NCBI GenBank assembly: GCA_021788015.1
Contig: JAJYLD010000006.1
Span: forward strand, 1,744 to 65,743
Source of the DNA: a bacterium
Lineage (GTDB): Bacteria > Patescibacteriota > Patescibacteriia > Patescibacteriales > JAKAJF01
Direction of reading: 5' to 3'
DNA length: 64,000 nt
Within the stretch, counting starts at the first letter, position 1; the number at the start of each line of letters is the position of its first letter. Below are positions 1 to 64,000 of this stretch, one piece after another. Under the pieces are notes generated by a model, which saw nothing but the letters and a program-made list of their open reading frames with translations, was not told the DNA's origin and ran no database searches. A program made the translations under genes and the position numbers.

Positions 1-42
1 AATAATTAACATTATACAATAATAAGTGGTTTCAAGTAAAGA

Positions 43-65
43 AAAACCGGCCTTAGACCGGTTTT
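43..65 (-). terminator. Hairpin plus U-run downstream of the 73..996 gene
   Basis: Arms AAAACCGG (43-50) and CCGGTTTT (58-65) with a 7-nt loop. T-run on the minus strand right after the stop at 73-75. Confidence 0.5.
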
Positions 66-72
66 GAATTTT

Positions 73-996
73 TTATTTTTGCATCGGGATCGGAGGTGTT
101 AGACCCATGCCCATTTTCTGGCTCAAGCATTGGTAACTCCGATCATGTGGCCATCTTGCCGACTCATAATAATTTGACGCATCATTTTTATTCGAGGTTA
201 AAAAATCCGTGCACAATTCATAAGAAGATTTGCCCGTTATTTTGTAGTCGAAATTTTTGCCGGTTGAAGTATTTTTAAAATCATCGGCAGTCAAATAAAA
301 ATTGCCTCCGAGCAAATCATTCAACCCCCCGGGAAGCCTTTTATTAGTTGTGTAGTAATTATTTATGGCCATGCTTATTTGATCGAATTTTTGCAAAATG
401 GCGTTATCGGCATTTCTGTCTCTCACCGTTTTTGGCGAATCAATGAAGAAAAAAGCGGAAATAAAGACAGCCAAAACCAAAATTATTGATCCGAAAAAAT
501 AAGCGCGCGTTATTTTATTTTTTTCTCCCGGCACGATTTGGCGCCTGATGTCATAGAGATAATAGGAAAAAATAATCGCCGCGATAACTATCGCCGTTAA
601 AGATTTCAAGATGAAGTTGGCCGTGATCTCTCCATTTAAAAAACTATTAATTATGGAAATAAACCAGCCGATCATGATCACGGAAGCGATGAATAAAATA
701 AAATAAGTAAGCCATCGCCTCACGCCCGAGTCCTTGGTCAACGCGCCAGAAATGAGATTTTTATTTATCAAGCTCGCGGTAACATAAAAAATCGGAGCTG
801 AAACTATAATCGCCGAGATGGCGAATTTTATCGCTACCTGGTCGAATCCGTCGCCAAGCGACATGTGTGCCACGTCAATGATTTCTTTGTTGATAATTTG
901 AAACACGATCACTCCCGTGGAAATAGCCATAAACACCAAAGCCACGAGCGAGAGCATGTAGAGGAAGGCGAATTTCGCCGAGTTTTGTTGTTCCAT
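73..996 (-). CDS. Polytopic membrane protein, DUF5671-like N-terminal half with a pseudopilin-like C-terminal domain
   Basis: 307-aa ORF with about 6 hydrophobic helices, then a soluble tail (NNYYTTNKRLPGGLNDLL...YELCTDF) typical of CPR DUF5671 proteins. Recognised from memory only. Confidence 0.55.
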   Translation of the reverse strand: MEQQNSAKFAFLYMLSLVALVFMAISTGVIVFQIINKEIIDVAHMSLGDGFDQVAIKFAISAIIVSAPIFYVTASLINKNLISGALTKDSGVRRWLTYFILFIASVIMIGWFISIINSFLNGEITANFILKSLTAIVIAAIIFSYYLYDIRRQIVPGEKNKITRAYFFGSIILVLAVFISAFFFIDSPKTVRDRNADNAILQKFDQISMAINNYYTTNKRLPGGLNDLLGGNFYLTADDFKNTSTGKNFDYKITGKSSYELCTDFLTSNKNDASNYYESARWPHDRSYQCLSQKMGMGLTPPIPMQK

Positions 997-1061
997 AAAA
1001 AATTAAAATTTAAAAATCAAAATGAAAAATGACAATGCAAAATTTAAAAAATAATTAACAA

Positions 1062-2520
1062 TTATTCAATAACATTTTTTTCAGGCTGGGTCCAAATTTC
1101 TTTACGAGGCATGGTTATGGAAAATACAGTGCTGATTATAACTATGAACAAAGAAGCGCCGACAATCCAAACTGGTTTGTTAATTATGTTTCCATAAACA
1201 AAGAGCGGGATTCCAATAATGAAAGAAATAAGTACGCCCCAAAATACGCCTTTTTCGCTTAATCCATCCCAATATAAACTTAAAATAGTCGGAACCATAA
1301 CGCAAGCGGCGATGGTATTGAATACCCACCATAATTGCTGCAACCCAAAATGCGGAATATAAACCGCACCGAGCGAAACAGCTAAACCTAAAATTGAAAT
1401 TCCGATCATGGAAAAACGCGCTTTTTTAATTGCCTCTTTATCGTCCGCCGGTTTTTTAACTATATCGGTAACCCAGAGCGAGCTCGCCGCGGATAGACCG
1501 GCATCCAATGCCGAAGATAATCCGGCAAGCAACATAATTACAAACAAGGAAACCGCCCATGCCGGAAGTAAAGTCGCAACGGTTTGCACTCCTATCATTG
1601 AACTATCGATACCTTTTGGCAAGCCGATATGCAAAGCGGGATTGGCTCCTAAGAAGCCAAGAGTCGAAAGAGCAATCGGCACAATACCGAATAAAACAGA
1701 ACCGAAGATAAATGATTTGGTAACCTGCTCTTCTTTTACGGCGAACGCCCTTTGCCAATTCGATTGATCGGAAATTTAACCCGCAATCAAACCGATAGCA
1801 GTAACAATGCCGAAAGAAAAAGCAACTCCTGGGTCAAACATGCTTTTAATGTTTTCCGTACCGGTAAATCCGGCACTGATCGCATGAAACCCGCCGGCGA
1901 TATGCCATGTTAAAGGCAGCACGATTAAACCGATGACATAAATTAAACTTAACTGTATAAAATCAGTAACCACGGAAGCCTGAAATCCGGAAATGAGAGT
2001 GTAAATTAAAACGATACAGGCCAATATTGGCATGACGGTCGTAAGTGGAATGCCGGTTAATAAGGCCAACAAACTTCCGCCTGCGAACAATTGTACAACA
2101 ACAGCCATGAGCTGGTAGAAAAAATAAGGAAATAAAAATACTTTATGAACACGATTACTGTCGAGCCGATGCCTTATGTATTGAGGAAAAGTATAACCTT
2201 CGGGAAGTAATGCTCGTATTCTTGGCGCAAAGAGAGCAAAAATAAGCAAAGCCAAAATATTCGGCAAAGTGAACCAGAATATGCCGGCCAAACCCATTTG
2301 GTAAGCGGTTTGAACGGATACAAAAAGAGCGGGCGCCCAGATCCATGATGAAGCAATACTGAATCCGCCCAAAACCCAGCCCACTTTTCTGTTGGCCAGC
2401 AAAAATCCGTCTTTTGTACGCCATCCTCGCCATCTTGAAAAAGAAATATGTAATCAAAGTAATGGCTATCGCAAAAATAAGAAGAAACCAATAGCCGGTT
2501 GTTTGTGACACAAAACTCAT
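1062..2520 (-). pseudogene. Sodium:solute symporter (SSF) family transporter, disrupted
   Basis: Three ORF pieces (2155..2520 N-terminus, 1776..2402, 1062..1682) read as one SSF protein. In-frame TAA at 1776-1778 (GLIAG*ISDQSNWQRAFAVK). Frameshift in an A-run near 2412-2416 (..RMAYK / KDGFLLANRK). Confidence 0.75.
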
Positions 2521-2570
2521 AATTTTTATTAATTTTTATATTTTTATTTTCCCTAGGTTCAAACAAATTA

Positions 2571-2595
2571 AAAACATCGCTAAAAGCGATGTTTT
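2571..2595 (-). terminator. Hairpin overlapping the aspS stop codon
   Basis: AAAACATCGC-TAAAA-GCGATGTTTT, followed by T/A-rich sequence on the minus strand. Confidence 0.45.
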
Positions 2596-4396
2596 ATTTT
2601 TTTGTCGTCTTGATATGCAAATCCTTCAATTGTCTTTCGTTCACTTCCGAAGGCGAATCCATCATCACGTCTCTCCCCTGCCCGTCTTTCGGAAAGGCGT
2701 ACATGTCGCGAATCGAATCCCAATCATTTAAAATCATCAAAATGCGATCGATGCCGGGCGCGTTCCCGCCATGAGGAGGAGCGCCGTATTCGAAAGCGCG
2801 GATCATTCCCCCGAACTTCTTATCGACTTCTTCTTTCGTGTAACCGGCGATCCCGAAAGCTTTATACATGATTTCCGGATCATGATTTCTGATGCCTCCG
2901 CTCGACACTTCGAAACCGTTTAAAATCATGTCGTATTGATAAGCCAAAATTTCCAAAGGATTTTTTTCTTTGAGCGCTTGCAGGCCGCCTTGGGGCATGG
3001 AAAAAGGATTATGACTAAAATCGATTTTGCCTTGCTCGGTTTCCGAATAATCGTACATGGGGAAATCGACAATCCAGCACCAGGACGCTTTCGCGTTATC
3101 TTTTAAGTCCAATTTCGCTCCGCATTCGTTCCGAACCGCGCCCAAAGCGTCGCAAACCGTTCGCCAATTGTCAGCTCCGAAAAAGACAATATCGCCGGTA
3201 ACGGCATTCACTCGTCTTATAATCTCTTCAGTCAAGTCATCGCCCAAAAATTTTATGATCGGGGATTGCAAAGCGCCGTCTTCTTTCAAAACGATGTAAG
3301 CCAAACCCTTCGCGCCCTTGCTTTTGGCGATTTCAGTCAAGTCGTCAATTTCTTTTCTCGTGAACCTCGCTCCGCCATCGACTTTTAAAGCATGCACCAC
3401 TCCGCCTTTGGCGATCGCGGAAGCGAAGACGGCAAATCCGCAATTTTTAACCGATTCCGTAACCGGAACGATTTCAAGATTAAAGCGCAGATCGGGTTTG
3501 TCCGAGCCGTATTTGTTCATGGCTTCGCGCCAAGGAATTCTTTTAAATCTGCCATTATCATTTAAACCGATAATTTCTTTTTGACTGAATTCTTTTGTCA
3601 GATCTAGCATCAAAGGTTCCATGATATCAAATACGTCTTCCTGTTCGACAAAACCCATCTCCATGTCCAATTGGTAAAATTCGCCGTAGTGTCTGTCCAC
3701 CCGCGGATCTTCGTCGCGAAAACAGGGAGCGATTTGAAAATACTTATCAACTCCGCCCACCATTAAAAGTTGTTTAAACTGCTGCGGTGCTTGCGGCAAA
3801 GCGTAAAATTTCCCCGGATAATATCGCGACGGCACCAAAAAATCGCGCGCCCCTTCCGGCGAAGAGTTCGCCAAAATCGGAGTTTGCACCTCGACAAAGC
3901 CCTTCTTGTGAAAATAATTGCGAATTGAAGTAATGAATTTATCTTTCGTTTCAAGCATTTTTTGAATTCTTTCCCGCCTCAAATCAACGAATCTGTATTT
4001 TAACCTTATGTTTTCATTTACCCCCTGCGCTTCGTCGCCGATTTCAAAAGGAGGGGTCTTGGATTTGCCTAAAATCTTCAAATTGTCGATTTCCACTTCG
4101 ATTTCGCCCGTTTTCAATTTCGGATTGACCATGTCTTCCGGCCTCCTGACCACTTTGCCCGTAACTTGAATAACCCATTCATTTCGCAGTTTGTCCGCTT
4201 CTTTATGAGCTTCGCTATCGATTTCGGGATCGAATTTAATCTGGGTGATTCCGTATTTATCCCGCAAATCAATAAAAATAATGCCGCCGTGATCACGGCG
4301 GTGATGAACCCAACCGGCCAATTTTACCTCTCGGCCGATGTCTTTCTTATTCAACTCTCCGCAAGTATTTGTACGTAACATACTTTTTCTTAGCAA
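2594..4396 (-). CDS. aspS: Aspartyl-tRNA synthetase (bacterial type)
   Basis: 600 aa. OB-fold N-terminus (LAGWVHHRRDHGGIIFIDLRD) and class II motifs (FRDED, GGxRxH region GGIRNHD). Full length with the bacterial insertion domain. Confidence 0.95.
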   Translation of the reverse strand: MLRKSMLRTNTCGELNKKDIGREVKLAGWVHHRRDHGGIIFIDLRDKYGITQIKFDPEIDSEAHKEADKLRNEWVIQVTGKVVRRPEDMVNPKLKTGEIEVEIDNLKILGKSKTPPFEIGDEAQGVNENIRLKYRFVDLRRERIQKMLETKDKFITSIRNYFHKKGFVEVQTPILANSSPEGARDFLVPSRYYPGKFYALPQAPQQFKQLLMVGGVDKYFQIAPCFRDEDPRVDRHYGEFYQLDMEMGFVEQEDVFDIMEPLMLDLTKEFSQKEIIGLNDNGRFKRIPWREAMNKYGSDKPDLRFNLEIVPVTESVKNCGFAVFASAIAKGGVVHALKVDGGARFTRKEIDDLTEIAKSKGAKGLAYIVLKEDGALQSPIIKFLGDDLTEEIIRRVNAVTGDIVFFGADNWRTVCDALGAVRNECGAKLDLKDNAKASWCWIVDFPMYDYSETEQGKIDFSHNPFSMPQGGLQALKEKNPLEILAYQYDMILNGFEVSSGGIRNHDPEIMYKAFGIAGYTKEEVDKKFGGMIRAFEYGAPPHGGNAPGIDRILMILNDWDSIRDMYAFPKDGQGRDVMMDSPSEVNERQLKDLHIKTTKK

Positions 4397-4671
4397 GCCA
4401 AAGAAAATGATTATTTTTGAAGCTCGCCCCGTTAAATATACTAAGTTTCCGTCAATTTAATTTTTTACTCTCAAACTCAATATCATAGAGAAATACAAAT
4501 TAATTTTAAACAGATTTAACAGGGGGCGAGGACGTTTTCGCGTCGGCATTAATCCATGGCGAGAAAATAAGCATTTTCTTTAGTTTAAAACTGATAAACC
4601 CATTCATGAGTTGTGAGTATATCCTAACAATTTTTTTTAATTTTGGCAAGAAAAAGCCGATCCGTAAAAGA

Positions 4672-4968
4672 TCAGCTGGACTTAAGCCTTGTGCCATTTA
4701 GACCCGATTCGGAATTCCAGATTATTACGGCACCAAGACTGGGATGGAGTTCCAAGAGACTTATTTCTCTCCGGGGGTTTTTCTTTTTTTCTTTTTCCGC
4801 CCAGTCGATGGCCTCTCCCAAGGTCGTCTCACCCAGAACTTTTTCATCCATGCCGGAAAGAAGTTTGAATCTGGAAATCCGATTCGGATCCCTTTCCGTA
4901 ATTTTCAAAACACACATGTTTTCTTTTCCGCCCCTTCCACTCCGAGGATTGCTTCTTCTCCCGCCCAA
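4672..4968 (-). CDS. Small hypothetical protein with an Arg/Gly-rich N-terminus (second gene of a 2-gene cassette)
   Basis: TTG start preceded by GAGGAGG at about 6 nt. Intrinsic terminator (GCTGATC..GATCGGC plus T-run) after the stop. Locally G+C-rich. Confidence 0.45.
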   Translation of the reverse strand: MGGRRSNPRSGRGGKENMCVLKITERDPNRISRFKLLSGMDEKVLGETTLGEAIDWAEKEKKKNPRREISLLELHPSLGAVIIWNSESGLNGTRLKSS

Positions 4969-4988
4969 AATTCACCTCCTCTCAGATC

Positions 4989-5222
4989 TCAATCCGTTCC
5001 GAATTGAGGTATGCCACTTGCATTAAAACAGCAACTTACACCCGGAACAACAAACTTTTCGTCTAATCCCATGAGCTTTGCCCAAATAATCGCCGCTTCT
5101 TTTGTTGAGGAATATTTAAAACCTATTGTTTCGGGCACATTGAAATCTATTACCGCAAAACAAGGCTGGAAGTTTGGGTCAAACATGACTCTTCCCTTCT
5201 CAGTCATTATCATCTCGGCCAT
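4989..5222 (-). CDS. Small hypothetical protein (first gene of a 2-gene cassette)
   Basis: 77-aa ORF. ATG preceded by AAGGAGG at good spacing. No recognisable domain. Confidence 0.5.
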   Translation of the reverse strand: MAEMIMTEKGRVMFDPNFQPCFAVIDFNVPETIGFKYSSTKEAAIIWAKLMGLDEKFVVPGVSCCFNASGIPQFGTD

Positions 5223-5235
5223 GATCGCCTCCTTG

Positions 5236-5940
5236 TCAAAAGTGATATTTTACAAAAGAGCCGGCCAAATTTACGGCCTCCCCCCTTGCTTTGTCTTCTA
5301 TTTTCAAATTAATTAATTCGCTTAATTTTTTTTCAAACCCCAGACGCATAACTTTAATTCCATTTTCTGAAATTTCCGGTTCATGCCCTCGCGCGCAATT
5401 TTCGCAAATCACTCCGCCTTTATCAAAACCTATCCTGTTTCCTTTTGGGACCAATTTTTTCCCGCAATTTACACAATGATACAATTCGGGCTTAAAACCG
5501 AGGCGCGAAAACAAACCCAAAGAAAAAAATGACGATGTCAATTCATGATCAAAATTTTTATTTTTACTTAGGACATCAAAAAATTCTCCCAGAAACTTAA
5601 AAATTTCTTCATCTTTTTCCTCATTTTTTATCAAATTATTGAACATCTCGATTCCTCTCCCCGCCGTTTCTATTTTATCATAATCGATTTTTATATTCGC
5701 AAATCCTTCTTCCAGAGTCGCGCTTCCTATATAATCAAAAGATTTTCCTCGCACCGCCATCAAATTCGACAAAGAAATGGGTTCGATGTGAGCCGCCAAT
5801 TTTGATTTCAGTTTTTTCGTCCCTCGCGCCACAAGATCCAATTTTCCTTTTTCCGAACTGTAAACCGTAACTTTCGAATCGAATTCCCGGAACGATTCGC
5901 GGCTTATTATGAAAGCTTTGAGATTGTAAGTTTCATCCAT
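5236..5940 (-). CDS. recO: DNA repair protein RecO
   Basis: 234 aa. N-terminal OB-like region and a C-terminal zinc motif (CVNCGKK...CENC), typical of RecO. Confidence 0.85.
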   Translation of the reverse strand: MDETYNLKAFIISRESFREFDSKVTVYSSEKGKLDLVARGTKKLKSKLAAHIEPISLSNLMAVRGKSFDYIGSATLEEGFANIKIDYDKIETAGRGIEMFNNLIKNEEKDEEIFKFLGEFFDVLSKNKNFDHELTSSFFSLGLFSRLGFKPELYHCVNCGKKLVPKGNRIGFDKGGVICENCARGHEPEISENGIKVMRLGFEKKLSELINLKIEDKARGEAVNLAGSFVKYHF

Positions 5941-6070
5941 GTATTTAATTCAAAATGCAAAAATCAAGATTATCACCGCCTTGGCGGGATCCCGCCTTCA
6001 ATAATAAAAATAAAGTGGCGGGGCAATTCAAAATTTAAAAATTATTTTAATTCAATTTAAGACTTAATTT

Positions 6071-6228
6071 TTTAAAACACCGAGGGGTTCGGGAGCGGAA
6101 TTGAGTCCCGACAGATGTCGGGAAATTGGAGCCCCCGAAACTTTCCCGCCCGCATCGCTATGCGAAGCATTGCGAGCAGGTTTGGTTACTTTCTTGGTTC
6201 CAAGAAAGTAACTCTTAGCGAAGCGAGT
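6071..6228 (+). repeat. Family-1 modular hairpin repeat, copy A
   Basis: TTTAAAACACC..GGGGTTCGGGAGCGGAATTGAG, hairpin TCCCGAC..GTCGGGA (6106-6123), GGAGCCCCCGAAACTT, hairpin CCCGCCCGCA..TGCGAGCAGG, hairpin GGTTACTTTCTTGG/CCAAGAAAGTAAC, TAGCGAAGCG. Confidence 0.75.
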
Positions 6229-6241
6229 TTAAGTTTAGGCA

Positions 6242-6619
6242 TTATTTAAGTCCGTCTAAAAACTGTTGCAGGATTATCATGGCGGCTACGGCGTCGCGTG
6301 GAGCTTTTGTTTTTTTCGTGCCGGCCAGAGCGTCGGCGGCTTTGCTCGACAATCTTTCGTCGACAAGTTCAATGGGAATGCCGGATCTCGCCATTAATTC
6401 ATCTTTGAATTTTTCAAATTGTTTGGTGACTGGCAATTGGTGGTTGGTTATCGATAGCGGCTTTCCGATTATAATTGCATTTATCTCTTCCTCTTTAATT
6501 ATCTCGAGCACTTCTTCCAAGCCGCCGGCCACCCGAAAAGGAACGGCGATTTTCGTTTCTCCGTCGCCCAAGGCCAAGCCTATCCTTTTTTCGCCCCAAT
6601 CGATACCGAGATAACGCAT
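6242..6619 (-). CDS. ruvX: Holliday junction resolvase-like protein RuvX/YqgF
   Basis: 125 aa. MRYLGIDWGEKRIGLALGD N-terminus and VDERLSS motif. Confidence 0.9.
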   Translation of the reverse strand: MRYLGIDWGEKRIGLALGDGETKIAVPFRVAGGLEEVLEIIKEEEINAIIIGKPLSITNHQLPVTKQFEKFKDELMARSGIPIELVDERLSSKAADALAGTKKTKAPRDAVAAMIILQQFLDGLK

Positions 6620-6752
6620 AATTTAAATTTCCAATTTCTAAATTATAATTTCGAATAAAATTTCAAATGCTAATTTGAAATTTGTCATTAGATATTTTAT
6701 TAGAAATTAGAAATTGCATTTTAGATATTTTAGTTTTGATAACAATACTTTA

Positions 6753-7529
6753 TTACATTGTCAGTACTTCATGCCCATTCTTCGTCACCGCGATCGTATG
6801 CTCGAAATGGGCGCTTAATTTTCCGTCCGCGGTCAAAATCGTGAAGGGATCGCGGCCGTATTTTATATGCGGGGAGCCGACGTTAACCATAGGTTCAATG
6901 GCGATAACCATCCCCGGTTCAAGCTTTATGTCAAAAGCGTCGTTCACAACGAAATTGGGAATCTGCGGATCTTCATGCACGGCTCTGCCCACGCCGTGAC
7001 CGACCAAATCGCGGACAATCGAAAATCCGTTTTTTTCGACATGCGTTTGAATGGCTTCGGCGATATCGTTCAAGGTATTGCCCGGCTTGATTTGTCTTAC
7101 GCCCGAATCCAAAGCTTCTCTTGTCACTTTGATCAATTTTTTCGCTTTGGCGGGTATTTTACCGACCCCGACGGTCGCCGCCATATCGGTATAAAGACCG
7201 TTGTCTTTCGGATATAACATGCCGACATCGATTCCCACAATATCGCCGCTTTCTAATTTTCGCGAAGGCAATGACGGAGCATGCACGACCTCGTCATTGA
7301 TCGAGGTGCATAAAATGGTGGGGAACGGCTCGCCGTTTCTTCCCGATTCGTAATTTTTAAATGAAGGAATTCCTCCGTATTTTTCCATCAAATACTCCGC
7401 CGCTTTTTCCAATTCGCCCGTTTCGATGCCGGGTTTTATTTTCGCAGTTATCTCTTTTAAAATTCGGGCAAGGATTTTTCCTCCTTGCCTTAAAATTTCC
7501 ATTTCTTCTTCTGTTTTTAGATTGATCAT
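6753..7529 (-). CDS. map: Methionine aminopeptidase type I
   Basis: 258 aa with the metal-ligand pattern (D..D..H..E..E), e.g. GIDVG, GHGVGRAVHE, IAIEPM. Confidence 0.95.
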   Translation of the reverse strand: MINLKTEEEMEILRQGGKILARILKEITAKIKPGIETGELEKAAEYLMEKYGGIPSFKNYESGRNGEPFPTILCTSINDEVVHAPSLPSRKLESGDIVGIDVGMLYPKDNGLYTDMAATVGVGKIPAKAKKLIKVTREALDSGVRQIKPGNTLNDIAEAIQTHVEKNGFSIVRDLVGHGVGRAVHEDPQIPNFVVNDAFDIKLEPGMVIAIEPMVNVGSPHIKYGRDPFTILTADGKLSAHFEHTIAVTKNGHEVLTM

Positions 7530-7569
7530 ACTGTCGCCAAATTACAAAATTACGTTTAGGGCTATTCCG

Positions 7570-8778
7570 TCACATCCCCGATCCGGCCAAATTATACATA
7601 GGCAAAATAATCGCCGCAACCATTATACCGACCGCAACGCCCATGACCACCATAATCGCCGGTTCGAGCAACGTCATTATATTGGCGAGAAAATTATCAA
7701 TTTCCCGCGAATAAAAAATGGTAATTCTGTCGAGAATGACGTCGAGTTTGCCGGTTTTTTCCCCGATGTTCATCATTTGGGAAACCATTTTTGGAATTTC
7801 CTTACTGTCGGCGAAAACGCCCGAGATCGAATTCCCGTCTTCCACTTCCTTAATCGTTTTTTCAATCAACTCCTTATAGATTTCATTGCTTACCACCTCT
7901 CCGGATATCTTTAGGCTTTCGGTTATGGCTACGCCTCCCAAAATCAAAGTCGCCATTGATCTGGTGAATCTAACCAAATAAATTCTTTGAAAAAGTTTTC
8001 CAAAAATGGGAATTCTTAATTTTACGTAATCAAAAATTCTCTTTCCCCCTTTCGTTCCCGTATAAAATTTTAAAAATGCGATCACGCCGACTATTATCAA
8101 AAGCAAAAGCATCCAATATTTTATTAAAAAATCTGAAGTGGCCATCACAATACGCGTCGACAAAGGCAGTTGTCCCCCGGTTTCGGCTAGCATTTGCGTC
8201 AATTGAGGAACGACATAAACCATCAATATTATTCCGACGGTGGTTAGCCCGGCGAGAACGAAAATCGGATAAATCATGGCTCCTTTTATTTTGCTCATCA
8301 TGTCATAATCCTTCTCCATCTCGTCGGCGAGATAATTTAAAGATTCCTCGAGTTTTCCCGATGTTTCCCCGGCCTTGATTACGCTTATATAAAAATGGGA
8401 AAAAATTTTCGGCCGCTTAGCCAAGGCTTCGGACAACCTGGAGCCGCTGTCCACTTCATCGGCGATTTCCGAAACCATGGTTTTTAATTTCGGGTTGCTG
8501 ATCTGGTCGATCAAAACTCTCAAAGACTGAACCATGGCCACGTTGGCGGAGATTAAAACGGCGAATTGCCTTGAGAAAATTACCATGTCCTTCGGTGAAA
8601 TCCTATTTAAAAAATCAAGATTAAAATTAATTTTATGACTGACTTCTTTTTTCAGAGAAATCACCGTAAATCCTTTTTCCTGGAGAGTATCGGCCGCGAC
8701 ATCCATATTGGCGGCATCCACCAGACCGCTAAACTGCTGCCTATTTTGGTTTATGGCTTTGTATTTAAAAATTGGCAT
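7570..8778 (-). CDS. pilC: Type IV pilus assembly platform protein PilC (GspF family)
   Basis: 402 aa with a duplicated T2SSF domain and 3 TM segments, adjacent to pilT and pilB. Confidence 0.9.
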   Translation of the reverse strand: MPIFKYKAINQNRQQFSGLVDAANMDVAADTLQEKGFTVISLKKEVSHKINFNLDFLNRISPKDMVIFSRQFAVLISANVAMVQSLRVLIDQISNPKLKTMVSEIADEVDSGSRLSEALAKRPKIFSHFYISVIKAGETSGKLEESLNYLADEMEKDYDMMSKIKGAMIYPIFVLAGLTTVGIILMVYVVPQLTQMLAETGGQLPLSTRIVMATSDFLIKYWMLLLLIIVGVIAFLKFYTGTKGGKRIFDYVKLRIPIFGKLFQRIYLVRFTRSMATLILGGVAITESLKISGEVVSNEIYKELIEKTIKEVEDGNSISGVFADSKEIPKMVSQMMNIGEKTGKLDVILDRITIFYSREIDNFLANIMTLLEPAIMVVMGVAVGIMVAAIILPMYNLAGSGM

Positions 8779-9819
8779 TTAATTGATCTTTAAAGAGTTC
8801 TGTTTTATTTCACCGGTCTTGGTCAATTCTTCTATGCTTTTCCCCATACTAATCATTCCTTCTTTTCTCGAGGTTTGAATAATGCTTTCCAATTGATAAA
8901 TTCTGCCTTCCCTTATCAGGGATTTTACGGCCGAATTCGCAATTAAAACTTCCGTCGCCGGAACCATGCCTCCGCCCATGCGCGGCAACAATCGTTGCAC
9001 GATTATTCCGGAGAGCGTGTCGGCCAAACTGTATCGGGCGGCTTCGCTGTTCATTTTTTTCTCGAGTGAATTCAACATTTTTTCCACGACTCTGATAGTG
9101 TTTTCGGTGTTAAGTTCGAGAAGCACCAAAGCGTTCCCGGAAGCCAAGTCCAAAACCAAAGGCAATACCGAATCGAAATCTTCTTTAAGTTCGCTAAGGT
9201 AAACCAAATCGGCGTCTTCGTCTATGCAATTCTCGATCCCGAGAGCGAAAGATTTGACGTCTTTGCCCACTTGCCTTTGCTCGATTATGCTTTTTTTGCC
9301 GACAAACAAAAATTCAATCGGATTTTCAACGGTTAAAATGCGTTTGCCTTTGCTTTTGTTCACTTCCTCGACCAAAGCGGCGGCCGTAGTAGTTTTCCCG
9401 CTTAACTGGGGTCCGGCGATAATAAAAAGGCCGGAGTCCAAATTAATGATGCTGTTTAAAACTTTTGGCAAATTCAATTCGTTCGGATTTTTGATTATCG
9501 CCGGTATATTGCGAAATGACAAAGAAAGCAGGTCTTTTTGGTAAAAAATTTTAATCAAAAATCTAAAACTGCCCGCGAAATTTTTTACAAGAATGATTTC
9601 CTTTTCCCCTTCCAATTTCTTTTTTTCATCGTCGCTCAAAAACGAGTCGGCTATTTTTTCGATTATTTCCGCCGCCAAAATATTTTCATTGTCCATGGGA
9701 ACAAGCCGGTCGTCAATCCTCAAAACAGGAACGCCACCCACCGAAAAATGAACGGTGGAGGCATTTTTTCTTACCGATTCGGTTAAGATTCGATTGAGAA
9801 AAATTGAAGGTATTTCCAT
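8779..9819 (-). CDS. pilT: PilT-family retraction-type ATPase
   Basis: 346 aa. Walker A GPQLSGKTTT, ILTVENPIEF box, operon context. The Walker B region is somewhat divergent. Confidence 0.8.
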   Translation of the reverse strand: MEIPSIFLNRILTESVRKNASTVHFSVGGVPVLRIDDRLVPMDNENILAAEIIEKIADSFLSDDEKKKLEGEKEIILVKNFAGSFRFLIKIFYQKDLLSLSFRNIPAIIKNPNELNLPKVLNSIINLDSGLFIIAGPQLSGKTTTAAALVEEVNKSKGKRILTVENPIEFLFVGKKSIIEQRQVGKDVKSFALGIENCIDEDADLVYLSELKEDFDSVLPLVLDLASGNALVLLELNTENTIRVVEKMLNSLEKKMNSEAARYSLADTLSGIIVQRLLPRMGGGMVPATEVLIANSAVKSLIREGRIYQLESIIQTSRKEGMISMGKSIEELTKTGEIKQNSLKIN

Positions 9820-9845
9820 AAATTGAACTAACAGTGTATTTATAT

Positions 9846-10223
9846 TTATTGCAACCCCAAGACATTCTTAATTTTTTCGACCACTTCCGAGGGCATAAAA
9901 TGGGCTTTGATCAAATAATCCGAAACGCCCAAGCTCATGGCCTTGTCAATCTCGTCTTTTTGACTGAGATTGGTTAAAAGAATTACGGGAAGTTTGCTCG
10001 TTTTGGGGTTGTTTCTTATTTTTTCCAAAACTTCGAATCCGGTCATTTTGGGAAGCATAATGTCCAAGAGGACGATATCGGGAATTTCTTTTTCGATCAT
10101 CTGCATTCCCTTTTCTCCGTCATCGGCCACGTTGACTTTAAAATTTTCCATTTCGAACTTGGCCGCGTACATGTTTAATAAAAACGGATCGTCTTCGACC
10201 AATAAAATTTTTACTTTTGCCAT
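9846..10223 (-). CDS. Stand-alone response regulator receiver domain (CheY-like) inside the pilus operon
   Basis: 125 aa. ILLVEDD, phospho-acceptor context DIVLLDIMLP, KLPVILLT. Confidence 0.85.
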   Translation of the reverse strand: MAKVKILLVEDDPFLLNMYAAKFEMENFKVNVADDGEKGMQMIEKEIPDIVLLDIMLPKMTGFEVLEKIRNNPKTSKLPVILLTNLSQKDEIDKAMSLGVSDYLIKAHFMPSEVVEKIKNVLGLQ

Positions 10224-10305
10224 ATGTTTTGAAATTTGTCGCCGAATGCGATTTTGTCACGAGATTTTAAATTTGCGGTAGAAATGGCATTCGGGGACAA
10301 ATTCT

Positions 10306-12045
10306 CTAATCGGACATTACTCTTAAAATTTCTTCATAGGTAGTCATGCCCAATAATACTTTAATTATGCCGTCTTGTTTTATTGTTAAAAAATTTTGAT
10401 TTTCCAAAATGTCGTTTAATTTGATGTTTTTCCTTTCCACAATCATGTCCTTTAATTTATCATTGACATCGACCACTTCGGCGACGCAGATTCTTCCGGA
10501 GTAACCGAGGTTGGCGCAATGGGAGCAACCCGCTCCTTTGTAAAATTTGATTTTCTCGAAATCAAAATCCGGTATTACAGCTTTGATTGTTTTTTCGGGA
10601 ATTTCTTTTATCTCCGTTCGAATGGATTCCTTCATTTCTTCGGGCAAGACGATTTCCTTTTTGCAGTGCTCGCAAATTTTTCGCACCAACCTTTGGGCGA
10701 TAACGGTGTTCAGGGTGGAGGCCAGCAAAAACGGTTCTACTTTCATATCGATAAGGCGCGGAATGGCTCCGATGGCGTCATTGGTGTGAAGAGTGGAAAG
10801 AACGAAATGGCCGGTTAAGCCGGAATGCACGGCCAATTCCGCGGTTTCGTCGTCGCGTATTTCACCGACCATAATCACGTTCGGATCCTGACGTAAAAGC
10901 GATCTTAACCCGGAAGCGAAATTAAATCCTATTTCGGGCCTAATCTGCGATTGATTCACGCCTTGGACAAAATATTCGACCGGATCTTCCAGGGTGGAAA
11001 TATTCACTCCTTCCTTGTTCAATTGATTAATGATTGAAAACAAAGTCGTCGATTTTCCCGAACCGGTCGGTCCGGTGACCAAAAGCATGCCTTCCGTTTT
11101 TTGGATATTTTCTTGAATGATCGCCAAACTCGGCCCCAAAAAACCCAACTCTTCCAATCCCGGCGCTCCTCTTGAAACGTCCAAAATTCTCATCACCACT
11201 TTCTCTTCGCCCACCAAAGGAATGATGGAAACGCGAAAATCGATATTACGACCGCTTATAGTCAGCCTTAACCTTCCGTCTTGGGGCAGTCTGGTTTCGT
11301 CCAATTTCAAATTGGCCATGACTTTTATTCTGGACACGATCGCGCTATGGATATCCTTGGGCAAAACCAGCGAAGTCTGCAAAATTCCGTCGATGCGGTA
11401 ACGAACGCGCGTTTCTTTCTGCAAAGGTTCAATATGAATATCGCTGGCGTGACCGTCGACGGCATGCCTGATTATGACATTGACTATTTTCGCGACCGGT
11501 GCGCTTTTTATCACCTCATCGCTTCTTTCTTCCTCTTCTTTTTTCGTTTTTCCCAGTTCTTCCGTTTCTTCTTCGGCCCTTCTCTGCAAGGCTGAAGATA
11601 TTTCTTCGGTCAGACTTTTATATTGCTTTAAAGCGGTATAAAAACTGGCTTCGGAAATTAAATAAAAATTGGCGCGCAAATTCTCTTTTTTGGCTAAAAA
11701 ATTTACGGCTTCGGTGGCCTTAAAATTATCCAGGTCGACAATCCCGACATCGATTTTGCGCTGATCTTTAAAAAAACAAATAATTTTGTAATTTTCCGAA
11801 ACCTCGATCGGAATTACGTTCAAAGTCGTTTCGCTTATCTTTTTTTCCGCCAAGTTTTCATAAGGCAAGCCGATAATTTTCGCTTTAAAACCGACAAGCT
11901 CCTCGGGCTCGACCACTTTAAAATCCAACAAAACATTTTCAAGAGCTTTGCCTGCGGCGACCGCCTTGTTTATGTCTTCCGTTCGCTTTTCGTTTACCGA
12001 TTTCGCCTTGATTACCAATTTTAATAACTCGTCTTGTCTGCTCAT
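10306..12045 (-). CDS. pilB: Type IV pilus assembly ATPase PilB (GspE family)
   Basis: 579 aa. Walker A GPTGSGKSTT, tetracysteine motif (CEHC...CSHC), GspE N-terminal domain. Confidence 0.9.
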   Translation of the reverse strand: MSRQDELLKLVIKAKSVNEKRTEDINKAVAAGKALENVLLDFKVVEPEELVGFKAKIIGLPYENLAEKKISETTLNVIPIEVSENYKIICFFKDQRKIDVGIVDLDNFKATEAVNFLAKKENLRANFYLISEASFYTALKQYKSLTEEISSALQRRAEEETEELGKTKKEEEERSDEVIKSAPVAKIVNVIIRHAVDGHASDIHIEPLQKETRVRYRIDGILQTSLVLPKDIHSAIVSRIKVMANLKLDETRLPQDGRLRLTISGRNIDFRVSIIPLVGEEKVVMRILDVSRGAPGLEELGFLGPSLAIIQENIQKTEGMLLVTGPTGSGKSTTLFSIINQLNKEGVNISTLEDPVEYFVQGVNQSQIRPEIGFNFASGLRSLLRQDPNVIMVGEIRDDETAELAVHSGLTGHFVLSTLHTNDAIGAIPRLIDMKVEPFLLASTLNTVIAQRLVRKICEHCKKEIVLPEEMKESIRTEIKEIPEKTIKAVIPDFDFEKIKFYKGAGCSHCANLGYSGRICVAEVVDVNDKLKDMIVERKNIKLNDILENQNFLTIKQDGIIKVLLGMTTYEEILRVMSD

Positions 12046-12364
12046 CCCATTAAAAGGGGATCGCGATCAAAAATTTTGATCCGCAATCAGCATAATTTTA
12101 AAATTTTTAATTTTTTATTCCTGTCCGTCTAATCATCGCGTCTTCTAACAGGACTCATAAATAAAATCCGCCGTCGAATGCGTTTTCCGTGGCGAAATTT
12201 GAAAATTTTGAATCGAAGTTGTCGCCGGAAGAGGATTCGGCTTGAACGAAAAAAATCCGAAGCGACAATTTAACGTAAATAAGCGTGAATCTTTCGGATT
12301 TTGCGGTCGAAATTTTCAAATTGCGTCCGTCCGCGCATGGAAACGGCATCCGACACGACCCCGC

Positions 12365-12643
12365 TCAAGGGGCAAAAGGATTATTTTTTCCGATCTCCCC
12401 GGGTGCGGCTTGCACATTGCCGCTGTTGTCTACCAAAGCTTGAAATTTCGGGTCGTTAAGAAGAGCGGAAAAAACATCTTTATTTTCCGCTTTAACGGGA
12501 TGGGTATTGGGAATCGGAGTATTTTCGAAATTGAAAAGTTTCATTTCGGACACGATAAAATAAAAAATCAACGCGAGTACGACCAAAATCAAAACCACAT
12601 TGAAAAAATTATTTTTTTGAACTTCTTTTTGTTCTAATATCAT
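12365..12643 (-). CDS. Small single-TM pilus-operon protein (PilP-like position)
   Basis: 92 aa with an N-terminal TM helix and a C-terminal GKNNPF motif. Sits between the pilO-like gene and pilB. Confidence 0.4.
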   Translation of the reverse strand: MILEQKEVQKNNFFNVVLILVVLALIFYFIVSEMKLFNFENTPIPNTHPVKAENKDVFSALLNDPKFQALVDNSGNVQAAPGEIGKNNPFAP

Positions 12644-12645
12644 AC

Positions 12646-13269
12646 TTATTTTTGTAAATAATAAGTAACCAAATCTATGGTCGTTTTCTTGGTGGCCGGA
12701 GAAAAATCTATTTTATTCACATCAAGCAGACGCAAATTATTTTCGAGCGCGATCAAGAATTTTTTTAAATTGGCGTAATCCGTGCCGAAAACTTGGAGGG
12801 AAATCCTTATCTTTCCTATTTCGCCGTTACCGGACTGAATCGAATTGATCGTTTCTTCCGCGTTGCCACCGGCTTCTCCGGCTATCTGCGGATTTACATT
12901 TATCGACGTAAGCAAAAGCCCGTTTTTCAGAGCGATATTTTCAAAAAGCGCGGGCAAGTCGTCTTTATTTTTTGAATCGGGCAAAATGGAGTTTATTTTG
13001 TCAATCGTGGCGGAATCGAGACTTTTATAACTTTCTTTGGAAGAATTGAGCTGAAGCAATTCATTCTCCAAGGAAGACAATTCCGTTTTTTCGGAAGCAA
13101 GATCGTTCTTCTGGTTTACGATGTCGTCGTATCTCGGCTGAAGAAAAAGAAAATATCCCAAAACAAAAATTATCAAAACCGCGGCGGCAATCATCCATTT
13201 GAAATTATTTATCAACAATTCCTGAATTCTTTGGTTTGGCGCTTCGCCTTTTTTTATTTTAGTTTCCAT
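12646..13269 (-). CDS. pilO: PilO-like pilus assembly protein
   Basis: 207 aa with TM, coiled coil and a C-terminal alpha/beta domain, in the position after the pilN-like gene. Confidence 0.6.
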   Translation of the reverse strand: METKIKKGEAPNQRIQELLINNFKWMIAAAVLIIFVLGYFLFLQPRYDDIVNQKNDLASEKTELSSLENELLQLNSSKESYKSLDSATIDKINSILPDSKNKDDLPALFENIALKNGLLLTSINVNPQIAGEAGGNAEETINSIQSGNGEIGKIRISLQVFGTDYANLKKFLIALENNLRLLDVNKIDFSPATKKTTIDLVTYYLQK

Positions 13270-13270
13270 T

Positions 13271-14509
13271 TTATTTCTTAAAAATCTCCGGATTAAGAGA
13301 AAATTTTAAATTAAAAATAACCAAGGGGGACGAAGTCGCAGTTGCGTCAAGTTTCGCCTCATCGATATTGACGTCTTTTATTTCCGGATTATTCCTGAAA
13401 ACGGCAATCTGCTTTGAAACATCGTCATAACTTTTAGCCCGCGCTTCCAAATTGTAGTTTCCGCTTATGTCTCCCTTAAAGTCCGCAAAAAAGACATTCG
13501 CCAATGTATTGTCTTCCAAAAATTTAAATAAATTCGTCCAATAATAATGCCCTGACAAAAGATCTTCGATTAATTTCACCTTTTTCTCCAAGCTTGAAAA
13601 TTGCTCCGTATCAGTTTTGGCCTGGGCGATTTTATTGTTCGCTTCGTTAATTTTGTTCTCATAAAGATCGACCTGGGTTTTCACCCCTCTCCCCCAAAAA
13701 TAAAGGCTTGTGTCCGCGATCCCGACCAAAACGCAGGCGGCGAGAGCGTAAGAAGCGATTATGATTAAATTCTTTTTCCAATTAAAATAAGAAACGACTT
13801 CGTCTTTTATTAAATTTGTTTCCAAAACGTTGGAATTGATCAATTTTTTACTTTTTCTTTCCGGTTCGTTTTCTTTTTCCGCTTCTTTTTCTTTTTTCTC
13901 GACATCGTTCTTTTCGACGGCTTTTTCCGTTTTTGCTCCGGTTTCTTTTTTAATTTCCGCCTTTTTCTTTTTGTTTTCTTCTTTTAAAAGTCTTTTACGC
14001 TCTTTCCTTTCTTTGTATTCTCTCCAAAGATCGATTAAACGGTTGAAAAAATTTATTTTATAAGTTTGGTTTTCTTTAATCTTGACGATATCGGCCCGGG
14101 GCGGCGTCGGATTTGTCGGCTTCAAAGACGGGTTCGAAAGGGGTTTCTCCACCTTTTTTAATTCTTCTTTTTCTTCTTTATTTTCCGGCTTCGTTTCTTT
14201 TTTTAAGGATTTGGTCTCCGGTTTTTTATAAAAAAGATTTCTTAAGGCGTCGCCTCCGTTATTTCTTACAACTTCGCTTTTCGGCTTCGCGCCGCCTTTT
14301 TCAAATTCGTCTATCACTTTCAAAACTTCTTCTCGAGAAGCTTTGATTTTAGACTGATCCAAGGGCTTGTCTTTTTTAAACAAAGAAAAGAAACCGCCTT
14401 TATCCGCGCCCGCTTTCTCTGATTTCGGTTTTGACCATTTCATTTCTTTGGTCTTTTTTCCTTTTTCTTCTTTTGATTTTGAATTTGATACGAAATTTAT
14501 GTCCCCCAT
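13271..14509 (-). CDS. pilN: PilN-like pilus assembly protein with a long Lys/Glu-rich N-terminal extension
   Basis: 412 aa with a single TM near residue 250. The C-terminal part is PilN-like and the gene follows pilM. The first ~240 aa are low-complexity K/E-rich. Confidence 0.55.
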   Translation of the reverse strand: MGDINFVSNSKSKEEKGKKTKEMKWSKPKSEKAGADKGGFFSLFKKDKPLDQSKIKASREEVLKVIDEFEKGGAKPKSEVVRNNGGDALRNLFYKKPETKSLKKETKPENKEEKEELKKVEKPLSNPSLKPTNPTPPRADIVKIKENQTYKINFFNRLIDLWREYKERKERKRLLKEENKKKKAEIKKETGAKTEKAVEKNDVEKKEKEAEKENEPERKSKKLINSNVLETNLIKDEVVSYFNWKKNLIIIASYALAACVLVGIADTSLYFWGRGVKTQVDLYENKINEANNKIAQAKTDTEQFSSLEKKVKLIEDLLSGHYYWTNLFKFLEDNTLANVFFADFKGDISGNYNLEARAKSYDDVSKQIAVFRNNPEIKDVNIDEAKLDATATSSPLVIFNLKFSLNPEIFKK

Positions 14510-14525
14510 ATTTTATATTATCTAT

Positions 14526-15569
14526 TTACTCAATTTCTCTAATGGCAAGGCCGATGGCGACCGCCATGCGCGGACCGATCTCGTCCAGGGTCGGTTTCAA
14601 ATCAACCGGATAAGATATTCTCGCCCAAGGATCGCCTATTATGACCTGCTTATCCAAAATTTTTGACAAATAGGCCGGAAGATTGATGAGCATGGCCGAC
14701 CCTCCGGTCAAAATCACCTTGTCCACTTGAAGATTGTCCTTGCTTTGAAACAAATTAAGAGTATATTTAATTTCATTTATGATCGGAGCGATGGTTTCCG
14801 TTATTGTTTTCGGGATCACGCTTTGGTCGTTTTCGGACAAACTTATGCCCAAATCGTATTTGAATTGCTCCGCCCTTTCTATGCCGATATTTAAATTGTT
14901 GCCAATGGCCTTGGTGATTGTCAAACCGCCGATATCCATGCTTCTGGAAATAACCGGGATACCCTTGTTGATAACTAGAATGTCGGTCGTGCTTGCGCCT
15001 ATTTCCACAAGCATAACCGACGATTTGTCGTTGCCCAAAAGAGCTCTTACCAAAGAAAATGTCTCTGTCTCCAGACTCAAAAGATTCATCTGCGCTTCTT
15101 TAAAAATTTCAATGTATTTTTTAACCAAAACCCGCGGAGCACCGGTTAAAAAAACTTTTAGATTTTTATTGTCGGAATCGCCGTTTTCTATTTTCTTCCA
15201 GTCCAAAATCATTTCCTCGAGAGGCAGCGGCACCACTTTTTTCGCTTCCCAATAGACCGCTCCCTGGATATCTTTTTGCGATACGTTAGCTAAATTTAAA
15301 ACAGAAGAAAAAACGGAAAAAGTGGGAAGAGAAGCGACGACGTCTTTTGAAGTCATCCCCGCTTTTTCCCAAATTTCGTTGATCACTCTAACGATTCTTT
15401 TTTTATCCGATTTCCAGTCGTCTTTGACATCAAGAGTTTTGTCTTCGCTAAAACCGTAAGAAAACAGTCGGGCCACGTTTCCCTCCTTTTTAAACTCAAC
15501 CATCTTGATTCCGGAAGATCCGATATCTACGCCCAAATAACTATCGCTCGAAGAAGATAAAAGCGCCAT
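14526..15569 (-). CDS. pilM: Type IV pilus assembly protein PilM (actin-like ATPase)
   Basis: 347 aa. GVDIGSSGIKMVE phosphate-1 motif and DIGGLT motif. First gene of the operon. Confidence 0.85.
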   Translation of the reverse strand: MALLSSSSDSYLGVDIGSSGIKMVEFKKEGNVARLFSYGFSEDKTLDVKDDWKSDKKRIVRVINEIWEKAGMTSKDVVASLPTFSVFSSVLNLANVSQKDIQGAVYWEAKKVVPLPLEEMILDWKKIENGDSDNKNLKVFLTGAPRVLVKKYIEIFKEAQMNLLSLETETFSLVRALLGNDKSSVMLVEIGASTTDILVINKGIPVISRSMDIGGLTITKAIGNNLNIGIERAEQFKYDLGISLSENDQSVIPKTITETIAPIINEIKYTLNLFQSKDNLQVDKVILTGGSAMLINLPAYLSKILDKQVIIGDPWARISYPVDLKPTLDEIGPRMAVAIGLAIREIE

Positions 15570-15781
15570 AATAATCCACTTTATTATATTATAAATCTAT
15601 TATATAATAAAATCAGTCGGATGCAAAGAATGAATAAATTAATTATAACATAAAAAGACTCGATTTCACAAAATACAAACATCGTTAAAAGTCGCTGTCG
15701 TCTAAACGGGGCGAATAAATGTAAAAATAAATTAATTTGGGCGGATATAATTAAAATCGATTATAGTCCGCTTCTAAGGGG

Positions 15782-16996
15782 ATGAATTTTTTTTATCAAT
15801 ATAAAAAAATTATCTTGGCCAGCGGTTTTATAATTATCGTGTTTGTTTTGGGATACATGATGTATTCTTTCTTTTTTAAGCCAAGCATGCAGCCTGTTCC
15901 GCAAACATCGACTTTGACTTCCGCGGTCTCGGGCGGCCTGCCCCTAGCCCAGGAAGGAAAAGGAAACGTTATCGGAACGACAACCGCTTCTTCGGCAAAT
16001 TTAAATACCGGCAACAATCAAGCCGGAAACAATGCCAACCAGATTTCCCAATTGGCAAATACGGAGACCGTCGGTGCCATTCGCAACGGAACGAATTTAC
16101 AATTTTACAATAAAAATGACGGCAAATTTTATACCATCGACAATAACGGCAACATGAAGACGTTATCGGATACGGTTTTCCACGACGTGACCAATGTCAC
16201 TTGGTCTCCGGATAAAACCAGGGCGATTCTGGAATATCCCGACGATTCAAAAATCATTTACGATTTTAACGCCAACAAGCAAATCACTCTTCCTTCGCAT
16301 TGGCAGGATTTCAATTTTTCTCCCGATGGCAACGGAATCGTTTTTAAAAGCATGGGCACCGATCCGAATAATCATTGGCTGGCCGTGACCGACGGAAACG
16401 GAGCCAACGCCCGCCGCATCGAAAACATAGGCAGCAACGGCGACAAGGTTTATCCGCTTTGGTCTCCCAACAATCAAATGGTCGCCATGTACACGGAAGG
16501 AATCGATTTTAACCGCCAAAATGTTTACTTTGTCGGGCTGAACAATGAAAACTTCAAATCTATCGTTGTGGATGGAAGGGGGTTCCAGCCGAAATGGGAC
16601 CCTGACGGCAACCGCCTTCTTTACAGCACTTATTCTACCGATACGGATATGAAACCTAATCTATGGATTGAAACCGCAACCGGTAATAACGCCGGAAGCG
16701 ACCGCCAAGATTTGCAAATCCAGACCTGGGCCAATAAATGCACATTCGGCGACACTAACACTCTTTATTGCGCGGTTCCCCAAAATCTCCCCGAGGGCGC
16801 CGGCATTTTCCCCGAGCTCGCTCAGAATTCGCAGGACCAGCTTTATCAAATAAATCTGCAAACCGGAGCCAAAAAAGAAATCGCCACTCCGGACGGAAGC
16901 TATAACATGTCCGATTTGATCGTATCGGGAGACGGCTCGTATCTCTATTTTACCGACTCCTCTTCCGATAAATTGTATAAAGTGAAAATAAAATAA
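15782..16996 (+). CDS. Membrane-anchored TolB-like beta-propeller (PD40 repeat) protein
   Basis: 404 aa. N-terminal TM helix and repeated W/FSPDG-type blades (WSPDKTR, FSPDGNG, WSPNNQM, WDPDGNR). Confidence 0.6.
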   Translation: MNFFYQYKKIILASGFIIIVFVLGYMMYSFFFKPSMQPVPQTSTLTSAVSGGLPLAQEGKGNVIGTTTASSANLNTGNNQAGNNANQISQLANTETVGAIRNGTNLQFYNKNDGKFYTIDNNGNMKTLSDTVFHDVTNVTWSPDKTRAILEYPDDSKIIYDFNANKQITLPSHWQDFNFSPDGNGIVFKSMGTDPNNHWLAVTDGNGANARRIENIGSNGDKVYPLWSPNNQMVAMYTEGIDFNRQNVYFVGLNNENFKSIVVDGRGFQPKWDPDGNRLLYSTYSTDTDMKPNLWIETATGNNAGSDRQDLQIQTWANKCTFGDTNTLYCAVPQNLPEGAGIFPELAQNSQDQLYQINLQTGAKKEIATPDGSYNMSDLIVSGDGSYLYFTDSSSDKLYKVKIK

Positions 16997-17000
16997 TTTA

Positions 17001-17090
17001 GGTGGTAGGAGGTAGGTAGTAGCTTGTAGCTTTTAATAAACTACAAACTACCAGCTACCAGCTACATCCTACAAGCTAAAGCCTAATCTT
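17001..17090. repeat. Inverted arrays of 7-bp units (..GTA / CTAC..) filling the intergenic region up to the dsbA-like start
   Basis: GGTGGTA GGAGGTA GGTAGTA GCTTGTA GCTTTTA | ATAAA | CTACAAA CTACCAG CTACCAG CTACATC CTACAAG CTAAAGC CTAATCT, then ATG at 17091. Confidence 0.75.
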
Positions 17091-17822
17091 ATGTTCAATT
17101 TTTTAAAACCGCCAAAATTTCCGGCCGTCTTGCTTATTATCGCTTCCTTTGCCACTCTTATTCTCCTTCCGCTTTTCTTTTTCATGTTCAAAATGACCCT
17201 TTCCACTTACGCCACCGGTTCGGGGAACGATAAATATTTTTTCAAAAGATACGATTCCGACCCCTTAATTACGAATGTGCCCGATTTGAAAGACATGCTT
17301 AGCGGTCCGGTCATAAGCAATTCCGATCCGAGTTTCGGCGATGTGAACGCTCCGGTAACCTTGGTCGAGTATTCGGATTTCCAGTGCGGTTTCTGCCAAA
17401 ATCAGGAAAATGTCTTAAAGCAAATTTTAAAAGAATACGGGAACAAAATCAGATTGGTCTGGAAAGATTATCCCGAAGGGAAAATTAATTCTCCTTCTTG
17501 GGAGAAAAGTATCGCCGCGAGATGCGCCGGCGAACAAAATCAATTTTGGCCTTATCACGATTTGCTTTTTAAAGATACGAACGGCGGTTTCAGCACGTCT
17601 CAAGCTATCGCTTTAGCGAAAGAATTAAAATTGGACGATAAAAAATTCAGCGCCTGCCTCGCCGATCCCGGAATAAGAAGCGGAATCCGGGACGATATCA
17701 CCGAAGCGAACGCTTTGCAAATAACCGGCGTGCCTTTTATTTATGTTAATAATCAGGAATTGATGGGTGCAACTTCTCTTGATGATCTAAAAAATGTTAT
17801 TGATAAACAGTTAAACAAATAA
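17091..17822 (+). CDS. DsbA-family thiol:disulfide oxidoreductase, membrane-anchored
   Basis: 243 aa. N-terminal TM helix and thioredoxin-fold active site FQCGFCQ. Confidence 0.8.
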   Translation: MFNFLKPPKFPAVLLIIASFATLILLPLFFFMFKMTLSTYATGSGNDKYFFKRYDSDPLITNVPDLKDMLSGPVISNSDPSFGDVNAPVTLVEYSDFQCGFCQNQENVLKQILKEYGNKIRLVWKDYPEGKINSPSWEKSIAARCAGEQNQFWPYHDLLFKDTNGGFSTSQAIALAKELKLDDKKFSACLADPGIRSGIRDDITEANALQITGVPFIYVNNQELMGATSLDDLKNVIDKQLNK

Positions 17823-17897
17823 CCTACATCCTACATCCTACATTACATCCTACATCCTATGTCCTATGTCCTACGTCATAAATCCAAAATCCTAAAT
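17823..17897. repeat. Tandem heptamer array (CCTACAT and variants), about 10 units
   Basis: CCTACAT x3, TACAT, CCTACAT, CCTATGT x2, CCTACGT, then degenerate units. Runs from the dsbA-like stop to 2 nt before the radA ATG. Confidence 0.8.
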
Positions 17898-17899
17898 AC

Positions 17900-19252
17900 A
17901 TGAAAGTTTCCACGCTTTACGAATGTTCAAATTGCGGCGCCCAGTTCTCCAAATGGAGCGGGCGCTGTTTGGAATGCGGCGCTTGGGGAACTTTAAAATC
18001 GGAAATTGTCGATGAAAAAATCAAATCCAAAAAAGAAATCGCGCAAATTCCGGCCGCGGAAATTATTGAATTGAACAAAATAAAAACGAACGAAATAAAT
18101 TCGGAAAGACTAAAAACGGGAATCGGGGAAATCGATCGGGTTTTGGGCGGAGGCATCGTTCCCGGCTCTTTAGTTCTGCTTTCGGGCGAACCGGGAATTG
18201 GCAAATCGACCATCGTCGCGCAAATCGCCAATGCTGTCGGCAAGGCCGAGTCTCCCGTTTTTTACGCAAGCGGCGAAGAATCGGCCGTCCAGGTTAAAGA
18301 AAGGTTAAGCCGATTGAATTGCGATTTGGAAAAGATAAAATTTTTAAACGAAATCAATGCGGAAAAAATCGCGGCGGCGGCGGAAAAAGCAAGGCCAGTG
18401 TTAATGATCGTTGATTCGATTCAAACCATGTACTCCTCTTTCGCTGAATCGGAACCGGGCAGTTTAAATCAAATTAGAGCGGTAAGCGTAAAATTTCTCG
18501 AAATGGCAAAACAAAATAATATCGCCGTGATCTTAATCGGACACATGACAAAAGACGGCCAACTTGCCGGTCCGAAAGCGCTCGAGCATATCGTCGATAC
18601 CGTTCTTTATCTCGAAGCGGAAAATCTGCACGACTACCGCATTCTGCGCGCGACGAAAAACCGTTTCGGTTCGGTAAATGAAATCGGCATTTTCGAAATG
18701 GCGGGAAACGGATTTCGCGAAGTTAAAAATCCATCGGCCATTTTTCTTGAGCAGGCGGAAGAAAATTTATCCGGCTCGGTAATCAGCTGCGTCATGGAAG
18801 GAACTCGTCCCTTTCTCGTTGAAATCCAAGCGCTCGTTACGAAAACCGTTTTCGGCTATCCGCAAAGAAAAGCGTCGGGGTTCGATTTGAACCGGTTGCA
18901 AGTTTTGGCGGCGGTGATTACAAAAAGAACAAAAGCCAACTTGACGGCGCAGGATATCATTTTAAACGTAGTCGGCGGCATGAGAATAAATGATCCCGCT
19001 CTTGATCTGGCGGTTTGCGCGAGCATCATCTCTTCCCTCTTAAATCAGGCAATCAATCGCAAAACTATTTTCTTGGGCGAAATCGGTTTGGGCGGTGAAG
19101 CAAGAAATATAAGCAAACTCGAGCAAAGACTGGCCGAAGCGGAAAAACTCGGGTTCACTAGTGCCGCTATTCCGAACACTGATGTAAAAACGAAAATAAA
19201 AGTAGAAAAAATAAAAAATTTGGAAAGACTTTTGAATTTGATTTCAAGATAA
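17900..19252 (+). CDS. radA: DNA repair protein RadA/Sms
   Basis: 450 aa. N-terminal zinc finger (CSNCG...CLECG), Walker A GEPGIGKST, KNRFG motif, Lon-like C-terminus. Confidence 0.95.
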   Translation: MKVSTLYECSNCGAQFSKWSGRCLECGAWGTLKSEIVDEKIKSKKEIAQIPAAEIIELNKIKTNEINSERLKTGIGEIDRVLGGGIVPGSLVLLSGEPGIGKSTIVAQIANAVGKAESPVFYASGEESAVQVKERLSRLNCDLEKIKFLNEINAEKIAAAAEKARPVLMIVDSIQTMYSSFAESEPGSLNQIRAVSVKFLEMAKQNNIAVILIGHMTKDGQLAGPKALEHIVDTVLYLEAENLHDYRILRATKNRFGSVNEIGIFEMAGNGFREVKNPSAIFLEQAEENLSGSVISCVMEGTRPFLVEIQALVTKTVFGYPQRKASGFDLNRLQVLAAVITKRTKANLTAQDIILNVVGGMRINDPALDLAVCASIISSLLNQAINRKTIFLGEIGLGGEARNISKLEQRLAEAEKLGFTSAAIPNTDVKTKIKVEKIKNLERLLNLISR

Positions 19253-19258
19253 AAAAAT

Positions 19259-19282
19259 AAGGCGAGCAAAAACTCGCCTTTT
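19259..19282. terminator. Bidirectional hairpin between convergent radA and the 19282..19731 gene
   Basis: AAGGCGAG-CAAAAA-CTCGCCTT flanked by an A-run and a T-run. Confidence 0.6.
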
Positions 19283-19731
19283 CATACCCCGATGATTTTT
19301 ACTTTGGGATATTTTTTGAAAGCTTTCGCTTTCTTTTTTATTCTCTTCTTTAGAGTAAAAATATAAATCTCATCAAAGCCCTTGCAATAAGCCTGGACAA
19401 GGTTATCGCCGTTTATCGGACAAGCTATGGTACCCGCATAAAGGAGCGGAATCGCAATTTCTACATTCAAATTACCGAACTTTTTGCGAAACTTTCTTCT
19501 CTCTCCTTTTAAAACCTTCGCCATAATTGCGAGTTCGTCTTTACCTTTAACAACTCGCCCATGCTCATCAAAACTGATTTCGAATCCCGCTTTCATTAAA
19601 GCCTTGCTTATTTTACTGCCAGCGCCCGGAATAATAACCACTTTCCCCTCTTTGGCTTTTTGGAAAACAAATTCAAGAAAAATTTCCGAGTCGCTTGTGT
19701 CTCCCGAGGTTTTGATAAGAATGGATTTCAT
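19282..19731 (-). CDS. Short amino-acid-kinase-fold-like protein (tentative)
   Basis: 149 aa. ILIKTSGD and VIIPGAGS resemble the AAK-family N-terminal glycine motifs. Much shorter than canonical kinases. Confidence 0.35.
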   Translation of the reverse strand: MKSILIKTSGDTSDSEIFLEFVFQKAKEGKVVIIPGAGSKISKALMKAGFEISFDEHGRVVKGKDELAIMAKVLKGERRKFRKKFGNLNVEIAIPLLYAGTIACPINGDNLVQAYCKGFDEIYIFTLKKRIKKKAKAFKKYPKVKIIGV

Positions 19732-19741
19732 TTCTCCTCAT

Positions 19742-20212
19742 TTACCACTCTTTCACTACGGCTTCTTCCGGGCAATTGACTGATCCGGGATCGGCTTCAT
19801 TTCTCGGACAAGCCGCGCAATCTTCCCAAATTTTTCTCGAAAGCGTCCTCTTGTCCACCTTGCGAAAACCGAGACGGAGAAAAATGTCCGGCCTTAACGT
19901 AAGCGCATACGCATTTTTAACGCCGAGACTGCGAATTCTTTTTAAAACTGTCTTTAAAAGTTCCGAACCGATGCCGCGGCCATTAAACCCGTCTCTGACT
20001 ACAAACGAAACAACTTCCGCCCGCAAATCGGGATCGATTTTAAACCCGCAATTGCCTAGAAATTCTCCGTTTTCTTCGGCTACGTAATAATTCGCAAGCA
20101 TGGCCGCGATTTTCCCCTTGCTCTTCGGCAAAACTAATTCTTTTTTCGCCATCTCCTTGACGAGTCCATAGATGTTAACGATGTCCCCCGCTTTTGCCTG
20201 CCTGATGCGCAT
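19742..20212 (-). CDS. GNAT acetyltransferase, ArgA-like (short N-acetylglutamate-synthase-type)
   Basis: Acetyl-CoA motif RGRGIGSELL and a C-terminal Cys-rich tail (KIWEDCAACP..C). The internal ATG at 20212 is the likely start; the ORF extends to 20275. Confidence 0.65.
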   Translation of the reverse strand: MRIRQAKAGDIVNIYGLVKEMAKKELVLPKSKGKIAAMLANYYVAEENGEFLGNCGFKIDPDLRAEVVSFVVRDGFNGRGIGSELLKTVLKRIRSLGVKNAYALTLRPDIFLRLGFRKVDKRTLSRKIWEDCAACPRNEADPGSVNCPEEAVVKEW

Positions 20213-20432
20213 TTTCTTATCCTCCTTTTTTAAAATAACAAAAAACGGCTTGAGGCCGTTTGTTAAAATTCGCAAATTGGATTTAAAAATTAAACACTAA
20301 CAAACAACCTCAAAACAAAGTCTGAATTTCTCCTGCGATTTATTAAGTTTGGTTGTTTGCAAAGTTTCATATCAACATAATAGAACATTTTTAAATTAAA
20401 TGCAAGAGCTCGGGTCAACCTCTTGTGAAAGG

Positions 20433-21044
20433 TTATTTTTTACTTACCCATTCATTCCTCTTTATATAAAATCTCCATAGCTTGTCTTTGTACTCTTTCG
20501 CATATTCCACGCCGATCCGTTTTGCGGCGACAATATCCGCTTTTTTAATTTTCATTCCCCTGTCTTCAATCCAAAGCGGAGGAACGGGGCGTGCCCTGTT
20601 CCTACAAATATCAACCCCGTTCATTTTTTTATCAATTCGAAAAGCCTTGCAAAATTTTCCGGGACCATTTGTCGCAGGAATATGATTAATCACGTTCCTA
20701 CGGTTTTCCCGATGATTGCGGTCGTTCACTGATTCAACGGCTCTGATTAAAACCGCCGCCGGATAACCGTGACTCTCGGTTACGATATTGAAACAATAAT
20801 ACATGCCGTAAATCATGTACACGTAGGCGAAGCCGGGATGGCCGAACATGATTTTCGTGCGTTCGGTTTTGCCGCGACTGGCATGGCTCGCCAAATCGCG
20901 CGGGCCGCAATACGCTTCGACTTCCACGATTTTCCCGACCATTTTTTTCCCGCCGATTTTTCGGACGACAAACTTCCCGAGCAAATCTTTCGCCACGGTC
21001 AAGGTATCGTGCTTGTAAAAATTTTGTTTTAAAATTTTCTGCAT
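20433..21044 (-). CDS. mpg: DNA-3-methyladenine glycosylase (Mpg/AAG family)
   Basis: 203 aa. VEVEAYCGPRD..SHA..G.T.R...MFG.PG.AYVY..YG motif block. Confidence 0.85.
   Translation of the reverse strand: MQKILKQNFYKHDTLTVAKDLLGKFVVRKIGGKKMVGKIVEVEAYCGPRDLASHASRGKTERTKIMFGHPGFAYVYMIYGMYYCFNIVTESHGYPAAVLIRAVESVNDRNHRENRRNVINHIPATNGPGKFCKAFRIDKKMNGVDICRNRARPVPPLWIEDRGMKIKKADIVAAKRIGVEYAKEYKDKLWRFYIKRNEWVSKK
20580..20603. repeat. GC-rich near-perfect palindrome inside the mpg coding sequence
   Basis: AGGAACGGGGCG/TGCCCTGTTCCT (one G-T position). Encodes RNRARPVPP in a variable loop region of Mpg. Confidence 0.55.
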
Positions 21045-21046
21045 TT

Positions 21047-21553
21047 TTAAATAAAAATATTTTCCAAATTATTTTCATCCAGATCCCATTTCAAAGGATT
21101 ATTTATAATATATTCTCTTATCTTTATCAATTCATTTTCATTTCTGATTATTCGATCGTAAAAGGAACGTTGCCATTGAAAATTAAAATCGGAATGTAAA
21201 TGAATTAATTTAGATGAGGCAGTCTTAAACGCTCCAATTAATTCAGACAGAGATTTAACTTTTTCTTTTTGCAGGGACAGGTCGCGACCTGTCCCTACGT
21301 TTTCCGAATCAATGATTAAAATTCCATGTAAATGATTTGGCATTATTTTTAAAATATCCAAATAAATATATTTATATTTTTTCAACCATTCCCATTGCTT
21401 TTTTACGATTAAACCGGATTTATTTAAAATCATCTTTCCATTTTTAATTTCTCCAAAATATTTTTTTCTGTTTTTTGTGCAAATGGTTACAAAATAATAG
21501 CCGTCGTCAGAATAATCATGGTCTTTTGCGCGATTCGGTTTTCTGATATTCAT
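21047..21553 (-). CDS. IS200-like / REP-associated (RAYT-like) Y1 HUH transposase family protein
   Basis: HUH motif (MPNHLHGIL) and a C-terminal Tyr region (SFYDRIIRNENE). The likely start is MNIRKPNR at 21553; the ORF-track extension to 21625 runs through a hairpin. Confidence 0.7.
   Translation of the reverse strand: MNIRKPNRAKDHDYSDDGYYFVTICTKNRKKYFGEIKNGKMILNKSGLIVKKQWEWLKKYKYIYLDILKIMPNHLHGILIIDSENVGTGRDLSLQKEKVKSLSELIGAFKTASSKLIHLHSDFNFQWQRSFYDRIIRNENELIKIREYIINNPLKWDLDENNLENIFI
21273..21296. repeat. Perfect 24-bp palindrome inside the Y1 transposase gene
   Basis: AGGGACAGGTCG/CGACCTGTCCCT. Encodes GTGRDLSL just after the HUH motif. Confidence 0.8.
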
Positions 21554-21564
21554 ATTATAATTCC

Positions 21565-21592
21565 GTAGTGACAGGTCGCGACCTGTCACTAC
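21565..21592. repeat. Perfect 28-bp palindrome between the recG stop and the Y1 transposase start
   Basis: GTAGTGACAGGTCG/CGACCTGTCACTAC. Its 18-bp core GACAGGTCGCGACCTGTC is identical to the core of the palindrome at 21273-21296. Confidence 0.8.
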
Positions 21593-21597
21593 ACTTT

Positions 21598-23751
21598 TTA
21601 TTCCAAATGCGTCTGCCTGTCCCATTCACCCAATTTTTCTTTCAGTTTTGGCCAGGCATCAAGACTCGCGTCCTTATTCACGATTCTTTCCGCCTCTTCT
21701 TTCGCCAGTTTCATTAAAACGTAATCAAAAAGCGAAGCGATTTTCAATTCCGGAAAGCCTTTTTGCATCGTGCCGTAAACTTCGCCCGGGCCGCGAAATT
21801 TCAAATCGATTTTCGCCAAAGCGAATCCATCGTGATGTTCGGTTAAAGCGTTCAAACGTTTCAAGGTTTTTTCCGCTTCGCTTTCCGAAAAAAGAAAACA
21901 GTAGGATTGATATTCGCCTCTCCCCACCCTGCCTCGGAATTGATGGAGCTGGGCCAGACCGAATCGATCCGCGCCTTCTATCATCATGATCGTCGCGTTC
22001 GGCACGTCGACCCCGACCTCTACGACCGAAGTCGAAACCAAAACCTTGATTTTATTCTCAAGAAAATCGCGCATGGTTTCTTCTTTTTCTTTCGCTTTCA
22101 TTTTGCCATGGAGCATGCCCATTTTTATTTCGGGGAAAATGGCTTTATCCAATTTTTCAAATTCTTCTTTGACCGATTTGACGCCGAGCTTACTCGCCTC
22201 GCTTCCGCTCAAGCGAAGCGGGTCGGAAATATTAATCAAAGGGCAGATGACAAAAGCCTGTCGGCCTTTCATGATCTGCTCGCGGATGAAATCATAAGCC
22301 TTGCCCCGGTTTTCTTCGGCCACCACCTTCGTCAGTATTTTCTTCCGATCGGCCGGCATCTGGTTGATGATGGACAAATCCAAATCGCCGTACAAAGCCA
22401 AGGCCAAACTGCGCGGAATGGGCGTTGCGGTCGTGCTTAATAAATGGGGAGTAAAATCACCTTCCGGAGATGTCTTTTTGATCAAAGTTTTTCGTTGTTC
22501 CACTCCGAATCTGTGCTGTTCGTCGATTATAGCTAAAACCAAATTTTTAAAATTAATTTTTTCCTGGATTAAAGCATGCGTGCCGATTATTATTTGAGAA
22601 TCATGAATTATGAATTCAGAATCACGATTTTTTTCATCTCCTTGATTCATAATTCCTGATTCATGATTTGTTTTTTTAGCGCCTCTTGTCACTAAACCTA
22701 TTTTTATACCCCATCCTTTCAAAAGACGGCAAAATGATTCGTAATGCTGGCTTGCCAGTATCTCCGTCGGCACCATTAAAACCGCTTGCTTGCCGGCCAA
22801 AGCGGCGTTAAACATGGCGATTAAAGCCACGATTGTTTTTCCGCTGCCGACATCGCCCTCAAGAAGGCGCGACATGGGCTTGTCTTTTCCCAAATCTTTC
22901 AAAATTCCCCAAGCCGCTTTGCGTTGCGCGTCCGTCAATTTGAACGGCAAAGATTGGATTAACTTTTTTGTTTCTTCTTCCCGAAACGGAATCGGTTCGG
23001 CCCGGCTTGCATCCAAATCTTTTTTGATAAGCTGCGATTGCATCTGGATTAAAAAAAGTTCATCGAAAGCGAGCCGTCTGCGCGCGTCGGCGATGTCTTT
23101 ATTCGATTTGGGGAAATGCACTTTTCGCACGGCTTCGCCCAAGCCGAGCAAACCGGAATTCTTTCTTACTTCTTCGGGAAGCCAGTCGGAAAGCCGATCG
23201 GCAAGATGAATTACCTGTTTCATTAAGTAGCGAATTTGTTTTTGGCTCAAATCGTTCGTAAGGTGATAAATCGGCACCAGCCCTTGCGTGTGCACCGCAT
23301 TAATTCCGCGTTGGTCCGCGCTCAGTCCGCGCCAATCTGCGTTCCGAACTTTTTCATAAACGGGCGACATCATAACCGCGCCGGTAAAATCTTCTTCGAC
23401 TCGTCCGGCCAGAGAAACCGCGTCCCCTTCTTTCAGGGTGCGGGTCAAAAAAGGCTGGTTGAACCAAATCACTTTTATGCTTTCGGTTTCGTCGCGGACA
23501 AGCGCTTCGGTTATGAACATTCTTCTTCGCGGACTGCGCTTGTTTTGGATAAGCTCGATTTGCCCGACAATATTTACGGACATGCCCGGCTTGGCATCTT
23601 TAATTTTTAAGATTTTGGAAAAATCTTCATAGCGAAAAGGAAAATAAAAAAGAAAATCCTGGACAATTTCCACGCCCAAACGCCTGAGCTTTATCGCCGT
23701 CGCGCTCCCGATTCGGTTTAATTCTTTGATGGAATAATTCAAAGTTAGCAT
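21598..23751 (-). CDS. recG: ATP-dependent DNA helicase RecG
   Basis: 717 aa. Wedge/OB N-terminus, Walker A GDVGSGKT, DEQHRFG, and helicase C motifs QLHQFRGRVGRG. Confidence 0.95.
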   Translation of the reverse strand: MLTLNYSIKELNRIGSATAIKLRRLGVEIVQDFLFYFPFRYEDFSKILKIKDAKPGMSVNIVGQIELIQNKRSPRRRMFITEALVRDETESIKVIWFNQPFLTRTLKEGDAVSLAGRVEEDFTGAVMMSPVYEKVRNADWRGLSADQRGINAVHTQGLVPIYHLTNDLSQKQIRYLMKQVIHLADRLSDWLPEEVRKNSGLLGLGEAVRKVHFPKSNKDIADARRRLAFDELFLIQMQSQLIKKDLDASRAEPIPFREEETKKLIQSLPFKLTDAQRKAAWGILKDLGKDKPMSRLLEGDVGSGKTIVALIAMFNAALAGKQAVLMVPTEILASQHYESFCRLLKGWGIKIGLVTRGAKKTNHESGIMNQGDEKNRDSEFIIHDSQIIIGTHALIQEKINFKNLVLAIIDEQHRFGVEQRKTLIKKTSPEGDFTPHLLSTTATPIPRSLALALYGDLDLSIINQMPADRKKILTKVVAEENRGKAYDFIREQIMKGRQAFVICPLINISDPLRLSGSEASKLGVKSVKEEFEKLDKAIFPEIKMGMLHGKMKAKEKEETMRDFLENKIKVLVSTSVVEVGVDVPNATIMMIEGADRFGLAQLHQFRGRVGRGEYQSYCFLFSESEAEKTLKRLNALTEHHDGFALAKIDLKFRGPGEVYGTMQKGFPELKIASLFDYVLMKLAKEEAERIVNKDASLDAWPKLKEKLGEWDRQTHLE
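22597..22668. repeat. 72-bp AT-rich palindromic element inserted in-frame in recG
   Basis: Left arm AGAATCATGAATTATGAATTCAGAATCACG and right arm TTGATTCATAATTCCTGATTCATGATT. Encodes ..ESGIMNQGDEKNRDSEFIIHDS.. just before IIIGTHA. Confidence 0.6.
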
Positions 23752-23787
23752 GAGTATATTTTACCATAAAAAAGAGCTTAACCGTAG

Positions 23788-24072
23788 TTAAGCCTTGAGC
23801 ATTTCCTCGATTTCGCCGGCCCTTTTTGTTCCTTCTTCTCCCCCGAATTTCTCCGTGAGATAACCGAGGGAGGGGATCTCGACGGAGCTGGAGCCGCCGC
23901 CGTAGGAGTACATGAGCAGGCCGAGGTCGATCATCTCCCTCATGGTCTTTTTGACCTCGTCCGAGGAAGGCCCTTCCGCGCTCACGCCCTTGATGATGTC
24001 TTTTTCTTTCAACTTCTTCTTGCCCTTGGCCGCGTTCACGAATGCCAAAATCCTCTTTTTGAGTTCGTCCAT
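23788..24072 (-). CDS. Small G+C-rich hypothetical protein, possibly a winged-helix (DsrD-like) fold
   Basis: 94 aa. GGAGGG Shine-Dalgarno sequence upstream. Weak resemblance to DsrD-type winged helix (..EVKK..M.DLGLL.YSYGGGSS). Composition differs from neighbours. Confidence 0.35.
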   Translation of the reverse strand: MDELKKRILAFVNAAKGKKKLKEKDIIKGVSAEGPSSDEVKKTMREMIDLGLLMYSYGGGSSSVEIPSLGYLTEKFGGEEGTKRAGEIEEMLKA

Positions 24073-24160
24073 ATTCCCTCCTTCTGATTTGTTATCTTAA
24101 ACTTAAACCACAATTCTATTGTTGTCAAACTTGATAAAATAAAAATATTAATTTTCTGGC

Positions 24161-24212
24161 TTTCAAAAAATCATGGGGTTTGGGGAGGGCGGACGTAACT
24201 CCTGGTAAACAC
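24161..24212 (+). repeat. Family-1 repeat, copy B (internally deleted mini-copy)
   Basis: TTTCAAAAAATCATGGGGTTTGGGGAGGGCGG joined directly to the 3' motif GTAACTCCTGG. Confidence 0.5.
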
Positions 24213-24270
24213 TAAAACATAAAAGCAACGGCTAAAAACCCGCTGCTTTTTGGTACTTGCAATTAATCTA

Positions 24271-24456
24271 CTATTTATCTGTACCTACCGGATTCATCAA
24301 CGACTGAATCGAAACAATAATTACGAGAATACTCAAAAGACCGGTCAGATATTGCGGAAAAGTCGTGACTTCGCCGGCCTTGAAAAAATCGTGGAAGAAA
24401 AGAAAATCAACGAACAAAAATCCCAGAATAAGAATGATGTCTATTGTTTTTCTCAT
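24271..24456 (-). CDS. Small two-TM membrane protein
   Basis: 61 aa with two hydrophobic helices. Followed by a hairpin plus T-run (24222-24250). Confidence 0.4.
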   Translation of the reverse strand: MRKTIDIILILGFLFVDFLFFHDFFKAGEVTTFPQYLTGLLSILVIIVSIQSLMNPVGTDK

Positions 24457-24500
24457 ATATTTATTGGACAGAATCTCCGATGAACGATTCCGTCAATTAA

Positions 24501-25121
24501 TTAATCGTCCAATCCCTTTCCCTTGAGAATTTTCCGCATGTATTTTTCAACTCTCGCTTCACGAGTTTTGGATTGTTTGGGTTGGGAAAAATAAAAAATG
24601 TACGCTCTTTGCCGTCCCGGTGTCAACGCCTCGAAGGCTTTTTTCAAGGCGGGTACTTTATCCAATTTATTTTGGAATTCTTCGGGAATTTTGAAGTCAG
24701 ATGTTTTTTTATGGGGCACTTTCAAACCGGCTTTTTCCACTTCAATAGCTTCCTTGATATAGGCTTTCAAAACCGGTTCCATTTTTACTATTTCACTCAA
24801 GCTCGTGAATCGAATCTGGCGCCCCGCCTGCACATTCTCCGTTTGTTGAATGAGAACATGTTTGGGATCTTTCAATAAGACGCCCTTCATAAACAGAATT
24901 GCGCAGTATTCTTTAAATCCATGGATTAAAACCACGTTCCCGCTCTGCATCCCCGCCGATGAGGGAAATGTGTAACAGGGTTGGCCCCATTTCAATTCTT
25001 CGGTCAACCCGGAATCAAGAATGATTCTTCTCAATTCCTCCATTTCTTTCCGCCACTTTCCGACTCTATTTAGAAATGCGTCAACTTTGGGATTAGTTAT
25101 GATTTCATTTCTCTTTGTCAT
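24501..25121 (-). CDS. YdeI/OmpD-associated family protein (DUF1801 N-terminal domain)
   Basis: 206 aa. The C-terminal LTPGRQRAYIFYFSQPKQSKTREARVEK matches the YdeI-type motif as I recall it. Confidence 0.65.
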   Translation of the reverse strand: MTKRNEIITNPKVDAFLNRVGKWRKEMEELRRIILDSGLTEELKWGQPCYTFPSSAGMQSGNVVLIHGFKEYCAILFMKGVLLKDPKHVLIQQTENVQAGRQIRFTSLSEIVKMEPVLKAYIKEAIEVEKAGLKVPHKKTSDFKIPEEFQNKLDKVPALKKAFEALTPGRQRAYIFYFSQPKQSKTREARVEKYMRKILKGKGLDD

Positions 25122-25138
25122 GCGGTTGAATAATTCTT

Positions 25139-25297
25139 TTAACCTTTAAAAGCGAAACGCATCAACACGATAGTCAAGGCGTTAAGAATAACCAACGCCA
25201 ATACCATTTGTGATTTCGTCGCAAGCGGATGCATTAAAATGTAAACCGTGTAAATTATCGCGACAATAGCTGCGCCGAGAAAGTTTCCTCTTATCAT
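25139..25297 (-). CDS. Possible 52-aa two-TM membrane peptide (below ORF-track cutoff)
   Basis: Hand translation: MIRGNFLGAAIVAIIYTVYILMHPLATKSQMVLALVILNALTIVLMRFAFKG*. Confidence 0.3.
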   Translation of the reverse strand: MIRGNFLGAAIVAIIYTVYILMHPLATKSQMVLALVILNALTIVLMRFAFKG

Positions 25298-25532
25298 ATT
25301 TTTGGTTAAAGGTTGATAAAGATACGACCTTTATATAAGCCCATTTTATCAATTTTTTAGGAAAAAATCAAGAACGGTTTTGTCAAAATAAAAATAACTC
25401 GATAAAGTCGAGCTATTTTTATTTTGCGGAGAGGGTGGGACGATGTTGGAAATTTTTTATTGACAAACATAAAATTGTGTGGAAATATAACAAATATCTT
25501 GAACTTTTAATATAGGGTAGGAGGTTATTATC

Positions 25533-26136
25533 ATGGATAAAGAGAAATTCGATGCTACAATAGTGATGGGCGGGAAAAGGGGGCCTAATTGGTTTAAATC
25601 AACCTCTCCGTATGGCTATAATATTGCCGAATGCATCAGTGCCGCCGTCAAAGAAATTCGGCGAAGCAATGAGGAGATGGCGATTTTTTGGGCGCATCAA
25701 GTGGCAATTTCCGGCCAGGCGGCCGAGAAATTTATCTGGGAGATTCTGCGGGTGCATTGCATTGAGGACATCGGCCTGGCTAATCCGCAGGCAATCAATG
25801 TAGTTACTGATGTTATGCGGTTATATTTTGACCTTCCAAATATCGATGAGGAAATATGCTGTGCTTGCCCATGCTGTTATCTATATGGCCAGGTCCAAGA
25901 AAACCAGATATTCAAACGAGATGCTTTTCGTGATGCTTCAGGAATTGAGGAGCGGCAAGCTGAAGCCGAAAATTCCGGATTATGCCCTTGACATCCATTT
26001 GCCACAAGGCAGAAAAATAGGGAGGGGTTTGAAGCATTACCTTACCGAGGCGGCAAAGCTTGCTAAAGAAGACAAGTCTCTTTCGAAAAAATACAAGCAA
26101 AAGTTGCTCAAGATTGCAGTGAAAAAAAGTAAATAA
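25533..26136 (+). pseudogene. Stand-alone MgsA/RarA C-terminal-domain protein, frameshifted
   Basis: ORFs 25533..25991 and 25810..26136 together match the RarA C-terminal region (FWAHQ..EDIGLANPQA..|..AVLAHAVIYMARSKKT). Frame change near 25830-25850. No AAA+ module. Confidence 0.6.
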
Positions 26137-26140
26137 ATGC

Positions 26141-26170
26141 AAAACCACGATCTTCGGATCGTGGTTTTTT
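26141..26170 (+). terminator. Strong intrinsic terminator after the MgsA_C-like gene
   Basis: AAAACCACGATC-TTCG-GATCGTGGTTTT plus TT. Confidence 0.75.
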
Positions 26171-26288
26171 CTTGGCGGAGGGGGGGTCCAAAACAAAAAA
26201 ATCGCCCAGGTTAGTTTCAAACGGCCATATGACGCTATAGCCAAAATTGAAAATAAGGACGATTTTGAATCAGTGCGGTGTTTTTTGA

Positions 26289-26441
26289 ACGAAGTTCGAA
26301 CCGAAAAAGTGGCTCAAATTCAAGGATATTGATAAAAGTATAACGGAATTAAGAAAAATGTTCAAAGTTCATCCGGAATGGTTTGAAACGCCGAAGCCGA
26401 AGTCGGAGAAAGGTAAAAGCGAAGTCGAATATTCGATTTAA
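26289..26441 (+). pseudogene. 3'-terminal gene fragment (unknown gene X), copy 1
   Basis: Open for 50 codons after an in-frame TGA. Encodes ..KFEPKKWLKFKDIDKSITELRKMFKVHPEWFETPKPKSEKGKSEVEYSI*. Confidence 0.5.
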
Positions 26442-27301
26442 AAGAAACTTCTCATTTTTTCGATGGATGATTTCAAAATACCATAATCAGTCTTTCCGTT
26501 ATCTTTTTGGTGATGGATTTGGTTTCTAATGAATGTATGAATACTGACTTCGTTTCGATTGCCTTTCCACGGCGAATTTTTTGGTTCGCCTTTTACAGCA
26601 ACGAAAAAGTCATTATCAAACAACTTATAATCCTTGCTAACTCCGTTGGTAGATTTTAATTCCTCGTATAGTTCGTTGTGGTATTCTTCTGTTGCCAAAT
26701 TGAATGCTAAAAAGTTCGTTTCGTTCGCCGAGATGTACGGCAATACTCGTTTCTCTACCTCTAATACTTTTTGCCCATTACATTCCAAAACTCGCACTCT
26801 CACCTTGCTGTTTTCTGATAGCTGTTTTACTAATAGTGGAGAATGAGAAGCGAGCAAAATTTGTGCGTCTTTAGAAAACTCCAGCAGAAAACCGACAAAC
26901 TTTTCTTGCAACCTCGGATGTAAGTGTAGTTCTGGTTCGTCTATAAGAACAATCAACTGCTTTCCGCTTTGTCTGGCGAGATAGAAAGAATATAGAAGCG
27001 CAAAAATCATTTCATATCCCGAACCTAAATTACTCAAAGCAATTTGTTGATGATTGTCTTTCTTGGTGGCAAAGAAAGCTCCCCTAAACGGCTCGTAATT
27101 ATCCAAAAAATCCAATCTGATTTTTGAGCCGCTTATTTCCTCAAATTTTTTTACTGCCTCGGCAAGAAAATTATTTTCAACCCTGTCTTTTTTGATCTTC
27201 TCGTCTAAATCGTCGTTTAGATTCGCAATCCCGGTTTCTAAGCTTTTGTTGAGATATTGATAGCTAAAATCTTCCATTAAACGATGGTTCAAAGTTGCCA
27301 A
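26438..27301 (-). pseudogene. ABC/AAA_21-type (OLD-like) ATPase, N-terminally truncated
   Basis: Signature-like LSNLGSGYE, Walker B LIVLIDEPELHLHP and H-loop LLASHSP are present. No Walker A. The frame is closed by a stop at 27344-27346. Confidence 0.6.
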
Positions 27302-27319
27302 TCTGGCGGGGACGATGTC

Positions 27320-27472
27320 CCGAAGTTTGAACCGAAAAAGTGGCTAAAATTCAAGGATATTGATAAAAGTATAATGGAATTAAGGAAAATGTTCAAAGTC
27401 CACCCAGAATGGTTTGAGACTCCAAAACCAAAGTCGGTTAAGGGAAAGAATGAAGTGGATTATTCTATTTAG
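27320..27472 (+). pseudogene. 3'-terminal gene fragment (gene X), copy 2
   Basis: Homologous to 26289-26441. Begins directly after the tRNA-end-like motif at 27302-27318. Part of ORF 27284..27472. Confidence 0.45.
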
Positions 27473-28107
27473 CCCGGAAGAGTTGCGAGATATTGATCGG
27501 TTATATACAAAACCCCTGATTCTGGAAGTTTTGGTTGTTCCACCTTGTCAATAAAACCGAACTTCTGCGCCTCTGTCGCAGTATAAGTCGTAGTGTTTTG
27601 AAATGCTTTTCTTATGGCTGATAAATTTAGTGTCTTTTGGCCCTTACCGGCAGTTTCTTTCTGTATTATTTTTTGCGTTTTATCATCTGTAGCTAATAGA
27701 GTAGTTTTTTGTGTTTCCAGATCAACTAAATTAAATTGCTCTGGAAGTGTAGTCCTAGGGAGAGTTGTTTGATGAATCAGAAAACTACAATCTGGCACAC
27801 CAATTCTATTTTGGAAACCAAGAAAGAAAGGAACGCCAGCTGAAAAGACACTCCCCATATTATAGACAGTTGTCTTTTGAGGGATTGATTTAACAAAATT
27901 GTAGAGATTTACAGCATAGAATGGATTGCCTCCAAGTGTAGAGAGACATACAACGTATTCTGAAATATTTTGGCCAGATTGTGCCTGATTATTAATGAAA
28001 GCAGTAAAAACATCCTCCATCTTTTTTGTTATAGTCGCGCTACACCATATGTACTGAATTTTCTTCTGTTGTATTTGTTCGTCCATATAATTATTTATGT
28101 TGTACAT
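27469..28107 (-). CDS. ClpP/S14-fold serine protease-like protein
   Basis: 212 aa. LSTLGGNPFYAVNLYNFV..MGSVFSAGVPFFLG..FLIHQ aligns by eye to the ClpP INSPGG..AASMG..IHQP blocks (Ser and His retained). Confidence 0.55.
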   Translation of the reverse strand: MYNINNYMDEQIQQKKIQYIWCSATITKKMEDVFTAFINNQAQSGQNISEYVVCLSTLGGNPFYAVNLYNFVKSIPQKTTVYNMGSVFSAGVPFFLGFQNRIGVPDCSFLIHQTTLPRTTLPEQFNLVDLETQKTTLLATDDKTQKIIQKETAGKGQKTLNLSAIRKAFQNTTTYTATEAQKFGFIDKVEQPKLPESGVLYITDQYLATLPG

Positions 28108-28387
28108 TAAATTTCGGTTGTTCTTTTTTTATTATCCTTTTTTCAATATTGTGAGCTTTTACCTTAGTTTTTACCTGTGCGATCTGAAATTTTGTACCAC
28201 CGGGAATAACCTCTTTCTTAATATCCTTATGTTCTATAAGTCTGTCCTGTGAACGGCCTCTGCCGGCGATTCCAGTGTAGAGATTATTTCCAGAACCATC
28301 CTTAATTTTATAAATAATCGCTTTATTTTTTGGGATTTTAGCAATATTTCCTTTTGTAAACTTTTTGGTTCGACTAAATTTTGTCAT
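28091..28387 (-). CDS. Small GIY-YIG domain protein
   Basis: 98 aa. IIYKI..GNNLYTGIAG..R..RL.EH..N.EKR pattern. Overlaps the downstream ClpP-like gene by 17 nt. Confidence 0.55.
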   Translation of the reverse strand: MTKFSRTKKFTKGNIAKIPKNKAIIYKIKDGSGNNLYTGIAGRGRSQDRLIEHKDIKKEVIPGGTKFQIAQVKTKVKAHNIEKRIIKKEQPKFNVQHK

Positions 28388-28433
28388 ACTATTTTTAAAT
28401 TATTTATTAATTATAGCTGTGGATAAGTAAGCC

Positions 28434-28476
28434 TTGCATACCTTCTATTTTCCTTCTATAATGGAAGTATACCTCC
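28434..28476 (+). promoter_or_regulatory. lexA promoter (TTGCAT-17-TATAAT) with an adjacent imperfect palindrome
   Basis: -35 at 28434-28439 and -10 at 28457-28462. GGAAGTATACCTCC at 28463-28476. Direct repeat CCTTCTAT x2 at 28441-28459. Confidence 0.45.
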
Positions 28477-28501
28477 ACGATAAATAATATGTCAATATCA
28501 T

Positions 28502-29092
28502 ATGCTTACCAAAAAACAAAAATTAGTTTTAGATTTTGTGAAGCAATACGAGAAGAGAATGGGATATTCCCCCTCTCTTGAGGAAATACAACAACATTTC
28601 AAATTGGCTTCTGTATCAACGGCACATTTTCATATTAAGCAACTGCAAAAGAAAGGATTGCTGACAAAAGAGGAGAAGCAGGGACGAACAATATCTGCCG
28701 TAAAAGAAGCTAAAGCCTTAGAAGTGCCACTTGTTGGAAATATTGCCGCAGGGCAGCCTATTGAGGCCATAGAAACGCCTGGTGAAACCGTCTCTGTGCC
28801 AAGAAGCGATATTAAATTACCATTCCAACATTACGCGCTTAGGGTGGTTGGTGACAGCATGATCGAAGACGGGATTTTTAATAACGATATCGTTGTTGTT
28901 AGATCTCAAAACGTAGCCGATAATGGACAGACTACTGTTGCCATCATCGACGATAATCAAGCAACACTTAAAAAGATTTTCAAAGAGAAAGGGAAAATCA
29001 GGCTTCAGCCAGCAAATAAGAAGTTGAAGCCAATTTTTAGGAAGAAAGTTGAAATTAGGGGTGTTGTTGAGAAAATAATTAGAACGCTTTAA
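28502..29092 (+). CDS. lexA: LexA-type repressor (wHTH plus S24 peptidase)
   Basis: 196 aa. N-terminal wHTH, cleavage-site context NIAAGQP, catalytic GDSM and the TLKK lysine. Confidence 0.85.
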   Translation: MLTKKQKLVLDFVKQYEKRMGYSPSLEEIQQHFKLASVSTAHFHIKQLQKKGLLTKEEKQGRTISAVKEAKALEVPLVGNIAAGQPIEAIETPGETVSVPRSDIKLPFQHYALRVVGDSMIEDGIFNNDIVVVRSQNVADNGQTTVAIIDDNQATLKKIFKEKGKIRLQPANKKLKPIFRKKVEIRGVVEKIIRTL

Positions 29093-29094
29093 TT

Positions 29095-31617
29095 ATGAAC
29101 ATTCAACACAAAAAATTAACCTATATAAGTTTATTCAGTAGTGCCGGCGTTGGTTGCTATGGATTTTCACAAGAGGGATTTGATTGCATTGCAACTGTCG
29201 AAATTATCGATAGGCGTTTAGATGTGCAACGACACAATAACAAATGTCTTTACCAAAGCGGATATATTGCAGACGATATCACCAAGAAATCAACGAAAGA
29301 AAAAATCTTTTCCGAGATTGATTTATGGAAATCTAAGCAGGGTCTCAAAGAAATTGACGTGGTACTGGCAACTCCTCCATGCCAGGGCATGTCTGTTGCT
29401 AATCATAAAAAGCTAAATGAACTTAAAAGAAACTCTCTTGTTGTGGAGTCGATCAAGATTGTCGAAGAAATTCGTCCGAAAATTTTTGTATTTGAAAATG
29501 TTCGGGCGTTTCTCTCGACCCCATGCACGGATATCGATAAGAAAGAAAAAACCATACGAGAGGCCATCGAATTAAACCTTGGCGGTAAGTATAACATTCA
29601 CTACCAAGTAATTAACTTTAAGGATTACGGAAACCCATCAAGCCGTACTCGGACCCTCGTTATTGGTATTAGAAAAGATATTCCTGAAATAACACCTCTT
29701 GATCTCATGCCGTCTCTTAGAGATGGTGGCACCTTGCGTGACGCAATCGGAAAACTACCGTCACTGAAAACAATGGGAGAAATTGATTCGAAAGACATTT
29801 ATCACAATTTCCGTCCATATGGTGAACATATGTTGCCGTGGATTGAAAACATAAAAGAGGGCCAGTCAGCTTTTGATAATGTAGACCCTACGCGTCGTCC
29901 TCATCAAATCAAGGACGGAAAGATTGTCTATAACGAAAATAAGAATGGCGACAAGTACTCTCGGTGCTATTGGGATAAGGTCGCCCCGTGTGTACATACA
30001 AGAAATGATATTCTTGCCAGCCAAGCAACGGTACACCCAGAAGATAACCGTGTCTTCAGTATTAGAGAGTTGATGAAAATAATGTCCGTTCCAGACTCAT
30101 TCAATTGGGTAGCCACACCCTTGAACCAGTTGAACAAACTTTCGGTGGAAGAAAAAAAGAAACTTCTCAAGAAAGAAGAGATTAACATTCGTCAGTCGCT
30201 CGGAGAAGCTGTTCCAACAGTGATTTTTGGAAGTATCGCAAAGAAAGCAAAAGAGAAACTGCTTAATGTTGGGAGAAACGACAACCAGATAAAGAAGTTT
30301 ATTCTAGAGAAAGAATTAGATGTTCAGGATAATCTAAAAGTTTTTTTAAAAGACAACATAGGAGATTTCACATATCCTGAGTTGGCAAAAATTGTAGAAC
30401 TTGCAAATGCCGAGCGGCTAAAACATGCCGCATATTACACGAGACAAGATATCTGCTTTACGATAATCAAGGATTTACCAGACACATCAAAATACGAGAA
30501 TTTGTCCATTCTTGAACCGTCAGTCGGCGCAGGTAATTTTCTTCCGTTACTTATTGAGAAATACAAGACAGTAAAGAATGTCGAGATTGATGTCGTAGAT
30601 ATTGATAAAAACGCTATCGAGATACTCAGAGTTCTTTTGAAGAAACTGAGTGTTCCTAAAAATATAAAAATTAACCTTATAAATGAGGACTTCCTCTTGT
30701 ATGGAGAGACGAATCTTTTCAATCAAACGAAGCGGTACGATCTCGTGGTCGGTAACCCCCCGTTTGGAGATATAACTGAGAATAAAGAACTTCTGAGTAT
30801 CTACAAGAAAGACAAGCACAATACAGACACGAATAATCTCTTTTCATTCTTCCTTGAGAAGACAATTCAACTAGGAGATGTTGTTGGTTTGATTATTCCT
30901 AAAAGTTTTCTTTCAGCACCAGAATTCAACAAAACTCGAGAACTTGTGTCTTCTTTTGCACTTGAGAAGATTACCGACTATGGAGAGAAAGGTTTCAAAG
31001 GTGTAAAGATTGAGACGATTAGCCTTATTGTAAATACAAAACAAAAAGGTTCACGTACACTCGTTGAATCATATATTAAGAATGAGATTGGGTTCAAGGA
31101 TCAGTCTTATATTTGCTCAAAGGAATTTCCTTACTGGTTGGTATACAGAAATGAATTCTTTGACTCCGTGGCAAAGAAGCTGAGGTTCAATATCTTCACT
31201 TCGTACCGTGACCGACAGATTACAAAAAAGATTACCAAGTCAAAAGGAAAGATTCGAGTTCTTAAGTCACGCAATATTGGTAAAAATGAGATTGTAGATA
31301 TCCCGAACTACGATTCTTATGTTGATTCCATTGACGGTCTTTCAATTGGAAAGTTCTTTAATGCAGAAAACACTGTATTAGTGCCAAACCTTACCTATAC
31401 CCCAAGAGCAACTTTTCTGCCGGAAAACACTATCGTTGATGGTTCTGTGGCTCTCCTGATGCCAAAAGTTGAAGACGTTGAAATAACATCAAGTGATCTA
31501 GCATATTTTGCCACGGAAGAATTCACGGAATTTTATCGAGTTGCCCGTAATCACGGAACACGCTCACTTAACATAGATAATAATTCCGTCTTCTTTTTCG
31601 GGGTGAAAACAAGTTAA
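29095..31617 (+). CDS. Fused DNA methyltransferase: N-terminal C5-cytosine MTase plus C-terminal N6-adenine (Eco57I/TaqI-type) MTase
   Basis: m5C motifs: FSSAGVG (I), PPCQGMS (IV), FENV (VI), SRTRT (VIII), GEAVP (X). m6A motifs: EPSVGAGNFL (I), VGNPPFG (IV). Starts 2 nt after the lexA stop. Confidence 0.85.
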   Translation: MNIQHKKLTYISLFSSAGVGCYGFSQEGFDCIATVEIIDRRLDVQRHNNKCLYQSGYIADDITKKSTKEKIFSEIDLWKSKQGLKEIDVVLATPPCQGMSVANHKKLNELKRNSLVVESIKIVEEIRPKIFVFENVRAFLSTPCTDIDKKEKTIREAIELNLGGKYNIHYQVINFKDYGNPSSRTRTLVIGIRKDIPEITPLDLMPSLRDGGTLRDAIGKLPSLKTMGEIDSKDIYHNFRPYGEHMLPWIENIKEGQSAFDNVDPTRRPHQIKDGKIVYNENKNGDKYSRCYWDKVAPCVHTRNDILASQATVHPEDNRVFSIRELMKIMSVPDSFNWVATPLNQLNKLSVEEKKKLLKKEEINIRQSLGEAVPTVIFGSIAKKAKEKLLNVGRNDNQIKKFILEKELDVQDNLKVFLKDNIGDFTYPELAKIVELANAERLKHAAYYTRQDICFTIIKDLPDTSKYENLSILEPSVGAGNFLPLLIEKYKTVKNVEIDVVDIDKNAIEILRVLLKKLSVPKNIKINLINEDFLLYGETNLFNQTKRYDLVVGNPPFGDITENKELLSIYKKDKHNTDTNNLFSFFLEKTIQLGDVVGLIIPKSFLSAPEFNKTRELVSSFALEKITDYGEKGFKGVKIETISLIVNTKQKGSRTLVESYIKNEIGFKDQSYICSKEFPYWLVYRNEFFDSVAKKLRFNIFTSYRDRQITKKITKSKGKIRVLKSRNIGKNEIVDIPNYDSYVDSIDGLSIGKFFNAENTVLVPNLTYTPRATFLPENTIVDGSVALLMPKVEDVEITSSDLAYFATEEFTEFYRVARNHGTRSLNIDNNSVFFFGVKTS

Positions 31618-32810
31618 ATATAGAGTTCATTAACCTTTGCCCTAAGTTCGTCAAAGGTTGTATTCGTGGACAGATCAAGAGAAAGTCCGGTATTGATTAC
31701 ATGAATCAGAGATTCTTTCGAATATATGTCTTTGCCTTGCTTAAGTGAAGACTCAATTGTATCTATTTTGGATAGCAAGCATTCCCTTTGATACGGTCGA
31801 TCTATGATCTGAGTGTGGTTGCTCGGATGAGCTTTTGTATTGTGTTGTTGAGGAGTCAAAAGAATAAGGTTTTCAACATACACAGATATTTGTGGAAACT
31901 CATGTTCGGGGAAAATATGATGGACCTGTGTAGCTTCGCCGTTTGCATAGCTGTCCCTGACTTCACTTGCTGTGTGATTTCGCCGAATGATATTCTTCGC
32001 TTTTTGTACCTTATATGCAGAAAGTTCTGGATTCTCTTCAATAATTTCTTCGGATTCCTGGCGTGTTATCGCTTTGTCTTTTCCAATATCTCGGAAGTTA
32101 CTTCTGTTGTACATCAAATCTGAATAAGCAAAACGGTTCTCGGTCATTCTTCCATCTTCTGATCCATTGATCATGTGGTAGACAGCATAAGGATTGAGCA
32201 CTTTCGGGAAAATACGTCGTATCTCAGTACCGCCATTTATATTTGTAAACCCACGCATAAACGCTTCAAATTTTGTTTTGAGTACTTCAAAATCCCTTTG
32301 AGATACCGTACCAGCCTTTGCCTTGTCACGATAAGATTCCAATTCTCCGAAGCCACTGTCGGTCAAAACTTTCTCGACATATACAACTAGAAAAATCCAT
32401 GCATTTCTCTCATTTTGTGCAATATATTCTAGGATTTCTGGCTGTAGGACTTTATATGTATTTCGTACTCCAACTTTTTCTTCTTTTAGGATCTTTGCAA
32501 AAGCTAGTGTTTTTAGTGGTTGAGCAATGAACTTGTCATACTCGGCACTCGCGCTTTCGTTTGTTGGTGATGGTTTGCCGAAGATGGCGACTGTGTTCTT
32601 TTGAAAATACTGGAAGTCCCATAGTTCCTTTGTTGTGAATACAACGCTTGATTCCTTACCACCAAGGAAGTTCACAATACAATCAGCAATGAAAGTGAGA
32701 ACATCAGGAGTCACTTTCTGATCCATGTAACGAGAAAAGCCCTCGGGCTTCTTGCGTAAGTCGAGATCCAAACTTCCTATGTGTTTTCTTATAATGTCCT
32801 CAAAAATCAT
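31614..32810 (-). CDS. HNH-motif restriction endonuclease (putative cognate REase)
   Basis: 398 aa. C-terminal QVHHIFPEHEF...NLILLTPQQHNTKAH. Convergent with the MTase, with stops overlapping by 4 nt. Confidence 0.65.
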   Translation of the reverse strand: MIFEDIIRKHIGSLDLDLRKKPEGFSRYMDQKVTPDVLTFIADCIVNFLGGKESSVVFTTKELWDFQYFQKNTVAIFGKPSPTNESASAEYDKFIAQPLKTLAFAKILKEEKVGVRNTYKVLQPEILEYIAQNERNAWIFLVVYVEKVLTDSGFGELESYRDKAKAGTVSQRDFEVLKTKFEAFMRGFTNINGGTEIRRIFPKVLNPYAVYHMINGSEDGRMTENRFAYSDLMYNRSNFRDIGKDKAITRQESEEIIEENPELSAYKVQKAKNIIRRNHTASEVRDSYANGEATQVHHIFPEHEFPQISVYVENLILLTPQQHNTKAHPSNHTQIIDRPYQRECLLSKIDTIESSLKQGKDIYSKESLIHVINTGLSLDLSTNTTFDELRAKVNELYI

Positions 32811-32862
32811 ATATTTGACTATATAGAATCTATTCTATGTCACAAGTTCTAACTTGGACATC

Positions 32863-32952
32863 TGGCGGAGAGGCAGGGATTCGAACCCTGGGACCTTTTG
32901 ACGGGTCAACACATTAGCAGCGTGCCGCTTTCAACCACTCAGCCACCTCTCC
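32863..32952 (-). tRNA. tRNA-Ser (anticodon GCU), class II with long variable arm, CCA encoded
   Basis: GGAGAGG/CCTCTCC acceptor, anticodon loop CUGCUAA, T-arm CAGGG-TTCGAAT-CCCTG, G discriminator plus CCA. Confidence 0.9.
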
Positions 32953-33017
32953 ATATTTCATCAAACAAAAAAACAATAAAGCAAGAAAACAATTAATTTT
33001 TTATATTTTTTTCTAAA

Positions 33018-33270
33018 TTATTTATTTCCGTCCAAAGCATAGCTCCTATTTCTTCGGCTAATTTCTTCGGCTAATTTCATCCCCGTTCTGTATTCATCTT
33101 CAATTATATATTTTTCCCTTAGCGAGAAATAAAGCAAATATTTCGATTCTTTTAGAGAACCATAAGAAATTTCAAGAAAATTCAATCGCAATAATATTTC
33201 TTGTGATTCCATAAACAAAATGGACATATTCGTCCATTATTCTTTTTAGTCTATCCTGAAAATCATTCAT
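33018..33270 (-). pseudogene. Four-helix-bundle (23S rRNA IVS-type) protein, degraded
   Basis: N-terminal piece MNDFQDRL.. (33172-33270) lies in another frame. The core FPxxE..NIAEG region is missing. Perfect 13-bp tandem duplication ATTTCTTCGGCTA at 33048-33073 shifts the C-terminus. Confidence 0.55.
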
Positions 33271-33357
33271 TTGTTTTTTTTGCTTTATGGTTTTATTGTT
33301 TTTTTGACTTGTGCTATAATAATGTTATAAGAAATCAAAGCTTTTGTCAATAAAAAT

Positions 33358-33855
33358 ATGGCCGAAAAACAAACAATCAACTTTGGCAGAGAGCTTGAAA
33401 AATGGAAAGTGCCGGAATATGAAAAGCATGACCGTTCGCGAAGATGGTATATCACGGCGATCATCGTCTTTCTTCTTTTTCTTCTCTACGCTTTCGTAAC
33501 GGCTGATTTTTTATTCGCGGTCATCCTGATTGTCAGCGGCTTGATTATGGTTTTGCATGACGGCAAAGATCCGGAAATGGTGAATTTTATCATTACGACG
33601 GAAGGAGTTATTATCGGAAGAAAATTTTACGATTATGACGAAATTAAAAATTTTTCCATCGTTTACAAGCCGAGTTTCGGCGTGAAGAAATTATATTTCG
33701 AATTTAAGAACGCGCTTACGCCGAGACTGACGGTTCCGCTTTTGGATATGAACCCTTTGCCAATTCGGGAAAATTTGTTAAAATACATTCCGGAAGATTT
33801 GGAAAGGACAAACGAGCCGTTATCGGAAGCTTTGGCTAAACTGTTTAAATTGTAA
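33358..33855 (+). CDS. Membrane protein of unknown function (two TM helices plus a PH-like soluble domain?)
   Basis: 165-aa ORF with a hydrophobic hairpin at residues ~30-65. No motif recognised. Confidence 0.5.
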   Translation: MAEKQTINFGRELEKWKVPEYEKHDRSRRWYITAIIVFLLFLLYAFVTADFLFAVILIVSGLIMVLHDGKDPEMVNFIITTEGVIIGRKFYDYDEIKNFSIVYKPSFGVKKLYFEFKNALTPRLTVPLLDMNPLPIRENLLKYIPEDLERTNEPLSEALAKLFKL

Positions 33856-33929
33856 AATAAGAGAAATAAGATAAATAAAAACGAGTAACGATAAATTTTA
33901 TTTGTCTTATTTTTTTTATTTTTATTCAA

Positions 33930-34001
33930 GCACTCGTCGTTCAACGGATAGGACGCAAGATTGCGGATCTTGTAATTGAGGTTCGATTCCTCACGAGTGC
34001 A
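33930..34001 (+). tRNA. tRNA-Arg with genomically encoded anticodon GCG
   Basis: GCACTCG/CGAGTGC acceptor, anticodon stem CAAGA/TCTTG, loop TTGCGGA, T-arm TGAGG-TTCGATT-CCTCA, 4-nt variable loop, no CCA. Confidence 0.8.
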
Positions 34002-34087
34002 CAAAATAAAAAGGCGGATTTCGATCTGCTTTTTTATTTTTGTTCTCGTGAGATTGAGAACCAAATGTATAACGGGGCTTCCGCCCC

Positions 34088-34118
34088 TTCGATTCCTCAC
34101 GAGTGCACAAAATAAAAG
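34088..34118 (+). repeat. Direct repeat of the tRNA-Arg 3' end plus trailer
   Basis: TTCGATTCCTCACGAGTGCACAAAATAAAA (30/30 identical to 33982-34011). Each copy is followed by its own terminator hairpin. Confidence 0.85.
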
Positions 34119-34166
34119 ACAGGCCCTTGTGGCCTGCTTTTTTGTTTACTAAAAAATGTTTTCGTA

Positions 34167-34306
34167 TTCAAAACACCAATGGGGTTTGGGGGCGAAATTG
34201 AACCAAGGCGAGAAATTTAAAAGCAAATCAATGTGATAGCCGACCTGCCTGCCGGCAGGTTGGGGCCCCAAAACTTTTTGGTTACAAGTAACTCCTAGTG
34301 AAGCGA
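34167..34306 (+). repeat. Family-1 repeat, copy C
   Basis: TTCAAAACACC..GGGGTTTGGGGGCGAAATTGAA, CCAAGG, ATCAATGTGATAGC, inserted hairpin ACCTGCC-TGCC-GGCAGGT, GGCCCCAAAAC, shortened GGTTAC..GTAACTCCTAGTGAAGCG. Confidence 0.7.
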
Positions 34307-34308
34307 TT

Positions 34309-34977
34309 TTAAAGAAGATACTCCCTGATCATTTTGATCAACGGCTCTCTTGCTGACCCATTAAAATTATGATCGCCGTCGAGCGCGGTTAATTTTATCT
34401 TAGGACTGAGTTCGCTTAAATCGACTTGCGGCAAAACTTCATCTTGATTTGCCCGGATGATAACGATCTCGGTTTTTTCCGCGAAGGCATTGTATTCGCG
34501 GAAAGGTTGCAACTTCTTACGCTCCTCCCAATATTGCGCGGGCACGATTCTTCGCAGTCCGTCGAGCACAGGAAGTTTGGAAACTCCTTCCAAATTGATT
34601 TCGGCATCCGGACGGGAACGATATCGGTTGAGCGTGCGTTCTATGCTCAAATCGATTGCGGGAGCGAGAAGAACGGTTTTTCTAATTCCATCCGGTTTTG
34701 CCAAAGCGGCTATGATCGTCCCTTGGGAATGGCAAATCAAATCGATTGTCGCACCCGGATTATTTTTCTTGGCTTCGTCTATGACATGATCCAGTTTTTC
34801 TACTTGGGCGCTCGGCGGGCATGTCGTCAGTGTTTTGTTTTCTTCGTCGATCTCGAAATAATCGAACAGTATCGATCCGACTTCGGGAAGCGCGGCCGCT
34901 ATGTCCGTTAAAAGGCCGCGGTCGTCTTTGCGCACGCCGAAACCATGGGAGTAAATGACGATGTGATTATTGGGCAT
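34309..34977 (-). CDS. Alpha/beta-fold hydrolase
   Basis: 222 aa. Nucleophile elbow CHSQGT and a C-terminal GDHNF His motif. Confidence 0.7.
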   Translation of the reverse strand: MPNNHIVIYSHGFGVRKDDRGLLTDIAAALPEVGSILFDYFEIDEENKTLTTCPPSAQVEKLDHVIDEAKKNNPGATIDLICHSQGTIIAALAKPDGIRKTVLLAPAIDLSIERTLNRYRSRPDAEINLEGVSKLPVLDGLRRIVPAQYWEERKKLQPFREYNAFAEKTEIVIIRANQDEVLPQVDLSELSPKIKLTALDGDHNFNGSAREPLIKMIREYLL

Positions 34978-34978
34978 A

Positions 34979-35470
34979 TTATTCTATCTCTTTAAATTTA
35001 TCTTTCGGTGCGCCGCAGATCGGGCATTTTTCCGGCGCTTCTTTCAGGTGCACATGTCCGCAAACCTGGCAGACAAAATATTTTTCATCCTCGATATTAC
35101 CGTCTTTTTCCAAAGCGGCTCGAAAAAATTTCTCATGTTCCCGCTCGACCGCATTGGCTCCGGAAAAACTCAACATGGCCGGATTGTTGCCTTCCGCTTT
35201 TGATTTTTCGATAAACTTCGGATACATTTCGGTAAATTCATACGTTTCGCCGGCAATGGCCGCCTCTAAATTTTCCTTTGAAGTTTTAACTCCTCCGGCG
35301 ACTTTCAAGTGGCGCAAGGCATGCACCGTTTCCCCTTCGGCCGCGACCCGAAAAAGTTTGGCGAGGTTAGGCTTACCTTCGCTTTCCGCCTGCCTGGCAA
35401 AAGCCAAATATTTTCGGTTGGCCTGCGATTCTCCGGCGAACGCGCTCATTAAATTTTCTTGTGTGCTCAT
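34979..35470 (-). CDS. rbr: Rubrerythrin
   Basis: 163 aa. Diiron ExxH motifs (EGETVHA, ERE..) and a C-terminal rubredoxin-like CQVCG...CPICG. Confidence 0.9.
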
Positions 35471-35539
35471 ATTTTTTATTTAGGTTTGTATCTACTTTAA
35501 CATTATCATTGTTCCGGAAATTGCTCAAGAAATTCGCCT

Positions 35540-35722
35540 CTAATTTTTTTCTATTAAATTCATAATTTCATTTTCCAGCTCCGGCCGATCGTAATTGTAA
35601 GACATCTTAACATGCAGAATCGGCAACTGCGCATCTCTGAGCGCTTCATCGACAAAATTGTCTCTTTTTATTCTATCACTATTGAAGTTAAATAATTCCA
35701 TAAAAAAATCACCGCTCTTCAC
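35540..35722 (-). CDS. Short ORF resembling the C-terminal end of DUF2726-type proteins (possible remnant)
   Basis: RIKRDNFVDEALRDAQLPILHVK resembles the RD.FVD..L..AG.P..R motif. Only 53-60 aa. Confidence 0.3.
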   Translation of the reverse strand: MKSGDFFMELFNFNSDRIKRDNFVDEALRDAQLPILHVKMSYNYDRPELENEIMNLIEKN

Positions 35723-35754
35723 GGTGATTTTTTTATGTCCTTATATTTTTAATT

Positions 35755-36510
35755 TTATTCATTGTCCGCAATTTGCTTGCCTGCTTTTTCCGTATTAAGT
35801 CGATAATAATTGATACCGACATCCGAAATCCAGCTCTGCACGTCCGCCGCCGGAAAACCGTCGCAAGTATAACCGCATTTCCAGACAACCATCTCGGACG
35901 GAGTTTTAACGCCCTGATCGACGAGCGACTGAATTCTGTCGCCGACGACTTTTACCGCCTGGCTCGGCGAAGCGAAGCAGGAATAGCCGCTTAAGGTCGG
36001 ATTTTCTTGGCCGCGGTAACCCCAATAATTATAACAGTCGGTTCCGTCCGCTTCTTTAGGCGAGTAGACGCCAAACTTGCTTTCCTTCATGGCGATGGCG
36101 ACGATATACGCGGCGACGGTCCGGTTCCGTTTCGAAATGTCGTCCGCCATTTTTTCCATCGGCGTGCCGGCGACGATCGCAAGCACTTCCCTTTTCAATT
36201 CCGCTTGCTTCAGTTCGGCCGGAGTCGGGGCGGGGGCTTTTTTTACCGGCGCCGTAACCGAAGCGGAAAGGACGGCCGGAGCGGTTTCCCGCTCGGACAA
36301 GGCGGAAGGTATGACGGTTTTGCCGGAAAACGGAAAGAAGTTGAACAGGGTCAAACCGGTCAGAAGGAAGGCGAAAACAGGGCTTCTCCGAGGAGGAACG
36401 GCCTCTTTTTCAGCCTGTATTACTTCTTTTTTATGTAATTTTCGTCTTTTTTTTAATTTCTTTTTCTTTACTTCTCTTTTGTGTTCGCTTTTTGTAAGTC
36501 GTTTGTTCAT
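35755..36510 (-). CDS. Membrane-anchored secreted protein, possibly lysozyme/transglycosylase-like
   Basis: The start MNKRLTKSE at 36510 is more plausible than 36606. Basic N-terminus plus TM helix. AIAMKESKFG resembles an SLT-type E-S catalytic motif. G+C-rich. Confidence 0.4.
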   Translation of the reverse strand: MNKRLTKSEHKREVKKKKLKKRRKLHKKEVIQAEKEAVPPRRSPVFAFLLTGLTLFNFFPFSGKTVIPSALSERETAPAVLSASVTAPVKKAPAPTPAELKQAELKREVLAIVAGTPMEKMADDISKRNRTVAAYIVAIAMKESKFGVYSPKEADGTDCYNYWGYRGQENPTLSGYSCFASPSQAVKVVGDRIQSLVDQGVKTPSEMVVWKCGYTCDGFPAADVQSWISDVGINYYRLNTEKAGKQIADNE

Positions 36511-36607
36511 AGAAAAGCTAAGATTAGGAAAAATTAAAAGAGAATAGCTTTGCGCTATCCTCCTAAATACCAGAGATATCTTAGCAGGCCCGGAGAAAAA
36601 AGGCAAG

Positions 36608-36715
36608 TCTCACGTATCGCACATCCCCTATCTCGTATCGCCTATACTGCAATAATTTTATAATAACAATAAAACCGATACGCGATATGAGATGTGAGAT
36701 ATGAGTTTTTCCATT
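36608..36715. repeat. Inverted arrays of 7-bp units (nTATCnC) flanking an AT-rich spacer in a divergent promoter region
   Basis: Left array: TCTCAC GTATCGC ACATCCC CTATCTC GTATCGC CTATACT. Right array: CCGATAC GCGATAT GAGATGT GAGATAT GAG, its imperfect reverse complement. Confidence 0.6.
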
Positions 36716-36776
36716 GAAAAAAATGCTGATATTTAGTATGATAAAAAATGTGTTAAATGAATAAATTTATATAATT

Positions 36777-38489
36777 ATGCTCAAGAAAATTCACGAAAAA
36801 GTAACAGGTTCGTACAAATGGACCGCTTTGTCCAATACCACCCTCGGTGTCTTCATGGCCTCGCTCGACGCTTCCATCGTCATCATCAGCTTGCCCGCTA
36901 TCTTCCGCGGTATCAATCTTAACCCCCTCGAACCTTCGAATATCGGCTATCTTTTATGGATGCTCATGGGCTATATGGTCTGCACCGCCGTCTTGGTCGT
37001 CGCTTTCGGCCGCTTGGGCGACATGTTCGGTCGGGTAAAAATGTACAATGCCGGCTTTTTAATTTTCACCATCGCCTCGATCGCCCTTAGTTTGACTCCG
37101 GGCACGGGCGGTTCGGCGGCCATGTTCATGATCGTTATGCGCATGGTCCAGGGTATCGGCGGCGCCTTTTTGATGGCCAATTCGACCGCCATCCTGACCG
37201 ACGCATTTCCGGCCGAGCAGCGCGGTCTGGCCATGGGCATCAACATGATCGCCGTTATTGCCGGCCAATTCATCGGCCTTGTTGTCGGCGGTCTCTTGGC
37301 TGACATCCATTGGCGCCTGGTTTTCTGGATCAGTGTCCCCTTCGGTTTGTTCGGCACGATTTGGGCGTATATGAAACTGAAAGAAACGGGCGTCCGCGAC
37401 CGACGCGAGCATGACTGGTGGGGCAACCTCACTTTCGCTTTGGGTTTGATCGCCATTCTCGTCGGCATCACTTACGGCATCCAACCGTACAAAAACCATG
37501 TCATGGGCTGGACCAATCCGAACGTTCTCGCCGAATTGATTGGCGGGATCTTGCTTATGGTTGGCTTCGTCATTGTCGAAAACCGCGTCTCCGCGCCCAT
37601 GTTCAATTTAAAATTGTTCAAAATCCGCGCCTTTACCGCCGGCAATGTCGCCGCTCTGCTTTCTTCCATCGGCCGCGGCGGCTTGCAATTCATGCTCATT
37701 ATCTGGCTTCAGGGCATCTGGCTCCCCTTGCACGGCTATTCTTTTGAAAGCACGCCCCTTTGGGCGGGAATTTACATGTTGCCGCTCACTTTCGGATTTT
37801 TAATCGCCGGTCCGCTTTCGGGCCATTTATCCGATCGCCACGGCGCCAAATATTTTTCGACCGGCGGCATGCTTTTGGGCGCTCTGGCCTTCTTGTTTTT
37901 AATGTACCTTCCCGCCAATTTCAATTATCTCGTTTTTTCTTTCTTTCTTTTCGTCATGGGCATCGGCTCGGGTTTGTTCGCCGCGCCGAACACCACGGCC
38001 ATTATGAATTCCGTACCGGCCAAAGAACGCGGCCAGGCTTCGGGCATGCGCGCCACGTTTATGAATTCGGGGCAGGTTTTGTCCATCGGCTTGTTTTTCA
38101 GCTTAATGATTCTGGGGCTAGCCAACACTCTTCCCCGGTCCATGTCCGCCAATCTTACCCGGGAAGGCGTTCAACCCGCTTTGGCCGAACAAATCGCTTC
38201 CATGCCGCCGGTCGCGAGTTTGTTCGCCGCCTTTTTGGGTTACAATCCCATGCGGCAACTTTTGCCCGAGTCCGCTCTCGCCGCGCTACCGGCGCAAAAC
38301 GCCGCGACGATAACGGGAAAAGAATTTTTCCCCGAACTGATTTCGTCGCCGTTCATGCACGGTCTGCGCATCGCCTTCACCTTGTCGCTTATCGCCTACC
38401 TCATCGCCGCTTTCGCTTCCTGGCTGCGGGGAGAAAAATATATTCATGAAGAAAAATACGTTCGCGAGCGAGAACGGGAAAATTCTTAA
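36777..38489 (+). CDS. MFS transporter, 14-TMS DHA2/EmrB-like
   Basis: 570 aa. MFS motif A-like GRLGDMFGR and about 14 hydrophobic segments. Strongly G+C-rich with many antisense shadow ORFs. Confidence 0.85.
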   Translation: MLKKIHEKVTGSYKWTALSNTTLGVFMASLDASIVIISLPAIFRGINLNPLEPSNIGYLLWMLMGYMVCTAVLVVAFGRLGDMFGRVKMYNAGFLIFTIASIALSLTPGTGGSAAMFMIVMRMVQGIGGAFLMANSTAILTDAFPAEQRGLAMGINMIAVIAGQFIGLVVGGLLADIHWRLVFWISVPFGLFGTIWAYMKLKETGVRDRREHDWWGNLTFALGLIAILVGITYGIQPYKNHVMGWTNPNVLAELIGGILLMVGFVIVENRVSAPMFNLKLFKIRAFTAGNVAALLSSIGRGGLQFMLIIWLQGIWLPLHGYSFESTPLWAGIYMLPLTFGFLIAGPLSGHLSDRHGAKYFSTGGMLLGALAFLFLMYLPANFNYLVFSFFLFVMGIGSGLFAAPNTTAIMNSVPAKERGQASGMRATFMNSGQVLSIGLFFSLMILGLANTLPRSMSANLTREGVQPALAEQIASMPPVASLFAAFLGYNPMRQLLPESALAALPAQNAATITGKEFFPELISSPFMHGLRIAFTLSLIAYLIAAFASWLRGEKYIHEEKYVRERERENS

Positions 38490-38703
38490 AAGATTTACGG
38501 ATCGGATTGGCGATTTCCGTTTATTTCCCGATGAATTTTGAGATAAAATTTTATATTTCGCATTCAAAACGCCGAAGGTCTTGAGGACCGAACCATCCGC
38601 TTTTTATTTGACAAAAAGAAAAAACTTGGTAAATTAGAATTAATTTCGATCTTTTGAGAATAAAGAAAAATTGAAAATAAAATTCAAGAAAGGATAAAAA
38701 AAC

Positions 38704-39633
38704 ATGGAGGCGGTCAAGAAGACGGATCTGGGAATGAGGGAAGAGCGGTTTTTGCTCCGCCTCTATTTTAAAGAGGCGAGGCATGACGTGATGAACAGGC
38801 GCGAGGAAAGCGAACTCGCGAGGATGATGCGTCAAGCGAGCGGAAAAAAACGCGAAGAACTCAGAAACCGCTTCATCGGACAGAATCTCCGCTTGGTGGT
38901 CGATATTGCCAAACGATATCAAGAAAGAGGTTTGCCATTGCCCGATTTGATTCAAGAAGGCAACATCGGGTTGATAAAGGCGGTGGTCTCATTCGAGTAC
39001 GAACGGGGGAACAGATTTTCCACCCACGCTGAGTGGTGGATACGGCATGATATTTCCCGGGCTCTGGCCGACAAAGGCAGAACAATCACTATGCCCGTGC
39101 ATTGGGAAGAGCTTTATTACCGTTATCGCAAAATGGCGGAAGAGCTTGAGTTCGAGCTCGGAAGAAAGCCGGGATTTGATGAAATCGCGGAAAGGATGCG
39201 GGGAATAAAAATAAAAGGAAACAAAAATATTCCCGCAAGACTAAAAGAAATTCTTTCCCTTGTTGAGGTAGGCTCCTTGCAGCACCCTTTGCCTGACAAG
39301 GAAGAAGGAGAAAAAAAATCGGATACGGTTGAAGATCGCATAGTGGCCCCTTACGAAACCGCTCCCGACTCGAATCTTGAAAAAAGGGAGCTCGCAGCCA
39401 AAATGGACGAACTTTTATCTTATTTAAACAAGAATGAAAAGAGAGTAATATACTTACTATTCGGTTTTGACGGCGAAGAGGAGCGGAGCCAGGAGGAAGT
39501 CGGAAAGGCACTGGGTAAAAAACAGCAGAGCGTGGCACAGTTCAAGAAAAACGCTCTGAAAAAAATGAGAAAAAAACTGGAAGAAAACCCAAGCCTTAAA
39601 GAGTCGTTGATGTTATATTACGAAGCTTCTTAA
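38704..39633 (+). CDS. Sigma-70 family RNA polymerase sigma factor (divergent region 2.3-2.4)
   Basis: 309 aa. [45 protein letters not shown], and a region 4 HTH ([28 protein letters not shown]). Confidence 0.85.
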
Positions 39634-39690
39634 CGGAAGCTTTTTTATTTTTCAAATTTCTGCTATAATTTAAAAAATTAAATTCAAATT

Positions 39691-40275
39691 ATGTTTTATC
39701 TTATGGGACTCACCGGACAATTTATCATTATTTGCTGGATTACTTTTATCGTTTACTGGGTCGCGAATTCTTTTTCAAACAAACGCACGGCTTTAAAATC
39801 CGGATGGGAAAATTGGAATTGGCGTTTGCCGATATTTATAGCCATATTCCTATTGATAGTTTTCAGTCGCGGCGGTTCTGGAAAATATTTGGGTAGCACT
39901 CTCTGGCATAAAACGCTTGCTGTCGGACTCCTCGCCGATCTCATCACTCTCTCCGGCATTACTCTCGCGTTTTGGGCGCGAAAAATTATCGCCGGAAACT
40001 GGAGTTCCAATATCGTTATCAAAGAAAATCATGAGCTTGTCCAAAACGGACCTTACGCTTATATCCGCCATCCTATTTATAGCGGCATGTTTTTGATGAT
40101 GCTTGGCGCCGCCATCATTTCCGGCCGTTTGGGCGCGTTTTTAATTTTCATCATCTTTTTCTCCAGTCTCTGGTTTAAGGCGAGTCAGGAAGAAAAACTC
40201 CTGATCCGACATTTCCCCGATTCTTATCCGCAATACAAGGCGAAAACTAAAAAATTTATTCCTTTTATTTTTTAG
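39691..40275 (+). CDS. Isoprenylcysteine carboxyl methyltransferase (ICMT/PEMT) family membrane protein
   Basis: 194 aa. GPYAYIRHPIYSGMFLMMLG motif and multiple TM helices. Confidence 0.75.
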   Translation: MFYLMGLTGQFIIICWITFIVYWVANSFSNKRTALKSGWENWNWRLPIFIAIFLLIVFSRGGSGKYLGSTLWHKTLAVGLLADLITLSGITLAFWARKIIAGNWSSNIVIKENHELVQNGPYAYIRHPIYSGMFLMMLGAAIISGRLGAFLIFIIFFSSLWFKASQEEKLLIRHFPDSYPQYKAKTKKFIPFIF

Positions 40276-40277
40276 AC

Positions 40278-40700
40278 ATGAACCCAAACAAAACGGACAA
40301 GAAAAATTACGATGAACTCTCTTACTATACACTTGCTCATCCCGATCCGAAATTCATTCATCAGCATATTGTCGACGCCTACGCGGCGCAACATGCCGAC
40401 GAGAACACAAAACCGATTACGCTCGCCTTCGCTCTCGTCGGCCTTTATTTGTATCTCGAAAAAAATTACACGGGCAAGGAAACGCAAAAGGCGCACATGC
40501 TGCTCGCCCGCAAGCGCAAAGATTGGCCGCGGTTCAAACGGCCGCAGGGGCGGGGCACGTTCACCGTTGCCGACGTTTTAAAATTTCCGCCCGGACCCGC
40601 GCGCGACGAAGCCATCCGCAACTGGTGCGCTTCCGTTTGGGGGGCGTATGAGAAGGTTCATGAAGAAGTTAAAGAGTCGATGCAGACAGAATTAAAATAA
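40278..40700 (+). CDS. Conserved hypothetical protein (DUF5946-like, tentative)
   Basis: 140 aa. FIHQHIVDAYAAQHA motif recalled from DUF5946-type proteins. Starts 3 nt after the ICMT stop. Confidence 0.4.
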   Translation: MNPNKTDKKNYDELSYYTLAHPDPKFIHQHIVDAYAAQHADENTKPITLAFALVGLYLYLEKNYTGKETQKAHMLLARKRKDWPRFKRPQGRGTFTVADVLKFPPGPARDEAIRNWCASVWGAYEKVHEEVKESMQTELK

Positions 40701-40711
40701 GACTGATCGTG

Positions 40712-40853
40712 TTCAAAACACAAGGGGGTTCGGGGGCGGAATTGAGCGCCAAGGCGAGCACATTAAATTATAATCAATGTGATAGCGAATTGGAGTCCCC
40801 GAAACTTCTTTGGTTACTTTCTTGGTTACAAGAAAGTAACTCCTAGCGAAGCG
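40712..40853 (+). repeat. Family-1 repeat, copy D (near-consensus)
   Basis: TTCAAAACACAAGGGGGTTCGGGGGCGGAATTGAG, CGCC-AA-GGCG, ATCAATGTGATAGCGAATTGGAGTCCCCGAAACTT, GGTTACTTTCTTGG-TTA-CAAGAAAGTAAC, TCCTAGCGAAGCG. Confidence 0.8.
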
Positions 40854-40930
40854 TTTATTACTCTTTGTTTTGTGCATTTAACCGCAAAAAGCGGTTTTTT
40901 ATAAAAACTGAAACGTGTTATACTAGAAAT

Positions 40931-41371
40931 ATGATCCTCGCCCATCTCATCGTCGGCGCCATGCCCGTCGAAAATCATCATCTTTATCCCTATTGGTTCA
41001 TCGGCTCGATAATCCCCGATATCGATCATGTTTTTATTTTATTAAAACATCGTCTTCTCACCCCGAAAAAAATCATTAACAGCATGCGCTTCGAAGCGAA
41101 ATATCATGTTCATTACCGGACAAAATATTTTCATTCCCTCTTCGGCGCGATTGTCATGAGTTTGCCCGTTTTGCTTTTTAGCGCGAAAGGCGCCTTGTTT
41201 TTTTTCATCGCCTATTTAATCCATCTCCTTCTTGACTGGCCGGATATCGATGAAAAATATTATTTATGGCCTTTCAATATTAAATTCAAAGGCTTTCTGC
41301 CGATTTTTTCCAATTTTGAAAAAGTCTTCACGGTTTTCCTGGCCGTGCTTTATTATTTCTTAACCAAATAA
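40931..41371 (+). CDS. Membrane-bound metal-dependent hydrolase-like protein (DUF457/YdjM family)
   Basis: MILAHLIVG..IIPDIDH..HR..THS pattern. The ATG at 40931 is preferred over the ORF-track start at 40865, which lies in the repeat. Confidence 0.55.
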   Translation: MILAHLIVGAMPVENHHLYPYWFIGSIIPDIDHVFILLKHRLLTPKKIINSMRFEAKYHVHYRTKYFHSLFGAIVMSLPVLLFSAKGALFFFIAYLIHLLLDWPDIDEKYYLWPFNIKFKGFLPIFSNFEKVFTVFLAVLYYFLTK

Positions 41372-41372
41372 T

Positions 41373-41906
41373 ATGGAATATTTAGACGTTCTCGACGAAA
41401 ACGGCGATTCGACTGGCGAATCAAAGTCAAGAGATGAGGTGCATAAAAAAGGCATTTGGCACCGCACTGTCCATGTCTGGATCTTAAATTCCAGAAACGA
41501 ATTGCTTTTGCAAAAAAGGGCATCTCGCGTAATATCCTGGCCCGACATGTGGGACATCTCCGTTGCCGGTCACATCGTATCCGGAGACAATTCATTTTAC
41601 ACGGTTCTAAAAGAAACCGAAGAAGAAATTGGATTGAAATTGGGGAAAAATGATTTTCAATTTCTTTTTACTGTAAAAAACTCAATAACCATAAACAACG
41701 GAACTTATATTAATAATGAATTTAATGATGTTTACCTTATAAAAAAAGACTTGAATATTTCCGATCTGTTTTTTCAGAAGGAAGAAGTTTCAAAAATGGA
41801 ATGGATCCGTTTTAAAGAACTTGAAAGAAGAATAAAAAGCGGAGACAAAACTATCGTCCCCCAACCCGAAGAATACGAAAAATTATTTTCGTACTTAAAG
41901 AAATAG
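41373..41906 (+). CDS. NUDIX hydrolase (IDI/YfcD-like)
   Basis: 177 aa. WHRTVHVWILN..LLLQKRA and a Nudix box variant GHIVSGDNSFYTVLKETEEEIGL. Confidence 0.8.
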   Translation: MEYLDVLDENGDSTGESKSRDEVHKKGIWHRTVHVWILNSRNELLLQKRASRVISWPDMWDISVAGHIVSGDNSFYTVLKETEEEIGLKLGKNDFQFLFTVKNSITINNGTYINNEFNDVYLIKKDLNISDLFFQKEEVSKMEWIRFKELERRIKSGDKTIVPQPEEYEKLFSYLKK

Positions 41907-41918
41907 TAAACTAAATTT

Positions 41919-42210
41919 TTTTAAACACCGTGGGGGCTTGGGGACGGGATTGAGCGCTTTTAATTTAATAAACATTTGTAACCTTTGAAAAATTGCGTTA
42001 AGAATTTTTTCGAAATGCCGTTACAAAATTTCACTGTTTGAGCGACGTTAGGAGCGAGTTTGAAATTTTGTCAGGCATACCGGAAAAATTTAGCAATTTT
42101 TCAGCGGGAGCGACTTTTTATCCCTCTTTTTCTTAGAAAAAGAGGGTGCCGCCCGCGTAGGGCGCCGCGGAGCATTAAATTTTTTCTGGAGCCGGTCCGG
42201 GGCCCGGGAT
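41919..42210 (+). repeat. Family-1 repeat, copy E: 5' core followed by a nested palindromic element and GC-rich hairpins
   Basis: TTTAAACACCGTGGGGGCTTGGGGACGGGATTGAGCG; 119-bp palindromic element at 41986-42104; hairpin CCCTCTTTTTC-TTA-GAAAAAGAGGG at 42122-42146; then GC-rich stems. Confidence 0.6.
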
Positions 42211-42214
42211 AACA

Positions 42215-42553
42215 ATGTTTATGCTTACACCCACTCATGTCGCTTTTGATCTCGTCGTTTATTTCGCCATAATCAAAATCGGCCACATCGCCCCGAGTTC
42301 TCCGGATATCATTCTTCTCCTCGGATCGGACCTTATCGATCTCGATCATTTGTTTTCAAAACCGATTTACGACGCAAAAAGAAATCCGTTCAAAACCCAT
42401 TTTCTTCATAAAAATATAATTCCCGTTTTAATTCTTTCCGTCCTGTTTTTACTTTTCCGCCCCTTGGCCTTTTTAGGCCTGGGGATCATTCTTCATTTTT
42501 TTCTTGATTACATCGACACAAAAAATAAGACTATCGCGAAAGATAGTCTTTAA
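42215..42553 (+). CDS. DUF457-like small membrane protein (paralog of 40931..41371)
   Basis: 112 aa. LTPTHVAFD..DLIDLDH..HF..LDYID pattern. Confidence 0.5.
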   Translation: MFMLTPTHVAFDLVVYFAIIKIGHIAPSSPDIILLLGSDLIDLDHLFSKPIYDAKRNPFKTHFLHKNIIPVLILSVLFLLFRPLAFLGLGIILHFFLDYIDTKNKTIAKDSL

Positions 42554-42555
42554 AA

Positions 42556-42864
42556 TTATGCCGTTTGCAGACCAAGCTGCAGAACTGGAATTGGTTGGTT
42601 TTTAACCGAAACAAGACCCGCCCTTACCGGGTAATCTATCGGAAGGGAATTTAAAAAATTATTACAGGTTTCCCAATAGAATTCCATGGACATGGGTTTG
42701 TGCTGTGGATACAAAGTTTCTATTTCTTTATGGCACTCCACGCAGAGAGGAACGGTCTTATGCGACCCTTTCTGCCCCTTAAAAAATCTCTTCGGGTAAA
42801 TATGATGGCGAGTAAGACGGCCGGGGAGACCGCATCTTTTGCACTCTCCTCTTCTTCTACTCAT
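42556..42864 (-). CDS. Small HNH endonuclease-like protein
   Basis: 102 aa. CKRCG..LTRHHIYPKRF...LCVECHKEIE. Confidence 0.65.
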   Translation of the reverse strand: MSRRRGECKRCGLPGRLTRHHIYPKRFFKGQKGSHKTVPLCVECHKEIETLYPQHKPMSMEFYWETCNNFLNSLPIDYPVRAGLVSVKNQPIPVLQLGLQTA

Positions 42865-42972
42865 ACTCTGCCTCCCGCCTTGGGAGCGTTACGTTTTTTA
42901 CTCCCTGGTCCGTCAGATCTCATTCACTTTCCCCCTTATTTTTGATAAAAATAGAGCGGAATCGTTCCGCTC

Positions 42973-43281
42973 TTATTTCTTTTTGCTATTTTTTGATTTA
43001 TTTTTTTTGGCACTGTATTCTCGGGCAATTTCAACCAATTTCTTAATTCCCTCTCCGATCAGCAATAAATAAGAGGTGCTGTGCTCGACTTTTTCCTTAA
43101 ACGCGCTTATGGCTTCGTCCACTTTTTTGATTCTCTCCCGCATTTCTTTCATGATTTGATAAGCCTGCCTCGCCATCATGATCACATAATACAAAAACCA
43201 AGCGAAAAAAACGGAAATCAGAAGAACGCTGAACGCGATCACAATCAATAAAATATCTTTGGTGGAATGAATTATGTCCAT
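42973..43281 (-). CDS. Single-TM membrane protein with a coiled-coil tail
   Basis: 102-aa ORF with an N-terminal TM helix and a K-rich C-terminus. No domain recognised. Confidence 0.45.
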   Translation of the reverse strand: MDIIHSTKDILLIVIAFSVLLISVFFAWFLYYVIMMARQAYQIMKEMRERIKKVDEAISAFKEKVEHSTSYLLLIGEGIKKLVEIAREYSAKKNKSKNSKKK

Positions 43282-43396
43282 AATATAAGATACTAATATA
43301 CTAATGCATGCTAATTATACAAATGAATACAAATTTTTATTATTAGTATGCATTCGTGTTATTCGTATCCATTTGTATATTGGTATCTTTTATTTT

Positions 43397-45841
43397 TTAA
43401 AAGTCTCTTATCTTAGCCTCGAACTTCTCTTCAAGATTTTTTATTAATCCATTCTGAATTTCATCGACTTCCGCCGCGGTCAGAGTCCTGTCGGTTTGAT
43501 ACATAACATGAAAAGCCAAACTCTTTTTATCCTTGCCCAGCTTTTCGCCCTGATAAACGTCGAACAATTCCACTTTTTTTATAATCGGGCTGAAATTTTC
43601 GATTTCTTTCTTAATATCACTGTACCATATTTTTGCGTTAATCACAAAAGCCAAGTCGCGCGAAGCGATCGGGTATTTTTCCAAAGGCGTATAAACGCCG
43701 GCGACACCCGCGGAGACCAAAGCGAACAAATCTTTAAAGCTCATTTCCGCGAGTAAAACTTCTTTTTTGAGTCCGAGTTTTTTCCCGAGTTGAAAATCGA
43801 GCTTTGCGATTGCTCCGATCCGTTTTCCTCCGGAAACGAGGCCGGCGCAGATTTCCGTATCCGCCCAAACCGGTTTTATTTCGAGTTCCTTGTATTCCAA
43901 ATCCAATTTTAAGAAAGAAAAAAGATATTCCAAAACGCCCTTTAAGCGGCCAAAAAGTTCCAAATCGGAATCTCCGCCCAAAGTGACGCCCAAATGTTTT
44001 TCCTGATAAGGAAGCATTTCCCGTTTGACTGCGTCCTTATTGACATCTCCCGACAACGGCGAAAACACGCTTCCGATTTCGAATATTCCGACCGAATCGA
44101 ATCTTGCCTGATTTGCGCGTATATTGTTTATCAAATTGGTAGCCAAATTTTGGCGAAGAAGATTTTGATTCGAAGCGATCGGATTTGAAAGACGCACGTA
44201 ATTATCGGCATCAAATCCCATTTTCTTGATTTGTTCTTCGCTTACGAAAGAATAATTATAAACTTCGGTCAAGGCCGGTGCGCCGACAAGAATATTTTTA
44301 ACTTTTCTTTCCAAAATTTTTTCTTCGTTTTCAATAGGCGCCCCAATCTCAACGCGGGGCATGCTCGGCCGCAAATTGTCAAAGCCGTAAATTCGCGCCA
44401 CTTCTTCGACCAAATCCTCCGGTATGGAAATGTCCCTGGTCGCGCGCCAAGTGGGAACGGTAACGCGCAACTCATGCTCCCCTTTTTCGACTCCGAAACC
44501 CAAACTCGATAAAATTTTGATGACTTTTCTCGTTTCGATTTTTTCTCCCAGTCTCTTGCCGAGCCATTTTAAATCCAGAACAATGGGTCCTTGGTTCAAT
44601 TTAAAACTTTTCTCGTCGACCAAATTGCTCGCCACTTTCGCTTCCGGACAAAGCTTTTTTATGAGTTCGACCGCGCGCAACAAAGCGGTTTCGCAATTAT
44701 TCGGATCCAAAGCTTTCTCAAAACGCACGGACGAATCCGTTCTTAAATCGAGTTCGCGCGCCGTTTTTCTGACGGAAATAAAATTAAAATTGGCCGATTC
44801 AAGAACAACCGCCTTTGTTTCCTCGTTGATTTCCGAACTGGCGCCACCCATCACCCCGGCGACGGCTAACGGTTTTTCTTCGTTCGCGATTAAAAGCATA
44901 TTTTCGTTCAGTTCTCTTTCGCGACCATCCAATGTTTCAATAGTCTGTCCCTTTTTCGCCGTCCGCACGATTATCCTTAATCTGCCTAAGTCCGCGTTTT
45001 TGCCGGCGTAAATCCGCGCCATGTCGAAAGCGTGCAGAGGCTGACCCGATTCAAGCATAACATAATTGGTCACGTCCACAATATTGTTAATCGGACGCAA
45101 ACCGGCGGCGATCAATCTATCCTCGATCCATTTCGGCGACTTCTCGATTTTTATGTTTTCCAAAGCGACGGCCATGTAGCGCGGACACAAATCGGAATTT
45201 TCCACCTTGGCTTCGAGCTTAACGGCTCCGGTCGATTCCAAAATCTTCGGATCCGGTTTGTATTCCTTTAATTTATGATTCAAAAAGACGGCAATCTCTC
45301 TGGCCATGCCGTAATGACTCCAAAGATCCGGCCTGTGGGTTATGGATTTATTATCGACTTCAAAAATAACATCGTTCAAAACCAAATAGTCGGCCAAAGG
45401 TTTGCCCAACTTCGGTTTGCCTTCCAAAATCAGGATCCCGGAATGATCGACGCCGAGACCGAGTTCGTCCGGCGCGCAAAGCATTCCTTCCGATTTTACT
45501 CCTCTGACTTCCGCTTCTTTTATCTCCGTTCCATTCGGCAGATTCGCTCCGGGCAGGGCCACGGGCACAAATTGACGGGGAGCGATATTGGGAGCGCCGC
45601 AAACGATTTGTCTCTTTTCTTTTTCGCCGATATCAACCGTGGCGATCTGCAAGCGGTCGGCGTTAGGATGCTTTTCCACTTTCAAAATTTTTCCGACCAC
45701 AACGTTTTTATATTTGTCCGCCTGTTTCATGATACTTTCAACTTCCACGGTATGAGTCGTCAAAAGCAAACCTAATTTCTCCGGAGTTATTTTCTTCGGA
45801 ATATCGACAAAATCTTTTAGCCAGTTTAAGGATAGTTGCAT
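43397..45841 (-). CDS. pheT: Phenylalanyl-tRNA synthetase beta subunit
   Basis: 814 aa. tRNA-binding OB domain N-terminus (VVGKILKVEKHPNADRL), plus B3/4, B5 and FDX-ACB domains. Confidence 0.95.
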   Translation of the reverse strand: MQLSLNWLKDFVDIPKKITPEKLGLLLTTHTVEVESIMKQADKYKNVVVGKILKVEKHPNADRLQIATVDIGEKEKRQIVCGAPNIAPRQFVPVALPGANLPNGTEIKEAEVRGVKSEGMLCAPDELGLGVDHSGILILEGKPKLGKPLADYLVLNDVIFEVDNKSITHRPDLWSHYGMAREIAVFLNHKLKEYKPDPKILESTGAVKLEAKVENSDLCPRYMAVALENIKIEKSPKWIEDRLIAAGLRPINNIVDVTNYVMLESGQPLHAFDMARIYAGKNADLGRLRIIVRTAKKGQTIETLDGRERELNENMLLIANEEKPLAVAGVMGGASSEINEETKAVVLESANFNFISVRKTARELDLRTDSSVRFEKALDPNNCETALLRAVELIKKLCPEAKVASNLVDEKSFKLNQGPIVLDLKWLGKRLGEKIETRKVIKILSSLGFGVEKGEHELRVTVPTWRATRDISIPEDLVEEVARIYGFDNLRPSMPRVEIGAPIENEEKILERKVKNILVGAPALTEVYNYSFVSEEQIKKMGFDADNYVRLSNPIASNQNLLRQNLATNLINNIRANQARFDSVGIFEIGSVFSPLSGDVNKDAVKREMLPYQEKHLGVTLGGDSDLELFGRLKGVLEYLFSFLKLDLEYKELEIKPVWADTEICAGLVSGGKRIGAIAKLDFQLGKKLGLKKEVLLAEMSFKDLFALVSAGVAGVYTPLEKYPIASRDLAFVINAKIWYSDIKKEIENFSPIIKKVELFDVYQGEKLGKDKKSLAFHVMYQTDRTLTAAEVDEIQNGLIKNLEEKFEAKIRDF

Positions 45842-45959
45842 AATGGTAACTCCTCTCCTTACTAACCTGCCTGCCGGCAGACAGGGGAGATGCTGGGTAA
45901 GGTTTCGTCTAAAAAAGGAAACCGCCCCTTAATCCCCTCCTTAGTAAGGAGGGGAAATT
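45842..45959. repeat. 118-bp hairpin-module insertion between pheS and pheT
   Basis: Shares modules with families 1 and 2: GGTAACTCCTC, ACCTGCCTGCCGGCAG, GGTTTC..GAAACC, CCCCTCCTTA-G-TAAGGAGGGG (45934-45954). Confidence 0.6.
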
Positions 45960-46991
45960 TTAAAACTGTTTCAGGAAACGAAGATCTCCGCCATTAAACA
46001 AACGGATGTCTTCGATTCCGTATTTCATCATCGCCAATCTGGTCAAGCCCAAGCCGAAAGCGAATCCGGAATAGATATCGGGGTCGATTCCGCCCGCCCT
46101 TAAAACGTTCGGATGGACCATACCGGCCGGCAATAATTCGAGCCATCCGCTATGTTTGCACGCCGGGCAGCCTGCGCCGCCGCATAAAGCGCATTTTATG
46201 TCCAATTCTATCCCCGGTTCGACAAACGGGAAATAACCCGGTCTTATCCTCGTGTCGACTGCTCTTTTAAAAATGCCGTTTAACAGCTGTTTTAACGTGA
46301 AAATAAGATTATCGATCGATATGTCTTTGTCTACCATCAATCCTTCCATCTGATAAAAAGTGTGCTCATGGCTGGCGTCTATATTTTCCGAACGAAAGAC
46401 TCTGCCCGGAACCACGCCGCGAAAAGGCGCGCCGTATTTTTGCATAGCCCGGATTTGCACGGGCGAAGTGTGCGTCCTCAACACCAAGTCACTTACACCG
46501 GTCCCGTCCGCATCGGTCCGCGCTATGTAAAATGTGTCTTGCATGTCGCGAGCGGGATGATAAGGAGGGATGTTTAAGGCTTCAAAATTATAATAATCGG
46601 ACTCCAATTCCGGCCCGTCCAGAATCATAAAGCCCATGGAAGTAAAAATGTTTTCCAAATCATTTTGTACAAGAGTTATGGGGTGAAGATGGCCGCCTTC
46701 GATTTTTTCGCCCGGCAAGGTGATATCGATGAATCCGCGTTCGCGTTTCCCCCCGAAAAAAATTCTCTTTTCTTCAAATTTTTTCGCCAATTCATTTTTA
46801 ATTTCATTGCCCAACGCGCCGAAGATTTTTTTCTCTTCCCCGTTCAAGCTCGGAATCGATTTCAAAATTTCCGCCAACTCCCCTTTGCGGCCGAGGTATT
46901 TTATTTCCAAGTCGCGAAAAGAATTTAAATCGGAAACTCTTTCCAATTCTCGCAAAGCCTTATCTTTAAGTTGTCGCAATTTTTCTTCCAT
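45960..46991 (-). CDS. pheS: Phenylalanyl-tRNA synthetase alpha subunit
   Basis: 343 aa. Class II motifs (HPARDMQDTFY, FRSENIDASHEHTFYQMEG, GFAFGLGLTRL). Confidence 0.95.
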   Translation of the reverse strand: MEEKLRQLKDKALRELERVSDLNSFRDLEIKYLGRKGELAEILKSIPSLNGEEKKIFGALGNEIKNELAKKFEEKRIFFGGKRERGFIDITLPGEKIEGGHLHPITLVQNDLENIFTSMGFMILDGPELESDYYNFEALNIPPYHPARDMQDTFYIARTDADGTGVSDLVLRTHTSPVQIRAMQKYGAPFRGVVPGRVFRSENIDASHEHTFYQMEGLMVDKDISIDNLIFTLKQLLNGIFKRAVDTRIRPGYFPFVEPGIELDIKCALCGGAGCPACKHSGWLELLPAGMVHPNVLRAGGIDPDIYSGFAFGLGLTRLAMMKYGIEDIRLFNGGDLRFLKQF

Positions 46992-47014
46992 AATTTACGA
47001 ATTTGTGAATTATA

Positions 47015-47070
47015 TGCGAATCTGCGAGCATGCGAATTTTTAAATCAATTCGCGAGTTCGCAGATTCGCG
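47015..47070. repeat. Long imperfect palindrome built from 8-bp units (TGCGAnnn / nnnTCGCA) upstream of pheS
   Basis: Left arm TGCGAATCTGCGAGCATGCGAATTT; right arm CAATTCGCGAGTTCGCAGATTCGCG. 21 of 25 positions are complementary by hand alignment. Confidence 0.6.
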
Positions 47071-47088
47071 CCCATTCGTAGTTTCGCA

Positions 47089-47472
47089 TTATGCTTTCTT
47101 ATAACTAATTAAAAAAAACTCAAGCACGGACAAACCGATAATCAATAAAATCAAATTCAACCAGCTGAATAAATTTTTCGAAAGGAGAAGCAGGCTGACG
47201 ACAATCAAAGTCGCGAACAAAAATGATTGGCGGAAAGCTTCGGAAACGGAACGAAAAGCGAGCTCATGTTTAAGTCTGACAAATCTCACGAAAAAACCGA
47301 TGATGGCCGCGCTCCCGACCAAAGACAAAAACAAAGACAGATAAAACAACAAAAAGCCGACGAGATTCGTCGTGTACGGGTTAACGGACAAGATCACAAA
47401 GAAAAAAGTAATCCAGCAGATTACCGTCGAAGAAATCATTGTCAGGAGATATTGACGCAAAGTCATAAACAA
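47089..47472 (-). CDS. Four-TM membrane protein of unknown function
   Basis: 127-aa ORF, hydrophobic throughout. Confidence 0.5.
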   Translation of the reverse strand: MFMTLRQYLLTMISSTVICWITFFFVILSVNPYTTNLVGFLLFYLSLFLSLVGSAAIIGFFVRFVRLKHELAFRSVSEAFRQSFLFATLIVVSLLLLSKNLFSWLNLILLIIGLSVLEFFLISYKKA

Positions 47473-47546
47473 CGCTTAACTTTTAACAATTAACGTTTCA
47501 TTTTTAAATTACCATTTTTTTATTAAAATTTCAAGGTTATTTGGCT

Positions 47547-47725
47547 TTTAAAGCACTGAGGGGTTTGGGGGCGGAATTGAGTCCCGCCGACGGCGGGAAG
47601 AGAACCTTAAGACAATCAATGTGATAGCGAATTGGAGCCCCCGAAACTTCCCGCCCGCATCGCTATGCGAAGCATTGTGGGCGGGTTTGCCTGCTTGGCG
47701 CCTGTCCGCCTCTGGCGGAGTTACA
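47547..47725 (+). repeat. Family-1 repeat, copy F
   Basis: TTTTAAAGCACTGAGGGGTTTGGGGGCGGAATTGAG; TCCCGCC-GA-CGGCGGGA (47582-47598); ATCAATGTGATAGCGAATTGGAGCCCCCGAAACTT; CCCGCCCGCA..TGTGGGCGGG; variant 3' end with CCGCC-TCT-GGCGG. Confidence 0.75.
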
Positions 47726-47746
47726 AAAAGTGAGCTAGCACAACAC

Positions 47747-50700
47747 CTACTTCCTAAACTCACAAATGTCCCTGTAATCGCAATACTGACAATTGAATCC
47801 TGGGTTGGGAGCGAAGTTGCACTTTTTAATTTCCTCGATGCGTTCTTTAATCTGCTCCTTCACTTTTTCCACGTCCTTATCCTTCGCTTCAAAAGAAACT
47901 TTCTCTCCGTTTTCAAGATAATAATAAGACAGCTTGGAAGCGTTCAGGCCAAACACCTCTTCGGCCGCGATTTTGTATAAGATGAGTTGTTTTTTCTCGT
48001 CAAAGGCCAGTTTCTCTTTCGGTTTGCCGGTTTTGTAATCGATAATTTCAATTTCCTTTTCGTCGATTCTGTCCATACGATCGATCGCGCCTTTCAAAAC
48101 ATAATCCGCTATTTTCAAATTAAAACTTTTTTCGAGAAACATGGTTTTCGGCCAGCCGTTACGCTCGATTTTCGCGTAAAAATCTTTCAAAATTTCCTTG
48201 CCTCTTTTTTTGAATTTTTCCCTTTCCTCTTTCGAAGAAAAACCGTCGTCATGCCAATATTTTTCATACGCTTCCAGCAAATCTTTTTCCGTCGGGCGCT
48301 CTATTTTTTTCGCGCCGCCGAACAGAGTTTGCTGCATTCCGTTTTCGCCCAAAAGCGGCAGAAGAAAATCGCGTAAAGTGTTATGCATGACCCGACCGAA
48401 GATGAAACTGACTTTGTCCTCGACCGGAATTTTTAAGATAAAACCGAATTTGTATTGCAAAGGGCAATTCGAGTATGCTTCGATTTGCGAAAAGGAAAAT
48501 TTGGAAGGCAATCTGTATTTCACTTCAGTCGCCCTTTCCTTTTTCTCCAAATTTTCCAGGTCTTTCAATAAGCCGTTTTCTTTTTTATTTTTCTTTTCCA
48601 TTTTCTCCGGTTCGCGGAATCCTGATTCAAGAATGAATTTCGAAACTTTTTTCTCTCGCTCGCCACCGTAATCGGAAGCGCTCGTTAAGAACAAAGCGTC
48701 CCGCGCCCGTGTCATGGCCACGTAAAAAAGTCTGCGTTCTTCTTCGATATGGACGTCGCCTTCCTGCAATTTTTCTCGAACCAATCCGTCCGGAATGGAA
48801 ATTTTTTCGCTCCGATTGACGACCGGAAATTTTTTATCGACCATGCTCGGAATAAAAACGTATTTGAATTCAAGCCCTTTCGCCGAGTGCACGGTCATGA
48901 TTTTGACCGTATCGTCATCGTCAAAATTCAATTCCAATCCGCCCGTCTCCCCCGCTTCGAATTCGAGATTGAGAATTTCCATAAAATTTTTCAGTTTCGC
49001 TTCCGGATTCGCCTCTTCGAATTTTTTAATCCGTTTATAAAACTGGTTCAGATAATCGTATTGCGTTCTGTGCAAATCATGATCCAATTTATTCAACCCG
49101 GAATCATTGATAAAATGCACGTAGATTTTCGAAGCTTTTTCTTTTTGGGCGAGAAGAGAATGTTTTTTTAAAAAAGCCGTGAGTTTGGCCGCATTGGCGG
49201 TCCCCTCCGAACCGACATTCGGGATGGCGTTGATATTTTGCAAAGCTTCGTATAAAGACCAGGCCTTTCTGCGCGCGAACTTGTTGATATTGATTATGTC
49301 TTCATGGCTCACTTTAAATATTCCCATGTTGAGAACGCGAAAAAGAGCCGCGGATTCGTGATAATTGTCCAAAAGTTTCAAATAGGCGATAACATCCAAA
49401 ATGATCGGCTTAAAATAAAGGCCGCGCAAAGACACGAACTGGTTGGGGATGTTTTTGCGCGATAGTTCGGCCACGAATTTGTCGGCGGTATCGTTCGCCC
49501 GGACAAGAATCGCGAAATCGGACCAGTTAATTTCTTTTCCTTTTTTGTAAAGCGCGATTATTTTTTCCGCGATCGCTTCCGTTTCTTCGTTTTCGGACGC
49601 GAAATGAAGATGCGAAACCGCCCCCCCCTCAAAGGGAGAATTAAGGGGGCTTCTCATCGCTTTCAGTTTTTTGTTTATTCCCAATTTCACTTCCAGCCGG
49701 TTCGGATCGTTATGGCCGATGAATTCATAAGCGGAGTCGAGAATCTTTTGGCCGGAACGATAGTTTTCGGATAAAACCGCTTCTTTCGCTTTGGGAAAAT
49801 CGTTTTTGAATTGCATGATATTCGAAAGCGAAGCGCCGCGGAATTTATAAATCGCCTGGTCGTCGTCTCCGACCACGACCAGATTATTTTCCGGCGCGGC
49901 CAAAATTTTAATGAGCTCGTATTGCGACCAGTTTGTATCTTGAAATTCATCGACCATAATGAATTTGAATTTTTCACGATAGAATTTTAAAATGTTCGGC
50001 CGTTCTTTGAAAAGTTTGATCGTATAAAAAATCAAATCTCCGAAATCCAAAAGGCTTTCATCGAGAAGAATTTGATTATAAACATGGTAAGCGTTGGCCA
50101 ATTCTTTTATTCTGGACATTTCCAACTCGTCTGAATCAGGAATTATGAATTGTGAATCATGGGACTTTTCATTTTTTAGTTTTAAATTATCATTTTTATT
50201 TTTTATTTTTAATTTTTTATCTCTCCCTCCCCTCATCGCATTGTCCGTATTTAATTCTAAGCTTTCGGCATATTCCAAATACTCTTTCGGCGTGATATTC
50301 TCGTCCTTCAAGCGGGAAAAATGTTTGATCAAGTCTTGAATGAATTTTGTCGGATTGCCGAGCGGCTTGTAATAATCCAAATCAAATTTATGCAAATTTT
50401 TTCGGATGAGGATCCATTGTTCCGTCCGGTCGAGGAGTTTGAAGTCCGCCGGTAAGCCGATGTCGAGAGCGTGCTCCCTTAGAATGCGCTCGCAAAATCC
50501 GTGAAAAGTATTGATCCATAAATCTACATAGCCGTAAGGCAAAATTTTATCCGCCCGTTCCTCCATTTCTCCGGCCGCTTTTTCCGTAAACGTGGTCACC
50601 AAAATTTCATCCGGTTCGGCCAGATTGTTTTTAATCAAAAAGGCGAGCCTTTCGACCAAGACCGTTGTTTTACCCGTACCGGCGCCAGCCACAATTAAAA

Positions 50701-50767
50701 GAGGTCCATCCCTATGCGTAACCGCTTCGAGTTGCTCCTTGTTTAATTTTTTCTCTGTCTTCACCAT
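47747..50767 (-). CDS. UvrD/PcrA-type helicase fused to a C-terminal PD-(D/E)XK (Cas4/AddB-like) nuclease domain
   Basis: 1006 aa. Walker A AGAGTGKTT, helicase motifs, C-terminal DRMDRI..EIIDYKTG and a Cys cluster (C..CQYCDYRDIC). Confidence 0.85.
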   Translation of the reverse strand: MVKTEKKLNKEQLEAVTHRDGPLLIVAGAGTGKTTVLVERLAFLIKNNLAEPDEILVTTFTEKAAGEMEERADKILPYGYVDLWINTFHGFCERILREHALDIGLPADFKLLDRTEQWILIRKNLHKFDLDYYKPLGNPTKFIQDLIKHFSRLKDENITPKEYLEYAESLELNTDNAMRGGRDKKLKIKNKNDNLKLKNEKSHDSQFIIPDSDELEMSRIKELANAYHVYNQILLDESLLDFGDLIFYTIKLFKERPNILKFYREKFKFIMVDEFQDTNWSQYELIKILAAPENNLVVVGDDDQAIYKFRGASLSNIMQFKNDFPKAKEAVLSENYRSGQKILDSAYEFIGHNDPNRLEVKLGINKKLKAMRSPLNSPFEGGAVSHLHFASENEETEAIAEKIIALYKKGKEINWSDFAILVRANDTADKFVAELSRKNIPNQFVSLRGLYFKPIILDVIAYLKLLDNYHESAALFRVLNMGIFKVSHEDIININKFARRKAWSLYEALQNINAIPNVGSEGTANAAKLTAFLKKHSLLAQKEKASKIYVHFINDSGLNKLDHDLHRTQYDYLNQFYKRIKKFEEANPEAKLKNFMEILNLEFEAGETGGLELNFDDDDTVKIMTVHSAKGLEFKYVFIPSMVDKKFPVVNRSEKISIPDGLVREKLQEGDVHIEEERRLFYVAMTRARDALFLTSASDYGGEREKKVSKFILESGFREPEKMEKKNKKENGLLKDLENLEKKERATEVKYRLPSKFSFSQIEAYSNCPLQYKFGFILKIPVEDKVSFIFGRVMHNTLRDFLLPLLGENGMQQTLFGGAKKIERPTEKDLLEAYEKYWHDDGFSSKEEREKFKKRGKEILKDFYAKIERNGWPKTMFLEKSFNLKIADYVLKGAIDRMDRIDEKEIEIIDYKTGKPKEKLAFDEKKQLILYKIAAEEVFGLNASKLSYYYLENGEKVSFEAKDKDVEKVKEQIKERIEEIKKCNFAPNPGFNCQYCDYRDICEFRK
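50131..50163. repeat. Copy of the recG palindromic-element arm, in-frame inside the UvrD-like gene
   Basis: CTGAATCAGGAATTATGAATTGTGAATCATGGG. The 18-nt GAATCAGGAATTATGAAT is identical to the reverse complement of recG 22647-22664. Encodes SHDSQFIIPDSD. Confidence 0.6.
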
Positions 50768-50862
50768 CTACAATTTTTAATTTTTAAACAATTTTCAATA
50801 TCTCAATTTTAAAAATTTAGATATTATTTAAAAATTACAAAATTAAAAATTTAAAAATTTTT

Positions 50863-52125
50863 TTACAGTTTGAGCAAATTTTTAAAATTTTTCTCTTCTC
50901 CATACGGTCCGATAACCGCCAAATTCAAACTTTCATTTTTAAAGATGCTCTCGGCCACGCGCTTAATGTCTTTGGCCGTAACATGGTTCACTTTTTTTAA
51001 ATATTCGAGAGGAGTAATCGCTTCGTTTCTTAAGACCATCTGGCGCGCATACCAGCTTGCGTTCGCGTCTGATGATTCGAGCTGAATCGTCAGTCTGCCC
51101 CGGATCAAATCTTTCACTTTCTGCAGCTCCTCTTTACTTACCGGTTCATTCTTCAACCTGTTATATTCTTCCAAAATTACTTTGATCGCATCCTCGATTT
51201 TATCAACCGGCACTCCGGCCTGGGTCGTAATATAGCCGGAATCGGTGTAAAATTCCGTTCCCGTGCGGACATAATAAGCGAGGCCGCGTTCTTCGCGCAA
51301 ACTGTGAAACAAACGCGAGCTCATCGATCCGCCCAAAAGAATGGCTATCACTCTTAAAATATCTTCGTCGGGATGGCCGACCGGAAAAGCGCGCGCGCCC
51401 AAAGACAAATTGGCTTGGTCGGTTTTTTTAAAATTGACCAAGGCATTCGGTTCGGTCTGCTTCTCTTCGGTTGCGAGTTTATTTTTAAACTCCGATCGTT
51501 TCAAATTTGAAAAATATTTTTCAATTTTTTCCACGGTTTCATTTTTAATGTCGCCGGCCAGACAAACAACGGAATTTCCCGCGCCGTATTGGGAAGTCAG
51601 ATAATTTAAAAAGTCTTCGCGTTTGAATTTCTTTATATTTTCTTTCGTGCCGATCGTCTCCCATCCCGCCGGTTGGTCGCCGTAGAGACATTGCTCGAAA
51701 ATATCCTCGATATGATAAATGGGGTTGTCTTCATACATGTTGATCTCTTCGATGATCACGCCCTTTTCTTTTTCGATTTCTTTTTCGTCGAACAAAGAAT
51801 ACAGGAGCATGTCGCTGACGATGTCCATGCCCAGCTCGATTTGCTTCGCGTCGGTTTTCACATAAAAGCCGGTGTATTCTTTGCCGGTAAAAGCATTGAA
51901 TTCCGCGCCCACGGAATCCAGTTCGGAAGACAAGGCCATGGCGTTCGGACGTTTTTCCGTGCCTTTGAAAAACATGTGTTCGAGAAAATGCGAGATGCCG
52001 TTATTTTCCCGGGTTTCGTATTTCGAACCGGTTCCGACCATAACTAAAATAGTGGCCGTTTTCGTGCCACTTACCGGAACCGTTAACAAACGCAAGCCGT
52101 TTTTTAATGTTTGTAGTTTGTACAT
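50863..52125 (-). CDS. M16 family zinc metallopeptidase (pitrilysin-like)
   Basis: 420 aa. Inverted zincin motif HFLEHMFFKG. Confidence 0.85.
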   Translation of the reverse strand: MYKLQTLKNGLRLLTVPVSGTKTATILVMVGTGSKYETRENNGISHFLEHMFFKGTEKRPNAMALSSELDSVGAEFNAFTGKEYTGFYVKTDAKQIELGMDIVSDMLLYSLFDEKEIEKEKGVIIEEINMYEDNPIYHIEDIFEQCLYGDQPAGWETIGTKENIKKFKREDFLNYLTSQYGAGNSVVCLAGDIKNETVEKIEKYFSNLKRSEFKNKLATEEKQTEPNALVNFKKTDQANLSLGARAFPVGHPDEDILRVIAILLGGSMSSRLFHSLREERGLAYYVRTGTEFYTDSGYITTQAGVPVDKIEDAIKVILEEYNRLKNEPVSKEELQKVKDLIRGRLTIQLESSDANASWYARQMVLRNEAITPLEYLKKVNHVTAKDIKRVAESIFKNESLNLAVIGPYGEEKNFKNLLKL

Positions 52126-52269
52126 AATTTATTGTGATTGTAACATGAATTTTGAAAAAAATAAAGTGTACTTTTTGCCATTGCGGCCTCCGAGCCGCAA
52201 TCCAGGAGACAGAGGCGGGTACATGAAAATTTTTTATTAAGTTCCAAGCATGTTTTTTATTTTTGAATT

Positions 52270-52306
52270 CCCCCTCTCCTGATTAGGAGAGGGTTAGGGG
52301 TGAGGG
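52270..52306 (+). repeat. Family-2 CCCTCC/GGAGGG hairpin repeat
   Basis: CCCCCTCTCC-TGATT-AGGAGAGGG followed by TTAGGGGTGAGGG. Confidence 0.65.
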
Positions 52307-52347
52307 CAAAGAAAAACCCCTCGAATAATCAAGAGGTTGTAAAAAAT

Positions 52348-53028
52348 TTAGGCGAGGACGGCCAGGAAGCGGACGTGCCCGCCCCAATAGTTATCAGGGC
52401 TGTCCTGGCTGACATTCAGGCCCCGCTCGGTAACGTTCACATGGAGGTAGAGATACCAGAGCTGGCCGTTTACATCCGTGAACAGAATAGCCAACGGATA
52501 TTTCCGCTGCCGATCGGGAAGGGTGGCGGCATAGCGGAGAGCTGTAAGCGGGTCGGCGAACTTGAAACCGTTAGCGTAGCCGAGCTCCTTGCCCCGCTCC
52601 TTAAGTGCGTTCGGCAGATCACAGTTGTACATGATTTTGTCGAAAGGCACTTCGTGCACTTCCCGGTTGACCTTGCCGGCGCCGACAAGCGGAATGCTCT
52701 CGGGAGCAAGCCCGACATACTTCCATTCGAACTTTCCCTCGTCGATCGCCTTGGCAATGGCGTTCGGCTCGCCGTAATCGACCGGAATGACGCATCTGCC
52801 GATGAAATCATGGAACCGCTTTCCTAAGAACGCTGTCCAGACATCGCGGAGAGCGGGGCCATCGGCCTTGACGAACCTGTCGATATCCGCCGTCGGCACT
52901 CCGCTGAACACGGTTGACTTACGCAAACCGTGCTCCACCATATCCATTACTTTACCGAACAAACCGCTTGTCAAACCTACCTTCACCTTCTTTTTGGATG
53001 GGGACAATACTTCTGACATTGGCGACAT
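52348..53028 (-). CDS. G+C-rich hypothetical protein (no recognisable domain)
   Basis: 226-aa ORF. AGGAGG upstream, so the second ATG at 53019 may be the true start. Flanked by family-2 hairpins. Shadow ORFs on other frames. Confidence 0.5.
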   Translation of the reverse strand: MSPMSEVLSPSKKKVKVGLTSGLFGKVMDMVEHGLRKSTVFSGVPTADIDRFVKADGPALRDVWTAFLGKRFHDFIGRCVIPVDYGEPNAIAKAIDEGKFEWKYVGLAPESIPLVGAGKVNREVHEVPFDKIMYNCDLPNALKERGKELGYANGFKFADPLTALRYAATLPDRQRKYPLAILFTDVNGQLWYLYLHVNVTERGLNVSQDSPDNYWGGHVRFLAVLA

Positions 53029-53128
53029 CCTCCTTTAGTAGCAATTAATCCACAATGCGGATTATAAAACCGACAAAGATCGATGCCATAAATTACCGCA
53101 AAAAAATGGAAATGTCAAATATAAAAAT

Positions 53129-53157
53129 ACCCTCCTTCTAAAGGATGGTTAGGGAGG
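53129..53157 (+). repeat. Family-2 hairpin repeat
   Basis: ACCCTCCTTCTAAAGGATGGTTAGGGAGG. A further hairpin TCCCTCT-TTCG-GAGAGGGA at 53180-53198 supplies the last codons of the next gene. Confidence 0.55.
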
Positions 53158-53176
53158 TTAAAAAATTAGAAACCCA

Positions 53177-54574
53177 TCATCCCTCTTTCGGAGAGGGACT
53201 CTTTAAAGTAAGACCCATAATCATCCAGAACAACAAAATCCCGAAATGCAGGCTCCAAAGCCAATGGTCAAAAAGCATGGACACAGATAAGGCCGTAATT
53301 AACGCTAAACCTAATTCACTAAAATCGCTTGCATCTGCGCCAAAAATTTTAAATTTTAAATTTTTAATTTTTAAACAATTTTTAATATTTAAATAAATCA
53401 ATGAAAATAACAAACCGATAAAACCTATTATTCCCAAAATTCCGGTTTCTCCCCAAACCAAAAGAAAAACATTATTCACCGGTTCATAAAAATAAGCGGG
53501 CAATCCAGGTTTTATTTTGCCCAAAGCGAGCTCGTAATTTCCTATGCCGGTTCCGAAAAGCCAATCATGTTTTATTATTTTTTCAAAATCTTTATAAGTC
53601 TCGATTCTCTCCGAAGTCGATTTCACTTCAAGTCTCGACGACGCCTCGACGCGCGTCCAGACCAAATTGCCGAAAATCTGCGCGAGCACAAAAAAAGAAA
53701 GGCCCGTCACCAAAATACTTTTTAAAATTTCTCTTTGTCCGAAAAAATTTTTCTCGTATATGACCATAAAAAGCATGGTCAAAATCCCCAACACCAATCC
53801 CATCCAGGCCGCGCGGGAGAAAGAAAAAAATAAAGCGAAAGAAAAAGTTAAAAGTAAAAAATAGAAAAGAAAAAAGTTTATAAAATTTAAAAATTGAGAT
53901 TTGTTTAAAAATTTAAAATTAAAAATTAAAAAATTATTCTCTGTTTTGTTAGTTATGACTAAATACAGCAGAACTAAAATGCCAATCATCAAAAGTCCGC
54001 CCAACATATTCGGATGATCCAAACTTCCGTAGGCCCGAAGCCATCTTCCTCCCGCCGTTTCAACGACCGAATCGCCGAGCACCGAAGCGTTATGTATGGC
54101 CATGCCCAGACCTTTTATTGAAAAAGTCGCTTGCGTTAAAAATTGCCAGATGCCGAGACCGGCCTGAATAAAAACTCCGGCCAGAAAAGACCGAATCAAT
54201 TTTATTTTGCCATAATTCGCTTTTACCAGAACAAAAAATAGTCCTATACCCAAAAACAAACGTGACAAGGCGAATATGGCGAGAATTTTGTCGGGCGCAA
54301 AAAAGACGGAAAGAAAAGAACCTAAAATTAACAAAGTTAGAAACAATTTCAGCTTGTAGCTTGTAGCTTGTAGCTTGTAGCTTTTTTGAAAAAGAAAAAA
54401 TAACAAAATTACAATTAGCAAAACGTCCGTCGCATACAGACTTATGGTGGCAAATTCCGAATAGCCGTTTATAAAACCCGGCCTTAAAATCAGCCTGGTT
54501 TGAAAAGGCAAGATAAAAGCAAGCAGATATAATCCAAGCTCGATTACTTTATCCGTGAACATATTTTTTCCCAT
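53177..54574 (-). CDS. O-antigen ligase / Wzy_C family polytopic membrane protein
   Basis: 465 aa with more than 10 TM helices. FSFSRAAWMG motif region. Contains AT-rich low-complexity inserts and a heptamer repeat tract. Confidence 0.7.
   Translation of the reverse strand: MGKNMFTDKVIELGLYLLAFILPFQTRLILRPGFINGYSEFATISLYATDVLLIVILLFFLFQKSYKLQATSYKLKLFLTLLILGSFLSVFFAPDKILAIFALSRLFLGIGLFFVLVKANYGKIKLIRSFLAGVFIQAGLGIWQFLTQATFSIKGLGMAIHNASVLGDSVVETAGGRWLRAYGSLDHPNMLGGLLMIGILVLLYLVITNKTENNFLIFNFKFLNKSQFLNFINFFLFYFLLLTFSFALFFSFSRAAWMGLVLGILTMLFMVIYEKNFFGQREILKSILVTGLSFFVLAQIFGNLVWTRVEASSRLEVKSTSERIETYKDFEKIIKHDWLFGTGIGNYELALGKIKPGLPAYFYEPVNNVFLLVWGETGILGIIGFIGLLFSLIYLNIKNCLKIKNLKFKIFGADASDFSELGLALITALSVSMLFDHWLWSLHFGILLFWMIMGLTLKSPSPKEG
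54351..54385. repeat. Tandem heptamer (AGCTTGT) x4 plus one imperfect unit inside the O-antigen ligase-like ORF
   Basis: AGCTTGT AGCTTGT AGCTTGT AGCTTGT AGCTTTT. The reverse complement CTACAAG is the same unit as in the 17041-17090 array. Confidence 0.85.
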
Positions 54575-55452
54575 TCATTTTTGTAATATCCTCTCCGATC
54601 ATTGACATGCAATTTTAAAACACGATCATTGATGACGACGCGGGTATCTTTGTTCATGTTCTCTTTTATTTCTTTGGGCAATAAACGCAACTGAAAATTT
54701 TTTAAAAAATTTTCCGATCGGCCGAAAATAAAATCGATTGCACCGTGATAAATCCCGGGGAGACTTTTTTCTTCTTCGTGTTTTCCGGAAAAATTAAAAT
54801 TCGGAAGATAATTTTTTATCCAGGCGTTGGCTTCATAAAATTCTTTTGACATTCCTTTTTCGCCGAAAATCCGCCTTAACCCCATGGTCCAATAAACAAA
54901 ATAGATGTCATTTTCACCCATCATGAATTTTTCCAAATTAATTTCGTCTTCGGCGATATAAAAACTTAAGCAAATTTTATCGCGCATCTTCCCCCGCTTG
55001 GGTCTTAATCCGAAAACTTGCATAAGAGCGGCCGTAAAAAAACGGGTAATCCAGATTCTGTTTTTTTCCGTGATAACAAAAAAATCAATATCGCTTTCGT
55101 CTCGTAAATTGTTTTTACCGATTAAATTTCCGACGGCGATCATTTTTATCCATGGAAAAATTTTAAAAATTTTCGCGATCAGACGCGCTCTTTTTAATTT
55201 TCTGGAAGTAAAGCCGAATCGCTCTTCTCTCTTATTTATAATTTCCTCCCGTCCTTTTAAAAAATAAAACCGTTCTTTTTTTTCAATTTCTTCGATACCG
55301 CTTAACGCTTCTTCGATTTCATCCAAATCGGCTTTCGCTTTCCATAAATAATTTCGAATCTCGTCCGAGGTCAATGGATAATTAAACAAATCAAAAAAAG
55401 CAATTGTTTCGACAATTGCCCGCCTGATTTCATTTTTTCTTTCCGTTTCCAT
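54544..55452 (-). CDS. Hypothetical protein with a nucleotidyltransferase-fold-like core
   Basis: GNLIGKNNLRDESDIDFFVI resembles the NTase G-x-S..D-x-D motif. The start METERK at 55452 sits 1 nt after the rmuC stop. Confidence 0.45.
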   Translation of the reverse strand: METERKNEIRRAIVETIAFFDLFNYPLTSDEIRNYLWKAKADLDEIEEALSGIEEIEKKERFYFLKGREEIINKREERFGFTSRKLKRARLIAKIFKIFPWIKMIAVGNLIGKNNLRDESDIDFFVITEKNRIWITRFFTAALMQVFGLRPKRGKMRDKICLSFYIAEDEINLEKFMMGENDIYFVYWTMGLRRIFGEKGMSKEFYEANAWIKNYLPNFNFSGKHEEEKSLPGIYHGAIDFIFGRSENFLKNFQLRLLPKEIKENMNKDTRVVINDRVLKLHVNDRRGYYKNEWEKICSRIK

Positions 55453-55453
55453 A

Positions 55454-56545
55454 TTAATCCTCAAATTTAGGTCTATCGATCGCAAGCGCTTCGATTTTCG
55501 ATTCCGTGCCGGCGATTTTTACGACATCTTTGTCGATCTTTTTAAATTCCTTGTAAGCGTTGTTGTAATGATTCACGGTCGTGCCGATGCTTGTTCCCAA
55601 TTTTTTTAAAAATTCATCGTATGAAAGCAAATGTTTTCCCAATTTTTCGACATTGGCTTTTATCTCTTTCGCGCTTTCTTCGATTTGCATGGCGCGAAGT
55701 CCTTGCAAAACCGTTTGCAGGTAAGCCAGAAACGAGGTCGGCGAAACGATGATGACATGCTTTTCGCGAAAAGCGTATTCGATCAAGTCGCGGGTGTTCA
55801 CTTGCACGGCTCCGACTTTATTGATCAAGAGGTCATAATAAATAGCTTCCGAAGGAATGAACATAAAAGCGAAATCCATCGTTTTTTCAGTCGGCTTAAC
55901 GTATTTCGAAGTTTCATCGATGCGATTTTTCAAATCCTGCTTGAATTGTTTTTCCAATTTTTCCCGCAAATCGGAATCGGAAGCGTTCAATATCTTTTCG
56001 TAGTTTTCCAAAGAGAATTTTGAATCGACCGGAATGATTTTATCTTTTACGAAAATGGCCGCGTCGACGATCGTGCCGTCTTTAAAGCCGTATTGCATTT
56101 GATAGGAATTGGGGGGCAAAACGTTCTTTAACGTCTCTTCCAAAAAATATTCGCCCAAAACGCCGCGCTGTTTCGGATTTTTTAAAATGTCCTGCAGATT
56201 TTGGAGTTGCGCCGAAAAATTAACCACCTGCTTGTTGGTTTCGTCAAGCTTAGTCAATTTTTCCGTAACTTCGGCGATGACTTTTTGCGCTTGTCCGGAA
56301 ATGCTTTGGGAAAGCTTGATGCTATGACCTAATTGTTCTTGCGTCGCTTTGTGGGTTTCGGCCAGCTTGTTGTCCAAAGCTTGGCGCAATTCCCGATTCT
56401 GTTCGGCCAATTGACTCATTCTTTCCATGAGCGCTCCCAATTTCTCGCCCGAATCCTCCGTTTTCCGCTTTAAAAGCAGAACAATTACGGCAATCACGCC
56501 CAAAAAAATGAAAAATAATAAGAATGTCATGAGTTGATTTTGCAT
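55454..56545 (-). CDS. rmuC: DNA recombination protein RmuC
   Basis: 363 aa. N-terminal TM helix, coiled coil, and a C-terminal nuclease-like block (FAFMFIPSEAIY..VIIVSPTSFLAYL). Confidence 0.85.
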   Translation of the reverse strand: MQNQLMTFLLFFIFLGVIAVIVLLLKRKTEDSGEKLGALMERMSQLAEQNRELRQALDNKLAETHKATQEQLGHSIKLSQSISGQAQKVIAEVTEKLTKLDETNKQVVNFSAQLQNLQDILKNPKQRGVLGEYFLEETLKNVLPPNSYQMQYGFKDGTIVDAAIFVKDKIIPVDSKFSLENYEKILNASDSDLREKLEKQFKQDLKNRIDETSKYVKPTEKTMDFAFMFIPSEAIYYDLLINKVGAVQVNTRDLIEYAFREKHVIIVSPTSFLAYLQTVLQGLRAMQIEESAKEIKANVEKLGKHLLSYDEFLKKLGTSIGTTVNHYNNAYKEFKKIDKDVVKIAGTESKIEALAIDRPKFED

Positions 56546-56787
56546 ACACTTATTTTAACACAGGAAGAAAAATTTAAAAACCCGGCGGTGCACCGGGTTT
56601 TAGGGAGCTATATGTAGATATCATAAAATCTCTTTTGCTTAACCTCTCTATAAATCTCAGAAATTTGCCCAATAAAATTGAGAATTTCTTTCTGAAATGT
56701 CATTCTTGAGGTGAGGAAATTAATTGGTATCGTTTTATATTAACTCCTAATACCAACATACTTCTAATTTTAAAATGTCAAGATAGT

Positions 56788-56983
56788 TTCAAGTACAATG
56801 GGTTTGGGGGGCGGAATTGAGCGTCGGGGCGAAAAAAATATAAAATAATCAACGCGATAGCGAATTGGAGCCCCGAAACTTACCCGCGCCCGCATAGCCA
56901 TCGAAGTATTGCGGACGGGTTTGGTTACTTTCTTGGTTATTTACCCGCCTTTGAAGGGCAAGAAAGTAACTCCCAGCGAAACG
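56788..56983 (+). repeat. Family-1 repeat, copy G (with an expanded terminal hairpin loop)
   Basis: TTTCAAGTACAATGGGTTTGGGGGGCGGAATTGAG, CGTC-GG-GGCG, ATCAACGCGATAGCGAATTGGAGCCCCGAAACTT, CCCGCGCCCGCA..TGCGGACGGG, GGTTACTTTCTTG[24-nt insert]CAAGAAAGTAAC. Confidence 0.75.
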
Positions 56984-56988
56984 TCAAG

Positions 56989-57200
56989 AAAAAAAGGAGC
57001 ATTAATGCTCCCGGCATGGCAAACCATGAGCGTGGCGACTCATTTCCCTGATCGGCGTCGGATAGGGTTTTCCCGACTAATGAGGTTTAACCACAGGGCC
57101 CGAATCCGCAGTAAGTTAGATCCGCTCGCGCCGGCGCGAAAGCCCTATATGATACTCAGAGGGTTGTTTTTTATTTGCGAATAGAGCGGCGCCATGCTTG
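56989..57200 (-). ncRNA. Candidate ~210-nt structured small RNA of unknown class
   Basis: Promoter TTGACA-16-TAAAAT upstream. Terminator GGAGCA-UUAA-UGCUCC plus U7 (56989-57011). G+C-rich body. The 5' GCAUGGC pairs with GCCAUGC just before the terminator. Confidence 0.45.
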
Positions 57201-57206
57201 TATCTT

Positions 57207-57234
57207 ATTTTAATAAATCCCGCATATTTGTCAA
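57207..57234 (-). promoter_or_regulatory. Sigma-70-type promoter for the candidate sRNA
   Basis: Minus strand: TTGACA (57234-57229), 16-nt spacer, TAAAAT (57212-57207). Confidence 0.45.
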
Positions 57235-57457
57235 TTATTAATTCGTATTCACGATGACATCTTACACGAACACGAGACGAGACGCGAAAAAATATTTAAT
57301 CTAATTTTAAATTGAAATCGGGAAATTTCTTGACTTATTTTTTGCGTGTGCTATTATTTTCGGCGTTTGGCTTCAAAAATAATTTTAAGCTGAACGTAAC
57401 TAATTAAAACAAATAGAGGGGGAGGTCTTAGGGAGGCCTCTATTTTTGTGCAAAAAA

Positions 57458-58852
57458 ATGAAATTATCAGATCAAGTGTTTAAAATAAAAACTGAAACTG
57501 ATAAATTTCAAAATAAAAAACGACTAAAAAAGAAAAAAAGATTAAACATATTGCTTCCGCCCTTGATTATTCTTTTGGCTTTGAGTTCTTACTTTTTCGG
57601 AAAAGGGCAAACGGTATTTTTCCCGTTCGACATAAACACGCTTAACGCAAATACAAAAATCGGCGCTCCAACAAACCGAACCGAAACGGTTCTAAACGTC
57701 GGCGACTTGAATCTTTCTTCTCTCGCCGATCTCGCGAGCTATTCCAGTTTGCCGGTGGGCAAGGTCGAAAATTTTCCCGTTCCCGATGCCAAAGGAACGG
57801 TAATTTTAATCCCCCAAATTCACCGCAATCCGGGAAGCGCGGTAAACGACCCGTCAAATGATAACGCGCAAGTCGCCCAAGAGCAAATCTATGATATTGA
57901 AAAATATCTTAATGAAAAATACGGCATAAATTTGATTTTGCTTGAAGGCGAAGTCGAAGGCAAAGTTCCGCAAAAAGAAATCGATACCATGAAAGAAAAA
58001 TTGCGGACCGGAGACAATTTGGCCGCGGGAATCAAAGATCTTCAGGCCTCAACGGATCCGAACGTTGATCCGAGCGCGAAAGCTAAAGTAATCCAAGAGC
58101 TTGAACAGGTCTTAAATAACCTTGACAGAGACATTGTTCTAAAAGGAGGCGCTTACAGGTTGGCGGCTCAAGGCAATAACGTCGATCTTTACGGGGCTGA
58201 AATTACTTCGACCCGCGAAAAAAGCACGGATATTGTAAGAAATTACGTTTATCTCAATGATCGCATCAACAGTCTTAATGCGCCGCAAACGGCGGAATTG
58301 AATTTAAATTCCGTTTTAGGGCTTAATTCTTCCGGTTCAAGCGCCGGCCTGCCCCAGTCGTTCAATTCGGCAACACTTCTTCAGTTGCTTCAAAATTTAG
58401 GGAATCAGCAAAACTCTCAGAGTGGCGTATTTCAAGACGTGACCAATCTTGAAAATACGGCTAACGCAAATAACGATTCGCGATTGGCGGGGGATTTGAA
58501 TTCAATCGACCAAAGTTTGAATACTTTGCGGACGATCGATCAGGCGGACGCGCAAGCCGCGGCGAGCGCTCCTTCCCGTTCCGACAACCCCTATAACAAT
58601 ATAAGCGATAAGGCGAAGCTGGAACAGATGTTGAAACAATCAGAGCAACAAATTCAAACGACCATTGTCGATCAGAGGAATCAAGACGCGGTTCGGGTTA
58701 CAAGCGATACCTTAAAAAACACAAACAACCGAGTCGCCGTTCTGCAGTTCGGCGCGGGGCATGAACAAGGCATGGTTAAAGATTTTAATGACAAAGGCTA
58801 CTCGGTAATCGTTGTTACTCCGAACGAAGTTTTGGCCGTTCCCCAAAATTAA
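57458..58852 (+). CDS. Membrane-anchored TraB/GumN/Tiki-superfamily-like protein with a long Q/N/S-rich insert
   Basis: VILIPQIH (GTxH-like), LLEGE, and a C-terminal VLQFGAGHEQGMVKDFNDKGYSV (GxGH..G....GY.V). The ORF-track TTG start is at 57446. Promoter TTGACT-N16-TATTAT at about 57329-57362. Confidence 0.5.
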   Translation: MKLSDQVFKIKTETDKFQNKKRLKKKKRLNILLPPLIILLALSSYFFGKGQTVFFPFDINTLNANTKIGAPTNRTETVLNVGDLNLSSLADLASYSSLPVGKVENFPVPDAKGTVILIPQIHRNPGSAVNDPSNDNAQVAQEQIYDIEKYLNEKYGINLILLEGEVEGKVPQKEIDTMKEKLRTGDNLAAGIKDLQASTDPNVDPSAKAKVIQELEQVLNNLDRDIVLKGGAYRLAAQGNNVDLYGAEITSTREKSTDIVRNYVYLNDRINSLNAPQTAELNLNSVLGLNSSGSSAGLPQSFNSATLLQLLQNLGNQQNSQSGVFQDVTNLENTANANNDSRLAGDLNSIDQSLNTLRTIDQADAQAAASAPSRSDNPYNNISDKAKLEQMLKQSEQQIQTTIVDQRNQDAVRVTSDTLKNTNNRVAVLQFGAGHEQGMVKDFNDKGYSVIVVTPNEVLAVPQN

Positions 58853-58898
58853 AAACACAAAATCCCTCCTCTTGTTTAGAAGAGGACAGGGTGAGGTA

Positions 58899-58935
58899 CA
58901 AAAAAAGAAATGGCCTTAAAGCCATTTCTTTTTTT
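58899..58935. terminator. Bidirectional intrinsic terminator between convergent genes
   Basis: A-run, GAAATGGC-CTTAAA-GCCATTTC, T-run. Confidence 0.8.
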
Positions 58936-58944
58936 GTGCTGCCG

Positions 58945-59490
58945 TTATTTGAATAAGCCCGATGAACCTCCGAACAGTTGATCTAAAACGAACAAACTGC
59001 CCAAATTATATTGAGGACCCAAGATTCCTCCGCCACCGAAGATTCCGTTATTATTATACAATCCGTTCAATAGCATGAGATTGCCCAGATTTGTATTGGT
59101 GAGACCGTTGCCGAAAACCGTTCCGCCGCCGAATAGCCCGTTCAATAGCATAAGATTGCCCAGATTTGTAGAGTTTCCGAAAACCGTTCCGCCTCCGTAC
59201 AAACTATTTAAGAGAATAAGATTGCCCAAGGAGCTTCTGCTTCCGAGCAATCCGTTCCCGCCATACAAACTGTTCAAAAGAAGTAAATTACCCAAGGTGG
59301 AGGTTGATGTCCCCGTTGTTCCGGTGGGACAAGGCATCTGGCTCTGCGATTCCGGAAGGCAATTGACATTGTCGTTTGGTGACGCGGAGCCGCTATTATC
59401 GCTTTGGGCGAATATCGCCGTTGGATAAATTATGAGAGAAAGCAACATGAGAAAAACAATCGAAGTGAAATATTTTCTCATTTTTATCAC
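58945..59490 (-). CDS. Secreted Leu/Gly-repeat protein, paralog 1 (5 repeats)
   Basis: Signal peptide (..AIFA/QS). Five units of ~22-28 aa of type (S/N)LGNL(L/I/M)LLN(S/G)L(Y/F)GG.., ending LGSLFVLDQLFGGSSGLFK. Confidence 0.6.
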   Translation of the reverse strand: MIKMRKYFTSIVFLMLLSLIIYPTAIFAQSDNSGSASPNDNVNCLPESQSQMPCPTGTTGTSTSTLGNLLLLNSLYGGNGLLGSRSSLGNLILLNSLYGGGTVFGNSTNLGNLMLLNGLFGGGTVFGNGLTNTNLGNLMLLNGLYNNNGIFGGGGILGPQYNLGSLFVLDQLFGGSSGLFK

Positions 59491-59551
59491 CTCCTTTCTT
59501 CATTTTTAAGAAAAACGCGATAAAGGAAAAATCCCTTCATGTAAATTATAG

Positions 59552-59578
59552 TACGTAGCAATGAACCGGGATGTTACA
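59552..59578 (-). promoter_or_regulatory. ECF-type promoter TGTAAC-N17-CGTA upstream of 58945..59490
   Basis: Minus strand: TGTAAC (59578-59573), 17-nt spacer, CGTA (59555-59552), then CTATAAT. Confidence 0.5.
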
Positions 59579-59796
59579 CGCTATTTTCCTTCTGTTCCAA
59601 TTTTAGGCATAAATTCATTCTTCTCCGCAAACATCTTTTTATCCGATTTTAAGAAAATAATTTTGAGAAATATCCGAAAAGTTTTTAATTTTGATAATTT
59701 TTTCTTGACCATTTTTATTTTAATCCGCAGGGGGCAGGACCATGTCCCGCCCCCCTTGCTTTCACTTATTTTTTCGAGAAAAAGAAAATTCACCGT

Positions 59797-60339
59797 TTAC
59801 TTGAAAAGGCCTCCGCTTGTTCCGAAAAGCTGATCTAAAACGAACAAACCGCCCAAATTGTTTGTGCCCGACCCTAAAATTCCTCCATTATTCAAGATTC
59901 CGTTGCCGCTGAACAATCTGTCCAAAACGAACAGATTTCCCAAATTGGTGCTGCCCGCGCCCGTTTGACTGTTAAAAAGAGTTCCTCCTCCTCCGAATAA
60001 TTGATTTAGCATAAACAAATCGCCCAAATTGGAAGATGACGTATTTCCGACGCCCAATGCATTATTCCCGTTAAAAAGCTGATCCAAAATGACCAAGTCT
60101 CCCAAGCTCGTTTTAGTGGCGGTGGGAGTGGTCGTTACCGGCACTTGAACCGTCTGAGTATAAAGCAAAGTGAAACCGGGAGGAATGGACTGGCCGATAT
60201 TGATCACCCTCTTTTCGCCGGTGGTGGGATTGATAATTGTCGCTTTGCCGGTAGAGGCGAAAACAAAAGCCGGCGCGGCCATCAAAACCGTAAGCGCGAG
60301 AGCGATAATGTATTTTATCTGTGTTTTCATATTTTTCAC
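59797..60339 (-). CDS. Secreted Leu/Gly-repeat protein, paralog 2 (4 repeats)
   Basis: Signal peptide (..FVFA/ST). Four units of type NLG(D/N/G)LF(V/M)L(D/N)(Q/R)LF(G/S)G.., ending LGGLFVLDQLFGTSGGLFK. Confidence 0.6.
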   Translation of the reverse strand: MKNMKTQIKYIIALALTVLMAAPAFVFASTGKATIINPTTGEKRVINIGQSIPPGFTLLYTQTVQVPVTTTPTATKTSLGDLVILDQLFNGNNALGVGNTSSSNLGDLFMLNQLFGGGGTLFNSQTGAGSTNLGNLFVLDRLFSGNGILNNGGILGSGTNNLGGLFVLDQLFGTSGGLFK

Positions 60340-60391
60340 CCCCTGTCTAGATAGGAATCCATGAAAGGTTTTCCTCTATCGTGCTATATAA

Positions 60392-60418
60392 TACGTGAAA
60401 AAGTTTTAAAACGTTACA
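60392..60418 (-). promoter_or_regulatory. ECF-type promoter TGTAAC-N17-CGTA upstream of 59797..60339
   Basis: Minus strand: TGTAAC (60418-60413), 17-nt spacer, CGTA (60395-60392), then TTATATAG. Same architecture as 59552-59578. Confidence 0.5.
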
Positions 60419-60470
60419 AAAAAATAAAACCGCGACATCGGGTTTTTTAAAGCGCAAACCGTCCCTAAAA

Positions 60471-60590
60471 TCAATCAGGGATCTTCTGATCTTTGACAAC
60501 AAAAATTTTATTGTTCTGTTTTAATCTTACTTTTAAAATTCTCTTCAAGATGACAAGCGATTTTATCAAACTTAACTTTTTGTTTTTCAT
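60471..60590 (-). CDS. Possible 39-aa ORF immediately downstream of the ECF sigma gene
   Basis: Hand translation MKNKKLSLIKSLVILKRILKVRLKQNNKIFVVKDQKIPD*. The ATG is 5 nt after the sigma stop. Followed by a hairpin (AAAACC..GGTTTT). Confidence 0.25.
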   Translation of the reverse strand: MKNKKLSLIKSLVILKRILKVRLKQNNKIFVVKDQKIPD

Positions 60591-60594
60591 TTTC

Positions 60595-61062
60595 TTATTT
60601 AAATTTTAATTTTTTTATTTTTTTTAAAGCCCTATGCGCCATGACTCTCGCCGCTCCTTCGGACTGGGCCGTTAATTTTCCTATTTCTTTATATTCAAAT
60701 CCATGAATATATTTTAAAACCAAAACTTTTTTTTCTTTTTCCGGCAGTTTGTCCAAAATAATCTCGAGCTCCGGAGAAGGGGTTTCTTTTCCGGAGAACG
60801 AAAGCAAACGATCGAGATCTATTTCAATTTTGTAAGCGCGATAATAATCGACCAATTTGTTATGAGCTATTTTAAAAATCCATGACTGGAAAGGTCTGCT
60901 TTCGGAAAACTTGTCAAATTCCTTCCATGCCCTCAAGAAAACGTCTTGGGTCAAATCTTCCGCTATTTCCCTGTTTTTTCCCGTTCGATACCAAAAATAA
61001 GAATAGATCTTGTCTTTGTATTGAAAATAATATCCTATATATCGTAATTTTTCTTTGAACAT
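60595..61062 (-). CDS. ECF (group 4) sigma-70 family sigma factor
   Basis: 155 aa. Region 2 (AEDLTQDVFLRAWK..WIFKIAHNKLVDYYR) and region 4 (LPEKEKKVLVLKYIHGFEYKEIGKLTAQSEGAARVMAHRALKKIK). Confidence 0.85.
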   Translation of the reverse strand: MFKEKLRYIGYYFQYKDKIYSYFWYRTGKNREIAEDLTQDVFLRAWKEFDKFSESRPFQSWIFKIAHNKLVDYYRAYKIEIDLDRLLSFSGKETPSPELEIILDKLPEKEKKVLVLKYIHGFEYKEIGKLTAQSEGAARVMAHRALKKIKKLKFK

Positions 61063-61101
61063 AAATTTTACGATATTTGTTTGGGGATTATTTTCAAATT
61101 T

Positions 61102-61737
61102 TTATTTTTTTCTTCCGTAAATGATATAAATCAAACCTTTAAAGTAAAAAAGAACGGTTATAAAATACCAAATCAAGGTGAAAACGGCCGCGATTAAAAA
61201 CATTTGGGCGTAATAAGTGCCGTTGATTGTGTAAACAACTATATCTCTCGACGAATCGCAATTTATATTTTTCGGAAGCAGGCAATATTTTTTTGTTTTT
61301 TCTTGATTTAAACTCGCAAGCAGGGCGGATTTTAAAACATTTTTCGAAAGATTTTTTTGCCCCTGGTTTTCGGCAACGATCAAATTCACGACAACGTCCG
61401 CGTTTCTTTCAAAATCGGGATTACAAATTCCGTTTTGCAAATCAGCGGAAGAAATCCTGTCAATAATTTTGGTATCCGGGTTATAACATCCCAGGATTCC
61501 TCTTTGTCGAAGAAAGCTCGGAATCGTATTGTCGATGTTAAGATCGCTCGAAGCCGTAAAATCTCCCAGATCGCCGATAACGGTTGTATTGGCGCTCGTC
61601 TCCATAATTCTTCCCGGGAAATAACGCAACCAGAAAAAGAAAATTAAAATCGTAGAAATGGCGAACGCCACTTTAAACAATCGATGCCACCATTTTTCTT
61701 CAAGCTCCGGTCTCTGAAAATCTTTAAAAAAATTCAT
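61102..61737 (-). CDS. Two-TM membrane protein with a Cys-containing extracytoplasmic domain, first gene of the ECF sigma operon
   Basis: 211 aa with TM helices near both termini. 39 nt upstream of the sigma gene. No anti-sigma motif recognised. Confidence 0.5.
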   Translation of the reverse strand: MNFFKDFQRPELEEKWWHRLFKVAFAISTILIFFFWLRYFPGRIMETSANTTVIGDLGDFTASSDLNIDNTIPSFLRQRGILGCYNPDTKIIDRISSADLQNGICNPDFERNADVVVNLIVAENQGQKNLSKNVLKSALLASLNQEKTKKYCLLPKNINCDSSRDIVVYTINGTYYAQMFLIAAVFTLIWYFITVLFYFKGLIYIIYGRKK

Positions 61738-61836
61738 ATTTATTTTTATTTTTTCCGCGAATTGCGAAATATAATTATAACCTCGCCTTCATAACGGAAA
61801 TATTTGTAAATTTGTATTTGATTTATAAATGGCAAA

Positions 61837-61964
61837 ATTAAAAAAACCGACTCATAATTAATAAAAACAATTATTAATCAATAGTCGGTTTCGCCATTGG
61901 CTCCTCGCGAACTCGGGCGACCATTCGATATTTGCTTACGCGAGTTCAGCCCCTATTAATTTGT
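61837..61964 (-). ncRNA. Candidate ~130-nt leader or sRNA (structured G+C-rich segment plus long terminator hairpin)
   Basis: Starts about 7 nt after TAGAAT. GAACUCG/CGAGUUC stem. Hairpin AAACCGACU..AGUCGGUUU (61844-61891) plus U-run. 100 nt upstream of the 61737 start. Confidence 0.4.
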
Positions 61965-61970
61965 TACGGT

Positions 61971-61999
61971 ATTCTAGCACGGAGAAGTTAAAAAGTCAA
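61971..61999 (-). promoter_or_regulatory. Sigma-70-type promoter TTGACT-17-TAGAAT
   Basis: Minus strand: TTGACT (61999-61994), 17-nt spacer, TAGAAT (61976-61971). Confidence 0.5.
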
Positions 62000-62049
62000 T
62001 ATTCAAAAAATCAAATTTCCGCCTAAAATGTCTCGGTGTCGCGCTCCTC

Positions 62050-62078
62050 TTGCCCATGTCGGAAATATCCTGTATAAT
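62050..62078 (+). promoter_or_regulatory. Putative uvrA promoter TTGCCC-17-TATAAT with a GGAAATATCC palindrome in the spacer
   Basis: -35 at 62050-62055, -10 at 62073-62078, GGAAATATCC at 62061-62070. Confidence 0.4.
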
Positions 62079-62106
62079 AAATTCGTTTAATCGTCAAGAC
62101 TAATTT

Positions 62107-64000
62107 ATGCCTAATGTTATAAAAATCAAAGGGGCTCGCGTCCATAATCTTAAAAATATCGATGTTGAAATACCGAGGGACAAGCTCGTGGTCATAACGG
62201 GACTGTCGGGATCGGGCAAGTCGAGTTTGGCCTTCGATACAATCTACGCCGAAGGACAAAGAAGGTATGTCGAATCTCTCTCCGCCTACGCCCGCCAATT
62301 TATCGGAATGATGGAAAAGGCGGACGTGGATTTAATCGAAGGATTGTCCCCCGCGATTTCCATCGATCAAAAATCGGCTTCGCACAATCCGCGCTCAACG
62401 GTGGGAACGGTAACGGAAATTTACGATTACCTCCGACTTTTGTTTTCCCGGATCGGCGTGCCTCATTGTCCTCAATGCGGCCAGAAAATAAAACAATATT
62501 CGATTGACGAAATAGTGGATCAAGTTTATAAAAATTTTTCTCACGATGATGTTATGATTCTCTCTCCTTTGATTAAAGACAAAAAGGGAGAACATAAAAA
62601 TATTCTGGAAAGAATCGCCAAAGTCGGTTATTCGAGAGTGAGGTTCGATGGGAAAATTTACAGCCTGGAAGAAGCGGAAGACATGAAAGTCGACAAACAG
62701 AGAAAACATAATCTCGATATTTTGATCGATCGCGTCAAAATAGAAAACAACAAAGACGATTTGGCGAGATTGACCGAAGGCATTGAAAAAGCCTTGGAGC
62801 TGGCGAACGGTTTGGTCACCATTTTAAACATGCCCAAAGAAAAAGAAAAGGGGAAGGAATCGACTTTTTCTCAGCTTTTCGCCTGCCCGGACTGCGGAAT
62901 CAGTTTGCCCGAAATCGAACCGAGAAACTTCTCTTTCAATTCCCCGCACGGAGCATGCCCCGATTGTTCCGGTTTGGGCACGAAATTGGAAATAGATCCG
63001 AAATTGATTTTGAACCCCAATTTAACAATCGCGCAAGGCGGGATAAAACCATGGTCCCATAGCACGACGGGCGGCCAGACTTGGCTTATGCGCATCTTGG
63101 GCACGGTAGCCCAAGCGAATGGCTTCGATTTGAATACGCCGCTAAAAGATTTGACAAAAAAACAAATGGACATAGTTTTATACGGCACCGGCGGAAAAAG
63201 TTATAATGTCGATTATGAAAATGAAAGATTCTCGGGAGAACTCTCCACTGAATTCGAAGGCGTGATTCCCAATCTCGAAAGAAGATACGAACAAACCGAA
63301 TCGGATTATGTTCGCAAGGAAATCGAAGGTTATATGCGAGTTTTAATCTGCCCGACTTGCGAAGGCAAAAGATTGAAGCCGGAAATGCTTGCCGTGAAAG
63401 TCGCGGATCGTTCGATTTACGACGTGACGAGCAAGACGATCTCCGAAGCGAAAAAATTCTTCTCCGGTCTCGAAACCGGCAACGAATTGTCGGCGCGCGA
63501 TAAAAAAATCGCTTCTCAGATTTTAAAAGAAATCCGCACCCGCCTTTCGTTTTTATCCAATGTCGGTCTCGATTATCTTACGCTAAGCCGAACGGCCAAC
63601 ACTTTATCCGGCGGCGAAGCGCAACGCATCAGGCTCGCCACTCAAATCGGTTCGGCTTTAACCGGAGTTTTATACGTCCTGGACGAACCGTCGATCGGAT
63701 TGCACCAGAAAGACAATGACAAATTGATTGAGACTTTAAAAACTCTGCGCGATCTGGGCAATACGGTTATCGTCGTCGAACACGACGAAGCGACCATGGA
63801 AGCGGCGGACTGGATTTTGGATATCGGTCCCGGAGCCGGCGAACACGGCGGCGAAGTTATCGCTGACGGAACGCCGACGCAAGTTAAAAAATCGGCGAAA
63901 TCTTTAACCGGTCAATACTTGTCCGGAAAGAAAACGATTCCCGCTCCGGCCAAATACCGCGCGGGTGGCGGCAAATCAATTAAAATCATCGGCGCTAGCG
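62107..64000 (+). CDS. uvrA: Excinuclease ABC subunit A (5' ~630 codons; runs off the window end)
   Basis: Hand translation from the ATG at 62107: [65 protein letters not shown].. Absent from the ORF track because there is no stop in the window. Confidence 0.95.

Follow-up and report, generated by a model that had tools for sequence, protein, structure and literature searches.

The stretch of DNA analysed here (64 kb, referred to below as the window) belongs to a genome of 1.13 Mb, which is assembled into 13 contigs and rated 100% complete. The locus under study lies between rmuC and uvrA. rmuC is transcribed from the minus strand and its own downstream neighbours are syntenic in 11 relatives; uvrA starts at 62107. 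In two of the related genomes (G004 and G017) rmuC and uvrA are adjacent divergent neighbours, and in two others (G002 and G005) they are one ORF apart, but in this genome (G000) they are separated by 5.5 kb (56546-62106). This interval includes the candidate RNA gene located upstream of rmuC, a copy of a dispersed repeat, a TraB/PrgY-like gene, genes for two Leu/Gly-repeat proteins, an ECF-type sigma factor gene and a riboswitch. Since rmuC and uvrA are neighbours in some relatives, the block of TraB-like, Leu/Gly-repeat and ECF-sigma genes looks inserted or translocated at a variable spot. The TraB-like gene together with its repeat-protein neighbour recurs in 8 out of 200 other genomes of the order. 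The candidate is located at the edge of the 5.5-kb block, back to back with the promoter of the TraB-like gene.

Several other regulatory elements were noticed in this interval. A c-di-GMP-II-GAG riboswitch (61874-61963, minus strand; 44.8 bits with a cut-off of 40) is located upstream of the genes coding for a 211-aa protein and the ECF-type sigma factor (61737-60595), and the surface-protein block may therefore be responsive to c-di-GMP. A TG-extended promoter, TTGACT-16-TATTAT (57330-57357, plus strand), precedes the TraB-like gene. Within the leader of about 90 nt, a G+C-rich hairpin and an ensuing T-run (57421-57441) are located immediately in front of the start codon and might act as an attenuator or mask the ribosome site. 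On the other side of the candidate, rmuC is preceded by an extended -10-like element TGTTAAAAT about 10 nt before its ATG (56545-56565, minus strand), with no Shine-Dalgarno sequence between the two. If this element is used, the rmuC mRNA would be leaderless or nearly so.

The earlier note had described a G+C-rich stretch of about 200 nt within a 900-bp AT-rich, gene-free region. The G+C-rich island is real: the G+C content of the candidate is 0.52-0.57, compared to 0.27-0.36 in the flanking spacer and 41.5% in the whole genome, and by its peak G+C content the spacer ranks 18th among 360 ORF-free stretches, alongside rRNA, tRNA, RNase P and repeat loci. However, the island extends for about 180 nt beyond the terminator (56985-56807), and the supposedly gene-free remainder contains another promoter-like site, an ORF of 31 codons and a further terminator (56790-56577). 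The latter stretch may constitute a second small unit on the minus strand. It starts with a TTGACA accompanied by a weak -10 element near 56790; the ORF (56703-56608, MTFQKEILNF...) has no nearby Shine-Dalgarno sequence, and a symmetric A-run/T-run hairpin (56601-56577) could terminate transcription on both strands. Searches of the sequence in front of rmuC in 11 genomes, and of the rest of this genome, found no relative of the ORF.

Candidate transcription unit and its predicted fold

A promoter scan of the minus strand has found TTGACA-16-TAAAAT, which matches the consensus in 11 out of 12 positions, and a terminator GGAGCA-UUAA-UGCUCC (stem 57012-56995) is located downstream, its U7 run ending at 56989. 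The positions agree with those given in the earlier note (57234-57207 for the promoter and 57011-56989 for the terminator). The RNA between them has no ORF, the longest frame starting with ATG being 16 codons long. A 13-codon frame which ends in the terminator loop was rejected, as its Shine-Dalgarno spacing is only 2 nt. At the sequence level, the candidate can thus be described as the self-contained minus-strand transcription unit that had been proposed, with its own promoter, no ORF and a strong intrinsic terminator, the attributes of a generic stand-alone small RNA gene. A look-up of sequencing runs by sampled words listed one DNA run containing the stretch, which may be the source of this DNA, and no RNA run; two metatranscriptome runs of the same study contained almost none of these words.

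The only long open frame in this region (91 codons) is located on the opposite strand; it has no Pfam match and no relative among 5.8 billion protein clusters. A decayed gene was sought by tblastx: comparison with the ORFs occupying the same position in 11 relatives, with the flanks of the 8 TraB-like loci and with the rest of the genome revealed no protein-like similarity. No protein remnant was thus detected by Pfam, tblastx or the protein-cluster search.

The secondary structure was predicted by a partition-function fold of the 213-nt transcript, while further energy tests were done on a 216-nt stretch and a 189-nt core. The closing pairing described in the earlier note, between GCAUGGC at the 5' end (57197-57191) and GCCAUGC in front of the terminator (57020-57014), is present in the fold with a pair probability of 0.97-0.98, and the end-to-end helix extends over a UU bulge to 10 bp (0.70-0.98). 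The internal stems expected from the same reading were found as well. The hairpin UCGCG-CCGG-CGCGA is part of a Y-shaped three-way element, which also contains the hairpin CGGAUCU/GGAUUCG; GUCGG/CCGAC forms a separate hairpin, and AUGAG/CUCAU, as part of the AUGAGU/GCUCAU hairpin, competes with CUCAUU/AAUGAG. The predicted elements are listed in the table together with the flanking signals.

Elements of the candidate transcription unit and the adjoining repeat copy, in the order of minus-strand transcription (window coordinates; RNA nt counts from the predicted start)
Feature	Coordinates	Strand	Remarks
sigma-70-type promoter TTGACA-16-TAAAAT	57207..57234	(-)	11/12 match; start inferred near 57201
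closing helix, 5' strand (RNA nt 5-14)	57188..57197	(-)	pairs with 57014-57025; probability 0.70-0.98
A-rich stretch, predicted to be mostly single-stranded (RNA nt 15-52, 38 nt)	57150..57187	(-)	low-probability pairs only, 0.41-0.52
Y-shaped three-way element (RNA nt 53-110)	57092..57149	(-)	predicted; pair probabilities 0.55-0.97
hairpin GUCGG(G)/(U)CCGAC (RNA nt 125-145)	57057..57077	(-)	pair probability 0.86-0.93
hairpin AUGAGU/GCUCAU (RNA nt 159-176)	57026..57043	(-)	probability 0.61-0.92; stacks on closing helix
closing helix, 3' strand with UU bulge (RNA nt 177-188)	57014..57025	(-)	predicted fold
intrinsic terminator, 7-bp stem, UUAA loop and U7	56989..57012	(-)	pair probability ~1.0 with or without closing helix
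copy of the dispersed hairpin-repeat family	56807..56985	(-)	27 BLAST rows, 26 besides the self-match

The CCCU loop of the GUCGG/CCGAC hairpin could pair with an AGGG located at about RNA nt 153-156, forming a putative pseudoknot that was noticed by eye. GGA motifs of the CsrA type are not enriched (five were counted by eye while about 3.5 are expected). The terminator retains a pair probability of 0.99-1.0 if the closing helix is disrupted by barring its 5' strand from pairing, suggesting a constitutive end rather than a switch.

Chance expectation and conservation

We estimated how often the individual signals would arise by chance. Promoter matches of at least 11/12 were found in about 2% of 3000 simulated sequences of 900 bp with the same composition, and a perfect 7-bp helix between the first and the last 20 nt appeared in about 1% of 20000 simulations, both figures (~0.02 and ~0.01) being post hoc. 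As 10 out of the 95 promoter sites of this quality sit at most 450 nt upstream of tRNA, tmRNA or 23S genes, this consensus is clearly in use for stable RNAs in the genome. Genome-wide, there are 11 cases in which a terminator-like site follows a strong promoter at a distance of 60-400 nt, and about 11 would be expected at random given 95 promoters and 761 terminator-like sites. The candidate is the only one of the 11 units which is about 200 nt long and both G+C-rich (0.53) and ORF-free. The others that were inspected include a tRNA-Glu unit and a small membrane-protein gene.

The latter unit (contig C11, 177394-177742, locus L044) was considered as a paralogue of the candidate and rejected, as it codes for a protein. 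No other ORF-free island of the genome reaches its G+C content (0.64). It is furnished with an 11/12 promoter and a terminator; the encoded small hydrophobic protein (MKKISLIPGVISILLG...) is preceded by a strong Shine-Dalgarno sequence. Its frame reaches a stop after 43 codons and is followed by more hydrophobic-looking sequence. The locus may comprise two tiny genes or a frameshift.

The earlier note had called the RNA structured, which the folding energy does not bear out. The 216-nt stretch including the terminator has z = -1.37, with 18 out of 200 shuffled sequences folding as well, and the 189-nt core without the terminator has z = -0.82 (44 out of 200). The opposite strand folds slightly more stably than the candidate (-60.4 vs -57.9 kcal/mol), with z = -0.37.

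BLAST has found the candidate in none of 40 related genomes, while in an equivalent search the tmRNA of this genome, used as a positive control, was detected in 36 of the 40 with 68-78% identity over longer matches (71-77% in three genomes of the same family). The species representatives include no member of the same genus. A covariance model, R1, was constructed from the 189-nt core, using the single sequence entered twice and a centroid-like structure. Scanning of 150 genomes of the order with R1 gave nothing convincing: the best foreign match (E 0.007) is an alignment of 100 nt in which the greater part of the model is deleted, and about one such match is expected by chance over 150 genomes. 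With laxer filters, no match at E <= 1 was obtained in the five closest genomes, three of them from the same family; the best one (E 1.08, in an order-level genome) is again a short partial alignment lacking most of the model.

Targeted searches were equally negative. Nothing like the candidate was found in the flanks of rmuC orthologues in 11 genomes by nhmmer and sensitive blastn, nor at the 8 TraB-like loci, either by a filter-off covariance-model scan or within 1.2-1.5 kb. Scanning metagenome, genome and viral collections for exact 21-mers and 20-mers from the candidate returned nothing, and neither did its opposite-strand open frame used as a pseudo-protein probe against metagenome, genome and viral contigs; these contig collections may omit records very near the source genome. 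blastn against phages and plasmids was negative too. The comparison with related genomes suggested in the earlier note has therefore yielded no homologue, and the candidate has neither conservation nor covariation in its favour.

The sequence feature is real and well delimited, and it makes a reasonable candidate for a small RNA gene. Since it has no relative in the searched genomes and its fold energy is at chance level, it should be regarded as unclassified and lineage-private. Judging from the arrangement of its signals, we consider the chances to be about even that it is a small non-coding RNA unit transcribed on its own, about 190-205 nt long and private to this lineage.

It is also possible, although we think it rather unlikely, that the locus is inert, consisting of decayed or foreign DNA at a rearrangement hot spot, such as what is left of a lost gene, or of a mobile element or repeat that can no longer be recognised, with signals that are left over or coincidental. 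The orphan status of the sequence in every search would fit this, as would a fold that does not exceed chance on either strand and a co-occurrence of promoter and terminator at the random rate. The variability of the rmuC-uvrA interval, which is absent in G004 and G017, occupied by other ORFs in G002 and G005 and expanded to 5.5 kb here, points in the same direction, and so does the repeat copy abutting the candidate. Moreover, G+C-rich hairpin repeats abound in the genome, and a patch of high G+C content is therefore not necessarily an RNA gene. On the other hand, tblastx revealed no trace of a protein among the 11 relatives, the 8 TraB-like loci and the genome itself, and the candidate bears no similarity to a repeat family. 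An 11/12 promoter, an end helix (each at the 1-2% chance level) and a strong terminator also follow one another in the order and with the spacing of a small RNA gene, which argues for a transcribed unit.

Leader, repeat module or known RNA class

The closing helix and the terminator could in principle belong to a cis-acting leader, in which a ligand-stabilised closing helix would decide between a stop at 56989 and read-through to the small ORF and rmuC. The 3' strand of the helix ends 1 nt before the terminator, a layout found in many riboswitches, and riboswitches are used in this genome, as the c-di-GMP-II-GAG element demonstrates. However, we consider such a leader very unlikely. No known aptamer class matches the candidate even at E <= 10. 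The terminator forms with a probability of about 1.0 whether or not the closing helix is blocked and no anti-terminator is predicted, which argues against a riboswitch. No regulated ORF is located directly downstream: the repeat copy, the promoter-like site and the second terminator intervene before rmuC, which has its own extended -10-like element just upstream, and nothing similar to the candidate precedes rmuC in the 11 relatives.

The repeat copy begins 4 nt after the U-run of the candidate and has the same orientation. Similar sequences (76-92% identity) occur at 26 further places in the genome, some of them inside 40712-40853 of the window, and the copy explains the rest of the G+C-rich island while lying outside the candidate RNA. 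Several of the others follow immediately on the stop codon of a protein gene and are oriented like that gene, suggesting that the family either targets the 3' ends of genes or constitutes them. The copy next to the candidate is thus placed as it would be behind a gene end, and we count this position in favour of a putative RNA gene.

According to the earlier note, the region could turn out to be just additional degenerate repeat modules. This does not apply to the candidate: a BLAST search of the genome with 56989-57240 has found only the self-match, no sequence similarity to the dispersed hairpin-repeat family was detected, and identity to the repeat is confined to 56985-56807. A related explanation, which we hold to be just as improbable as the leader, is that the candidate represents a unique or variable module of a dispersed mosaic repeat, the two together forming a composite mobile element of about 400 nt (57201-56807). 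The family is modular and the copy is contiguous with the candidate in the same orientation; nevertheless, none of the 26 other BLAST rows of the family is preceded by anything similar, their left flanks being gene ends, and 56989-57240 has no second copy in the genome.

The search for known RNA families has confirmed that no class can be assigned. At the gathering score, Rfam reports only two tRNAs and the c-di-GMP-II-GAG riboswitch in the 64-kb window and nothing on the candidate. With permissive filters and E <= 10, there was no match on the candidate in the region 56400-57600 either; the 11 weak matches found there (E 0.67-9.3) are all located outside 56989-57230, and none of them is a riboswitch aptamer. 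Both RNase P RNA and tmRNA are located by Rfam at other sites of the genome, while the 6S model RF00013 gives nothing in the whole genome at E <= 10. We also scanned 20 other G+C-rich ORF-free islands of the genome (E <= 0.1) for 6S or SRP RNA and found neither, the matches being to the start of a 23S RNA, weakly to a T-box-like element and, in one case, due to chance. The literature, supplementary files aside, yielded no report on 6S RNA in candidate-phyla bacteria.

Since neither 6S nor SRP RNA was found elsewhere in the genome, it was at first tempting to see the candidate as a divergent form of either. The housekeeping or 6S-like role mentioned in the earlier note, taken here as that of a divergent RNA missed by the Rfam models in this phylum, would fit the size, the closed ends and the possession of a promoter and a terminator in a genome without a detected 6S RNA, but it is extremely improbable given the lack of any Rfam match and, above all, of conservation (0 of 40 relatives, compared to 36 of 40 for tmRNA), the failure of the covariance model both in 150 genomes of the order and, at E <= 1, in the five closest ones, and a predicted shape (in both the MFE and the centroid structure, a closing helix of 10 bp encloses the three-way element and two hairpins) that is not a rod with a central bubble. 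An SRP RNA variant was likewise rejected, as the SRP RNA models RF00169 and RF01854 do not match and the genome has no detectable Ffh M domain or SRP54-type GTPase.

The apparent absence of the signal recognition particle is a more surprising observation than the candidate RNA itself. Neither of the two RNA models gives any match in this genome, and RF00169 finds none in 31 genomes of the order, this one included (0/31). On the protein side, the Ffh M domain (PF02978), the SRP54 GTPase domain common to Ffh and FtsY (PF00448) and TIGR00959 have no true match in this genome. A full PF00448 match is missing from 25 genomes of the order and from 80 genomes of the phylum, several of which are single-contig. 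Only short P-loop matches (E ~1e-4 to 1e-6) are seen there, mostly covering the first 30-90 of 196 model positions, while all 14 control genomes match (14/14). The DTAGR motif was not found in the six-frame translation of the genome either. If this is not a tool artefact, a near-universal SRP pathway has been lost across a phylum; in those parts of the literature that were accessible, no paper was found stating such a loss.

Interpretation and comparison with known systems

Assuming that the candidate is an independently transcribed small RNA, its near-consensus sigma-70-type promoter would start transcription near 57201, and the transcript, carrying no credible ORF, would end at the constitutive intrinsic terminator at 56989. 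The first bases of the RNA would pair with those just before the terminator, so that both ends would be held in helices. Such an arrangement is the usual protection of small RNAs from exonucleases, and here the paired ends and the terminator hairpin would presumably serve the same purpose. The unpaired A-rich stretch of 38 nt and the loops of the hairpins might be free to contact a target, perhaps, as we speculate, in the divergently transcribed block next door. An RNAduplex scan of 1656 start regions was discarded as uninformative on targets, since it returned unrealistic long-loop duplexes; the neighbouring genes ranked 240th or worse.

If made, the RNA is most likely a young, fast-evolving or recently acquired one, with a local regulatory role or none, rather than a conserved cellular RNA. 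A more ambitious version, in which a new lineage-restricted stable RNA of an ultra-small, Patescibacteria-type bacterium has arrived or evolved together with the ECF-sigma/TraB-like block and acts on this block or on RNA polymerase, appears improbable. Were it true, it would represent a class of RNA regulators without relatives in current databases. A transcript from this locus would extend by one the private small RNAs of a bacterial group in which RNA regulation is essentially uncharted. The candidate also delimits a surface-protein block that looks mobile. On present evidence it gives no clue to a function and does not generalise beyond one genome, and since it has neither structural nor comparative support, its general interest is low until a transcript is shown; it is chiefly of value as a cautionary, well-bounded case for those who have transcriptome data from this habitat.

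Among known systems, 6S RNA (RF00013) resembles the candidate in size and in its paired 5' and 3' ends, and no other 6S RNA was found in the genome. However, the candidate is predicted to be branched, its closing helix is only 10 bp long, the model does not match it and it is not conserved. Mosaic hairpin repeats of the BOX/BIME type are likewise G+C-rich, hairpin-forming and intergenic, and the candidate adjoins a true repeat copy, but it is itself single-copy and lacks similarity to the family.

Klein, Misulovin and Eddy in 2002, and the GC-IGR screens of the Breaker laboratory, reportedly obtained candidate RNAs from G+C-rich intergenic regions of AT-rich genomes. Our candidate resembles those in being an ORF-free G+C-rich island within an AT-rich spacer that belongs to no family. 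Candidates from such screens are normally accepted only with covariation across homologues, whereas our candidate lacks any homologue and does not fold more stably than expected by chance. Stand-alone genes of trans-acting small RNAs provide the other comparison. Although the candidate has no conserved seed or predicted target, it shares with them a promoter, the lack of an ORF, a terminator with a U-run, a length of about 200 nt and a location in a spacer divergent from the neighbouring gene.
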